This document shows positions 1 to 64,000 of a stretch of 64,000 nt of DNA, piece after piece. The notes under the pieces were generated by a model. It saw only the letters and a list, made by a program, of their open reading frames with translations. It did not search any database and was not told where the DNA came from. This DNA is from Octopus sinensis (taxonomy: Eukaryota): NCBI RefSeq assembly GCF_006345805.1, contig NW_021832226.1, positions 248,001-312,000 on the forward strand, in the 5' to 3' direction. The translations under genes were made by a program, and so were the position numbers. The stretch's first letter is position 1, and the number at the start of each line of letters is the position of its first letter.

Positions 1-5
1 TAGAC

Positions 6-926
6 CAGTGGTTCTCAAGAATTTTGAGCCAGGGGCCGCAAAAATCAAATTTTTTATTTATAGGGGGCGCACATTTTTTTGTCAACTTAATGAAGATAAG
101 ATATTTGTTATTTTAGGTTGAACTGAAGAAAATACATATGATTTTTGTTTTACTGTGTACATGCAATTTAGAGTTGCGTCCTATTGCCGCACATTTGTTA
201 TATCAATAAATGAAAGAATTTATAAACTACTTTGTCATATTTTCAAAATCTGGTACGATATTAGATGTTAAAATCCGCAACATCTGATCTAGATGGATAT
301 CCGTTAGTTCATTGCGGTATTATTTCCTAATTTTAGTATTTTAGTATCGTTACTTAGAGGTAACTTGTGTGCAATATCGAAAACAGCGGGCGAACAACAT
401 TCCGATGCAAATATTTCGATTGCCGTTTTATATAATTCGCCATCAGAATAAGGCTTCATATTTTTAGCCAATAGGTAACTAATTTTGTATGATGCCAGGT
501 TAATATTAGACGAATATGTCCCACTTTTGAAAGTGGATGATCGCTTTAAATAATCTTCTTTCATTTGTTTTAGTTTTTTCGTCCTAGGAACACCAGTGAA
601 TTTGTCATAAAGAATAGAGTGGGAACAATAGTGCCGTTCGATTGTATACATTTTTAAAGTTACAATAATAGAATTGCATATTAGGCAAAAAGCCTTTCCA
701 TTGATCTCAATAATGAAATATTTTTCTTCCCAGATGAGTTTAAAAATCCTATTTTCCTTGGAAATTTTTTGAAAACGTTTAGAATTCGACATCACAACAA
801 CAAATAAAAAACGTGACAAAAATAAAATATTTATAGAAACACAAGCCCCTCAATTAAATCCTAGGGGCCGCAAATTAAATCCTAGAGGCCACATGCGGCC
901 CCAGGGGCAGCACTTGAGAATCACTG
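6..926 (-). mobile_element. Non-autonomous hAT (Buster/SPIN/GTF2IRD2-like) element nested in another hAT
   Basis: TIRs cagtggttctcaag (6) and cttgagaatcactg (ends 926). Right flank ttctagac; left flank tagac is cut by the window edge, consistent with an 8-bp TSD. ORF 304-819(-) has the GTF2IRD2-type N-terminus (AFCLIC..ERHY). Confidence 0.85.
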
Positions 927-934
927 TTCTAGAC

Positions 935-1432
935 TCTAGAATATATACCAGAAATTATGAAGTAGATCTTGAGCTTTTTGTCAATCCTTTTTCCGTAAAA
1001 GTTTATGATTTACCTTCAAATATTCAAGAAGAATTTATTGAGTTAATAAATTTTTACGAGTAAAAAATCTTATTTGAATCTGCACCATTAATTAAATTTT
1101 GGTGTAAAATGATATCAAAATATCACAACATTGGATTTTATATAATCGATTTTTTGCTTCTGTTTCCGGCTACATATCTCTGCGAACAAGTATTTTCATC
1201 GTTTTTTAGTTTAAAATCAGTTCATGATGCGAGGCTGAATGTTGTTGATAATATTCAGTTGTGTCTTTCGTCAAAGGATCCAGAAATCGATAGATTAGTA
1301 GTTGAAAAACACCACCATCCATCTCATTAATTGAATAATTTTGTTCTTAATTTTTTAAAAATCGATAAGGGTTACGCGAAAAATTATTTAGATGGCAAAA
1401 GGTACGCAAGGAAAAAAAGTTCAAGAACCACT
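935..1432 (+). mobile_element. hAT transposase C-terminal remnant with right end
   Basis: ORF 1109-1330 FPATYLCEQVFS..HHHPSH matches the hAT dimerisation-domain end; terminal gttcaagaaccact at ~1419-1432. Confidence 0.75.
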
Positions 1433-1835
1433 TTTCTAGAGCATGTGGTACTTGATCGCAGAGATAACGATTTTTTCGGGAGGGTAAATGTTTCGTTTGG
1501 GATGCCACCTGTGCTATTTTTTTGAAAACTTAATCTGGTTGACTTTTCCTGCATTCCCTGGACCATTCCTGAGTTTGTCGAGAATTCGGAAATCGTACAA
1601 TTTTTTTCCATTAATGAAAATTTCTGAATGACACATAATACGGGAGAGACCAGCAATGTTTTCGGTGTGAAGGTATGCAAATTCTTCTCTTTTTTGGGTT
1701 CTCTCATCTCAAAAAAAGTGTGTGACCCTAGAGAGTCCAGCTGGCTGTCCCTGTATGTTTGTTAGGCAACTGTACTCCGGAATTACATTGCAATTTAACT
1801 GATTGCAAAATGTTAAAAAATTACATTATCTGTCA

Positions 1836-2112
1836 CAGGTAAGAGACGGAACCACGCCGGAGGCGAAACCTGGAGGCGGAATTTTTCAAATTGTTTTTAA
1901 AATTAAAATTATACACTAAAATATTTATTAAAACACTCAAATATACATTTTTTGCTCAAATTTATTTCACTTTTTCCCCAAGTGAAAAACTAACCCTAAC
2001 GCTAACCTTAACCGTAACCCTAACTCTAACCCTAAATGATTTTCCAATGAAAATTAAATCAAAAAATTATTGTTTATTAAAAATTCCGCCTCCAGGTTCC
2101 GCCTCTTACCTG
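1836..2112. mobile_element. MITE with internal telomere-like (TAACCC)n tract
   Basis: TIR caggtaagag/ctcttacctg; subterminal inverted repeat aacctggaggcggaatttt; tca on both flanks (possible 3-bp TSD); degenerate TAACCC repeats at 1990-2036. Confidence 0.7.
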
Positions 2113-2179
2113 TCACATTATCATTTTCATTCTCTAAAATTATCTTTTTTTATAAAAATAACTGATCAAGTATTTAATT

Positions 2180-2390
2180 AGTAGCAAAGGATAAGATGGA
2201 ATGGCAATTCCCACGCAAGATGGCTATTGATATGCGTTGGAAAAGCCATCTCCGTTCCCGATAATCATTTCTCCTTCTGCTTGCCAGGTCCCCAGTTTAA
2301 TAAGGAATTTTTTAGTTCTGGGACCGAGGACTCCCGACGTTTCCACTGCGATCGGGGCAAAGATATGACGGTGAAAAAGATATTTTTTGA
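2180..2390 (-). mobile_element. CRE-clade non-LTR retrotransposon 3' (RLE) fragment
   Basis: Minus strand reads ETSGVLGPRTKKFL..WLFQRISIAILRGNCHSI with a frameshift, like the other CRE copies in this window. Confidence 0.7.
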
Positions 2391-3027
2391 GAATGAAAAA
2401 AAATTATCACTTTTAATGTTATCTAAACATGTAATTGATCGATAAGCAAGGTATTACGTATGTACTGAAAAAACCGATTAATTTTTTTAGAAAATCAATA
2501 AAAATCTTTATCAAGGACTTTGTTTGGAGGAGTATTATTTTTAGTTAATCAATGGTACTATTGTCTGAAAAACGCTCATTTGTGGTCGCATATGCCTAGA
2601 CTCATTTAATTAATTTATTAAATACAAAAGCGATGAAACAAATGATTTTATAACGACCATTATATGCATTCAGGCACAAGTTAACAAACCGTAGGAAAAT
2701 TGGACAATCCTTTTCTGCTTAATATTTTAAGCTAGTATTTTAGCCGCAGAAAATTGATTAATTGTTATAATTAGGATTATTATTTGAGTATGATCGATTA
2801 GTCTAATTATTAAAGTAGTAATCTTTACTATATAAATTTCCGCAAATTATAAATAGAAAATTTAAAATATATTTAATCGAAAAATTAATTTGATCGACTA
2901 CAATAAAAATATGTACAGGGAATCGATTAAAACTAATAAAAGCTGAGATTCAGTTATTAATCAAAAACAAGCAAATTAATCAGAAATAACGATGCACCAC
3001 CAAATCTCAACCACACACACAAATACA

Positions 3028-4009
3028 CTAGTTGTCATTGGAAACGCCCTTTTTCAGGTCAACGCGTTCCAAACTTTCGCCCAATTCATCAACAGATTTT
3101 CGATCTCTCTCCTTTTCAAGTTCCAACTCTAACAATACTAACCCAACATCAAAACCGTAAGACTTTTTCCTCTCTTCAAGAACAGAAATGTCACAGCCTC
3201 GCCTGAAATTGCCACCAAAATCTGCTCCTTTTTGAAATCTTCCACATAAATTTTGATCTCTTCCCTTCTGGAATCTTGAGTATCCCCGGTCTTTGTCGAC
3301 TTCATCTCTCCTATACCCGTAAGAGTATCGGTCAAAATTCCTTCTTTGTTCATTATCTCCATAGCTATTCTTCTGAGACCGCCAGCCTGCATTGGAAAAC
3401 TGGCGTGGAAAATCACGATTGTTGTTGGAATATTTTCTATTAGTATTGGACTGATCCTGATAGTTCCCATAAGCGTTTTTGTAAGATCTTCTGGGCTGAT
3501 TGTAACCCTGATTTTGATAGCGGCCGCCGTCGTATTGTCGTTGCTGTTCTTCGCGGTTTCGAGAGAATTTTTGTTCAATTTTTAGATGGCGTTCATCAAA
3601 TGTCTAAAAATTCCATTAAATATAAATTTCTAACACATCCGTCGAATTCAAGAGCTTTCTTCAGACACTCTTCGCTGCTCAAATTTACGAATGCTCGACC
3701 TTGATAAAATCGTTAAGAAAAAGTAAAAAATACCTGTAAATCTTCCATCATCCGGGTTATTTACAAGTTTTATACTTCTTATCTAAAAATAGTCTAGTTG
3801 GACCAGAATTATACCATACAGCCATCAAGAATGTCATGAATATCCTTATCTATGGTATCGGAAGGAAGTTCGGATATTACAATACGGAATTTATCCTCGT
3901 CATAGTTTCTTAAACCACCAAAGTTTCTCGATTCACTAAATTTTTATAATTATGTAATTTAAGTAGTGATTTTAGTATTTTAGTAAAAAATTCAAACCAC
4001 CCACCTCAT
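3028..4009 (-). CDS. eIF4H/eIF4B-like RRM protein (multi-exon)
   Basis: Spliced model: FRIVISELPSDTIDKDIHDILDGCM|IRSIKLVNNPDDGRFT|GRAFVNLSSEECLKKALEFDGC|TFDERHLKIEQK, then an R/G/N/Y-rich tail. Resembles the eIF4H RRM (IRSVRLVRD..KGFCYVEF..LKEALTYDG). The ORF track shows the wrong frames; the start codon is tentative. Confidence 0.7.
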
Positions 4010-5379
4010 CAAAATTATACAAAACTTCACGATAATGAATAAGTTATTAAATAGGGTTTACCAACAAATAAATAATAAATTAAAATCATATTAAATAAAT
4101 AAAAAAATACTAATAATTTTTCTTTTAAATTATACATCAACAGATTTAAAAAACCAATAATTAAAAAATTTTGATAGGGATATATCATAAGTAACTACTG
4201 GAAATTTTTAAATTTAGGGTAAGAAAAAACAAGTTGAAATATTTAATAAATGCCGGGGAGTTGCAACCACTCTTGGAAGCCAAACGACCTCAACTGAAGC
4301 TAGTTCAAGTGGATACCTCAGTTTTATTTCATTTTGCTATATACGGAATTACAAAAATATTAGTCAACATCGGTAAATTGTACGTTTGAATTCGCCAGAA
4401 AGCTTAAGTTTGTCCTTTAAATAGGAAAAATCGATGGGATTTCTATAGGCTATAAAGGAGTTTCGGCAGGATCAAGAATCCTTTAGCAAAGAAAGATTTT
4501 TGGAGAACACGAAGTAATTTTTCTAAAGAAAAAAGTTTTAAGTTTTTTTATCAGGGTTTCGCGAAAATATAAGTTTATTAGCACATGTTGTGGGAAAGCC
4601 TGGGAAAAAGGATTCTTCTGTCGCCAGAAAAATTTTTCGGGGATAAAGGGTACAGTAAGAAACTCAAGGAAATCGTTCTGTTCGTGACAATTTTTTATTA
4701 TAATGAAAGTTTTATGTAAAGTTGTAGTGGTCATAGAGTTGTTAAAAATGAAGTGAACTGAAAAATCTCCAAAATCAATAAAAAAAATTTTAAATGTGAA
4801 AAATTACGAAATTTTTGTATAGTATGAATTGTCTGCTTTTATAGAACTTATCAATAAATTTACGTGACAGTTGCTGTGGTGTTGTGCATGAGAAGAAATT
4901 GAATCCCATGGGCCTTCTTGCATAATCAAATAATAAAAACAGTATAGTGGATGCAGGAATACTGTCTCTGTAGCTATATAATGTCACAAGGGCTAGTATC
5001 AATAGTGATCCTACAGTTCGAAGTCGCTAACCCAACTAACTTTTACTTCCCCTCCGACATTATTGAAGTCAATTGTGTCTCCTAGACTGAATGGGTCTCA
5101 GATTTTTCATGCCCCAAAATAAAGATTTTGGAGAATACCTCGAGGTGGAATCCTTAGTTTAAAGTTCAACACAACATTTTCGAAGAGTACGAGCCTTAGT
5201 TGACTGAAAAATATGATCTAACCAATAGATGGAAACATTAATGAAGGTGGTCGATGTAAAAGGAAGCAAAGCCCCATAAGGAAGAAAGTAGAAATTTCCT
5301 ATTTCCGAAAGTGCTTAGAAAAGCTTAATTTTCAAATTAAGGAAATTAAATCAATCTCCAGAGAGGCCCGCAAGCCTAC

Positions 5380-6930
5380 CCAGAAAGTTCCAATGAAGTA
5401 TGTCAAAGCCGATATTTTATCGAGATTAAATTATGAGATATATTATATCACAAAAGACAACCCTCCTCACGATATCAATGTTATCTGTGATATTTTGTAC
5501 GACTATTTAACTTTAAATAAGTTAAGCCACAGATCACATAGTTGGGGAATGCCCAAAATTATCTGCTCTATGACATTAGTTTTGATGTTTCCGACTGTTT
5601 TTCCAAATTAACATCTATTTTATTCGAACCAATGTTCAGTTCTGTAAGAACGAAAACGGAAGCTGTAATATGTAATGCAATTTTTCCATTGGCCAAAGAA
5701 GATTTGGCAATTAAATTAATGACGGTCTGTTTTGTATCGATTACAATTAGCACGTCAAATAAAAAAATGTTAAACTTATGTTAATTGTCGTCAGATATTT
5801 TTGCCAGAGATGGAGTGAAGGTTAAATTTATTGCTCATGTGTGTCGTATTTGGAATTGTGGAAAAAAATTATAGCGGAAGAGAATGCTTTCTTTGGATAC
5901 AAAAAATGATATTGAATGGATTAATGTAGAAGTATCGGCAGAAAAAATTAATAAAGCAATTGGATTCAAAGATATAAATGTCGACGATTTTTTAGATGAA
6001 TTTGGAAGGACTCCCGTAAAGATAATATTTGCTTTGAACTAAACAGAAGAAGATTTACAGAAATTTATCAGGGAAAAATGGAGACGTCATATGCTTTTGG
6101 TGATGAGGAGTCTATGTCGTTTTGGGAAAAAGTCAGGAGCAAAAGGTACGAAACATCCGTGTTACCGAACATTGTTAATTAAAGAACAACCTTCAGTGAA
6201 GATATGCTACCGGATTTCACGAATAGTTACATGATGGAAGTCATTAAATATCTTCCTGATTGGAAGGCATCTGGGTGCGACGGAATATATAATTTCTTCG
6301 TTAAAAGATTGGAATCTTTGCACAGATTCCTATTTGCTGAAATTAACAGAATAATCAATGGGGACTACATGCTCGAAAGCTGGTTTTATACTGGGATAAC
6401 ATACCTAATTCCTAAAAAAATGATTGTGAGACCACAAAAGATTTATGCCCTACAACATGCATGCCGACACTTTAAAGTTAGTTACCAAATATGTTGATGG
6501 AAAACTGTCTGAGTTCGAGGATGCATTTGGGTTGATTTCCGACAATTAACTTGGTATGAGGAAATAGTATCAGGGTGCTAAAGAGCAGATTTTTATTAAC
6601 CAGTGCTTAAATAAAGAGTATGGAAATAGGTTACAAAGCTCCATATTGATGGAAAAAGAATTAATTCTATAAAACTGGGCCGAGAAATTCTATGAGGAAA
6701 CTCATTGTCCCCGCAACTATTTGTAATGATAATGGACCCTCTAAGGAGGATCCTTAATCTCATGTTTCCAAAGTCCAGATTAGTCAGGAGGACCCAAATA
6801 TGTTGTCTTATACTACGAATCATTTGTTCTATGGAACATATAACAATTTTGTCCGGCAGAAAGATAGAGAACAAGGGACTAGCAGCAAATTCTCCCCCTA
6901 AAAAAAGAATGATTTTTAACAATAAGGAGT
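5380..6930 (+). mobile_element. Degenerate RLE-type (R4/R2-like) non-LTR reverse transcriptase
   Basis: Broken frames with LPDWKASGCDGIYNFFVK, WFYTGITYLIPK, GAKEQILIN and SPQLFVMIMDPLRRILN. Confidence 0.8.
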
Positions 6931-7224
6931 GAAAGCCTTGATTAAATAGTGAAATTTTGGAAATTAGTTTGATTTTTATTTCAAATAGATTTCAATAAAT
7001 TTAGTTTTTCTTTTTGTTTTATGAAATTATTTTTGATATGTAATTTACAACACACAAATGAAATTTAAATTTTTACAGGCCGGAGTACATTTGGTAAATT
7101 TTAAGGATTGCAATAAATATGTACTACATTATCACAGTAAAATGAATTGATTGAACTAATTCAAAAACGATTTTTTAATTTGATTAATTAAAACAAAAGC
7201 AAATATATATTGTGAAAATATAAA

Positions 7225-8325
7225 CTAGTGTCGAATTCCTCGTTTATTCCAATGAAGACATTGTCCTAAACCTGCAAAGAATTCAGTATCAGGATCAAAA
7301 GTAACACATGGAATCGGATACTTTGATTTACACACAACAATCCTAAAAAATATAATAAAAAGCTACTTTTGACCATGAGAGACATCCCAAGCAGCCACTC
7401 CATCAATAGAAACCTGAGCATTCTCAATCGGTTCAAGCTATCGCAATAAATTCAAACACAAACTATAATTTTGGAGTATAAAGGGACAATTAATGGACGA
7501 AAAGACAGAGAATGAGAACAAATTGGGCATATGACCATCCCCGACACTTCAGGATGAAGTAAAGACGAGCCTGCAGCCGCTGCATAAGCTGTACTGCCAG
7601 TGGAAGTCGATATGATGACACCTAAGAATAACTAAGAAATAAAAACCATCCCCTTCGACGGTTGTTAAAAGAAAGTCGTCAATATAAATATTAATTCGAC
7701 AAATTCTCATAAACTTATCAGCCATTCTGATAGCCACAATGTCATTCATTGCCTTTGTGGTCAACCACAAAAAACTGTTGAAATTGTAGGATTGTCGCCG
7801 TCCTGGTTAATTTCAGAATTGTCTGCCTTGATTATTTTGCAACAAATTCTTTCACGGTTGAGTATTTTATATTTACCTACAATTAAACATCCAATTTAAT
7901 AATTTAACCGTCAATAACTTTTTCTAAAATATTTTTATAGTCAACAAATGAATGTGGAGTCAGAAAACCCATCGTCCCCAAATTGAAGGAAATTGTCAAA
8001 GGCATAGAATGAGGAAAAAGTGAAGAAGCGTGCATTAGAGTTCCATCTCCACCAAGAGTTACAACAAGATCAACAATATTGTCTAATATAAAAAGAGACT
8101 TAAAACTACCACTGTTAAAAGTCTTTACATTTCCATTCATTGCAAAATTATCAGTCTGACTAATTGCTATTTGTTCGGTATAAACAGTTACATTTTTGTG
8201 CTATAATATTTGAAAAGGATGTATTTTACGTTGACGAGCCAGGATACAATATCACAAAATTCGTTTACTAATTCACAATCGTTAATCTTTTTGACGACTA
8301 GAACTCTAGAGAAACGGGACAACAT
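7225..8325 (-). CDS. NADK: NAD kinase
   Basis: [13 protein letters not shown]..; [20 protein letters not shown]; FNLGTMGFL; C-terminus QCLHWNKR; short GT-AG introns. Confidence 0.9.
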
Positions 8326-9056
8326 AACGAAATGTTATCAAATTTTAAATCAATTTAGAATATTCTTTAAATTGAAACAAAATAATTAAAATAACATTCA
8401 AAAGTCATTAAATATTTCAATAAGAACGTTTTATTGGGAAATTTATACAATTTTTCAAAAATTCTGAACAAAAAATTTAGGAACGACTGTGCTTGCTAGC
8501 CGAGCTCATTCAGATACACCCCAGGAACTATAGCAGAAGAATAAATTGTGTGTCAAAGATGTATGTATAGTCATTTACTTAATGCCATTTCAGATAAGAT
8601 TGAAATGACTTCCAAGTCTTTTTTCCGGGGTAGGCATCACTTAGTCTGCTCAGTGGCGAATAGAGTTGCTTAAACAAACCATAAATACTAATTTCAGTGA
8701 GTTTTTTTATTTTCGAGATAATGTTGTGTTACTTTTTTGTATACAGACAGGTATACAGACAAAATAGAATTCTGGAAAGGATAACTTTGCAATAAACAAA
8801 TATGAAGTTTTTTTTGGCCCAGATGAAGATTCCTTTGAAAGCAAATAGATGGTATGACCTTTTCCAGGAAGATATGGAGTAAGTAACCTGGTTTTTTTTT
8901 AATCGTGAGGTCCAAGTGACGGATAGTTCTAGAAATCTCTTAAATGATCATTGGTAATAGACGACAAGTAACTTTTAATGAAACTCTGACGTAAACGGAT
9001 TTGCTCAAAGCAAGTTTTAGTAGTTTAAGCCATTGATTCGTTCTCTTCATCTAAAG

Positions 9057-10335
9057 CAGTGTTTTTTAATCTGGGTTCCGCGCAAAATTTTTGGAGTTCC
9101 GTGAACTTCAAAATATTGTGAATAATTTTTCATCATCTGTTTCCATTATTTATAAAACGGAATTGTTTTAAAAACTTGCAAATAGTGCAATGGCTCCAGC
9201 AAAACTTAAACTTCATCTCTCCTCCAAGCATCCTATAATAAATAAATTCTGAACTTTCTAAGACAAAAAAGAATATTTTATAAGAAAATTGGACCAGAAT
9301 AAAGTTCAAGCATCTAATTTTTCTAAAAGATTTAAAATAACCGAAAAAGTACTGCATTCTAGTTATGCTATGGGTGAGATCGGTGCCAAAAAGATGAAAT
9401 CACAGACTCTTGCGGAAACTGTTATTTGTGCCTACATGCAAAAAAGCAGTGAAGATAATGTTTGGAGAAATTCGCTGCCGCTGAGCTCGATTGAAATTTC
9501 AAATACTTCTGTGAGCAGATGGATCAAGGATGTCTCTGATAATATGGAAAGCAGTTTGGTTCGGCGAATAAAAAAATCAGAATTTTTTGCGCTTCAAGTG
9601 GATAAAAACTCAGATATTACAGAAAGAACCCAACTGCATTGATGATGACAATGACAGGGCATGTTAAAGGCTTTGTTTCTGTTGCGAAAAATAAGAATCC
9701 GGACTTAATTTACGCGCATTGTTTACTTCACCGTGAGACATTGGTCGCACAGGCTAATGGGCATGAACTTAAATATTCTTTGGACATGGTCGTAAAAATT
9801 ATCTATCATATCAAAATTAGGCCGTTGAAATTACGACAGTTCTCGAAACTTTGTAAAAATGCAGAACATTCAGTTTTGATTTTCAAGAATGCATACCTTG
9901 CAGATATTTTTAATCAACTCAATGTTCTCAATAGCAGCATGTAAGGAAGAAATAAAAATCTTATTTATTTCAAATGGCAGAACATTAAAAATGGAATATT
10001 TAAAGCGTAATATTGATTCATTGTCAAAAAAAGAATATCCTATTATAGCCAACAAATCTTTAAGTTTAGTTCAATTTTCAACGACCAATCTCTGTGAAAG
10101 TGAATTTTCTGCTTTAACAAATATAAACCATAAAAACTTACTATATGTAGAACAAGACCTGCGTTTATCCTTGTCAAAGATAAGGCAGAGCTATGCAAGA
10201 GACATCAGCTTTAGCCATCTCACTAATTTTTGTCTTAATATAATACTGATAATTGTTAAAATCATATATGGGTTCTGTAGGTCAAATAAAATTTAGTTAG
10301 GGTGCCGCGGTCTCAAAAAAAATTGGGAACTACTA
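9057..10335 (+). mobile_element. Internally deleted hAT (ZBED5/Buster-like) element
   Basis: Left end cagtgttttt at 9057; right end gggaactacta at 10335; flanks atctaaag/atctagag (7/8 TSD); fragments FFALQVD, HCLLHRETL and FSTTNLCESEFS. Confidence 0.8.
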
Positions 10336-11208
10336 ATCTAGAGAGACAGGCGTGGTTCCGTGATCAGATGGCTGATGCTTATTGTTTTGTGTTTGGTGCA
10401 AAATACAGCTTTTTGTTTGAATATTGAGTATGGTTCAGAGCTGTTTCTTATAAAATTAGTCCAGTCTTTCAATTTCTTTAATGCTTTTTCACCAATTGTG
10501 CAAGTTATATAGGAGGACAAAATAAGCGTTTCAAATAGTCTTAAACACTGTTTTACTAAAACGATTTTGTGATGAGTTTCAGGGTCTTTCTTGAATTCCT
10601 CGACGCACCTAAAGGTAGACAACAAGGGACAAATAATCTTTTTCAGAGTGTTATCATTAGTAAATAGCTTTTCAGTCTGTTTTGTGGCTAATCAGCAAAT
10701 TAGTTTCGCTTCAGAAAGAAGTTTCTTTATTTTCAAGCAATCAAAAAGAAGTTAATAGCCTTTTTAGTGTATTCATCACCAATTCTCTATTGATGCAATC
10801 AAATGCCTTGGTAAGGATAATTCCTACGACCTCTGCGTATTTTTGGCATGGAACTGCATATCAGAGACAAATTCATACTAAATCCGAAGCTACTGTGACA
10901 ATGCGGTGAAAATTCTACCTTATCCTGAAAAACATAAAAGCGATCTTGTATTATGTACGAATATATAAAAAATTGTTTTATTACAATCCTCATCTCTAAT
11001 TTATTGGATAAAAAATATCAAATTAAAGAAAACTTATTTAAAATATTGGGACCTCGACGGAAAATTAAAAGCTTTTCGCTATAATCCATAGGGCAACAAG
11101 CTGCTATCCATGAAATATTAGTGCGCTACTATCCACGAATCATGAAAGATCAGGATACAAAACAAGAACTGAATAATCGAAAAATCAAAAAAGTAAAGTG
11201 GCCGTAAA

Positions 11209-19357
<8,149 letters not shown>

Positions 19358-20824
19358 CTAAAATTTAGAAAATATTTTTTTAATTCTTTAATATAGTTAG
19401 TATTAATCATTAATTAATAAGAATATGAAAATAGTGAATACACAACACAAATAAACCAGAAACACGGCGAACTTAAATACTATCTAATTATAATTTTATT
19501 ACATATATTTTTATAGTAATATTAAAAATTAACTTAAATGTTTGTTAGAGAGATTTAAAATTGAATAATTGTTAAAAAATTAATTTTTAAATACTTTTGC
19601 TTCCGTATCTAAAAGTAAAAGATGAATCTAGCCACCAAAACAAGGAGTCAAAAAAATTAAAAATCTTAGGGAAAAAGAGGGAGATAATATAACGTACCCA
19701 GAGAATACGAGATAATGTCTGACGGCGAGAACCCACACGAGTGACCGGCCTTCTCGAAATGTGAAAATTGTCTTCACGTTCTGTCTCTCGCCATCACTTT
19801 CGTCAAAACCGGCCGTTCGAGGATTGAGGGGACTTCGAGGGAAACGACATCATTTAGTGTCCCTTATCAGCAAGAAAGAGGGCACATTAAAGAGAATGGC
19901 TGCAAAAAATCGAGAAGTGGAATCGAGATAGTGGAGTTCAATAGCTCCAACCCGCATCAGGAGTTTTCCCTACCTCCAGTCAATTTCAACAAAGCCCTCA
20001 ATTATAATTGATTTGTTTGATTTCAGAAAACTATTGAGGTTCGATAAAAGATTAATGTACAGGTAGCACTGCAAGCGCAAACTTTATGTAAGAACTTAAG
20101 GACGTGTAGGCTACTCTTCAGCAAAAATGCGTTGTGTGAATTGAGTTGAAGACGACGATCTGTTTCCCGTGGAGTTTTTCGTCCTTGGAGTTTTGGTAAT
20201 ACATAAGTGTCTTGGTTCCAAGAGGATATATTATTTATAAGTGTAGAGTATGAAAGACCATCTTATTTTTGAGATAGGCTATGCACGTTAAGATTAACGC
20301 AATGTAACAAATGCTCTACAGGATCGATGACCAACAAAGTGCCAAAGAAATGTTGTTCATATCGTGTAAATTGGCCTTATGACACCAAGTATTATCTAAG
20401 TGGAAAAATAATTTGAATTCACTGAGGAAAGGTTTCGTTGTTGTTTGTATACTTTTCTTTCAGAACCCCACCATTAAGAATTAATTTTTTAGTTACAGAA
20501 TTGACTATATTGACGTTTTTGATAGTTTTTTAATTAAATAAGAGACTATCTGATTGTTGCAGTGTGTCTTCGTACCTATTTTTCGAGGAAATTGTTTGAC
20601 AATTCACTGCTTTTAAAGGCCCTTAATTCCTTTTTTCTTTTCCAATAACTTTCACCAACATAATTAGTCATACAAAAAATTTAGTAACAAGAAAAGTAAT
20701 CAATCGATTCATTGAATTGTTTTAAATGATGAATACAAATAGATTGTAATAACTAATTACAAATACATGAATTGAGTGTAATTTCATTTGATATAAATCA
20801 TTCGTGCGTTTGTCTATATTAATA

Positions 20825-21408
20825 ATGGGAAATAAACATTCTAAGTTAATATCAGAAAAATAACAAATTAAGAGCTTTTGGAAATTCTATCTCAAAAAAG
20901 GAATTCGAAGATCTTCGCGAAATCCTTGTATCTAAAAACCCAGATAGAAAAATAACTCTTGAATTATTTACTACCATGTACAAAAATATTTTTCCAGCGG
21001 GGAATCCGACAAAGTTCGCAAATTATGTCTTCAATGCTATTGACAAAAACAAAGATGGAAAAATCGACTTTTCTGAATTTATTATAGCAGTACATATTTT
21101 AAAATCTGCAGATAATGAAATGAAATTAAAATGGATTTATGTACTCTGTGACATCGATTGTGATGGTAATGTTTCAAAAAATGAATTAATAAATATTTTT
21201 CAGGTAGTAACTTATACTGACTTTTTTCAAGGCTATTGACGAAATGATTGGCAATAATTGTGAAAATAAACCAAATAACCATGCTAATAATCTTTTTGTT
21301 AAATGCGATTTGGATAAAAACGGTGTTATATCAGTAGACGAATTTGTTGAAAATGCTAAAAACGATTCTTCCGTTGCTGAACTTCTCAAATTTTGTCCTA
21401 AATTTTAA
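20825..21408 (+). CDS. Neuronal calcium sensor family EF-hand protein, copy 1
   Basis: MGNKHS myristoylation-type start; FPAGNPTKFANYVFNAIDKNKDGKIDFSE; two 28-nt introns. Confidence 0.85.
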
Positions 21409-22014
21409 AATTTAATATTCTAATAACACATATTTTAACATTTCAAAATAACTAACATAAATTTAAAAACTCTTGTTTTTCAAGCCCCCTTTTAATTTCT
21501 TAAAGACTCAAAATCTACCGAATTATTCTGGAAATGTAAGATGTTTAAAATAAAATTGATTGCAGTTAGTTAGTCAAATTCTATTGCCTATTATTTGTCA
21601 ACACGATTTTTTAATTAAGTTTTAATCAAAGGAAATTCAATATCAAATAAATTATAAAACTCTAGATAAGTAAGGATAAATCACTATTTTCATATATTTT
21701 GTGTATAATCATTCCGGACCAGTAAAGACTTTAATCTACAAATATGTCAAAAATTAACATTTAGTATGGCAGTAGTTTTTATTATCATAAAAATCAATAA
21801 TAAATATGTAAAGTAACGTTAGACCTAATTCTTGTTTTTATAAATACATTAAAAACAAAGTCGCGAACATTTATAAACTAACAATTAATTAATCAATTTT
21901 TCAAAATCATTTTTAAATGATCAATACAACTTGATCGAAATAACTAATTAAAATTATATGAATTAAATTTAATTTTCCCTAGTATTTAATCATTTGTGCG
22001 TCTTTGTATTTGCT

Positions 22015-22599
22015 ATGGGAAATCAAAGTTCAAAGTCAAATAAAAAAATCGACGAAGTAATGGATTTAAGTGATTTAATTTCTAAAAGAGAAATAAAAGA
22101 TTTAAGCGAAATCCTTGTTTTTGGCGAACCTGGCAAAAAAATAACCCTTGAGTTGTTTATTTCCATGTACAAGAATATTTTTCCTACAGGAGATCCGACA
22201 AAGTTCGCAAATTATGTTTTTAATGCTATTGACAAAAACAAGGACGGAGCAATCGACTTTTCTGAATTTATAATAGCAGTAAATATTTTACGATCTACAG
22301 AGGATGAAACAAAGTTACAGTGGATTTTCAAACTTTGCGACTTTGATTCCAATGGTGATATATCAAAAAATGAAATAATAAATGTTTTCCAAGTATTAAC
22401 TGAACTGTACTACTTGCAGGCACTTTACGAAATGATTGGAGATGATTGTTGTCTAGATAAAGCAAAGAAGCATGCTAATGATCTTTTTGTTAAATGCGAT
22501 TCGGATAAAAACGATCTTATATCACTAGATGAATTTATGGAAGGTACTAAAAAAGATTGTTCTATTATTGACCTTCTAAAATTTTGTCCTACCACTTAA
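22015..22599 (+). CDS. Neuronal calcium sensor family EF-hand protein, copy 2 (tandem paralogue)
   Basis: MGNQSS start; FPTGDPTKFANYVFNAIDKNKDGAIDFSE; probable in-frame introns of 36 and 27 nt at the same positions as copy 1. Confidence 0.88.
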   Translation: MGNQSSKSNKKIDEVMDLSDLISKREIKDLSEILVFGEPGKKITLELFISMYKNIFPTGDPTKFANYVFNAIDKNKDGAIDFSEFIIAVNILRSTEDETKLQWIFKLCDFDSNGDISKNEIINVFQVLTELYYLQALYEMIGDDCCLDKAKKHANDLFVKCDSDKNDLISLDEFMEGTKKDCSIIDLLKFCPTT

Positions 22600-22948
22600 C
22601 AACCAGTGATATAATAACAAAAATTGTCTACTAACATTTAAAATTATTTCTTTCATTTTTTAAACGTTGAAAATTAACTGCATATTTTTCCCTTAGTTAT
22701 AATAGTATCAATATTTTGCTTCGCTGGTATTTTCACATTTTGAAAGTCTTTAGAACATCTGTTAATGGTTTTATTAATGGGTTAAAAAAGAGTTATAAAT
22801 TAGCTAATGGCATCTGTTTATAGTACTCGGATTGATATTTATCCTATATTCAGAAAACAACACTTCTTTTAACTTGGTTGTGTCAATAATTTATTATCAT
22901 CGACGAAACCAGAATGTATTCTATTTTTTATTTGTAATCATTCAAATT

Positions 22949-23594
22949 AGCCCCACCCATGCCGGTGCGGGTCTACGATCTCGCCGAACGGTTTGCACGC
23001 CCTATCGTGCAAGAAGAGTGCTGGCAGAATTCCTCGCCACACTCACCTCAATGACGCCGTCAAAAGGGCACTAGAGTCGGCAGGTTTCCCCTCCACTCTA
23101 GAGCCAGTCGGTCTCTGTCGGAGTGCTGGAAAGCGTCCTGACGGGATGACTACCTTCCCTTTCAGGGAAGGCAAGTCCCTGATTTGAGATGCAACTTGTG
23201 TTGACTCGTTCTCTGCGACGATGTTACCCAAGACCATCACAAACCCGGATTCTGCCAGTGCTCAGTCTGAAGACGCTAAGAGGACGAAGTATGGAAGTAT
23301 TTCGGACTCTTACGAGTTTGTCCCCCTCGCCTTCGAAACATCTGGAATCGTCGGCAGGTCTGCGACTCGTCTTCTTACCGACATTGCCAGGATGATTGCT
23401 AGGAAGACCAACGACCGGAGGGAGACGAGCTGGCTCTTCCAGCGAATCTCGGTCGCGGTGCTCCGCGGAAACTGCCACTCGATACGCAGCGCGGCGTCGT
23501 TGAGCTGACCTCCAGGCTCTCGTCTATCGCTCTATTCATTTTCCTTCAATTAATTTATTAACTTTCTTGTTTCTCTTTGTTTGAATAAAAAAAA
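22949..23594 (+). mobile_element. 5'-truncated CRE-clade retrotransposon (RLE domain, 3'UTR, polyA)
   Basis: [45 protein letters not shown]; A-tail at 23587-23594; close relative of the 37926-38730 arm. Confidence 0.9.
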
Positions 23595-23731
23595 TTTAGA
23601 AGAATAATTCCCATCACGAGGTTTGCTCTCAATATTATAAAACTTATTATAATTCAATTATTTTGACTATATTTTAGAAAGGCAGCCCTTAAGTATGTGA
23701 AATTAATAAAAATAAATTAACATAATTTTTA

Positions 23732-24529
23732 ATGTTCAGGTTAATTTATTGTTTCATTTATTTAGGGCTTTCTTAGGTGTCTTGTTATATTTGGTGTCGA
23801 TAATCTTATTAAAAAATGATTTTCTTCAAAATGAGCACACGGTACAGACATATGGAATACATTTATGTAGAGTTTGAGTCGCCCTAAATTAAATGTAGCG
23901 ATATTTATTGAAGCAAACTGTCCAGACTCTTCACGATTTATCATAAATCAACTTTATAAATCCTGGCCAAAAATTTCTGACAAAGTAAATGTTACAATTG
24001 TACCATTTGGAATAGCTAAAGTAGTACTAATAAACAAATTTAGATATCATTTGAGAACGGGGCATACAATTTCTCATGTCAACATCGTCAAAAAGAATGT
24101 AATCGAAATAGATTATTGGTATTTGGGTCATTTTGACTTTAAAAAGGCTTGTGGTTATAAATTACTGACTAATTCTCAATTTGAATTAATTAACTTTACA
24201 CAATGCGTAATGTCTGAATTTAACGAACTACCAATAATGACTGTTGAGCGAGTTGATTTTAATATATTATTTGTATAGTGCGTTTCCAGAACTGATAGAA
24301 ATTTTATCTTTCGTTGTTATCAGGGACCTTTATCGTTGAGATTGATTGGGATGTATCAAGAATATCAGTTGACTTATTTTAATCCTATACGTTATGTGCC
24401 TACTATAATGTTTAACGAGGTTATTGTTTATATTTTAAATGTCAGATCCACTCTAGAAATCTTAGTTTACAAGCTGAATTGAATTTGGAAAAAACAGTTA
24501 ATCAACTTTATAATCCTACCAACCTCTAA
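23732..24529 (+). CDS. GILT-like (gamma-interferon-inducible lysosomal thiol reductase, IFI30 family)
   Basis: Spliced signal peptide MFRAFLGVLLYLVSIILL; VAIFIEANCPDSSRFI (CxxS site); VNVTIVPFG. Confidence 0.8.
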
Positions 24530-24818
24530 CTGATGTTGATTACTAATCGATTGATTAATACGGACCTTATTCCTTAAAAAATGAAAATTTACTTAAGTTT
24601 TCAAAATACAGACAGAACAATACTAATTTTAATTCTGCCATAATTTTCATAGTTAGAGATGAAGTTCTCGATTTTTTTCCTGCCTCTAAGTGCTTACACA
24701 CCTTCCTGCTCTCAAACATACAAACAATGCCGTGGTGTCTGAGTTTTTCCGTTTTTAGAATCGAAATTCGCATAAAGTTTTAAAATTAAGTCCATTTGAT
24801 AAAAAACTAATTAATATC

Positions 24819-26010
24819 CTAACTAGGTCCAGAGCCTTCAAGGTGAACAGATTATTGCAGTCCACCCACCTCCTTCCATTTTTCCTTCTTTTCTCTGGCA
24901 CTATAGACCTCCGAGGAGGTGCAGTCCAGCCCCTCTCGTTAACTATTTACACTGATCCATCAATCCTAATTCGTTTGCATACCTCCTCCTTTTCTTCCCT
25001 TCCACTATCTTCAAACGATCTAGGTACCTGATGCCAACCTCCACGATAACAGTCTCCTGGTGATTTTATCGTGGATCACAATATTGGGTTTGCTGTGCTG
25101 AAAACAATCGAGGTGCGTATTGGGGTATCCACTGTAATGCACACCTTCAAGATTACGTCCAGTGAGATTACGTACTCGTTCAAGGCGTAAAATAATTTCC
25201 GTCAATTGAAGCGAGTTTTTCATAATATTGCTGCCCTACTACGCACAACTTCCACGACACACTTTCTTGTTTTCAGTTTGATTAATGAGACTGAACTCTT
25301 CACGACAAAAAGATACTTATACCCTTGGTGCTCCTCCAAGAGTTTTACTAGGTCACCACACACAGGGGCGTTAGTCTCCGACTTGTTTTATTTAAGCTTC
25401 AGGCTCACAACTTTCATAAAACTTTTCAAGGCTTTATCTACCGAGTGGAGGATCTCTGAAAACCGAGCGAATAGTTTAATGCCGTCTATAAACATGAGAT
25501 AGTTGGTGCTAGAACACTTTCCATCATGTAAGATCGACATTTGTTCGGATTGGGCAGTGAGGACTCTACTCAGCAGTTCTAGGCAGGGGACAAAAAGCAG
25601 CGGAGACATGCTGTCGCCACGTAATATGCCCTTTTCTAGCTTAACCTCGGCTATATCGCATTTGTTGTAGTCTAGATGCACATTTCTCCTCTCCATCACA
25701 GTTACAACAAATATGATAAACTACAAAGGCAACTTGAGTTCGCTAGCCATAATAAATAAAAATCTGATCTAGTTCTTAATCTTTAATCCAGGGAAGATGC
25801 AAACAACCTTTTTATAGACAAGTACTAATTTATAGAAAACCTGCCTGTTAACATGGTGATAATCTGCAAATTGTTACACATCACAGATTTAAGAATAAGA
25901 ATAAAAAGAATGACACATGGCTTTCTTGATTTATTAAAAACATAAATTGTCACAACATTACTCAATCGTATTGCAATTGTTATAGCATCGGCCTATCTAT
26001 ACACGTGGAT
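24819..26010 (-). mobile_element. Degenerate RLE-type non-LTR retroelement fragments with 3' end
   Basis: GILRGDSMSPLLFV, YLMFIDGIKLF, HSKPNIVIHDK, ANELGLMDQCK; 3' segment shared with 53899-54010; 25770-26010 resembles 61730-61960. Confidence 0.75.
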
Positions 26011-26219
26011 AAATCCAAAATTGTGAACATTCATCTAAATCCAAGTCTATTTACTGCCGCAACTTTCACGTGCCGAATTATTCTTTCCGACGTCCAAATT
26101 ACCGACAAGTCAAATTTGACGATTCTCAGTAATCTCATGGGTTCTTTTGCCCTTGAAAACTCATTGTCTTGAAAAATTTCAAATTTATTTAATATGATAG
26201 AGAAGCTTAAAGACTTCAA

Positions 26220-27170
26220 GCCTCATGTGGCTCTTTTTCTCTTGGGAAACCATCTTTCCGCCCCTAAGATTTTTTACACGTTAAGATGCGCGCCCTGTTT
26301 TCACAGAGGGGAGCTTCTTTCCGACTTTGACAATATCTTCAGGCTCGGTACAGGCTCACTTTGAAATCTGGCCTTCGACGATCCCGGTTGGATTCAGGCA
26401 TTTTTACCTGTGCGCTGGGGCGGCCTTGGCTTGAGATCCTACTCCAATCTGGCCCTTCCTGCTTTCCTATCCGCATACTCTGCTTCACGTATTCTTTCAG
26501 ACATCGTTCTAAGAAATTATCTGAAGATTACTCTGCGGTTTGTGGCCAGTTGGAAGCTCGGTTTGACTCGAGGCTTTCCGATTTTGCATTTATCCAGCTT
26601 CAGTGGGATAAAATCTCTTTTTAGTCAATATACAAAAACTTAGTTTCTGTCTAATCACTCTCTCACTTGCCGCCGAAGTGCTGGTCGTGACCCTCGTCAT
26701 AGCGAACTTAACGTTATCATACAGAGAGACCTTGCTTCCGCTGATATCCGGTCAATCCTCGAAACAATTGGGCTGGATAGAAAAGACAGCAAACGCATAG
26801 ATGGTCTATTCATATTCCTTATTTTGGATTCTACCCGCTCAGACATATTTTCGCATGAAAATCTCGCTCGGTCCGCTGTCGATCCTGACCACGCGTCAAG
26901 GCAGGGCGAGGATTTCAAGATTCTCAAGTACGACCACTTTTCAAACTTGTTGTTTTTTACCTCAGCTGCTTTAAAGTCCTGCGGCATCTTCGGCCCAAGA
27001 CACTTCGCTTGCTTCGCTCGCGCAGTTGACAGATATCAAGGATCAGACACGACTTAAGAGAGTTCTCTAGGCTCTTGGAACGTCTGTCGATCGCTGTGAT
27101 CTGAGAGAATGGCTTTGCTATTTACGAGGCTGGTCGAGCTTCTCGTGAAGCCTTTAACTAGTTTAACTCC
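26220..27170 (+). mobile_element. CRE-clade retrotransposon 3' fragment, second subfamily
   Basis: RWGGLGLRS..LALPAFLS, KRIDG, LERLSIAVI..EAGRASREAFN; same ending type as the 52336 copy. Confidence 0.8.
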
Positions 27171-27299
27171 TTCGTTTAGTGTCTTCCTTTAATTGCAACT
27201 TGAACATCATAAACAATAACTATTTTTATTATATATGCATTTTGGCGATACAATTGATCGTGAAAAAACTTTTGCAGAACAGGAAACAATAAGAGTTTT

Positions 27300-27900
27300 T
27301 AATTTGATTTATTTCCCTCTAGCCTGGGCGACGTCACGTAATACGCCAAGATCGTGCCCATTCCTTAAATATTTCCCCACACTCCGAAGGTCCCTGTCCA
27401 GTGTAACCGGGAGAATATTTCTTAGGCGTCAACGGAAATGAAGGCCGTCAGCTTTGGAATAGTCTCCATAGCGGTGTTCTATCCTTAGAATGTGTCCAAA
27501 TAGCCTCCACCAGCATGCTGTAATTTCGAGAGAGATTAGTTTGCTTGATATCCTGGGATAAACTGTTTTACTGCTAAGACATGAATAACATTTAGAGGCT
27601 AGAGTACGCCGAAGTTGATCTCTATGGAACAAGTCTAGATTGAAATTGTCCGTATCAGAAAAAGTGGATAGGTTTTACCAGTGAATTGTATGAGCGTATC
27701 CGTGTTTGTGTACTAAGTTCTTTGCGCTTTAGCCAATTTTCCTTTAGGCTGCGTAGTGCGCTGTTTGCATGTGGTTTTGCATAATTAGGTTTAATTCGTA
27801 TTTCAATAGAGATCCAAGTTTCCTAAATTTTCTCCAGTATTCGTTCAACTTACATTTTTGTCTGACAAATTCGATAAATTATGTTTTCTCCGCATTTACA
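27300..27900 (-). mobile_element. RTE-like LINE 3' remnant
   Basis: WRLFGHILR followed by ILPVTLDRDL..DLGVLRDVAQ, typical of LINE RT C-termini. Confidence 0.55.
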
Positions 27901-27944
27901 CAGAGGAATTACTCTGCAAGTTTATTTGGAATCACCTCCAACAA

Positions 27945-28389
27945 ACTTTAGAGTTTTTAAAATTGAACAGATTTTAAACAATTGATCACTTGTCTCAGGA
28001 AAAAGAGGATGCACAGTTATACAATTCTACTATTATGCAACCTACAGCATAGATATCTACAGATGCACTATAGTTTGTAGATCTTAATAACAACTTCGTG
28101 CTCTATACCTTGATCAATTAATAAAATTATATATAACCATCTTGTAAATACATAAAATCTGAAAAAGATGGATGAAAACGTAGTTCTCTCGCCGAGTCAA
28201 AGTCAGCTAATTTTATGCAATTGATACTCGAGTATAAAAATTTTCAGGTTTTAAATAAAAAAATATATTATTCTAATTTGAAAAATACTTTTAAATTGCG
28301 ACTTTGTCTCCGCTTGATTTGATAATATCTGAATATGCAATTCCATATATTCCATCTCCCAGAATTTTTGAAAAGGAATACTTATCCAT
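27945..28389 (-). pseudogene. Unprocessed MAK/ICK-like (RCK family) kinase pseudogene
   Basis: MDKYSFSKILGDGIYG..KVAI*; LKPEN; KLADFDSARELR; LLRSTNYSASVDIYAVGCIIVELY; HPLFP..DQLFKICS. Frameshifts, a stop, loss of subdomains III-VI; a 27-nt intron is retained at TRW|YRA. Confidence 0.75.
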
Positions 28390-28878
28390 AAATTTACAAC
28401 CAAATAACGTTCAAAATAAAATAATTAATAATTTTACCTTGTAGATACATTCAAATCAACAGTAATTCTAATCAAATATTGAAAAACGTCGAACTTTTAT
28501 TCATGCTCAAACTTTGGCCTTATTAAAAACATGCCAAAAAACTTTTTAAACTTTCATGCCGCTCTCGTCTATAAAACTTTTAAGTGTTAAAAGGAAGCAG
28601 TCTGTTTGTAAGTATTTTCATCAAATCTAATTAATTTGAATAATTTTAACTATTTTATTCAGATTGTGGAAGATTCTTTAATATATTCTGAAAATCGAAA
28701 AATGAATCGCAAAAGCTTCAATAAATCATTAATCATTTAATGTGAAAGTCTATTTTTAAACAAGTCTCTACAATATTATGTAAAAACTATAGAGTGATTT
28801 CTTGTTATATATATTTTTTTTGAAAACAAAATTTTCTTAATGTAATAAAATTTTAGTTTCTATAGATCTAAAACCTTA

Positions 28879-31800
28879 ATGGTAAAAAAGGATTCTAAGA
28901 AAAAGGAAGAAAACACAAACGATGTGATATTTTGTTAAAATTTATTAACTATTAGTTCGAAAAAATGGAAATTGAGACAAAAGAAGTAGCAACTGCTGTT
29001 CTTATGCTAAATAGTACTGAGAATGAAGTATTGGCTAAATGTTGCGATTCAATTTTTAAGTTTGCAAACAAATGTATTATTATAAAAAATTTAATAAACA
29101 GCAAATGAGACAATAAAAATTTTATACGATTTAAACTGTGTTGAACTTTTACTGAAGCTTATAAACAGTGAAGATTATTCAGTAAAAAGAAATGCTTGCA
29201 TGGTTATTGGACAAATGACTCATTTAGGTTTACAATATCATTTTTAAAATACTTAGTTGATGTGAGACAAAAATTGAGCTCATCTAAAAAGTACATTCAA
29301 TTATTTATAAATCTCATAAACACAGAAGGTGATTTAATTACAAAATTAAAATTTGAAACAGAAAGTAAATTAATTCACGAATTCTCCGCAATGAGTCTCT
29401 GCAATCTTGCCAACGACATTGTCTGTCGTTCATGGATTGCTGAATGTTCTGGTCTAGACGCTATTAATAACTGTTTGACATCCTCTGACCCAGATGTCCA
29501 GAAGAATTCCATTGAAACACTTTTTAAAATATTAGAAGTTTTTGAACATATAACTTTATTTAATTAGGATTTTAAAGTAAGAAAACAACTAAAAAAAGTC
29601 AACATTTTACCAAATATTTTTTCGCTTTTTAACTCTGAATATCCAATTATCCAACGATTTGCAATTTCTTGTATAACTTTAGCTGCCGAAGAACGTATGA
29701 ATGGTCCAAATTTATGATTTAGATGAAAATAGAGTTCTTTTAAGAGAACAAAACGTATCTAGTGTTTTGTTAAATATGCTTACAAATTCAAAATATGCTG
29801 ATCTTCAGCCATATACTATATCTGCAATTGCAGTTATCCTTGAAGATTCGCAAATAGCTCAAGTATTTTTTATCTTAATTTTTCACAAGGAAATAAAGGA
29901 ACAAGGAGGAATAGCAACTATTTTGTCGATATTAATCGACAATCCAATCGAACCGGTAACTATTGATGCTAAGCAAGACAAAAAATCTCCAAAACAGAGA
30001 AAAGGGAAAGAAGGTTTATATTTTTGATAAATTTCTTACTTTCTTTATTAAATAAAACATATAGGAGGTAAACCTACCAGAGGTGCAAGTTCAAAAGGTT
30101 TTATTTTTTTAAATATAAAAGGAAAACAAAAAATAGTTGAAAGTGAAATAATCCCAATGATGCCAGACGTGAAGGTACAATTACTGAAAGCTTTGACTTC
30201 ACTCGCCAAACACGGTTTTAAATCAAAATACTATTTTATAGACGAGCATAGGAAAATACTTTATGACAGTGAAATTGAGAAAACGTTCATTAAACTTTTA
30301 ACAAATGATAATCAACTCATTCAGTTTGCAGCGTTGGAAGGTTTATCAAACATGGCAGAAAACTTGCTTAGTCGAATACGTATTGGAAAAATCGGTGACA
30401 AATAATTTATTTCGATATTAGATGGAATTTCACCAATAATTAAACTTATGACAAGTGATAATTCCGATATTAGGGAAACTTCTTCAGGTGTTCTTGTCAC
30501 ACTAACTTCTGACAACAAACTTAACGGCAAGTAAAAAAACTAACATTTTAATAATTAATTTTAAGGGAAGTAGCAGCATCTGGAAATGTTGAAACTATAT
30601 TAAGAGGACTACGAGATCAAAAAATAGAAGTTGTAACAAATTCAGCAAATATTCTAATCAATCTGGTTATATCAAATGCAATTTCGGCGTCGCAAGCAGG
30701 GAAATCTTCAGTAGATGGGATTTTTAACTTATTTAAAAAATCGTTGATAAAAATAGTAAATTTTGTAGAAATAATAACAACTTTAAAGCAAAGGCCACAG
30801 CTTGCCTTGCAATTTCGACATTTTCAACTGATCCTGACACTCGAGAAAAAGTCGCTGCATATTGTAAATAACTATGTTTAGTATTCAAAAACTCGGATTA
30901 TTAAAGAATTGGTTTCTCTTCTTGATTCAAAATTTGAATGTGTGAGAAAAAATGCTGCATGGAGTGTAATTGTTCTGTCATCAAAGCCCAATGTATCACA
31001 ATCATTATCCGAAATGGGGTTTTAATAACAAGATTATAATCAATTTTTCAAGAGCACTAAGAATATTGCAAAATGTTATGGAATCAACAACGATGGCAAA
31101 CAAAATGTCCTTGGCGGCGTACAATGCCATTTTGGATTCCAACTTGGTTGCAAAATTTGCTTATGAAGATTTTCTGGGTATCAACAATCTATTTAAAAAT
31201 TTTGATTGTACAAATATCACTGGAGATACATTTTTGGATATAGGAAAAATGAAAACTAAGTCCAACATTCAAAGTTTAGAAGCATATTGCAAACAGCCCA
31301 TAAATCAAAATTTGCCATATGTTTTATTCAACTTTTATGCTCAGTAAATAATTCTATCGGCTCTATAAAATTATTAGAACCACAGAAAAATCAATATCTG
31401 AAAATGACGATGAAGAAGATACAAGTAATTTATACTATAAGAGGTACGCTATATAAAAATATTTTTGCTTACTTAGCGATGACAACGAAAGCCGAAATTC
31501 GTTGGTTATAGGGATTGAAGAACCAACAAAAGAAAAGCTTACAAAACAAAAAACAAGGTGGACTGAGTTTTATTAAAATCTAAGGGAAATTTCGTTAAAC
31601 CTTGAACTCAAAGAAGTTACTAACGATCTTGCAAATAATCCCGCTGAAGATACATTCAATATTATGAAGGATGATAATTTAATAATGTACTTAAAAGAAG
31701 CTTTTGAAGCAGTCAGTCCACCTCAATCACTTTACTCAAGAGTAAGTAAATTGGCAATGTTTGATTTTGATATATAATGGATCAATAGAATTGTTTCAAG

Positions 31801-32207
31801 GGTCCTTGGAGGCCAAGTGACTGATTTTGATCAAATGAACTATGATTGGGAAATTCATTTCGCTGAGCTTAGGGATAAATATCAATCAACAGTTATCCCG
31901 GTGGGAATTATAAAGAAAGGCTTTTTTATTCACAGAGCTGTTTTATTTAAAGTCATTAGAAATTTAAAAATGAAATATAGATTCTGGCTGACAAATTGGC
32001 GATTCCCTGCACTCTTTACAGAGGAAATTATGGACGAGGATGGAATACAGTTTTCATAGAGAATTTAGAAAGACAGGTATTTCAAAATATTATTAAAACT
32101 ACAAACAGGGAGAGAGAAAAGAATATATTATCGATTTAATGACTAATATAGGTCAAATTATAGAACTTGGATCACGCGATGCCAATAATTACACTAGATT
32201 AAATTGA
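28879..32207 (+). CDS. ARMC3: Armadillo repeat-containing protein 3 (ARM repeats, C-terminal EDR1-like domain)
   Basis: N-terminus FEKMEIETKEVATAVLMLNSTENEVLAKCCDSIFKFA; C-terminus FFIHRAVLFK|ILADKLAIPCTLYRGNYGRGWN; many short introns. Confidence 0.85.
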
Positions 32208-32329
32208 CAAATATTTCTAATATATGACTCATTAAAAACAAAAAAATTTTAATAATGATATTATGTCAATTCCGAGTAACATCCACACCCGTAGAATAAA
32301 ATAAATATATGTTCGATTTGAGGAAAACA

Positions 32330-33551
32330 CTAATCAGAACAACTCGGAAAGATCTTTGAGAATACTTTACCTTCCCAAAGAGGAACTTCGTCTGAATCAT
32401 TAAAAAGTTCTACAAAAGCGACAGAAGAGTCAAAATCAAAACAAGCTGTTTTAAAAAAATAGCTAAAAATAATTAGAACTACACATTTTTACCGGAAAGA
32501 TCCTTTCCTTCCTACAACTTTCTTAAATTCTCCCAAATCAATCACAGATTGATTAACTATAGTTCGAAAAGGAAATTTTTCATTAGAGAATTGATATCCA
32601 ACCACAAGTGAGCCCGCAGGAGCAGCTAATGAGTAAGGAAATTTCTCAATGCTAAAATTCATTGACCTTGCCTATTAATAAGTAAATATAATACGATTAA
32701 TACAGTTTCATTAAGCCTTTGAGCAAAACACGACGCGGGCTTTATATTTAGAGGTATTGAAGCTTCTTTAATTGAGGTTTCATCCCATATTTTTGAGATG
32801 TGTTCCTCAAGAATGTCATCTGGTCGAATGTGAGAGCGACTGAAGGGCTTCTCATTCGCCTGCTATATTATCGAATGATTAGATAACAACCACCTGAGTT
32901 CTATTAATACTCATATTCTCAATTCTGTAAGAAAGTTCATCCCCAAAAGTCTTTGGATCAGTGACAGCCAGATTTGGCTGATAGCGAGATCTGCTTGTCT
33001 AAAGAAAATAAGATTAAATAAGTATTAACTATTTGCTGACTTGGATATTTCCACATATTCGACGATTTAGACAAATTTAAACAACTTTTTTGGCTGTAGG
33101 CCATTTGGTTGGACTTGCAAACGTCAGTATTGTTCAAAAAATCGAGATATTCAGGAGATAAAAGGAAAATCCGGAAATAATTGTCCTTCAGGAAGACATA
33201 AGTCTCAGATTTAGCTTCTTTGAATAATTTCTTAAAGTCAACAGACTCGTCCTTCATATTGACACTTAAATATATCCGACTAGCCATTTCAGGAGAAATA
33301 CAGGAAATTTTCCCACGGATAATAAACCGACGATGAAGAGACTTGGCATGGTTGTAAAGAGCAATGGGTTCTGTAATTTTGATAACTCCCTTGCAAGCGA
33401 AATAAAAATCAAGACAGTCTCCAAGATGTAATTTGTCGAGGAAAGTCTTGAAAACTATTAATCCCTTCGAGCTTTGGAGTAGTTCATCAATGTTGTTGAA
33501 CCAGGGAGGCTCGTTATTTTTCATTGAAGCAATATCAGCGTCGTTATCCAT
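32330..33551 (-). CDS. AXIN: Compact Axin (RGS, GSK3- and beta-catenin-binding motifs, DIX), about 365 aa
   Basis: RGS EPPWFNNIDELLQSSKGLIVFKTFL; DPKTFGDELSYRIE; PDDILEEHISKIW; DIX LVVGYQF..FPFRT..GEFKKVVGRKGSFR|YFFK..VPLWEGKV; four introns. Confidence 0.88.
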
Positions 33552-35602
33552 TAAATTCACGATCACCAAAACCAACTAAACAAAACATTGATAATATTAA
33601 ATAACCGGTTGATAAAAATAATAAATTATTAAAAATATAATATAAAAATTCCTAAACATAAAACAAACGTGGATTAGTATAGACTAATAATTCTTTCGCT
33701 ATCAGAAATATAATCCTTGAATGCGGCGCGTAATTATGATTACAAGCTTTGAAATTCTAAAAAACAATGAAATAAAAATCGATTCACCAATTCGTGTAAT
33801 GAATTATGAAGAGTACATAAAATTTATGCAATGTATTACCTAATTTTAATATGTAATAAATAAATGATAAGAACGTTTTTGAGCCACTTAATGTATATAG
33901 AGACTAAATAAGTGCAATCAAACCGTAACTGAAGAAATGTTTGCAAGATCACGAAGAATTAATTTAAGTAGGCCTCACGCGAATCGGCAATTAATTAAAA
34001 GACTGAACGTACATTATACGAATCTTCAAAGACACCGGTATTAATTGTTCCCTTTGTTGTGCCGCTATAGTTACATAGGCAGTTGTTGATATAAATAATT
34101 TCCACGGTATTTTTTTGAGTAAATAATTCAGAAAAAATTGAAACAAGTATTTTAAAGAAAATTAAATACAAGACGAAATTAGTTAAGATAAATCGAAAAG
34201 TGCCAAACTCAAGAAATATTATGGCAATAAATGGTCATTAAAGGTGATTCATCAATTTTATGTTCGGCTTTTCTTTGAATTACACTTGATGCTAATGGCC
34301 CAGCGAGACTCAGTTGCTATCACAGTATAATAGTGCTATGTTAATTATTCTAAATGATATCACAGACAAGTATTCATAAATCAGATCGATTTGATGTCAA
34401 TATAAAAGCTGAATTCCTACTAATAGAAAATGAATGTAGATCCGATACCTCCATAAAGTTTAATACATTAATGATTTTATTCATCATAATTGATTATATA
34501 TTTTTTATACAATTATTGTATTTTAAAATAACTATATTAAACGTGAATAAGTTTCAATATTGTTTTTTCCATTTGATTTATTTCTAACGAATTGTAAAGA
34601 ATCAATGAAAATTGAGCTTTTGAAAACATTTTTATAATGAAAGCCATTGACAACTTAATTAAACTACAAGAAAATGTACTAATGCAAATATAGATTAACT
34701 GTTTTTATCTAAACAAAATTACTATTTTTTTAATATGAGGTTTAATTCATACAAAAGTGATAAAAGATTAATCGAAGGGAAGGCCAGCAGTCTGGCGGAT
34801 AGCCAAACTGTTCCCCCGGATAACGGCGATCGAGAACCGCTGAAAAAGCCAATTACTATTTTATACAAATTTCTAAAATAACTTTTTTCATATTTTTTTA
34901 CTGAATTTTCCGAATATTATGAAGTTTAATGTTTTTATCACCTACTTATTGACCTCAAGTTTGTATAGAAAAGATTATCTGAATACATAATCTATAATGA
35001 ATTATTATTAATAATCAATACACATTATTAGGTGTTGAACTACCTCTTTTTTGCGGTCACGTTACACGTATTACTCAAGCCTAAAATACAATGAAAGACT
35101 ATTTAATGAAAAATAATTTGGAAGACTGTGATCTTTCGAGGTTGGTGCAATAATCTGAAAACACTAAAGATTCCTTTAAACTGTGAAGTATTGCATCTGT
35201 CAGATTTATAAAAAAATTAAACTTGACAGAATTTCAAATTTTGAATGACTCAATTGTGTATTCAGAATGAAACTATAACATGATTATATCATCAAATTTT
35301 ATAGATAAAATACGATTTTATCGAGTTTAAGGGTGTATTAAGTAATATTCTATGCGTTAAAAATAATCAAGTAAGATTGATATGATTAAAACTCAATAAA
35401 TTCGACGCTTTACTATTTTAGAACGAGTAAAGTTAATTGTATAAAGATGAAATTTGAATTTTTATTATTAATCAGGCCAAGAAATGCTTTTATAAATTCG
35501 TGATTTATGGTTTTTCTTTATAATGTAGCAAGTATTTAAGGTAATAAGAAATTCCGAACAATGAGGAATTTCGAATGACATAAGGTAAGATGGTTGTGAG
35601 AT

Positions 35603-38600
35603 GATTCGTCGTCCAGTAGTAACCCCGTACTAGGAGTGGGGAGAGCTTTGAGCCAGTCACCCGTGTGCGGGTGACAGGCGCAGTTAAGGGTGGCCAGCTG
35701 GAGTTGGTCCGACTTGGAGCGAAGTTTTCGTAATGTGTTCGAGCAGAGAATTTCGTCCAGCCCCTTTGAACTGAAGGGATCGTGGGAAAATCAAGGTCGA
35801 GTGAGCACCACGTACGGCATGCAGATGAGAATTCCGAGAGCTCATTAAGTTCGAGAGAGGGAAGTAGAACTGAGCAAACGGAATTCCTGGAAGCCGACAT
35901 GGATGAGAGATAGCAGGGTAGGGCCAGGTCCGCACAAGAGCGGATCCCGATCCCCCCGAAGCGAGTTGGTAAACTGGCACGGGTAAAACCGTCACCAGTG
36001 AACCTCAAATTGAGGTGGAATGTTAGCGATTGGTGGACAAGATTATCGATTCTGGATAATGAGTCTGTGGCAGCGAAACACGGGGAGGAACGGAGAATGT
36101 AGGTCAGTCTGGGGACGAAAAGAAAGTTCTTTAACAAGAAAAACGCAAGATGCGAGCCAAGCCCACGGATCCGATCAGTGAGTAGTTTAATTTCGTCCCA
36201 TTTAGACGATAAGGCATTTTCTATGCCTTCAGCGGAAATTGGAGAGCCCAAGATAACTAGATCGCTGGTGGGCGTTAGCCTTAACCCAACGATCAGGCTG
36301 CTGAGAGCGGAGAATGTGTTGCGGAGAGCGGCGGGGGCAAGAGAAATGTTTACGAGTTCGCATTTTTCGCCGTTAAGAGATAGTCCGATCTTGGAGAAAC
36401 CGGAACCGATCGTCACGTCGTCCAGGTACCAGAAGTTAACAGTGGAAGAAAGGTTCCGTGCAATGTGGTCAACGGAGAGGGCAAACAGCAATGGGCCCAG
36501 TGGGTCACCCTGCTGAATGCCGCATTCTGACATGATGATCTGATCATGGATCAGAAGGCAGCTTGGGGCAGAGTATGCCAGCTTTACAATTGGGAAGAGA
36601 ACGGGGCAACGTGCCGAGACCACTTCGAGCAGATGGTCCCGGCGGACGCAGTTGAATGCGTTGCTGACGTCCAGCTTCACGATGAACTTGCAGTCTTCTG
36701 GCTTTGACTGGACAAGTTGGCGAGTGCCGTGCGCGAGAATTTCGCAGGCACCTTGGACGCCGACACCGTACTGGAAAGGGAGAAACTCCAGACTCAGGGG
36801 GGGAACCACCCTGCGGGACATTATCTTGGCCGAGAGTCTCCTGAAAACGTTACCGACCGCAATGGGCCTCACGCCACCATCGGCTTTCGACAGGGCAATG
36901 AGGCCAGCAGAGAAAAGAAGATCTCTGGCGACGGTTGGAATCTCGCCCGAGACAATGTGCGAACAAAGACGAGTGACAGAAGATAGCAGGTCTTTTCCGG
37001 ATTCGTGGGTCAATGGGCTCAGGAGATCGCGTAGGTGGATATCCCGCCGCTGCTACTGGGCGCAAAAGACCCGAGAGCGGCCGAAACCTCAGACGAGGTT
37101 ATCGGGTTGGACGGAGCCGAAACTAAAGTCGGTGTTGCACGGAGGTCGGTGGGAGCTTGGGGGTGTTTGCTGCGGAGTTGATTCAGGACAGCATCACACC
37201 GAGGAGCCACAGAGGAGTTGGATGAAATTGCGCGCACTGCTCCAGAGATATCGCCCTGGAGGAGTTTGCTTCGGACTGCCCGGGAAAAGCGCAATTCTGC
37301 GAGACCGGGCCGTTTTGAGGGTGCCTCCTTACAAGGGGGCGTAAGAGAGACAGACAGCCAATCAGAGTTGAACTCTGAGTGGACGTAAGATGTACAACGG
37401 TCCTTAATCCGCTGGGCAGAAGAAACGTGATTAGCAGCACATGGGCGCATGGGAGAAGAATTGAGGCAAAGGGAAAGAAAGAGAACAGCTTGAACCAAGG
37501 GTCAGGAGCGCTGGAAGCCAGCGCCTGGTCGATCAAGGCTGCGAGGGACTTGGCCACAGTGGGTCTGGCCGATTTTGGAATCCTTACTGGGATGAATGAT
37601 TCGCTTCGGAAAGCAGATAAGGATTTGAGGAATTGAGAAGGGGTAAAATGGCTCCCGGGAATTGGGGATATGCGTTTGGGTAGACCAAGGCAACTCGGGC
37701 ACTTCCAGCATTGGATAACGGCCGAGCTGGCCCTAGAGAGCCCGACGCAGGATAGGTGGAAGTACAGATCGCAAGAGGAGCACAAGCGGCCCTTCTTGCG
37801 GGAATTGGGTGATTTACAAGAGGAACAAGTTGCCATGTAAAGAATGATGCAATAAAGCGAAAGGAAAAGGAACGATTAATAGAATCAACAACCAACCAAC
37901 AACAACCCCAACAACCCAACCCTTTAAAACTTCGCTCCAAGTCGGACCAACTCCAGCTGGCCACCCTTAACTGCGCCTGTCAGCCGCACACGGGTGACTG
38001 GCTCAAAGCTCTCCCCACTCCTAGTACGGGGTTACTACTGGACGACGAATCCTTGCGGATTGGGATCAGCTTACGATTGGGTTTGGACATTTGCCAGCCC
38101 CACCCTTGCCGGTGCGGGTCCTCAATTTCGTCAAACGGCTTGCACGCCTTGTCGTGTAAGAAGAGTGCCGGAGAATTCCCCGTCACACTCATCTGAATGA
38201 CGTTATGAGGAGGGCTCTAGAGTCGGCTGGTTTCCCTTCCACCCTAGAGCCAGTCGGCCTTTCCCGGAGCGACGGCAAGCGTCCCGACGGGATGACGACC
38301 TTTCCTTTTAGGGAAGGCAAGTCCCTGGTTTGGGATGCCACGTGTGTCGACTCTTTTTCGGCGACAATGCTTCCCAGGACTGTCGCAAACCCGGGTTCCG
38401 CCAGTGCGCTGGCTGAAGAGACAAAGAGGACGAAATACCGGTGTATTTCGAACGCTTTTGAGTTTGCCCCCCTCGCCTTCGAAACCTCTGGAATCGTCGG
38501 AAGGCTGCGACTCAACTCCTCACCGCCATTGGTAGAAAAATCTCCACAAAAACAAACGACCGGAGGGAGACGAGCTGGCTGTTCCAGCGAATCTCGGTTG

Positions 38601-38730
38601 CTGTGCTCCGCGGAAACTGCCACTCAATACGCAGCGCGGCATCGTTGAGCTGACCCTCAGGCTCTCGACAATTCCCTTAGCCACCCAATTGCTTTAAATT
38701 CTTTGTTGTGTTTTTCGTTAAAAAAAAAAA
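35603..38730. mobile_element. Near full-length CRE-clade retrotransposon with inverted 5' arm (35603-37925, minus) and sense 3' arm (37926-38730, plus)
   Basis: PHD-like finger and RT (GIQQGDPLGP, YLDD) on minus; RLE (KRPDG, WDATC), 3'UTR and polyA on plus; TSD aagatggttgtgag at 35587-35600 and 38731-38744; several frameshifts. Confidence 0.92.
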
Positions 38731-38829
38731 AAGATGGTTGTGAGTTGGTTTCAAACTGTATTCAGTGAATATTATTCAAAGTAATATTTAGGACCTAAAG
38801 CTTGGAAAATTATAAAAATATATAAAATA

Positions 38830-38902
38830 TTTTTTGTGCGGCCCGCGAAGCTAATCTTAATTATCGATTTGGCCCTTGAGCTAAAAAGGTTGAGAACCCC
38901 TG
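38830..38902. mobile_element. Isolated hAT right end
   Basis: gcggcccgcg and tttggccc subterminal motifs, then TIR ggttgagaacccctg. Confidence 0.6.
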
Positions 38903-39249
38903 ATTGTATAAGTCACCTCAATATTAAGATTTAAATAAACTGAGAATATATTTACATAATGAAATACGAAAGTAAATAAACTAACTACGACTAAAGAACC
39001 TAAGAGTCAGCTCTTTGACGCCGCGCGGCGTATGAAATGGCAGTTTTCGCGGAGATTTAAATTATCATTTTTTAATATCGATTAATTAATCGTGACAAGA
39101 TTCTGACATTTTTATAACTCCAAGGTTACAGATTTTTTAATCAGACGACAGAAATAGATGTAAAATATTTCGAAATATATTTTTACTTTAAAATCAAAAA
39201 ATTATGGTGCGGACAAGTGCAGTGTCCTCAAAGTCTGTAAAAGGACGAG

Positions 39250-39785
39250 GGGTTACACTAATTACGTCCCTAGATTATTGCTGAACGGGTCAACAATTGA
39301 TGCAGTTGATCGGATGACTTATTTTGGGGTGCTCTTCAAGCCGTCCGGTAAGTTTGATAATCATATTGCACGTACAAAAATGCGTTCAATGCAGCGTCTA
39401 GGCGCGTTGAGTGCTTTCCGGCTGCGGAGAGGTGCCTGGCTACGCGTATTTAACGCCATGGTGTTACCCGTGTTGACCTATGGCGTATATGCCCGGCACT
39501 TCTGCAAGGACAGGGAGAAGTACGTTGACCCGCTCAAAAAAATCAGAAAACGAGCCATCCGGCTAGCCCATGGCTTAGGATGTCGAGAGGAGCTCTCGGA
39601 CACCCAGGAATTGTCCCTCAAAGGCGTCCCTGAGGTCCTAGAGAAGATAATGTCTGGGTGGCAGGTAAGGCAGTAAGTTATAGTTTGCGGCTGAGAGGTG
39701 AGCGTGTGTGCGGGACTGAAAAGGCAGGAATGCCGAAGGTCCTTATCTATCCTTCACTAACAGCCTCTTTTTAAATAAATAAAAA
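39250..39785 (+). mobile_element. LINE 3' fragment (RT thumb region, 3'UTR, A-rich tail)
   Basis: MTYFGVLF..WLRVFNAMVLPVLTYG; ends taaataaataaaaa. Confidence 0.65.
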
Positions 39786-39894
39786 TTTTTCTTTCTTCTT
39801 TTCTGTCAAATATACAAAATAATCTAATATGTCAATCATTACACGAAAGGTTATTAATTAAACTTTATTTTCAATTTTTGAGACAAAATAACAA

Positions 39895-40134
39895 GTGTTT
39901 GACAAATCATTTCTTATTCAGATAAAGCAGCCGTGTCTAAAATATTCCAACTTAACAATGTTTGGAAGTACATATTTATGTAAACAACTTTTCTCTCTAA
40001 TGAACATAAACAAAACAAGATTTCGACCGAGTCTGACCAAAACTCATCCAAGTGTGATTCTACGATTGACAAAAATTCAAAATTTCACACCAGATATTGA
40101 CGCTAAAATGAAGAAAAAAATGTCAAGTTTCTGA
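39895..40134 (+). mobile_element. hAT (GTF2IRD2-like) transposase C-terminal remnant
   Basis: MFGSTYLCKQLFSLMNINK..LRL..NFTPDID. Confidence 0.75.
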
Positions 40135-40268
40135 AATTATTCAAATCTTAATTTTTCAAACTTCCAAAGAATACAACGAATATAACCCCTTGATATGAGG
40201 ATCATCAATTCTTTTAAATGATCTTATTCAAATGTGCTCTATGAAGCAATTTGTATTTCCGATATTTA

Positions 40269-40602
40269 TGAGAATTATTATGAGACATATTAAAGATAAA
40301 TATGCGGCAAGGTATCATATTTGTAAAAGAAACGTGGAATCGAGTAACAAAAGACACAATAACTAATTGCTGGAAAATGATTTATTTGAAAAGTCCGGAT
40401 AAAATTGATTTTTAATTATTGCGTCTGCTTTCAGTTGAGAATTATTATGAGACATTATTGAAGATAAATATGCGACAAGTTATCATATTTGTAAGAGAAA
40501 CATGGAATCGAGTAACAAAAGACACAATAAATAGTTGCTGGAAAATGATTTATTTGAAAAGTCGACATAAAATTGATTTTTAATTATTGCGTCTGCTTTT
40601 AG
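40269..40602 (+). repeat. 167-bp tandem duplication of a pogo/Tigger-like transposase fragment
   Basis: Units start at 40269 and 40436 and encode IIFVKETWNRVTKDTITNCWK-type sequence. Confidence 0.7.
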
Positions 40603-41721
40603 TCGATTCTCCTCTTCTTCGAGCGCGAGCTAATGTCTTCGACGGGTACATATATCCATTTTACAGGGCAAGCCACTTTTGTGGTTGTTCTCGAGTCGGA
40701 TTTAATCGCATGCTTCGCCGCTGGCAGGAGTTTGTACTCCGGGCACATGCTTTCCAATGCTCTCTTGATCACGATTGTATGGACATTAGCTCTAATTACA
40801 TCGAGTATTCGGACTGGCATGCTACTAATAAGACTTTTTGCGTATTCTATTTTGAGTTCATTCCAAATGGATGATATTTTTGAAATAAATGTTCTTTTTA
40901 AAAATTATTTTCCATTGATTTTTTCTTTAATAAATGTCTAAACGTTCTATATGGGTTTAAATCTGGGCTTTGTGCAGGTCATGGTAGCAATTCGATATTA
41001 TTTACTTGAAAAAAACGCCTTGCTATTGCCTAAGTATGTTTCGGATAATTGTCTTTTTGGTACCTAGGATTTTTTATGTTCGATTTTGTTCAGAAATGAG
41101 ATAATATTATTCGTTAATATGTTAACATACTAAGCTCCACCTATCTTCTCTTTTATCAAAACCAAATTACTGATTCCAATAATGCTTATGACACCCCATA
41201 ACATGATAGTTCATCTACCGAATTTTACTGTTTTTGTCACATTGTTTGTTAAATATTTTTTCTTTCGATTTCTCCATACAAAAGTTCTTCCATCGCTATT
41301 GTACATATTAAATTTACTTTCATCACTTAAAATAACTCGCTCCCAAAATATTTTGAGAGCATATTCCATGTTTGGCATAGCTTCAATTATTGAAGTTTAC
41401 CGTTTTTGTTAAGAATTGGTCTTTTCGTGGGCGGATAAGCATTCAGACCAATTTTTCGTGGTATTTCTTATTGTTTGAGCTGTTACTGATTTCCCTGCTT
41501 TTCTGTAAATGTTTTATCAAATTAAAAACAGTTGAAATTGACATCCACTTTTTAAGCCTCTTTAATCTTAATAATAATGGTATGGTGTGTGTCTGTCTGT
41601 CTGTGTGTGCACACCAACTTCAAATTGGCAAAGTACAGATAAATTGTCAAAATCTTTTCCCCTTATTAGCCAATAATGAGGAACAAGCTTAAAATCATGA
41701 CCTCCTCCAAGAATCTTCCAC

Positions 41722-42145
41722 CCTACGATGTCATCGACTTACATAATGAGGTCCTTAAAACCTTCCCCCCCAAAAAAATTAAAAAAAAATTTTCTGCATT
41801 TTGGTTAAAATGAACAACTACGATATCCTCGACTTACATGATGAGGTCCTTAAAACCTTCCCCCCAAAAAAAAATAAAAAAAAATTTTCTGCATTTTGGT
41901 TAAAATGAACAACTACGATGTCCTCGACTTACATGATGAGGTCCTTAAAACCTTCCCCCCAAAAAAAATTAAAAAAAAATTTTCTGCATTTTGGTTAAAA
42001 TGAACAACTACGATGTCCTCGACTTACATGATGAGGTCCTTAAAACCTTCCCGCCAAAAAATCAAAAAATTATTTTCTGCATTTGATTAAAATGAACAAC
42101 GTTAATGTCCTCGACATTCATGATGAGGTCCATTAAAACCTTCGA
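41722..42145. repeat. 95-bp tandem repeat, about 4.5 copies, inside the Helitron
   Basis: tacgat recurs at 41724, 41819, 41914 and 42009; the last copy is degenerate. Confidence 0.9.
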
Positions 42146-42699
42146 GGCAAAAATCTCACGTATTAAGAATATCCTTGATGAAAACGACAGCGAGAATATT
42201 AACAATGATGAACTCCCAATTATTCGCGATGAAGAAATTCAATTCACCCTATGATTTTCTCTTTAAAATTAAATGCATATATCATTATCGACCATGAATC
42301 AAAATTAAAGCTATTATCATATTTGACTTTGACAGAATGTGCAATTACAGATTGCACGACCTTGAATAGAGTGTGCATTTAACAGATTTTGAAAAACACT
42401 TTGATAGTTAATTCAGTTAGTTAATAAATAGAAATCCGTTTTCCGCATCGAAAATCGTTAAGTTCCAGCGGCGAGGACGCAGTGTGCGTTGCCCCGAACA
42501 ATGGCCAGGCCGATGCGCTGGCGGAACCAGAGGCCCTTTCTCGAGTTCTTGAGCCTCCTCCCGATGGACTTCCCGACCTCTTTGAGGAACGAGTCAGTCT
42601 CCTAATAGTTGAAACCACATTAGCACAATCATTAACACATTTACCACCAATTGACAGCGCAATCAGAAGAATTTGCCTAAAAATATTAACTATTTAGTT

Positions 42700-42918
42700 A
42701 AGTTTTTCGTAAAGATAGAATTTATTTTCGGTATGCCTCTTTTCCTAAATTTTTTTATTATTCAAAAATAATTTTTTCAATAGATAACCGAAGGAGGGAA
42801 GACGACCTTAAGAAAAGAAGTTTTTCGTAAAGATAGAATTTATTTTCTGTATGCCTCTTTTTTCCTAATATTTTTTATTATTCAAAAATAATTTTTTAAA
42901 TAGATAACCGAAGGAGGA
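42700..42918. repeat. ~118-bp tandem duplication inside the Helitron
   Basis: gtttttcgtaaagatagaatt...caatagataaccgaaggagg occurs twice. Confidence 0.85.
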
Positions 42919-43003
42919 AAAACGAAGCTGAAGAAAAAACGGTCAGCTTAAGGTAATTAATTAAATCTTTTTTGTGTGTCGCTTTTTTGGCTGCTGCTAC
43001 TCT

Positions 43004-43096
43004 GCCTGCCGCATCTCCGCCTGTCCCATCTCCGGCTGCCCCATCTCCGGCTGCCCCATCTCCGGCTGCCCCATTTCCGCCTGCCCCATTTCCGCC
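43004..43096. repeat. 15-bp GC-rich minisatellite, about 6 copies
   Basis: Unit gctgccccatctccg; reads (AAPSP)n on plus or (GDGAA)n on minus. Confidence 0.85.
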
Positions 43097-44439
43097 AGTG
43101 GTTTGTCTAATCAAGGTCACTAAGCTAAATCTCCGGACTATAAAGGCTCTTAAGCATTATCTTAATTGGCTGTTAAAAAAATTAGACAGGTTGTTGCCGT
43201 GGCGGCAGAGATTTTTTTTGTTTATACTATTTTACAAATTTTTAAAGTTTTTTGTTGTTTTTTTTATTTTTTTGTTTTTAAATTATTTATTTTTATTTGT
43301 TTTTTTTATTTTTTTGTTATTTTCTAAAAATTCAACCGGATTGAATTTTTAAACTCCTTAGATCTCTCTGGAATGCCGAATCATCTTTTAAAGTTAAAGA
43401 TAGGCGTTCCAGTGGTTTTATTACGAAATCTTGCGCCACCTAAATTATGCAACGGAACGAGGTTAGTTATCAAAAATTTGATGGCCAACGTAATAGAGGC
43501 GACGATATTAACAGGTAAGTATAGAGGTGAGGATGTTTATATTCCACGAATTCCGATAATTTCTGATGAATTACCATTTAGATTTAAAAGGCTGCAATTT
43601 CCTTTGAGGATGAGTTTTGCAATGACAATAAACAAGGCCCAGGGACAGTCATTAAAGGTAGTTGGGTTATTTTTAGAGAGTGAGTGCTTTTCACATGGAC
43701 AGCTGTATGTGGGATGCTCGAGGGTAGGCAGAAGAGAAAATTTATTCATATATGCCAAGGAAGGACGGACGACAAACATCGTTTATCAACAGGCGATAGA
43801 ATAGGGTTACATTAAACCAGGTAGTTTTATACATCTACATAAACTTATAGTTGTTTGATGAAACAGGCCCTCCGCAGGAGCTAGGTCGCGGTGAGCGAAG
43901 CGAGCTGCCGAGCTAGTTTAAAATATTTCTTGACGATTGAAAACGATGGTCGACCAGACCCGACTTTTTTGTCCGTCGAGGACTTATTTAAATAGCTTCT
44001 GATAATTTGCGATATTGTGCCAAGCAATCTTTTAGCGATATCTTGTATTTCTGCATGCCAATTATTCTGCATTTTTCTTCTTATCAAAAAAACTAAAAAA
44101 ATGTAAAATACTTTAATCTATGTTAAGAATAAATTTGAGACACATTTGCAATATTGTCCCATTGTAAATTTATAAGAAAAAGCATGTTCAGTTTTTTATG
44201 TCCCGAAGCACTTAATGAATATTATGTTTTTAAAATGAACGTCTGCAGGAAATTAAGGAAAAAATGTAATATTGGAGGGAAAATTAGCGATTACTTTTTT
44301 TAATTTATGATCAACTTAAAAGTCCTACACAAGACTCTCTTTAGCAGCCGGGATAACACGCCGTCATCAACGTGGCTGAAATATGGGAATAACTCTCCCC
44401 GATCAGAAGGGTTGTTCTCATATTTGGAGGACAAAAACC

Positions 44440-44810
44440 TTTTTAATGGTTAACGGAAACAGTGTAACCACTGTAAGAATAAGGCAATGACCGTTGACCA
44501 TTTAGACACAAAGTGCGGGAGTATGCTTTACCATGATTACACATGGAGGCATAACGAGGTGGTGAGGTCCCTCCATCTTTTGCTTTGCAATAAGTATGGC
44601 TTGAGGCGGTCCAGAAAGTTGCGAACCCATCGAGTTCAAGTGGAAGTAGAGAAAAGGAGGAAATATGACCTCCTTGCAAACGAGCTAGGACTGATGCACC
44701 AGTGCAAAGTCCATGTCATCCCGTGTGATGATATGGGATGGAGTGGTCATTAAATACCACAAGCGGTACTTAAATCAGTTGGGTGTAGATAAGTCTCTGC
44801 AGGCTTATAC
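44440..44810 (+). mobile_element. RLE-type non-LTR 3' fragment with internal deletion
   Basis: TVDHLDTKCGSMLYHDYTWRHNEVVRSLH; EKRRKYDLLANELGLMHQCK. Confidence 0.8.
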
Positions 44811-44979
44811 AGGCTTTTTCCTTTTTTAACTTTTAAATGCTATTTTATTTAAAGAAATTAAAGAAAAAGTCGAAAAATGATATAAATTATCATACCCTAT
44901 GTATTTTGGGCGAATTTCTAGGGGGCAAGGGTTCAACTGTACTAAAAAAATAATAAACTGTTTTTGACATGCTAAATGA

Positions 44980-45724
44980 ACTGAAGATTTTATTAAAGAA
45001 ATATATGACGAGTCTTTGTCTGAAACTTATCAGGAATTCGTGTCAAGACTACAAATAAATGATCCAGTTCCAGAGGAAGAGAATCTACTATACGCGTATG
45101 AGAATGGAGAGATCTTGGACAATTTGGGAGAAAATGATGATGAGGACATTGATTGTGGAGAATAAAAGAATTAAAAAGTCGTTTTAGATCACGATGCAGT
45201 GAATGCTGTCTATACATTGAGGAAGTACATCAAACAGAAAGATTAAGTTAATTTAAATGGCTTCGATCACCTTAGTAAAAACATAAAAACAAATATTAAA
45301 CGAGAATAGCTGATCAACTTTTTTCATAAAAGAAGTTGTTAGAGGACCAGTCACCCCAGATTTCTCTGCATCGATAAGGATGAAACGAAACCGTTGTCCA
45401 ATGGGTGTCAACACACGTTGAATCTCAAACTAACGATTTTCCACAAGAGTAATGAAAGGTGCTTATTCTATCTGGTCTTTCCCCATCTCCACGGTCTAGG
45501 CCCACTGCTTCTATCATTGAGGGGAAGCCCACTGACTTAAAAACTCGTAAGATTACATTTTTAACAGCGGAGTGCCCAGCACTTCGTTTTCAAGATAGTG
45601 AATGAACACTTTTACGTCAACGATTTTTTCACATTTGCAAAAATCCTATTCGCAGAATTAATAAAAAAGTTCAAATTTGTCTCTCGATCAGCCGTAATTT
45701 CCCAGGATTCGAGCGGTTTTACTG
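44980..45724 (+). mobile_element. pogo/Tigger-like right end with an embedded CRE RLE fragment (45340-45590, minus)
   Basis: Acidic C-terminal remnant; TIR ggattcgagcggttttactg|ta. Embedded piece reads EAVGLDRGDGERPD..GKSLV*DSTCVDT. Confidence 0.6.
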
Positions 45725-45942
45725 TAGTATATAACAAATATCTTGTTCAATCAAAAAATCACAAATTAATAGTCTGGCCTGTGGAAGAAATGAGTTTGAC
45801 AACCCTCTACACAATAACAATCCCTCCGGTGACTTTATCGTGGGCCACAATTTTAGGTTATTTCCATTATTTGTTCGTTATAAAAATATTATTTATATTA
45901 AATAATTATTGAAACTATTATTTAATTAAGACGTGTAGGAAA

Positions 45943-46597
45943 ATGGTATGTCGTGAATTATTTTTAATCATCACTTTATAGATTTAAAACTTTCTCTAGG
46001 TTAAAGTTCCTGCCAAATCACAGCAAACTATAGTTGAATCTAATAGAAAATGCTTGCGAATATACGAGATCTTCTCAATCATTTCAAATGTTTATTGCTG
46101 TGAGTAACTTTATTAGTTAATATTCTGGGGATTCAAGCTTATTTATAAAAGAGAATACTTACAAGTAAATTATTCTTAAAGAAATATGACAGGTTATGGG
46201 ATTTATTACATCTTTGATGATATTGATCGCTTGGAAAGTATTGGATAGAATGTCAAGGCAAATAACAAGTTCTACTGGAGTGGTCTCCTTTGCAAGTGAT
46301 ATTACTCTTCCGGGGGTCTTAAATGAGTCATTTTCTATTTGGCTTACTTTTTAGAAATTTAAAGGATTTGATTATTATCTGCAATATAATACTGTTTGGA
46401 GCCGTGTTTTCAAAATATGCATTTCTGTTGATTTTAATTGTTAAAATATTATATTTATTATTTTTCAGATTATTGGGAAAGCTTTTTACTATATTTGGAT
46501 TAACTTTCTCCAGCCATTTTTTGCAAAAAGTTATAGCAATCCTCCTAAACGACAAAAGGATACAAATAAAGTCAAAAAAGTTTATCGGCGTAGATAA
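45943..46597 (+). CDS. TMEM208: TMEM208 (SND2) homologue
   Basis: ATG-only first coding exon; MVKVPAKSQQTIVESNRKCLRIYEI..; NLKDLIIICNII; KAFYYIWINFLQPFF..KVYRRR*. Confidence 0.75.
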
Positions 46598-46769
46598 TTC
46601 ACTTTTTATTTGAAATGTTGATATTCTTGATTCACATTACTAACATATATATTACTTTTCGTAAAAGAATCGGATTTTATCAATCTTTTTAAAAAATAGT
46701 CTTGCGAGAGATTAATGCAGCTGAAAATTGTTTTAAGTAACTAAAATAGCGCACGTGCACACTTACTAA

Positions 46770-47540
46770 TGACACGACTGGTCTCAAAAGCAAGGGGCTA
46801 AACAGACGGGTTGCGAGAGGGAAAGATACTGTCGATCTTCAAATTTTCTACCCTGGAGAAGGTATGTTCCGGAGTCGCTTCTATGAAAGTCAGGCCCGTA
46901 GATGTCTGCGCAGGTCGCATCCCAGACAAGGAACTTTCCACACTTGCACGGGAAGATGGTTATCCCACCATTCGCACACTGCTTTCTTCATGATTTTGTT
47001 AGTGACGCATACCGCGGTAACCTTTCGGCACTTCTAAACTTGTATATTCACAGCCCGAGCCTCAGGCAGACTTTGATTCTCAGAGATTTGCTGTCCAACA
47101 AAAATCCGGCGACAAACAAAGGTAACGCTTTTAGTTAGTCATCGAGATACGGAATTGATCCCCCTTTTCCAAAACTTTTTCGTACTTTATGCCGTCCCAA
47201 TTTTTCTGGACGCATTTATCGACAGGTAACAAAACGCTGGATGAATACCGGACATTGGTAACCCTCAAAAACTCAGCCAACCCAGACTGTTCAAAGAAAT
47301 GAAAATGAGCATAGTTGATGTGACTCGGTGAAAGGGCCATGGATAAGGGAGATAGCATAACAGGGAAAGTTAACGCAACTGCAAAAAACAATACCTTTTT
47401 GCTGGATTGGAAGATTCGCCCAATGGGCTGAATTCCAAATTAATGGGCGTGTTTAAAATTGTTTTCGGTGAACCAGACAGGATGAAATCAAAGGCCGATA
47501 GTTGTTTTTTTACATCAGAAAGAAGAAGACGACCGGAGAA
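46770..47540 (-). mobile_element. CRE-clade 3' fragment, third subfamily
   Basis: VQKNWD; PCKCGKFLVWDATCADIY-type RLE segment; frameshifted. Confidence 0.7.
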
Positions 47541-47619
47541 AAAATAAAATGTGAAATAAACAAAAAATTTTAGCAAAAAGACGGGGGGGAATGTGACTGC
47601 AGTTTTAAAGTTAGTTAAT

Positions 47620-48550
47620 TAATAATCCAGAACTCCATGACATTCAATCCCCAGATGGCTATAAAGTCATGTATTAATTCTGATCTTTTTGTCTTCCGTT
47701 TCCCAGGTGGATTTTTAGCAGAATTCTTTCCAGATCACCACAGGTACCACGTATTTTCTTATTTTTGGCAGATTTGCAAAATTATGAGCCGTGTGTTTGA
47801 GATGGTCTCCAATAGACATGATTTTTGTGACTGAACAGAATGAGTTTTGAAGTCTTGCATAATTTCAATAGTCCCTCAGTCAGCTCTCGTAATCCAAAAA
47901 TAAGTTTCGGTCCTGTACATAACATTGCTTGGCTAATTGGGGAGTTATTTCTATACTTTAAAGACCATAAGGACTTGATAGCATCCACTTTGGGTTCAAT
48001 CAAGCACTTGAATAATACAGAATGATTGATGTTTTGTTGATGCGTTTTAGCAATAATTTATTTTATATTTCCTTTACAGTCTTTTCCTCGGGCGGGTTTG
48101 GATACTATATTTTAGAGCAACATACTCTTCGAACATGGCAATGTAGTTTTTTAACATAAAAGTTTGTAGAATCGATGTTCTTCCACTACAGTTTGCTGAA
48201 AAACTCGGTCAGCATACGTTTAGATTTTAATTCGACAGATTCTAGTCTTCTTTCAAGAATATCCTTTTTTTGTTAGTTCGTGCGATGTGGATTTGTCTGT
48301 GAATGACGATTTTTGCACATTTTTGTCAATCGGTTCTATAAAAACCAATCCAATATACTAGTTGATAGTAAATATTCGTTTAGCACTTTTAAACAAAAGT
48401 CAGCTGGCTGAAGTGGCAAATCAATCTTGCGAGGACCCTTCGGATGAAGCAAACGGGAAAATCTTGTGTTCGGAGAATGAAAGTGCTGATGGTGCGTTGG
48501 TGGAAAGCTCTCCCAAGAGGAGAAAAATTCCAGGAGACGAGGATCATTGA
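47620..48550 (+). CDS. Unidentified multi-exon gene; 5' end uncertain
   Basis: Chain of 21-44-nt GT-AG introns gives an open spliced frame ..KSMFFHYSLLKNS|ILVFFQEYPFF..|ALLNKSQLAEV..SSPKRRKIPGDEDH* (acidic tail, NLS-like). Confidence 0.45.
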
Positions 48551-48716
48551 GGTAACGTGATTATGAAGACATTTTCCAACAAAACTTAGAATAACTTTTG
48601 AATTAATTTTTCGTATAAAATAATTGTTCAAATTTTGTAATCGATGAATATAAAATTAGTTTTTATTTTTTCTTAAGACACAATATTAGAAAATCTTATT
48701 AGTTAATAAAATAATT

Positions 48717-51134
<2,418 letters not shown>

Positions 51135-51845
51135 AAAATAATTTTACGGTATAATCATGTATTTTAAACCACTACGGTGAAAAATGAAAAGCTAAATATT
51201 ATATTACTAAGCTAATTAAATTTTTTTACGTAGACTAAACATCGTCATAGTAGTATCTTTATATTTATCTACACCTAAAAGTGATTTCTAATCCGCCAAT
51301 TTTAGTAACATTTTATACTTGCACTAGCATAAAATATGAAAATATGTCTGTTCTCTAAACAGCTTTCTCCATTTCTGGCAAATTCTAGCCTCTAAGAGTT
51401 GCTTTCGCTGTTTATCAAATTTGTTTAAACTGTGATGGACAGGTGGAATGTTTATCTACAGTAAAAGTGCAATATAGCCGAAGTTAAGTTCGTGAAAGCC
51501 ATATTACAGGGCAAAAGCATTCTTCGTTTCCGTTCGTCCTTTGGCTAGAACCACTGAGTATTCTTCATGGTTCCAAATTTGAACAAATGTCGTTCATGCG
51601 TGACGGAGGACGTTTACGCATTAACCATCTTGTATTTTTTGGTGGCATTAAACTGTTCACTCGGTTTGCAGAGATCATTCTTGTGTTTGATAGTCTAGTC
51701 AAAGTCTTGAAGGAACGCCAAGGATAAAAGTATCTTGGTGTGGTTGAGTACCCAGCTTAATTAATTTCGCTAGAAACATAAAAAGGCCTATACCTAATCA
51801 CCTTCCTAATTGTTACTTTTATTAAATAATTGTGTGAAAAGATCA

Positions 51846-52290
51846 TTATTATTTTATTATTTAAAGACCAAACACGGGCAAAGCCAGTTAATTATAGTTA
51901 TTCCCGTGATCGCCGATCCAAACGAGGGAGATCCTTCTGAAAGGTTCAATCCTTCCCGCAAGATCGGCCTGAGACGACGATGTCCCAGGGTCTGAGAAGC
52001 TAAGAGTCCTTTTTCGGTAGGCATTAAGTGCCTCCTGAGCGTTGCCATATCCGGAGGAATTTCCAACTGACATGGTGGACCCCGTAACGCCACGCTAAGC
52101 CCGGAAGGTAAGAGATCCCCATTTCCAACTGTGTCGTGCCAGAAGTGCTCGTTGCCTCACGGGCAGGGGAACGATAACGAGAATTTGCCCCAGGATGAAA
52201 ACTGGCCTCCTTCGGAATCGAACTCACGACCGTCTAAATCCATTATCCATAGCTTAGTCTTCAGCCAACGGGACCGTGACGGAGGACGTT
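51846..52290 (-). mobile_element. Putative tRNA-derived SINE-like element
   Basis: 13-bp TSD tgtgaaaagatca (51833-51845 and 52291-52303); head with GGTCGTGAGTTCGATTCC B-box; (TAA/A)-rich tail; inserted in a CRE 3'UTR. Confidence 0.7.
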
Positions 52291-52303
52291 TGTGAAAAGA
52301 TCA

Positions 52304-52950
52304 AAAGAGAACATAAAAGTAAAAAGATAACTAAGCTAATTAATGGCCTCACGAGACACCCGGCCAGCCTCGCGAATGGCGAAGCCGTTCCCTCGGATCA
52401 CAGCAATCGACAGACGTTCCAGGAGCCAAGAATACTCTCTTGGATCGTGGCTTGTCCTTGAAATCCGTCGACCGAGCGAGCGAAGCGGAGTGTCTTGGGG
52501 CCGAAGATCCCGGAGGACTTCACGGCGATTGGAGTAAAGAACAGCGAGTTGGAGAGGTGGCCGTACTAGAGAATCTTTCGGTCCTCGGCCTGCCTCGAAA
52601 CGTGCCCAGGATTGGCGGCGGACAAAGCGAGATTTCCCAGCAAGAACGTGTCCGAACAGGTAGAATCCCAAATAAGGGATTTCCCTTGCTCGTATGGGAA
52701 GGTGGACATGCAGTCTGGGCGTTTGCCATCCCCTCTATTCAGTCCAACAGGTTCGAGGATTGACGGGACGCCAGCTGAAGCGAGGGCTCTCTGTATGAAC
52801 GAGTTGAGTTCACTGTGACGGAGGGCACGACCGGAACTCCCACGGCAAGCGAGGGGGTGCAAACCGTACTCGTCAACAGTTCCCCCACAGCGGCATTTGT
52901 GCGTCTGGCAGATTTTCAGCCCGACACGGAGGGAGATTGCGATTCTTAGG
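52304..52950 (-). mobile_element. CRE-clade 3' fragment
   Basis: CRCGG..HPLACR..RH, LEPVGLNRGDGKRPD, WDSTCSDT, LERLSIAVIRGN. Confidence 0.85.
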
Positions 52951-53756
52951 CATTTAGATTATGTGAAATTTAAAAATTAATTAACATTAAATTAATTCAC
53001 CACGAGAAATTTTTTAAGACAATTTTCGAAAACCAATTAGTCCCATTTAGATATTCTTTTACTAAGATGTAGTGTATCATCCGAATTAATGACAGTGTAG
53101 TATTGAGACGGAGGATATTGTTTTCTCAAATATATGAGATATATAACACATCCAGTTAATCCTGACAATCCAAAAGTCATTACGAATTTATTCTAATATA
53201 GTATTCATTATTCTACAGGCCGTGTGTACAATTCAAAATTGAATGTTCTGAAAAATTTAGTAGAATTGGTAGTTTTAAGACCAGGATCTCTTATCTCAAA
53301 AAATTGCTTAATAAATGATTGAATCCTACCGAATACACCCATCACACATAAAATTACCCTACAAAAATATTTATATAATTAAATATTAAAATTAATAATT
53401 TTTCATCATTTTTAACTCGCCATCGCCTCATGCCCTCAGATATATGAGATCAAGTAGTAGAGTTAGGGTTAGGGTTAGTAGATATTATTGACGATCAAAG
53501 TCAAGTTTTGTTTTTGACATCAGAATATTACTAAAATAAGATTCACACATTTAAGACACTAAAAACAAATCTCATCGCGCAGAAAGTGATCAATATTAAA
53601 AAACGACAATCATAATAATCCAAGTGAAAAGTTATGCTAAGTAATAATAATTGGGGTTAGCATGAAAAGAGACACTTCGTGCCTTGTTTTTATCTTCCCG
53701 TTAATGATCTCCCCGAAAACAATTCTATTACATTATTCTATTCTATTACATTTTTC

Positions 53757-53855
53757 TATTTAGCTTTAAATAATATCATTTAGGTTGAAACTATTCCATT
53801 TAGGTTAAAAGTATTTCATTTAGCTTGGAACTATTATCATTTAGCATGAAAAATT
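53757..53855. repeat. Degenerate 20-bp minisatellite, 5 units
   Basis: (c)atttag core; its tag falls at 53761, 53781, 53801, 53821 and 53842. Confidence 0.65.
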
Positions 53856-53898
53856 GTAAACTTTATTAAAAAAGAAACTAATTAACTAAGTAATTTTA

Positions 53899-54010
53899 CT
53901 AACTAAGTCCAGAGCCTTCGAAGTGAGCAGAAGATGGCACTCCACGCACCTCCTCCCCTTCTTCCTCCTCTTCTCTGGCACTGTAGACCTTCGAGAAGGT
54001 GCAGTCCAGC
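53899..54010 (-). mobile_element. Solo 3' terminus of the RLE retroelement seen at 24819-24930
   Basis: Aligns with 24819-24930 (gtccagagccttc..ctctggcactRtagacctYcgagRaggtgcagtccagc). Confidence 0.75.
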
Positions 54011-54087
54011 GCGCAAAATAATTGTGTTAATGAATTCGTTATTGTCGACGTAGCCAGCTTAAATATGGGGTTTCTGACAGAACAGTG

Positions 54088-54947
54088 ATGTTTTTAGTTT
54101 CTATATGTCTTTTATATCAACTTGTATTATATCAACTCGTATTTTTTAATAATAGAAAATTTTTACCGCAAAAAGACATGATTCCATTCACAATATTGTG
54201 CCATTCTCAGATCACGGCCTACCGGTAATTTAATAATCATAATACATTAGGTCCCACAAATTTATGAAAGATCTACAACATTGAGTAATACTTAGTTCTT
54301 TATTGTATGTTAAGAAATCCCTACTACAAAAACAACTTTAGCTACTCAGAAATTCAAAAGTACAATCACAACTCCAGGTGAAACAGTATTCAATACATTT
54401 TAGATACTTCTGCAACTAAAGCAACTTCAGGTAACTTAAAATACGATACATTCTAGATACAAGTACAACTATAACCACTTTAGGTAATTTACCAATCAAT
54501 ATAATATAGATACTACCAGTAATAGGAAGCCTGTAATAAGTAATACACTGAACAATTAATACACTTTAGAAAAAATTTCTTTAAAAAAGAATCTTAATCG
54601 TATTAATTTTCATCTGTTAATATTTTTATATAGAAAAAACATTACTCAAAAGTCCTAAAGGTAACTAAATTTCATTCAATTGTTTTAGAAACCAAAATAG
54701 CTTATAAAAAAAGTTTACCCCAAATATAAATTTTGTTAAAGATAATGAATTAAAGACCGATCATACCCACATAGTTGTCGCAGTTCTCGTAGTTCTAAGC
54801 GTATGTATTATTGCTCTAATTCTTTCTGTATTTATGGTAAAGAAAAAAAAATATTTTCAAGCAAAACCAAATCATGAATATTCTCAGTACCTATACTCTA
54901 TTAAAATTAGGTCTATGTCTCGTGATGTGATAATTACCGGATACTAA
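54088..54947 (+). CDS. Micro-exon gene encoding a 182-aa mucin-like type I membrane protein
   Basis: Exons 54088-54123, 54156-54224, 54251-54284, 54315-54377, 54404-54430, 54457-54483, 54510-54539, 54570-54599, 54634-54660, 54689-54712, 54742-54886, 54911-54947. All 11 introns are GT-AG, 24-34 nt, and splice to one open 549-nt frame: hydrophobic N-terminus, Thr/Ser stalk, Lys-rich linker, TM IVVAVLVVLSVCIIALILSVFMV, then KKKK. Confidence 0.8.
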
Positions 54948-55099
54948 TTAATTCTTTAGGTTAATTAACACTAATATTAACACTTATTTCTTGGAAATTT
55001 AATTTGCTATTCAGGAAATACATCGAGTCAGTCACAATTAGAATAACCTTTAAGAGTAGGGATAAATCAAATGGCTTCAAATTGTACTAGAAGTCATTG

Positions 55100-55500
55100 A
55101 ATTTTCCACCGCCATGCTATGGTGTAGAAGAATATTTCATTTTCTTTTAGTCAAGTTTTGAAAGATAGTATGAAAATTATTAATATGTTAAAAAAGACCT
55201 TCAAAATTTTTCAATTTACACAATTTGGAAAACAATTTTTGGTTAGTGAGAGAAAATTGTCTATTTGTTTTGTTTTGGGCGGAATATTGGAGGGAATATT
55301 TTTAAGATGTATCTGAGCTGCATTTTATGGAGGGAAATAAGATTTTCAATTTTATGCATTGTGAGTGCCTAGGTATTAGAACTTTACAATAGGATCGGTT
55401 TCACGAACACGTTATATAATTTGATTTTTAGAAAGCAGAAAATTGTTTACCTCGTAATTTGCTAGTAACTTCGTAATATGTCCTCAGTATCTCCTAAAAA
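55100..55500 (-). mobile_element. RTE-like LINE remnant
   Basis: IKLYNVFVKPILL..ALTMHKIENLISLHKMQLRYILKIF. Confidence 0.5.
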
Positions 55501-55599
55501 AAACCTTAAGTTTCTTTTTATAAAAATTTGAATGATTTCATTTAATAAAACGGGAATTTATTAATGAACAAATTCTTCGGTGGTAGTAGTTGTAACCAT

Positions 55600-55880
55600 T
55601 TTAACGCTGCCAAAAAGAGTGTGGATCATCGTGGTACAAGATGTGGTAGAATGTTGAACAGCTATTACCTGCGTCGCCACAATGAGGTGGTAAAGTGGAT
55701 TCAATTTACATCTGCCGAAAATATAAGATAAAACAGCCTAGAATGTTGAGGTGGTCGAAATAAATGTAGACACGACGATCAAGATTATACTAAAGTCAAT
55801 TATAATAAACCGGATATTTTTGTTTAAGACAAAGTTCGGAAAATCATTATGCTCATCGAAGTTATGTTACCCATATTTGA
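55600..55880 (+). mobile_element. RLE-type retroelement remnant feeding into the tRNA-half array
   Basis: VDHRGTRCGRML..RRHNEVVK; NKPDIFV*DKVRKIIMLIEV. Confidence 0.75.
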
Positions 55881-56513
55881 AAAAATACCAGCAGTGAGAT
55901 TCGAACTCACGCACGTTTCCGTAATAGCACCCTTAAGCTACGACAAAGTTCGGAAAAATCATTATGCTCATCGAAGTTATGTTACCCATATTTGAAAAAA
56001 TACCAGCAGTGAGATTCGAACTCACGCACGTTTCCGTAATAGCACCCTTAAGCTACGACAAAGTTCGGAAAAATCATTATGCTCATCGAAGTTATGTTAC
56101 CCATATTTGAAAAAATACCAGCAGTGAGATTCGAACTCACGCACGTTTCCGTAATAGCACCCTTAAGCTACGACAAAGTTCGGAAAAATCATTATGCTCA
56201 TCGAAGTTATGTTACCCATATTTGAAAAAATACCAGCAGTGAGATTCGAACTCACGCACGTTCCGTAATAGCACCTTAAGCTACGACAAAGTTCGGAAAA
56301 ATCATTATGCTCATCGAAGTTATGTTACCCATATTTGAAAAAATACCAGCAGTGAGATTCGAACTCACGCACGTTTCCGTAATAGCACCCTTAAGCTACG
56401 ACAAAGTTCGGAAAAATCATTATGCTCATCGAAGTTATGTTACCCATATTTGAAAAAATACCAGCAGTGGGATTCGAACCCACGCACGTTTCCGTAATAG
56501 CACCTTAAGCTAC
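55828..56513. repeat. Tandem array of six 113-115-bp chimeric units (retroelement fragment plus tRNA-Leu 3' part on minus)
   Basis: Units start at 55828, 55942, 56057, 56172, 56285 and 56400. Confidence 0.95.
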
Positions 56514-56539
56514 CGCCTTAACCGCTCGGCCATGCTGGC
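56459..56539 (-). tRNA. tRNA-Leu(AAG)
   Basis: GCCAGCA/TGCTGGT acceptor; D arm GCCGAGCGGTTAAGGC; anticodon arm GTAGC-TTAAGGT-GCTAT; long variable arm; GTGGGTTCGAATCCCAC T arm; T6 terminator directly after. Confidence 0.95.
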
Positions 56540-58230
56540 TTTTTAATATATCTCTAGACTCACATATTTGTATCTTGTATCTTTCATCTTTCATATTTTC
56601 ATATTATTTTATTTCTATTTTTTCCTTTTTCAATATTAGAAAAATATCAAATTATTAAATTACTCAATGAATTTTTCGAATAAATTAAACAAATACATAA
56701 ACTTACCGAAGTTTTTTTCTTCAACTCAGTCGTTAAATTTCAATTTTTAGTTTTTCTATACTTCTATTTCAGTTAACCTATTGGAATTAACCACATTATC
56801 CTATTAAAGATAGATGATATCACATTCTTGCCCATATATGTACAGGAAAAAGACTAGTTTATCTTCCAACCACGTTCTTTGAATACTAAATGTGTAATGA
56901 ATTTACTTATATCAATTCGACATTTTCGGTTAAAACAAGACCAGGTTGCTTTGTTTCAATGGAACATTACATTCATTTGATGCCTCTTAGGACATTTGAT
57001 GCTTCTTAGGACACGGATTCCAGAAAGCTAGGCTCGTCTTCCTCAGACGGCGGTAGTTCATAATCTATAATTTCTATAAAAAAATTTTATTAATACAAAT
57101 TCAGCATTAAAAAGTGTCATGTAGTTAACCTAAGAGTACCATGTCTTCATTTAAAACAAATCGTCTATATTTTGAATCAAAATATACTGGTTTACAATAG
57201 GTGTGAAGATCATTTCTTCTAAAAAAATGGACTGTGCACGACTAACCCAATACATTGTAACTTACAAACTTTAATGATCTGTAAATCAACAATTTTTAAT
57301 AAATTGATCGATTATTATTTGAATAAATAATCATACAAAATAATTAATTAATAAAATTTTGTTTTGAATAAATTAAAAAATAACCAAAATTTAACTGCTG
57401 TTAGTTTTACTGAGTGTAGTATTTCTGGTAAAGTTTAAAACTCGATTCTTATTCTAATATTATTATAATTTTAAACTTAATTGTCTAATTTCGGTAAAAA
57501 TAAATATTGAAATTTAACCTGACAATCTTTCCTTCATATCTTAGAAGACAATTAATTATCAATTGCTTTTCAGAATCTAATTTTTTAAGGAGTAGTAATT
57601 AAATATTAAAATATCATTTTAGATAGCTCTCGTCATATTACAATTTGAAATGGCTGCGAAATTATTTTTATTCTATCATAGACTAGTTTTTTGTTTTGTT
57701 TTAAATAGATGGATACTTTGCATTATTTGATGGTATTTTGTCTATTCAAATATACAACAGTGCTAGAAATTTCATGAAATTCAAATTTTAGCGTTGTCAG
57801 ACCATCTCGATTTCTTTCTCTCTATAAAACTTACCGTAAGAAAAAATGGCATATCGACTAAAATAATTCTTTTTAAACAAGCTGCATTAATTAGCTTTTC
57901 AAAAGAATCTCAATTTTTATTCCTTAGGTGAACAAACGTAGAATTTTTAACGAAGAAGTGTAATTTTTGTAATAGTTATTATTTTGTCGATTTATGTTTT
58001 ATTCTGCATGCATTCACAGTGATGATTTAATGATTAGAAGTATCGAAGTCGATATTTAACTACAAAAATTAGTGGATATGTTTTTTGATCTACTAATTAT
58101 TACCCTATAGATTAGAAGAAGATAAAAAAGAAAAAAACTATAAATATATTTTCCTGTCCACTAATTATTGTTCTATTGATTAATCAAAACATGAAAATAA
58201 AAACACGATAAAAAAATATATTTTTGAAAA

Positions 58231-58480
58231 CTATAAAGTTTTTAGATATAAATTATTTTTTAATATTTTTTTCGGCAGCAGTATTAAATCGTTCATATAA
58301 AAATCTTTCGATATAAAATTTGCATTCCAACAAGGCTTTGAATACATATGAGTGGATATTTTACAGTATTTACAAAATCGGTGTTTACAATAGCTGCAGT
58401 CAACCATTTTGTTTATATAATGTACAAATTTGACCACTTTGCAGAGTGGGCATCGGACGTGCCATCCTGAACTTCTTTCT
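58231..58480 (-). CDS. IBR-like Cys/His segment of a probable RBR E3 ligase gene or pseudogene; boundaries unresolved
   Basis: WHVRCPLCK..VDCSYCKHRFCKYCKISTH..PC fits C6HC IBR spacing; I could not assemble the flanking exons. Confidence 0.45.
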
Positions 58481-59949
58481 GTCTAAAAATCATCCAAATA
58501 TTATAACCAATTCTTTATTTTTGAAATGTTTATTTTCTTGATTTTTATTTGATTTGTTTTTTCTTGGTGGGATATTTTCTTTATTATCATTATTTGTGTT
58601 TTCAATACGGGAGCAAAATAAATTCATATCCGAAAAACCAATGACTAGATTATATTTTTAATTTTAGTTATCCGTCACAGATTTTATACAAATTCGTATC
58701 ACGTACTCCTATCGTAGATCGATTATTTGTATAGTCTGTTGAAAATTAAAAAAATTACTTAAATCAATGACACATGATTTTGTGTTCCAATGTGTTTGAG
58801 ACCATACATTTTTTTATCATTTACGAATAAATGATTTGTATAGAGAAATTCATGTATGCACTTTATAATTACTCTTCCTTAACTATATAATACCCGGTTA
58901 TTTAGTATTTTGATTTAATCTAAATGAAGTAATTGGAATCATTCTTCTATTTATAATTTATTGCTATGAACTCATAAAATTTTATCTATATGGATCATAA
59001 TAGAAAATTACAAATTTATTGTAATTTCACTTGTTAATTGCAAAACTAGGGCATCGATTGTTAGATAATTTTACAGAGACGTATTTAAAAAAATCATTAG
59101 AGATTGTTAAAAATATTTACTATGTAATTTAAATTATTAATGTATAGAAGTTTGGTAGAAAAAAAAATTAGAAATTCTAGCTAATCCTTATTTTATTAAA
59201 AAAATCATTAAATTGGCATTTAAAATTTATAATGAATGTCTATTAAAATAATTTATTTATAATTTTATCATATACCAATAAATCATGTGCAATAATAATA
59301 AAATTTGAATCTCAATTTTTTCCAAATGCATCATGGCATCTTTCTTTTATGTTGAGGAAAGCAAGTAATGCTAAAGAAAACAAGTAAGTAATCTTTATGA
59401 AGTCTATGTATTTGATAGAGGAATCTTTTAATTATAATACTAAAAGACAGTAAATTTTGTTATTTTTCTATTTTTGCTAAAGTTTTTCTGATACGAATAT
59501 TTCATTTTAGTTAAGAGCAATTGAATTGAATTCTACTTAAAAATAATTAACTTCCAGTAATTTTATTTAACAAGTGTTTAAAATTAATTTAATATTGTGT
59601 TATTATTTTTAATCAATCAAAAACCAACAGTTGGAAAAAAATTTTAATGACCATTTTGAATGTGATAGTTCTTTTTAGATTAATCAAAGATAAATAAAAT
59701 CAACGAGATAAACCAGTTTAGAGCTTTTAATAAGGATAAAGAGAACTAAAATCGAATTTAGTTACACAAAATAAAAATTTTAACTAAGTAAAAAAGTAAA
59801 AATATATTTTTCTTTATAACTTTGAGTTATTGAGCAGTTCTTCAAAAAAATTGTAATAGTTAAAAATTGAAACTAATTTTTTTCCTTATTTCCAAAAATG
59901 AGTAGAAAAATATTTTTGATTAACACCTCCGAATAATGTGGAAGCGGCT

Positions 59950-60460
59950 TCAAATTAGAGAAGATCTCTTCATGTTACGCGACGTACCTTGGAATTGCCA
60001 GAAATGGTAAATGTTATCTAGAGAACTAACTTATTGTGATGCACACACTTTGTTGTGACCAATGATAGCGACCAACATCAAGGAAAGAGAAAGCGCTACC
60101 TCCGAACAACGCCAAGCTGATTCGCACTTGTCTATTTTTTTGCTGATATTAACAACCCGATTTACGAGAAGTTTGATTTGAAGCACTCGAATCTTGTCCG
60201 AGATGGACCACATCCGGAATACATCCTTGTCCAATTTTTGGTTGATTACAAACCTTGGACTGTGGAAACGGTGATAAGTGTTTAATCTGCTATCTTAGAG
60301 TTTCCATGTTGTGTTATTTTTGTCTCTTGCAAGCAACAGATGAACACCATGTGTTGCTCTAGATTTCTTGAAGTTGAATTAATTTTTACATGGGATTGAA
60401 TTCTCTAACGTTAAGAGTGGCAATTGAAAACTAGCTAGCGGATACCAAGCGTGAAAAAAT
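59950..60460 (-). mobile_element. AP-endonuclease domain remnant of an RTE-like LINE
   Basis: Across frames: ATLNVR, ICCLQETK, WSISDKIRVLQI. Confidence 0.55.
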
Positions 60461-60984
60461 CATTTGTGTAAAAGAGGGACGTCACTACTTCAACCAGCTT
60501 AGAGTTTTGCCCATCGAAATTAATTATTATAATCAATGTTTTATAACTCAATTTTTTTCCGATCTAAGCCTCTTACGGTCCATAATCTCAAAAAATAAAT
60601 AAAACGTTAGAAAGAATGACTGTTGAACACAGAATATCAACAATTATAATGATCTAATTTCCAGAACCAGAATAGTCTTATAGCTAGAAGAAAAGAACTA
60701 GGAGCTTAGTTTATTTTTTAGAAAGTCAGTTTCCGCACTACAATACGGAAAAAACAGATGTCGGAAAAAGTAATTTTTTGAACAGAGCCGTATAACTCCG
60801 CAATGGGTAGGACACACACTATTATTTTAAATAAAAAGGAGAAATTAATTTTTAAATTAATCTTAGGTAGGACCAAGAAATGATCTTCACTTTTTTCTCG
60901 TGTGTCATGTTCAAAGTCGATACTCCAGTCCCGCAATAAATGTTCACTGATGACGAAGTCACTCGTCAATTACATGATCCCGAG

Positions 60985-63602
60985 AGTGAAAATAGTACCT
61001 ATTGTATTAACATGGAATGGAACTCGAAAATTTCTACAATATGCACGTTTGCTTAACATTAGTGAAAGATTCAATCACTTACTATAAAGGAAATCATTAA
61101 GAGCATGCTTGTCTTCTATAAAAACAGAGTTGAACATTGGGAAAGGACGCTTGAACTAGACAAAAAAATGAGATTTATCACTAAATAAGTGCATCATTTT
61201 CAAAGCCGTAGCTTCCGCCTAGCTACGATGCCAGATGTCGGGAAATAACGTTTATTTTTCCAAAACGAAAAATAAATCTTAATTATTAGATTAGGTTAAT
61301 TTTGGAATAATTAATCGGGTCTCGTGCTAATAGAGCTAAATTAAAGAAATTAAAGAAATATCAGCGCTTGTTAGACGGCTTTTGATTTTTACCAATTTTT
61401 GTTTAGACTTTGCGTGTCTTTGGAACAGACAGTTAATTATCTCAAGAAACTTATCCTCCTCTGGTCATTACGTTTCAAGGATCCTAATTTACTTTCCTAA
61501 TCAGAAAGATTAAGGGAACAACTGTGCCATCCGGCTTGCTGACCGATTAAGTTAATTCCAAAACGTTTTTCTCTTAAATGATTAATCTTTAATGTTTTAA
61601 TAATAATAATCTTTAATTCAATTTTCAATAAAAATAATGGACATTAATGATAAAATATCGCATGTGCTTTAGCTATTGGTAGTTGCAATTTATGCGCAAT
61701 ATTTAATTTATATTGTTCCTGAGAATTGCTATAATAATTGCAATAAGATTTAATCTTATTGTGACAATTTATGTTTTTGATACATCAAAAAACCGTGTGT
61801 CATTCTTTTGACTTGTCTTTCAATATAGTTAAGAATGGGGTATATTCTGGTTATAAGTAAAATATGGCAGATTACCACATGTGAATATGTAGGTTTTTAG
61901 AATAGTACTTGTGTATACAAAAGTTGTTTTCACCTTCCCTGGATTATAGATTAAGAACTACAGTACCCGACAAAAAATTGGATTCGCATTAAATCTATTT
62001 CAAAACATGAATCATCCGAGAAGATGACTTTCTTCCATTTTTCGTCAGATATGGATAAAAACTTTTTCGAAATTAACCATCTGGAATTTTGATGTTTTTC
62101 GAAGTCAAAAGTTTAATTTAGATTAGTCGGATGGACAGACAAGTTTATTTCAGAAGATGGTTATATATTTGCCAAGCAGTATGGGGTAAGGAAATCAAGG
62201 CACGTAATTTTCAACAAATCATTTTCTTTTTATCGTTGACTTGAAACTTGTTTCGAAAAATGAGGATGTTATTGTTCAAACGATGGAGGAGGTTAATCGT
62301 TATTTCCGTGCAGTTGGACTGGAGAAAAATCTTGAACAGGCAACCACGAATACCCCATTGTTATCATCGGATCTGAGAGTAATTGAGAGTTCAATCGGAT
62401 AAATCTAAAAATCGGACATGCTGAAAATCATTTTTGGAGAAATAATGACTCGAATTGAAAAATTAGCAAATACAAAACTGAACGGAGTGAACCTGTTCAA
62501 AGCAATTAACAAACACGCTCTCTCATTGTACAAATATTACATCGAGCCATTCAAATATGAAGTGGTGGACGATAAAACCCGAGCAAAATTAATTGAATAC
62601 AAGATATACTTGTGCGACAGAAGAACAAACAGAGATTATACCTCCCATGTAACATTTTTAAAAGAAAATTGACTTTAATTTCTTTTCTAAGTGAACGTAT
62701 GCTTTTTGGTAAAAGATGCGTTTCGATTCTTTAGGCAAAAGTGCTGGAAAAACTCATCTGGCCATTATTGAAGAATACTTAAAGAATCATAAAAAAACTG
62801 GTGGTCTGTGCTCAAAACAAGTATCTATTAAATCAGATTTTATTAGAATGTTTTCATTCTATTTTATACAAAAGCGCTACAAAAGATTTTGTGAATATTA
62901 AAAACTCTAGTCCAAGGAAATAACTCTCCACAGCCCGAAGGTTTATTCTGTCTTGTGCAAGAAGATATTTATTTTTCGCAGAACATAACTCAATGTGATC
63001 CCACTGCATGAGATGGAAGGAGACCGTCGACCACTGCGCCAGTAGTTGTGAGAAGATGCTACATGGCGACTATGTGATAAAGTAGTGAGATGCATCCATT
63101 TGAATTTTTGTTAAGTATTTGGACTAATAAATGAAAAAAACTTCAAAACACATTTAGTAAAATCTGTATCGGCGAATGAGGAGGTTGAAATCTGCGTGAA
63201 CACATTTATGAAGACTGATATAGTCTTAAAACAACAAACCCGATTTGTTTGTTTTCGACAAGATAAAGAATCAAATTTTTCGGTTGGAGCTAGGATAACA
63301 TCTTCCCAAATTTACAGCTAATATAGATTGAAAAATGAAAAAAATATGACTTTATTCAAAGAGCAAGAATTAATTCATCATGCGAAAGTGAAAATAGTAC
63401 TTATTGTATTAACATTGAATGGAACTCGAAAATTTCTACAATATGCACATTTGCTTAACATCAGTGAGAGATTCAATCACTTACTATAAAGCAAATCATT
63501 AAGAGCATGATTGTCTTTTATAAAAACAGAGTTGAACATTGGGAAAGGACGCTTGAACTAGACAAAAAAATGAAAGAGATTTATCACCAAATAAGTGCAT
63601 CA
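60985..63602 (+). mobile_element. Degenerate RLE retroelement region with a ~212-bp direct repeat of its 3' end (60985-61196 and 63387-63602)
   Basis: VKIVPIVLTWNG segment duplicated at high identity; RT remnants at 62080-62700 (LNGVNLFKAINKHALS) and a zinc-knuckle remnant near 63000. Confidence 0.7.
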
Positions 63603-64000
63603 GAACATTTTTATTTTTCTTTCATTCATAATTTTACATGATCATCCACACCATTCATATTGCAAGAAAACACTTTTCCATGAATAAACGAATATTTATA
63701 TCTACTGGTAAAAAATCTAGAGTCATCATAATAAATTAAGAAGGTATTTAAAAGGAAAAGATATTTTTATTTCAAAATGATTCATTAAGGTTAATTTCTA
63801 ACAAAATTTTATCAGAGAGATCAAGGATAGTCACAAACTTTGGGGAAAGAAGACGACAACCCATAAAAAGAAGAATTCGGATCAATTGTTTTTGATCATC
63901 TATTAATATAGCAATATGAATCAACCACAATCTTCGTTTTTTTCTATACAAAAAACGACATGAAAAATATGTAGATATTCCACACAATAATCAAAGAGTA

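Follow-up and report, generated by a model that had tools for sequence, protein, structure and literature searches.

According to the Patthy rule of exon duplication and exon shuffling, phase 1-1 exons that were duplicated in tandem make up extracellular repeat or stalk proteins. The neuronal microexons of vertebrates and insects (3 to 27 nt) are single regulated cassettes with long flanking introns and dedicated enhancer factors. Genomes with tiny introns splice by intron definition, and their usual splicing error is intron retention and not exon skipping. The introns of cephalopods are kilobases long.

Among animals, introns shorter than 30 nt were reported for dicyemids and myxobolids alone (PMC13644364). 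These ultra-short introns are of the GT-AG type and about 22 to 30 nt long; just GTA is left of their 5′ signal, and their 3′ signal is weak (PMC13644364; PMC6736024). The dicyemid D. japonicum came from the renal sacs of Octopus sinensis (PMC6736024). Arrays with exons as short as the introns are not described in PMC13644364 or PMC6736024, and a full-text search of the literature found nothing joining micro-exons with dicyemids. Tiny symmetric exons, preceded by a longer 5′ part for a hydrophobic leader and followed by a 3′ exon that is also longer, are typical of the micro-exon genes (MEGs) of schistosomes (PMC4350168; bioRxiv 10.1101/2023.06.21.545858).

Here we analyze a candidate gene on the plus strand at positions 54088 to 54947 of a 64,000-nt stretch of DNA (the window; VCDQ01004506.1:248001-312000), which was deposited as part of the Octopus sinensis assembly. 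The tiny introns of the candidate are ordinary for this genome, and its tiny exons are the unusual part. We consider it likely that the locus is genuine, a protein-coding gene of a dicyemid mesozoan that has escaped annotation, and that it is expressed and was assembled in the way proposed in the Discussion.

Results

The PRP8 gene of the window (positions 19357 to 11209, minus strand) can be modelled with 37 GT-AG introns, 34 of which are 24 to 34 nt long. Joining of its exons yields a protein of 2358 amino acids (aa), whose alignment with human PRP8 (3jcr_A residues 25 to 2335; 4429 bits) runs from end to end, and the exon junctions are seamless in the stretch of the human alignment that was inspected. 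Although introns of up to 60 nt were permitted, none of those used exceeded 47 nt. Across 11 conserved gene models, including NAD kinase-like, PRP8, NCS-like, GILT, ARMC3-like, Axin and PKG-like genes, 80 introns had a median length of 28 nt (range, 23 to 35 nt; search up to 45 nt). None of the 69 internal exons of the conserved genes was 36 nt or shorter, the minimum being 58 nt.

All conserved genes in the 64 kb combine such introns with compact spacing. Furthermore, a RefSeq model merges two unrelated genes 7 kb apart, as expected when a gene finder made for long introns meets a tiny-intron genome. We conclude that the window is almost certainly a scaffold of a dicyemid parasite, with Octopus sinensis as the host. 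The initial annotation had suggested a diversification system "in this lineage"; with introns all about 28 nt long, this lineage has to be read as dicyemid and not as octopus. A myxobolid origin was considered but set aside: the assembly is that of an octopus, dicyemids are renal parasites of octopuses, and the GC content of approximately 34% is nearer to that of D. japonicum (36.7%) than to that of Henneguya (29%). A literature search found no report of dicyemid scaffolds within the O. sinensis assembly.

At 54088 to 54947, removal of ten GT-AG introns (26 to 34 nt) leaves one open frame of 190 aa (Table 1). The model was obtained as a spliced open reading frame (ORF) by dynamic programming (DP), which also chose the ATG of exon 1. 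Ten introns are thus accommodated in 860 nt, and the spliced coding sequence (CDS) measures 573 nt. A fully open spliced frame had been noticed in the initial annotation, and our product contains every peptide quoted there. However, the 11 introns and 182 aa given at that time have to be revised to ten required introns and 190 aa. The 11th intron is optional: its removal deletes YLYSIKIR and gives the 182-aa product, but the frame is open without it. The sizes of exons 5 to 10, the phase-1 introns around them, and the ATAC at the start of exons 5 to 7, each following a 26-nt intron, were the same in our model. It is also true that conventional ORF tracks miss the locus, since it holds no ORF of at least 60 aa, and the plus strand contains just two ORFs, of 47 aa and 37 aa.

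Table 1. Positions of the candidate gene's exons, introns and other features in the window, with intron scores under the PRP8-trained model
Feature	Position	Strand	Length (nt)	Phase	Score	Remarks
Exon 1	54088-54123	+	36			ATG; codes for MFLVSICLLYQL, N-terminal hydrophobic segment, putative signal peptide
15-nt tandem duplication (family D7)	54112-54141	+	2 × 15			TTATATCAACTYGTA × 2; straddles exon 1/intron 1 boundary
Intron 1	54124-54155	+	32	0	1.0	GT-AG; retention leads to stop at aa 57
Exon 2	54156-54224	+	69
Intron 2	54225-54250	+	26	0	7.8	GTAA..TTAG; highest score of the gene
Exon 3	54251-54284	+	34
Intron 3	54285-54314	+	30	1	0.4
Exon 4	54315-54377	+	63	1-1		Symmetric; codes for Thr-rich repeats IPTTKTTLATQKFKSTITTP
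Exon+intron tandem array	54351-54569	+				Three 53-nt units at 54351, 54404 and 54457; fourth (60 nt) at 54510-54569
Intron 4	54378-54403	+	26	1	3.5
Exon 5	54404-54430	+	27			Symmetric; codes for DTSATKATS
Intron 5	54431-54456	+	26	1	6.2
Exon 6	54457-54483	+	27			Symmetric; codes for DTSTTITTL
Intron 6	54484-54509	+	26	1	4.8
Exon 7	54510-54539	+	30			Symmetric; codes for DTTSNRKPVI
Intron 7	54540-54569	+	30	1	-1.5	Weakest score
Exon 8	54570-54599	+	30			Symmetric; Lys-rich
Intron 8	54600-54633	+	34	1	-0.4
Exon 9	54634-54660	+	27			Symmetric
Intron 9	54661-54688	+	28	1	4.8
Exon 10	54689-54712	+	24			Symmetric
Intron 10	54713-54741	+	29	1	-0.7
Exon 11	54742-54947	+	206			Juxtamembrane segment, predicted transmembrane (TM) helix, KKKK stop-transfer, 31-aa tail, TAA stop
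Predicted TM helix	54771-54839	+				IVVAVLVVLSVCIIALILSVFMV, residues 133-155; followed by KKKK
Optional GT-AG segment (11th intron of the initial annotation)	54887-54910	+	24		2.7	In frame, stop-free
PKG gene, near the candidate	48717-51134

Retention of any single one of the ten introns introduced a premature stop into the candidate frame. In the spliced RNA, the used frame contains no internal stop, and the other two frames contain 17 and 15. Under strict rules, six open paths exist at the locus, and introns 1 to 10 are identical in all six. Exons of 36 nt or shorter make up 235 of the 573 nt of the CDS (41%); the six symmetric micro-exons account for 165 nt (29%), or for 40% together with the 63-nt exon 4. 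As had been proposed, exons can be skipped in frame, since each single skip of exons 4 to 10 leaves the frame open, but the number of symmetric exons is seven and not six. Dropping all seven together also left the frame open, with no stop at the junction.

The candidate introns and those of the window's conserved genes agree in length, base composition and splice motifs. Their median length is 28.5 nt (range, 26 to 34 nt). Compared to the exons, they are poor in C (11% versus 19%) and rich in T (41% versus 30%), and in PRP8 the corresponding values are 9% versus 19% and 44% versus 29%. Eight of the ten start with GTA, six of these with GTAA. Under the PRP8-trained model, they scored from -1.5 to 7.8, and four of them at most 0.4 bits; for real PRP8 introns, scored by leave-one-out, the median was 5.1, the lower quartile 2.0 and the minimum -7.7. 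The splice signals of this genome are poor in information, with 6% of all GT..AG pairs at a score of 0 or above. The near-equal size of exons and introns had been presented as a challenge to models of exon and intron definition; given the median of 28 nt in the conserved genes, only the exons are odd.

Spliced ORFs were then scored with introns limited to 24 to 34 nt and a score threshold learned from the PRP8 introns. The longest spliced ORF in 54000 to 55000 was exactly the candidate model. None of 400 dinucleotide shuffles attained 190 aa under strict rules (median, 42 aa; maximum, 152 aa), and none of 200 did so under looser rules. In 111 real intergenic tiles, the longest spliced ORF was 129 aa, with at most three introns used. 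The locus contains seven intron-like segments separated by gaps of a multiple of three nucleotides, versus a maximum of three in the rest of the window (both strands) and of six in 1000 shuffles. The minus strand of the same DNA gave a spliced ORF of just 25 aa. All other spliced ORFs of at least 150 aa in the window overlap a conserved-looking gene, a transposable-element ORF or a GC-rich-repeat ORF; three of them were compared with Pfam.

The codon log-odds of the candidate were +0.115 per codon in frame and -0.75 and -0.68 out of frame. The in-frame value compares with 0.09 to 0.24 in conserved genes, and it lies within the upper tail of stop-free intergenic spliced ORFs (mean, 0.028; SD, 0.06; maximum, 0.132). 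If any GT..AG segment of 18 to 60 nt was permitted, millions of open paths existed at the locus. A minimum-intron DP with any GT..AG of 20 to 40 nt returned a different open path with a zero-length exon, which was dropped. Since such loose rules find other open paths, openness alone is no evidence, and the model was therefore limited to genome-typical introns. The chance argument rests on this restriction.

The suggestion that exons 5 to 7 reflect tandem duplication of exon plus intron was supported statistically by direct alignment. Units 1 to 3 align without gaps, with an identity of 55 to 68% versus 30% in shuffles (P ≤ 0.0002). Despite a divergence of 32 to 45%, they retain the GT, the AG, the exact length of 53 nt and the open frame. 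The fourth unit contains a 7-nt insertion, and its splice sites are offset from those of the other units. The 53-nt units were too diverged for Tandem Repeats Finder to detect. Further similarities link exon 4 to exons 5 and 6 (family D1) and intron 2 to intron 6, which are 71% identical including their flanks (family D2). With the exception of intron 2, introns 1 to 3 and 8 to 10 and exons 8 to 10 did not clearly resemble the 53-nt unit when the units were aligned. The first copy of TTATATCAACTYGTA provides the 5′ splice site in use, and a repeat fragment is located 78 nt upstream of the ATG. Judged from these alignments, a 53-nt exon+intron unit was probably duplicated in tandem and the micro-exon array enlarged in this way. 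As duplicates, three or four of the candidate introns do not count as independent coincidences.

Hydropathy analysis of the predicted product revealed an N-terminal segment with a Kyte-Doolittle 11-residue mean of 2.0 to 2.15; the run is just 11 residues long and has no obvious small-residue cleavage site. Residues 43 to 96 consist of repeats of 9 to 10 residues with 48% Ser+Thr and little Pro. The predicted TM helix (19-residue mean, 3.31) and the KKKK are followed by the 31-aa tail, which closes the product. This agrees with the type I membrane layout proposed in the initial annotation. Its term "mucin-like" suits the Ser+Thr content but is a loose label for a Pro-poor stretch. The only Pfam match was to DUF3377, across the TM helix region; at 23.2 bits (cut-off, 26.5) it was below threshold and was taken as a hydrophobic-segment match instead of homology. 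In addition, two further intron-like segments in exon 11 would remove the TM helix in frame. The idea of a secreted isoform was dropped because these segments score -0.5 with 3.2 or -0.5 with -1.1 and the middle piece is in another frame, and the segments were judged to occur by chance. Based on its predicted features, the product is most likely a type I membrane protein that is specific to the lineage and whose ectodomain is rich in Thr, Ser and Lys.

No homologue of the 190-aa protein was found at an E value of ≤10 among 5.8 billion proteins, and the last exon had no match among 1.84 billion representative proteins. A search for paralogues by tblastn and blastn within the window found none. 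Exact look-ups of a PRP8 exon, a helicase ORF, the NCS gene and the last-exon ORF returned no database record. The neighboring NCS gene matched just the mislabelled RefSeq protein, suggesting that the databases are without dicyemid data. If so, the missing homologues say little about expression. At the locus, Rfam gave a chance-level match (E = 0.36); across the whole window, it identified one tRNA. The candidate sequence is of low complexity.

Discussion

We propose that the ten ultra-short introns are removed constitutively and one by one, by intron definition, and that the resulting mRNA would be translated into a lineage-specific single-pass type I membrane protein of approximately 190 aa. 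A short hydrophobic signal at the N terminus would be followed by a Thr/Ser-rich stalk, which is probably O-glycosylated, and by a Lys-rich stretch; stalk and Lys-rich stretch would form the ectodomain, anchored by one TM helix with KKKK and a 31-aa cytoplasmic tail. The micro-exon array may be a by-product of ectodomain growth, in which a 27-nt phase 1-1 exon and a 26-nt intron were copied in tandem as one unit. Given an exon length divisible by three and an intron absent from the mRNA, gain or loss of units would stay in frame. If the protein varies, we infer that the number of units in the DNA is a more likely source of the differences than splicing.

Alternatively, the locus could be a decaying 53-nt minisatellite in AT-rich noncoding DNA combined with a chance hydrophobic stretch of 68 codons, or a pseudogene or spliced noncoding RNA. 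In the minisatellite version, a locus adjoining repeat fragments would present GT..AG pairs at intron-like spacing by chance. Such an explanation would account for the failure to find homologues, paralogues or an annotation-derived protein, and for the repeat fragment shortly upstream of the ATG. It also draws on the low-information splice signals, the millions of open paths under loose rules, the repeat units that inflate the apparent coincidences, and a codon score not beyond the stop-free null. Nevertheless, we regard it as unlikely. None of the 600 shuffles and none of the 111 intergenic tiles came near 190 aa, and the minus strand yields hardly any spliced ORF. Moreover, introns 1 to 3 and 8 to 10 and exons 8 to 10, although mostly unlike the repeat, still fit in length, phase and openness, and the diverged units have held their splice sites, length and frame. 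The base contrast between exons and introns parallels that of PRP8, and the order of hydrophobic N terminus, TM helix and KKKK is a coherent protein design.

According to a second alternative, the symmetric phase-1 exons 4 to 10 are skipped in many combinations, and surface-protein variants are produced as in MEGs. All seven have a length of a multiple of three and lie between phase-1 introns, and the single skips and the joint skip are open. The parasite lives surrounded by host fluid, secretion or membrane anchoring is described for MEG products (PMC4350168), and a link between dicyemids and Platyhelminthes has been reported (PMC6736024). However, skipping would require composite introns of 79 to 119 nt, far from the 23 to 35 nt of the 80 conserved-gene introns (search up to 45 nt), and PRP8 is joined without any intron above 47 nt although 60 nt was permitted. 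Furthermore, tandem duplication of a single unit fully explains the symmetry and the common phase, which counts against combinatorial skipping, and no sequence similarity to any MEG or other protein was found. We therefore consider this alternative improbable. It is similarly doubtful that the dicyemid varies a surface glycoprotein facing the octopus urine, be it by combinatorial skipping of the seven exons or by rapid gain and loss of 53-nt units.

That the label of the contig, deposited and RefSeq annotated as O. sinensis, is correct and that the candidate belongs to a cephalopod pocket of tiny-intron genes is extremely improbable in view of the kilobase-long introns of cephalopods, the 23- to 35-nt introns and compact spacing of the conserved genes, the fused RefSeq model, the dicyemids in the renal sacs of this host (PMC6736024), and the restriction of such introns to dicyemids and myxobolids among animals (PMC13644364).

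If transcripts confirm the preferred model of a constitutively spliced dicyemid gene, its six consecutive 24- to 30-nt exons between introns of the same size would be among the tightest exon-intron lattices in an animal gene known to us. For a genome that defines its introns at about 28 nt, such a lattice bears on how short the distance between the two splice sites of an exon can be, and neighboring introns may need to be removed one after another. It would also extend a MEG-type architecture beyond flatworms, at least as convergence, and the locus is a clear illustration of how a protein can grow in frame when an exon+intron unit is duplicated. If the diversification reading were true instead, a spliceosome tuned to introns of approximately 28 nt would handle exons too short for two spliceosomes at once, an ordered or recursive splicing pathway would be forced, and the system would be a counterpart of flatworm MEGs, independent or anciently shared. 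Since gene finders and ORF logic miss genes of this type, dicyemids (5,012 genes predicted) may have more lineage-specific surface proteins than have been counted. Finally, a 674-kb Octopus sinensis contig with RefSeq gene models appears to belong to a kidney parasite, which concerns users of the annotation.

Among the described systems, the schistosome MEGs were the one named in the initial annotation. Indeed, exons 4 to 10 of the candidate (63, 27, 27, 30, 30, 27 and 24 nt) are symmetric and, as in MEGs, are flanked by longer parts, of which the 5′ one codes for a hydrophobic leader and the 3′ one is a single exon. Both kinds of gene belong to parasites, have products without similarity outside the lineage, and are missed by standard gene finders. 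The putative signal segment and the predicted TM helix of the candidate would be compatible with a secreted or membrane-anchored product as in MEGs. The candidate nevertheless differs from MEGs in homology, intron length and coding share, and we do not assign it to them. MEGs are reported as restricted to platyhelminths, and the candidate has no sequence similarity to them. Their introns measure 0.1 to 5 kb, in contrast to 26 to 34 nt, and their micro-exons constitute most of the coding region, in contrast to 29% (six exons) to 41% (exons of ≤36 nt). While variation by exon skipping was demonstrated for schistosome MEGs, for the candidate it is a hypothesis.

The ultra-short introns of dicyemids provide the closer match. 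The candidate introns share with them the GT-AG ends, the length, the GTA start and the T-rich and C-poor composition, and their removal restores the frame. The exons of 24 to 30 nt, on the other hand, contrast with the mean exon size of 198 nt in D. japonicum (PMC13644364; PMC6736024). Like neuronal microexons, the candidate's exons of ≤30 nt keep the frame, but seven symmetric exons follow one another, with introns of equal size between them. Compared to stalk proteins that obey the Patthy rule, the candidate has no domain recognizable by Pfam, and its unit measures just 53 nt in total; unlike a classical PTS mucin domain, its repeats of 9 to 10 residues are poor in proline. As in those stalk proteins, each symmetric phase-1 exon corresponds to one short repeat of the predicted ectodomain, growth probably occurred by unequal duplication of the exon+intron unit, and a Thr/Ser-rich stalk would stand above a single TM helix, an arrangement also seen in mucin-like membrane proteins.

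A ten-intron gene model at 54088-54947

The candidate micro-exon gene was rebuilt by hand. On the plus strand, from an ATG at 54088 to a TAA at 54945-54947, removal of ten GT-AG segments leaves eleven exons and a single open frame for a product of 190 aa, MFLVSICLLYQLKIFTAKRHDSIHNIVPFSDHGLPVPQIYERSTTLKIPTTKTTLATQKFKSTITTPDTSATKATSDTSTTITTLDTTSNRKPVIKKISLKKNLNQKTLLKSPKETKIAYKKNNELKTDHTHIVVAVLVVLSVCIIALILSVFMVKKKKYFQAKPNHEYSQYLYSIKIRSMSRDVIITGY. Introns 1 and 2 are in phase 0, while introns 3 to 10 are in phase 1 throughout. Exons 5 to 7 each start with ATAC after a 26-nt intron, as stated in the initial annotation, and its claim that no ORF is visible here also held: the ORF list contains only a 47-aa and a 37-aa ORF on this strand. 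That annotation was correct in all details except the number of introns and the length of the product (11 and 182 aa). Ten introns suffice, and the extra segment (54887-54910; 24 nt) is not demanded as an intron by the sequence, since it is in frame and stop-free.

The last exon contains two more intron-like segments, 54774-54799 and 54837-54861 (or 54828-54861). Their joint removal would restore the frame and drop the transmembrane helix, so that 165-173 aa remain; this variant probably reflects chance. Upstream, a 110-nt GC-rich repeat fragment ends 78 nt before the ATG, and its 84.5% identical copy lies just downstream of a GILT-domain gene. The fragment could be a promoter source or merely neighboring debris. 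A GC-rich 0.5-kb piece further upstream has an inverted copy (73% identity).

The spliced frame exceeds chance expectation

Openness by itself is no evidence, because loose rules already yield other open paths through the locus: one more if any GT..AG segment of 20-40 nt is allowed, and millions at 18-60 nt. Therefore, a small intron model was trained on introns of PRP8, a conserved gene of the window. For PRP8, a shortest-path search joined ORF fragments via 37 GT-AG introns (34 have lengths of 24-34 nt) into 2358 aa. The spliced protein aligns over its entire length with human PRP8 (3jcr_A residues 25-2335; 4429 bits), and the junctions are seamless within the displayed portion of the alignment. 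One 30-nt PRP8 intron (minus strand, approximately 18990-19020) contains no stop, keeps the frame, and can be read through as 10 residues; only the alignment with human PRP8 reveals it. Thus, stop-free introns with lengths divisible by three exist here, and ORF-based models over-read them.

The intron model used 34 PRP8 introns and comprised splice-site positions, interior composition, and length. Leave-one-out scoring of the true PRP8 introns gave 5.1 bits as the median, with the lower quartile at 2.0 and the lowest score at -7.7. For the candidate, introns 1 to 10 scored 1.0, 7.8, 0.4, 3.5, 6.2, 4.8, -1.5, -0.4, 4.8, and -0.7, which is inside the PRP8 range, though somewhat low. Under strict rules (introns of 24-34 nt; score of at least -1.5), the longest spliced ORF in 54000-55000 was exactly the 190-aa model, and the opposite strand gave 25 aa. 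Dinucleotide shuffles stayed below this length: 400 of them under strict rules had a median of 42 aa and peaked at 152 aa, and 200 under looser rules peaked at 173 aa. The 111 real intergenic tiles gave at most 129 aa, with at most three introns. All other spliced ORFs of at least 150 aa in the window, of which three were checked against Pfam, overlap either a gene that looks conserved or an ORF of a transposable element or of the GC-rich repeat at 35.5-38.2 kb. Only six open paths through the locus exist under the strict rules, and the first ten introns are common to all six.

A frame-blind statistic, the chain of intron-like segments separated by gaps of at most 40 nt and a multiple of 3, agreed with these tests. 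A chain of seven was found only at the candidate, with a runner-up of three in 128 kb (both strands) and a maximum of six in 1,000 shuffles. Furthermore, the spliced RNA has no internal stop in the used frame but 17 and 15 in the remaining frames, retention of any of the introns creates a premature stop, and the introns are C-poor and T-rich compared to the exons, as in PRP8. The codon log-odds (+0.115 per codon; conserved genes, 0.09-0.24) are weak evidence, because stop-free intergenic ORFs (mean, 0.028) reach 0.132. Together, the tests show a statistically robust gene model of this genome's normal intron type. We consider it likely that the locus is a constitutively spliced coding gene; that it is not a coding gene appears unlikely.

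The array grew by duplication of exon+intron units

The tandem duplication of exon plus intron suggested in the initial annotation was borne out. Three 53-nt units (exon 4 end+intron 4, exon 5+intron 5, and exon 6+intron 6) align without gaps at 55-68% pairwise identity, versus 30% in shuffles (P ≤ 0.0002), and they retain GT, AG, exact length, and open frame. Elsewhere in the window, neighboring 53-mers attain 60% identity only at the 99.9th percentile. In the fourth unit (exon 7+intron 7; 60 nt), an insertion of 7 nt shifts the splice sites relative to the other units. Intron 2 is similar to intron 6. The encoded repeats are Thr-rich, with 9-10 residues per unit (DTSATKATS, DTSTTITTL, and DTTSNRKPVI). 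Duplication of such a unit is automatically in frame, because splicing removes the intron and the exon length is divisible by three. It therefore accounts for the shared phase (eight consecutive phase-1 introns versus 16% phase 1 in the window's conserved genes), the symmetry, and the initial ATAC of exons 5 to 7, with no need for selection for skipping. These results show that the array grew through unit duplication.

Combinatorial skipping of the symmetric micro-exons as a variation system, as read in the initial annotation, is arithmetically possible, since exons 4 to 10 can be dropped singly or all seven together without creating a stop. However, skipping requires composite introns of 79-119 nt, and PRP8 needed none above 47 nt although 60 nt was permitted. 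The published mean intron length of Dicyema japonicum, 38 nt (PMC6736024), implies that some longer introns do exist. On balance, we regard such a system as very unlikely. Under constitutive splicing, the ten introns would be removed through intron definition, yielding a single main product of 190 aa at the parasite surface. Short exons impose steric limits on splicing. With exons of only 24-30 nt, two spliceosomes could probably not engage neighboring introns simultaneously, and sequential removal is expected. If the protein varies, a change of unit number at the DNA level would be the more natural route.

The window is most likely a dicyemid scaffold in the octopus assembly

The window is AT-rich (approximately 33% GC) and contains animal genes. 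Besides PRP8, the spliced-ORF finder gave NAD-kinase-like, two NCS-like EF-hand, GILT-domain, ARMC3-like (Arm/HEAT repeats and EDR1 domain), Axin (RGS and DIX), and cGMP-dependent-kinase-like models. Introns in the conserved-gene models (n = 80) have a median of 28 nt (range, 23-35 nt), and internal exons (n = 69) a median of 158 nt (minimum, 58 nt). Among animals, introns below 30 nt are known only from the dicyemid D. japonicum and myxobolid myxozoans (PMC13644364). Dicyemids inhabit octopus renal sacs, and the sequenced D. japonicum specimens came from O. sinensis (PMC6736024). With its tiny introns and compact gene spacing as signature, the window looks like a dicyemid parasite scaffold inside the host assembly; the literature searched contained no mention of such a scaffold in the O. 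sinensis assembly. Set against these introns, a true octopus gene, as the deposition label would have it, is extremely improbable.

One NCS-like paralogue begins with an exon of 20 nt and contains two introns (28 and 25 nt). Its intronless counterpart, a product of intron loss or retrocopying, gave one match with 100% identity, XP_029655018.1 ("neuronal calcium sensor 1-like [Octopus sinensis]"). This RefSeq model fuses the NCS-like gene at 22015-22599 to an ARMC3-like exon 7 kb away and is apparently a modeling error due to the tiny introns, which fits a dicyemid scaffold. The nearest conserved-looking neighbor of the candidate, the kinase-like model, contains 12 introns (25-34 nt) and lacks any ORF of at least 120 aa, and is thus also invisible to the ORF track. 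The helicase-like and hAT-like ORFs look like transposon remnants, which fits the high repeat content reported for D. japonicum (49%).

Features of the candidate gene and the surrounding window
Feature	Position	Strand	Remarks
Candidate introns 1-10	within 54088-54947	+	GT-AG; 32, 26, 30, 26, 26, 26, 30, 34, 28, 29 nt
Candidate exons 1-11	within 54088-54947	+	36, 69, 34, 63, 27, 27, 30, 30, 27, 24, 206 nt
GC-rich repeat fragment	53901-54010		copy at 24821-24930
GC-rich 0.5-kb piece	51991-52960 / 26656-27165		inverted copies
PRP8	19357-11209	-	
NCS-like EF-hand paralogues, tandem	20825-21408, 22015-22599	+	both N-termini MGN..
XP_029655018.1	22015-29567	+	256 aa over 7.5 kb
Contig of XP_029655018.1 and window	VCDQ01004506.1:248001-312000 of GCA_006345805.1		contig of 674,425 bp; deposited and RefSeq-annotated as Octopus sinensis
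Non-LTR reverse-transcriptase element	35500-39700		GC up to 53%, a striking contrast in a 33% GC genome
126-nt inverted repeats of this element	35603-35728, 37926-38051		99% identical
691-aa spliced model	48717-51134	-	C-terminal half protein-kinase-like; by eye cGMP-dependent protein kinase
tRNA-Leu (AAG)	56459-56539	-	81 nt; sole Rfam/ARAGORN match in window
Helitron/Pif1-like helicase C-terminus	43373-43804	+	by eye
hAT-like ORF	304-819	-	by eye
hAT-like ORF	9530-10512	+	by eye

Predicted protein and comparison with known systems

Hydropathy analysis revealed an N-terminal hydrophobic run (11 residues; mean, 2.0-2.15) and, at residues 133-155, a very strong hydrophobic helix (mean over 19 residues, 3.31). 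KKKK and a tail of 31 residues follow the helix. The predicted layout fits a type I membrane protein that carries an extended stalk. Ser and Thr make up 48% of residues 43-96, and Lys and Arg 33% of residues 89-128. The stalk is probably O-glycosylated. The type I membrane layout proposed in the initial annotation is plausible; "mucin-like" is a loose label, because the stalk is proline-poor.

The full protein had no match at E ≤ 10 among 5.8 billion proteins, the last exon had none among 1.84 billion representatives, and Pfam gave only a subthreshold match in the transmembrane region. No RNA family was found at the locus, and no paralogue in the window. The empty database searches show a locus without any annotated protein. 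They say little on expression, because the databases seem to hold no dicyemid data beyond mislabeled RefSeq models.

Schistosome micro-exon genes (MEGs) have introns of 0.1-5 kb and are defined by a coding region mostly of very small symmetric exons, a signal peptide with a secreted or membrane-anchored product, skipping variants, and restriction to platyhelminths (PMC4350168; bioRxiv 10.1101/2023.06.21.545858). The candidate shares the symmetric micro-exons, and its predicted membrane layout is plausible. In contrast, only 29-41% of its coding sequence is in micro-exons rather than most of it, its introns are outside the MEG length range, and it has no homology to MEGs. It is therefore MEG-like in architecture, yet outside the MEG family. 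The initial observation is confirmed, and its interpretation is supported in part.

In a dicyemid genome, the candidate's tiny introns are ordinary and its tiny exons are not: within the dicyemid tiny-intron class, it is a normal member by introns and deviates by exon sizes. No paper was retrieved by a full-text literature search combining "micro-exon" and "dicyem". What is new here is a micro-exon architecture upon a tiny-intron background, in a dicyemid.
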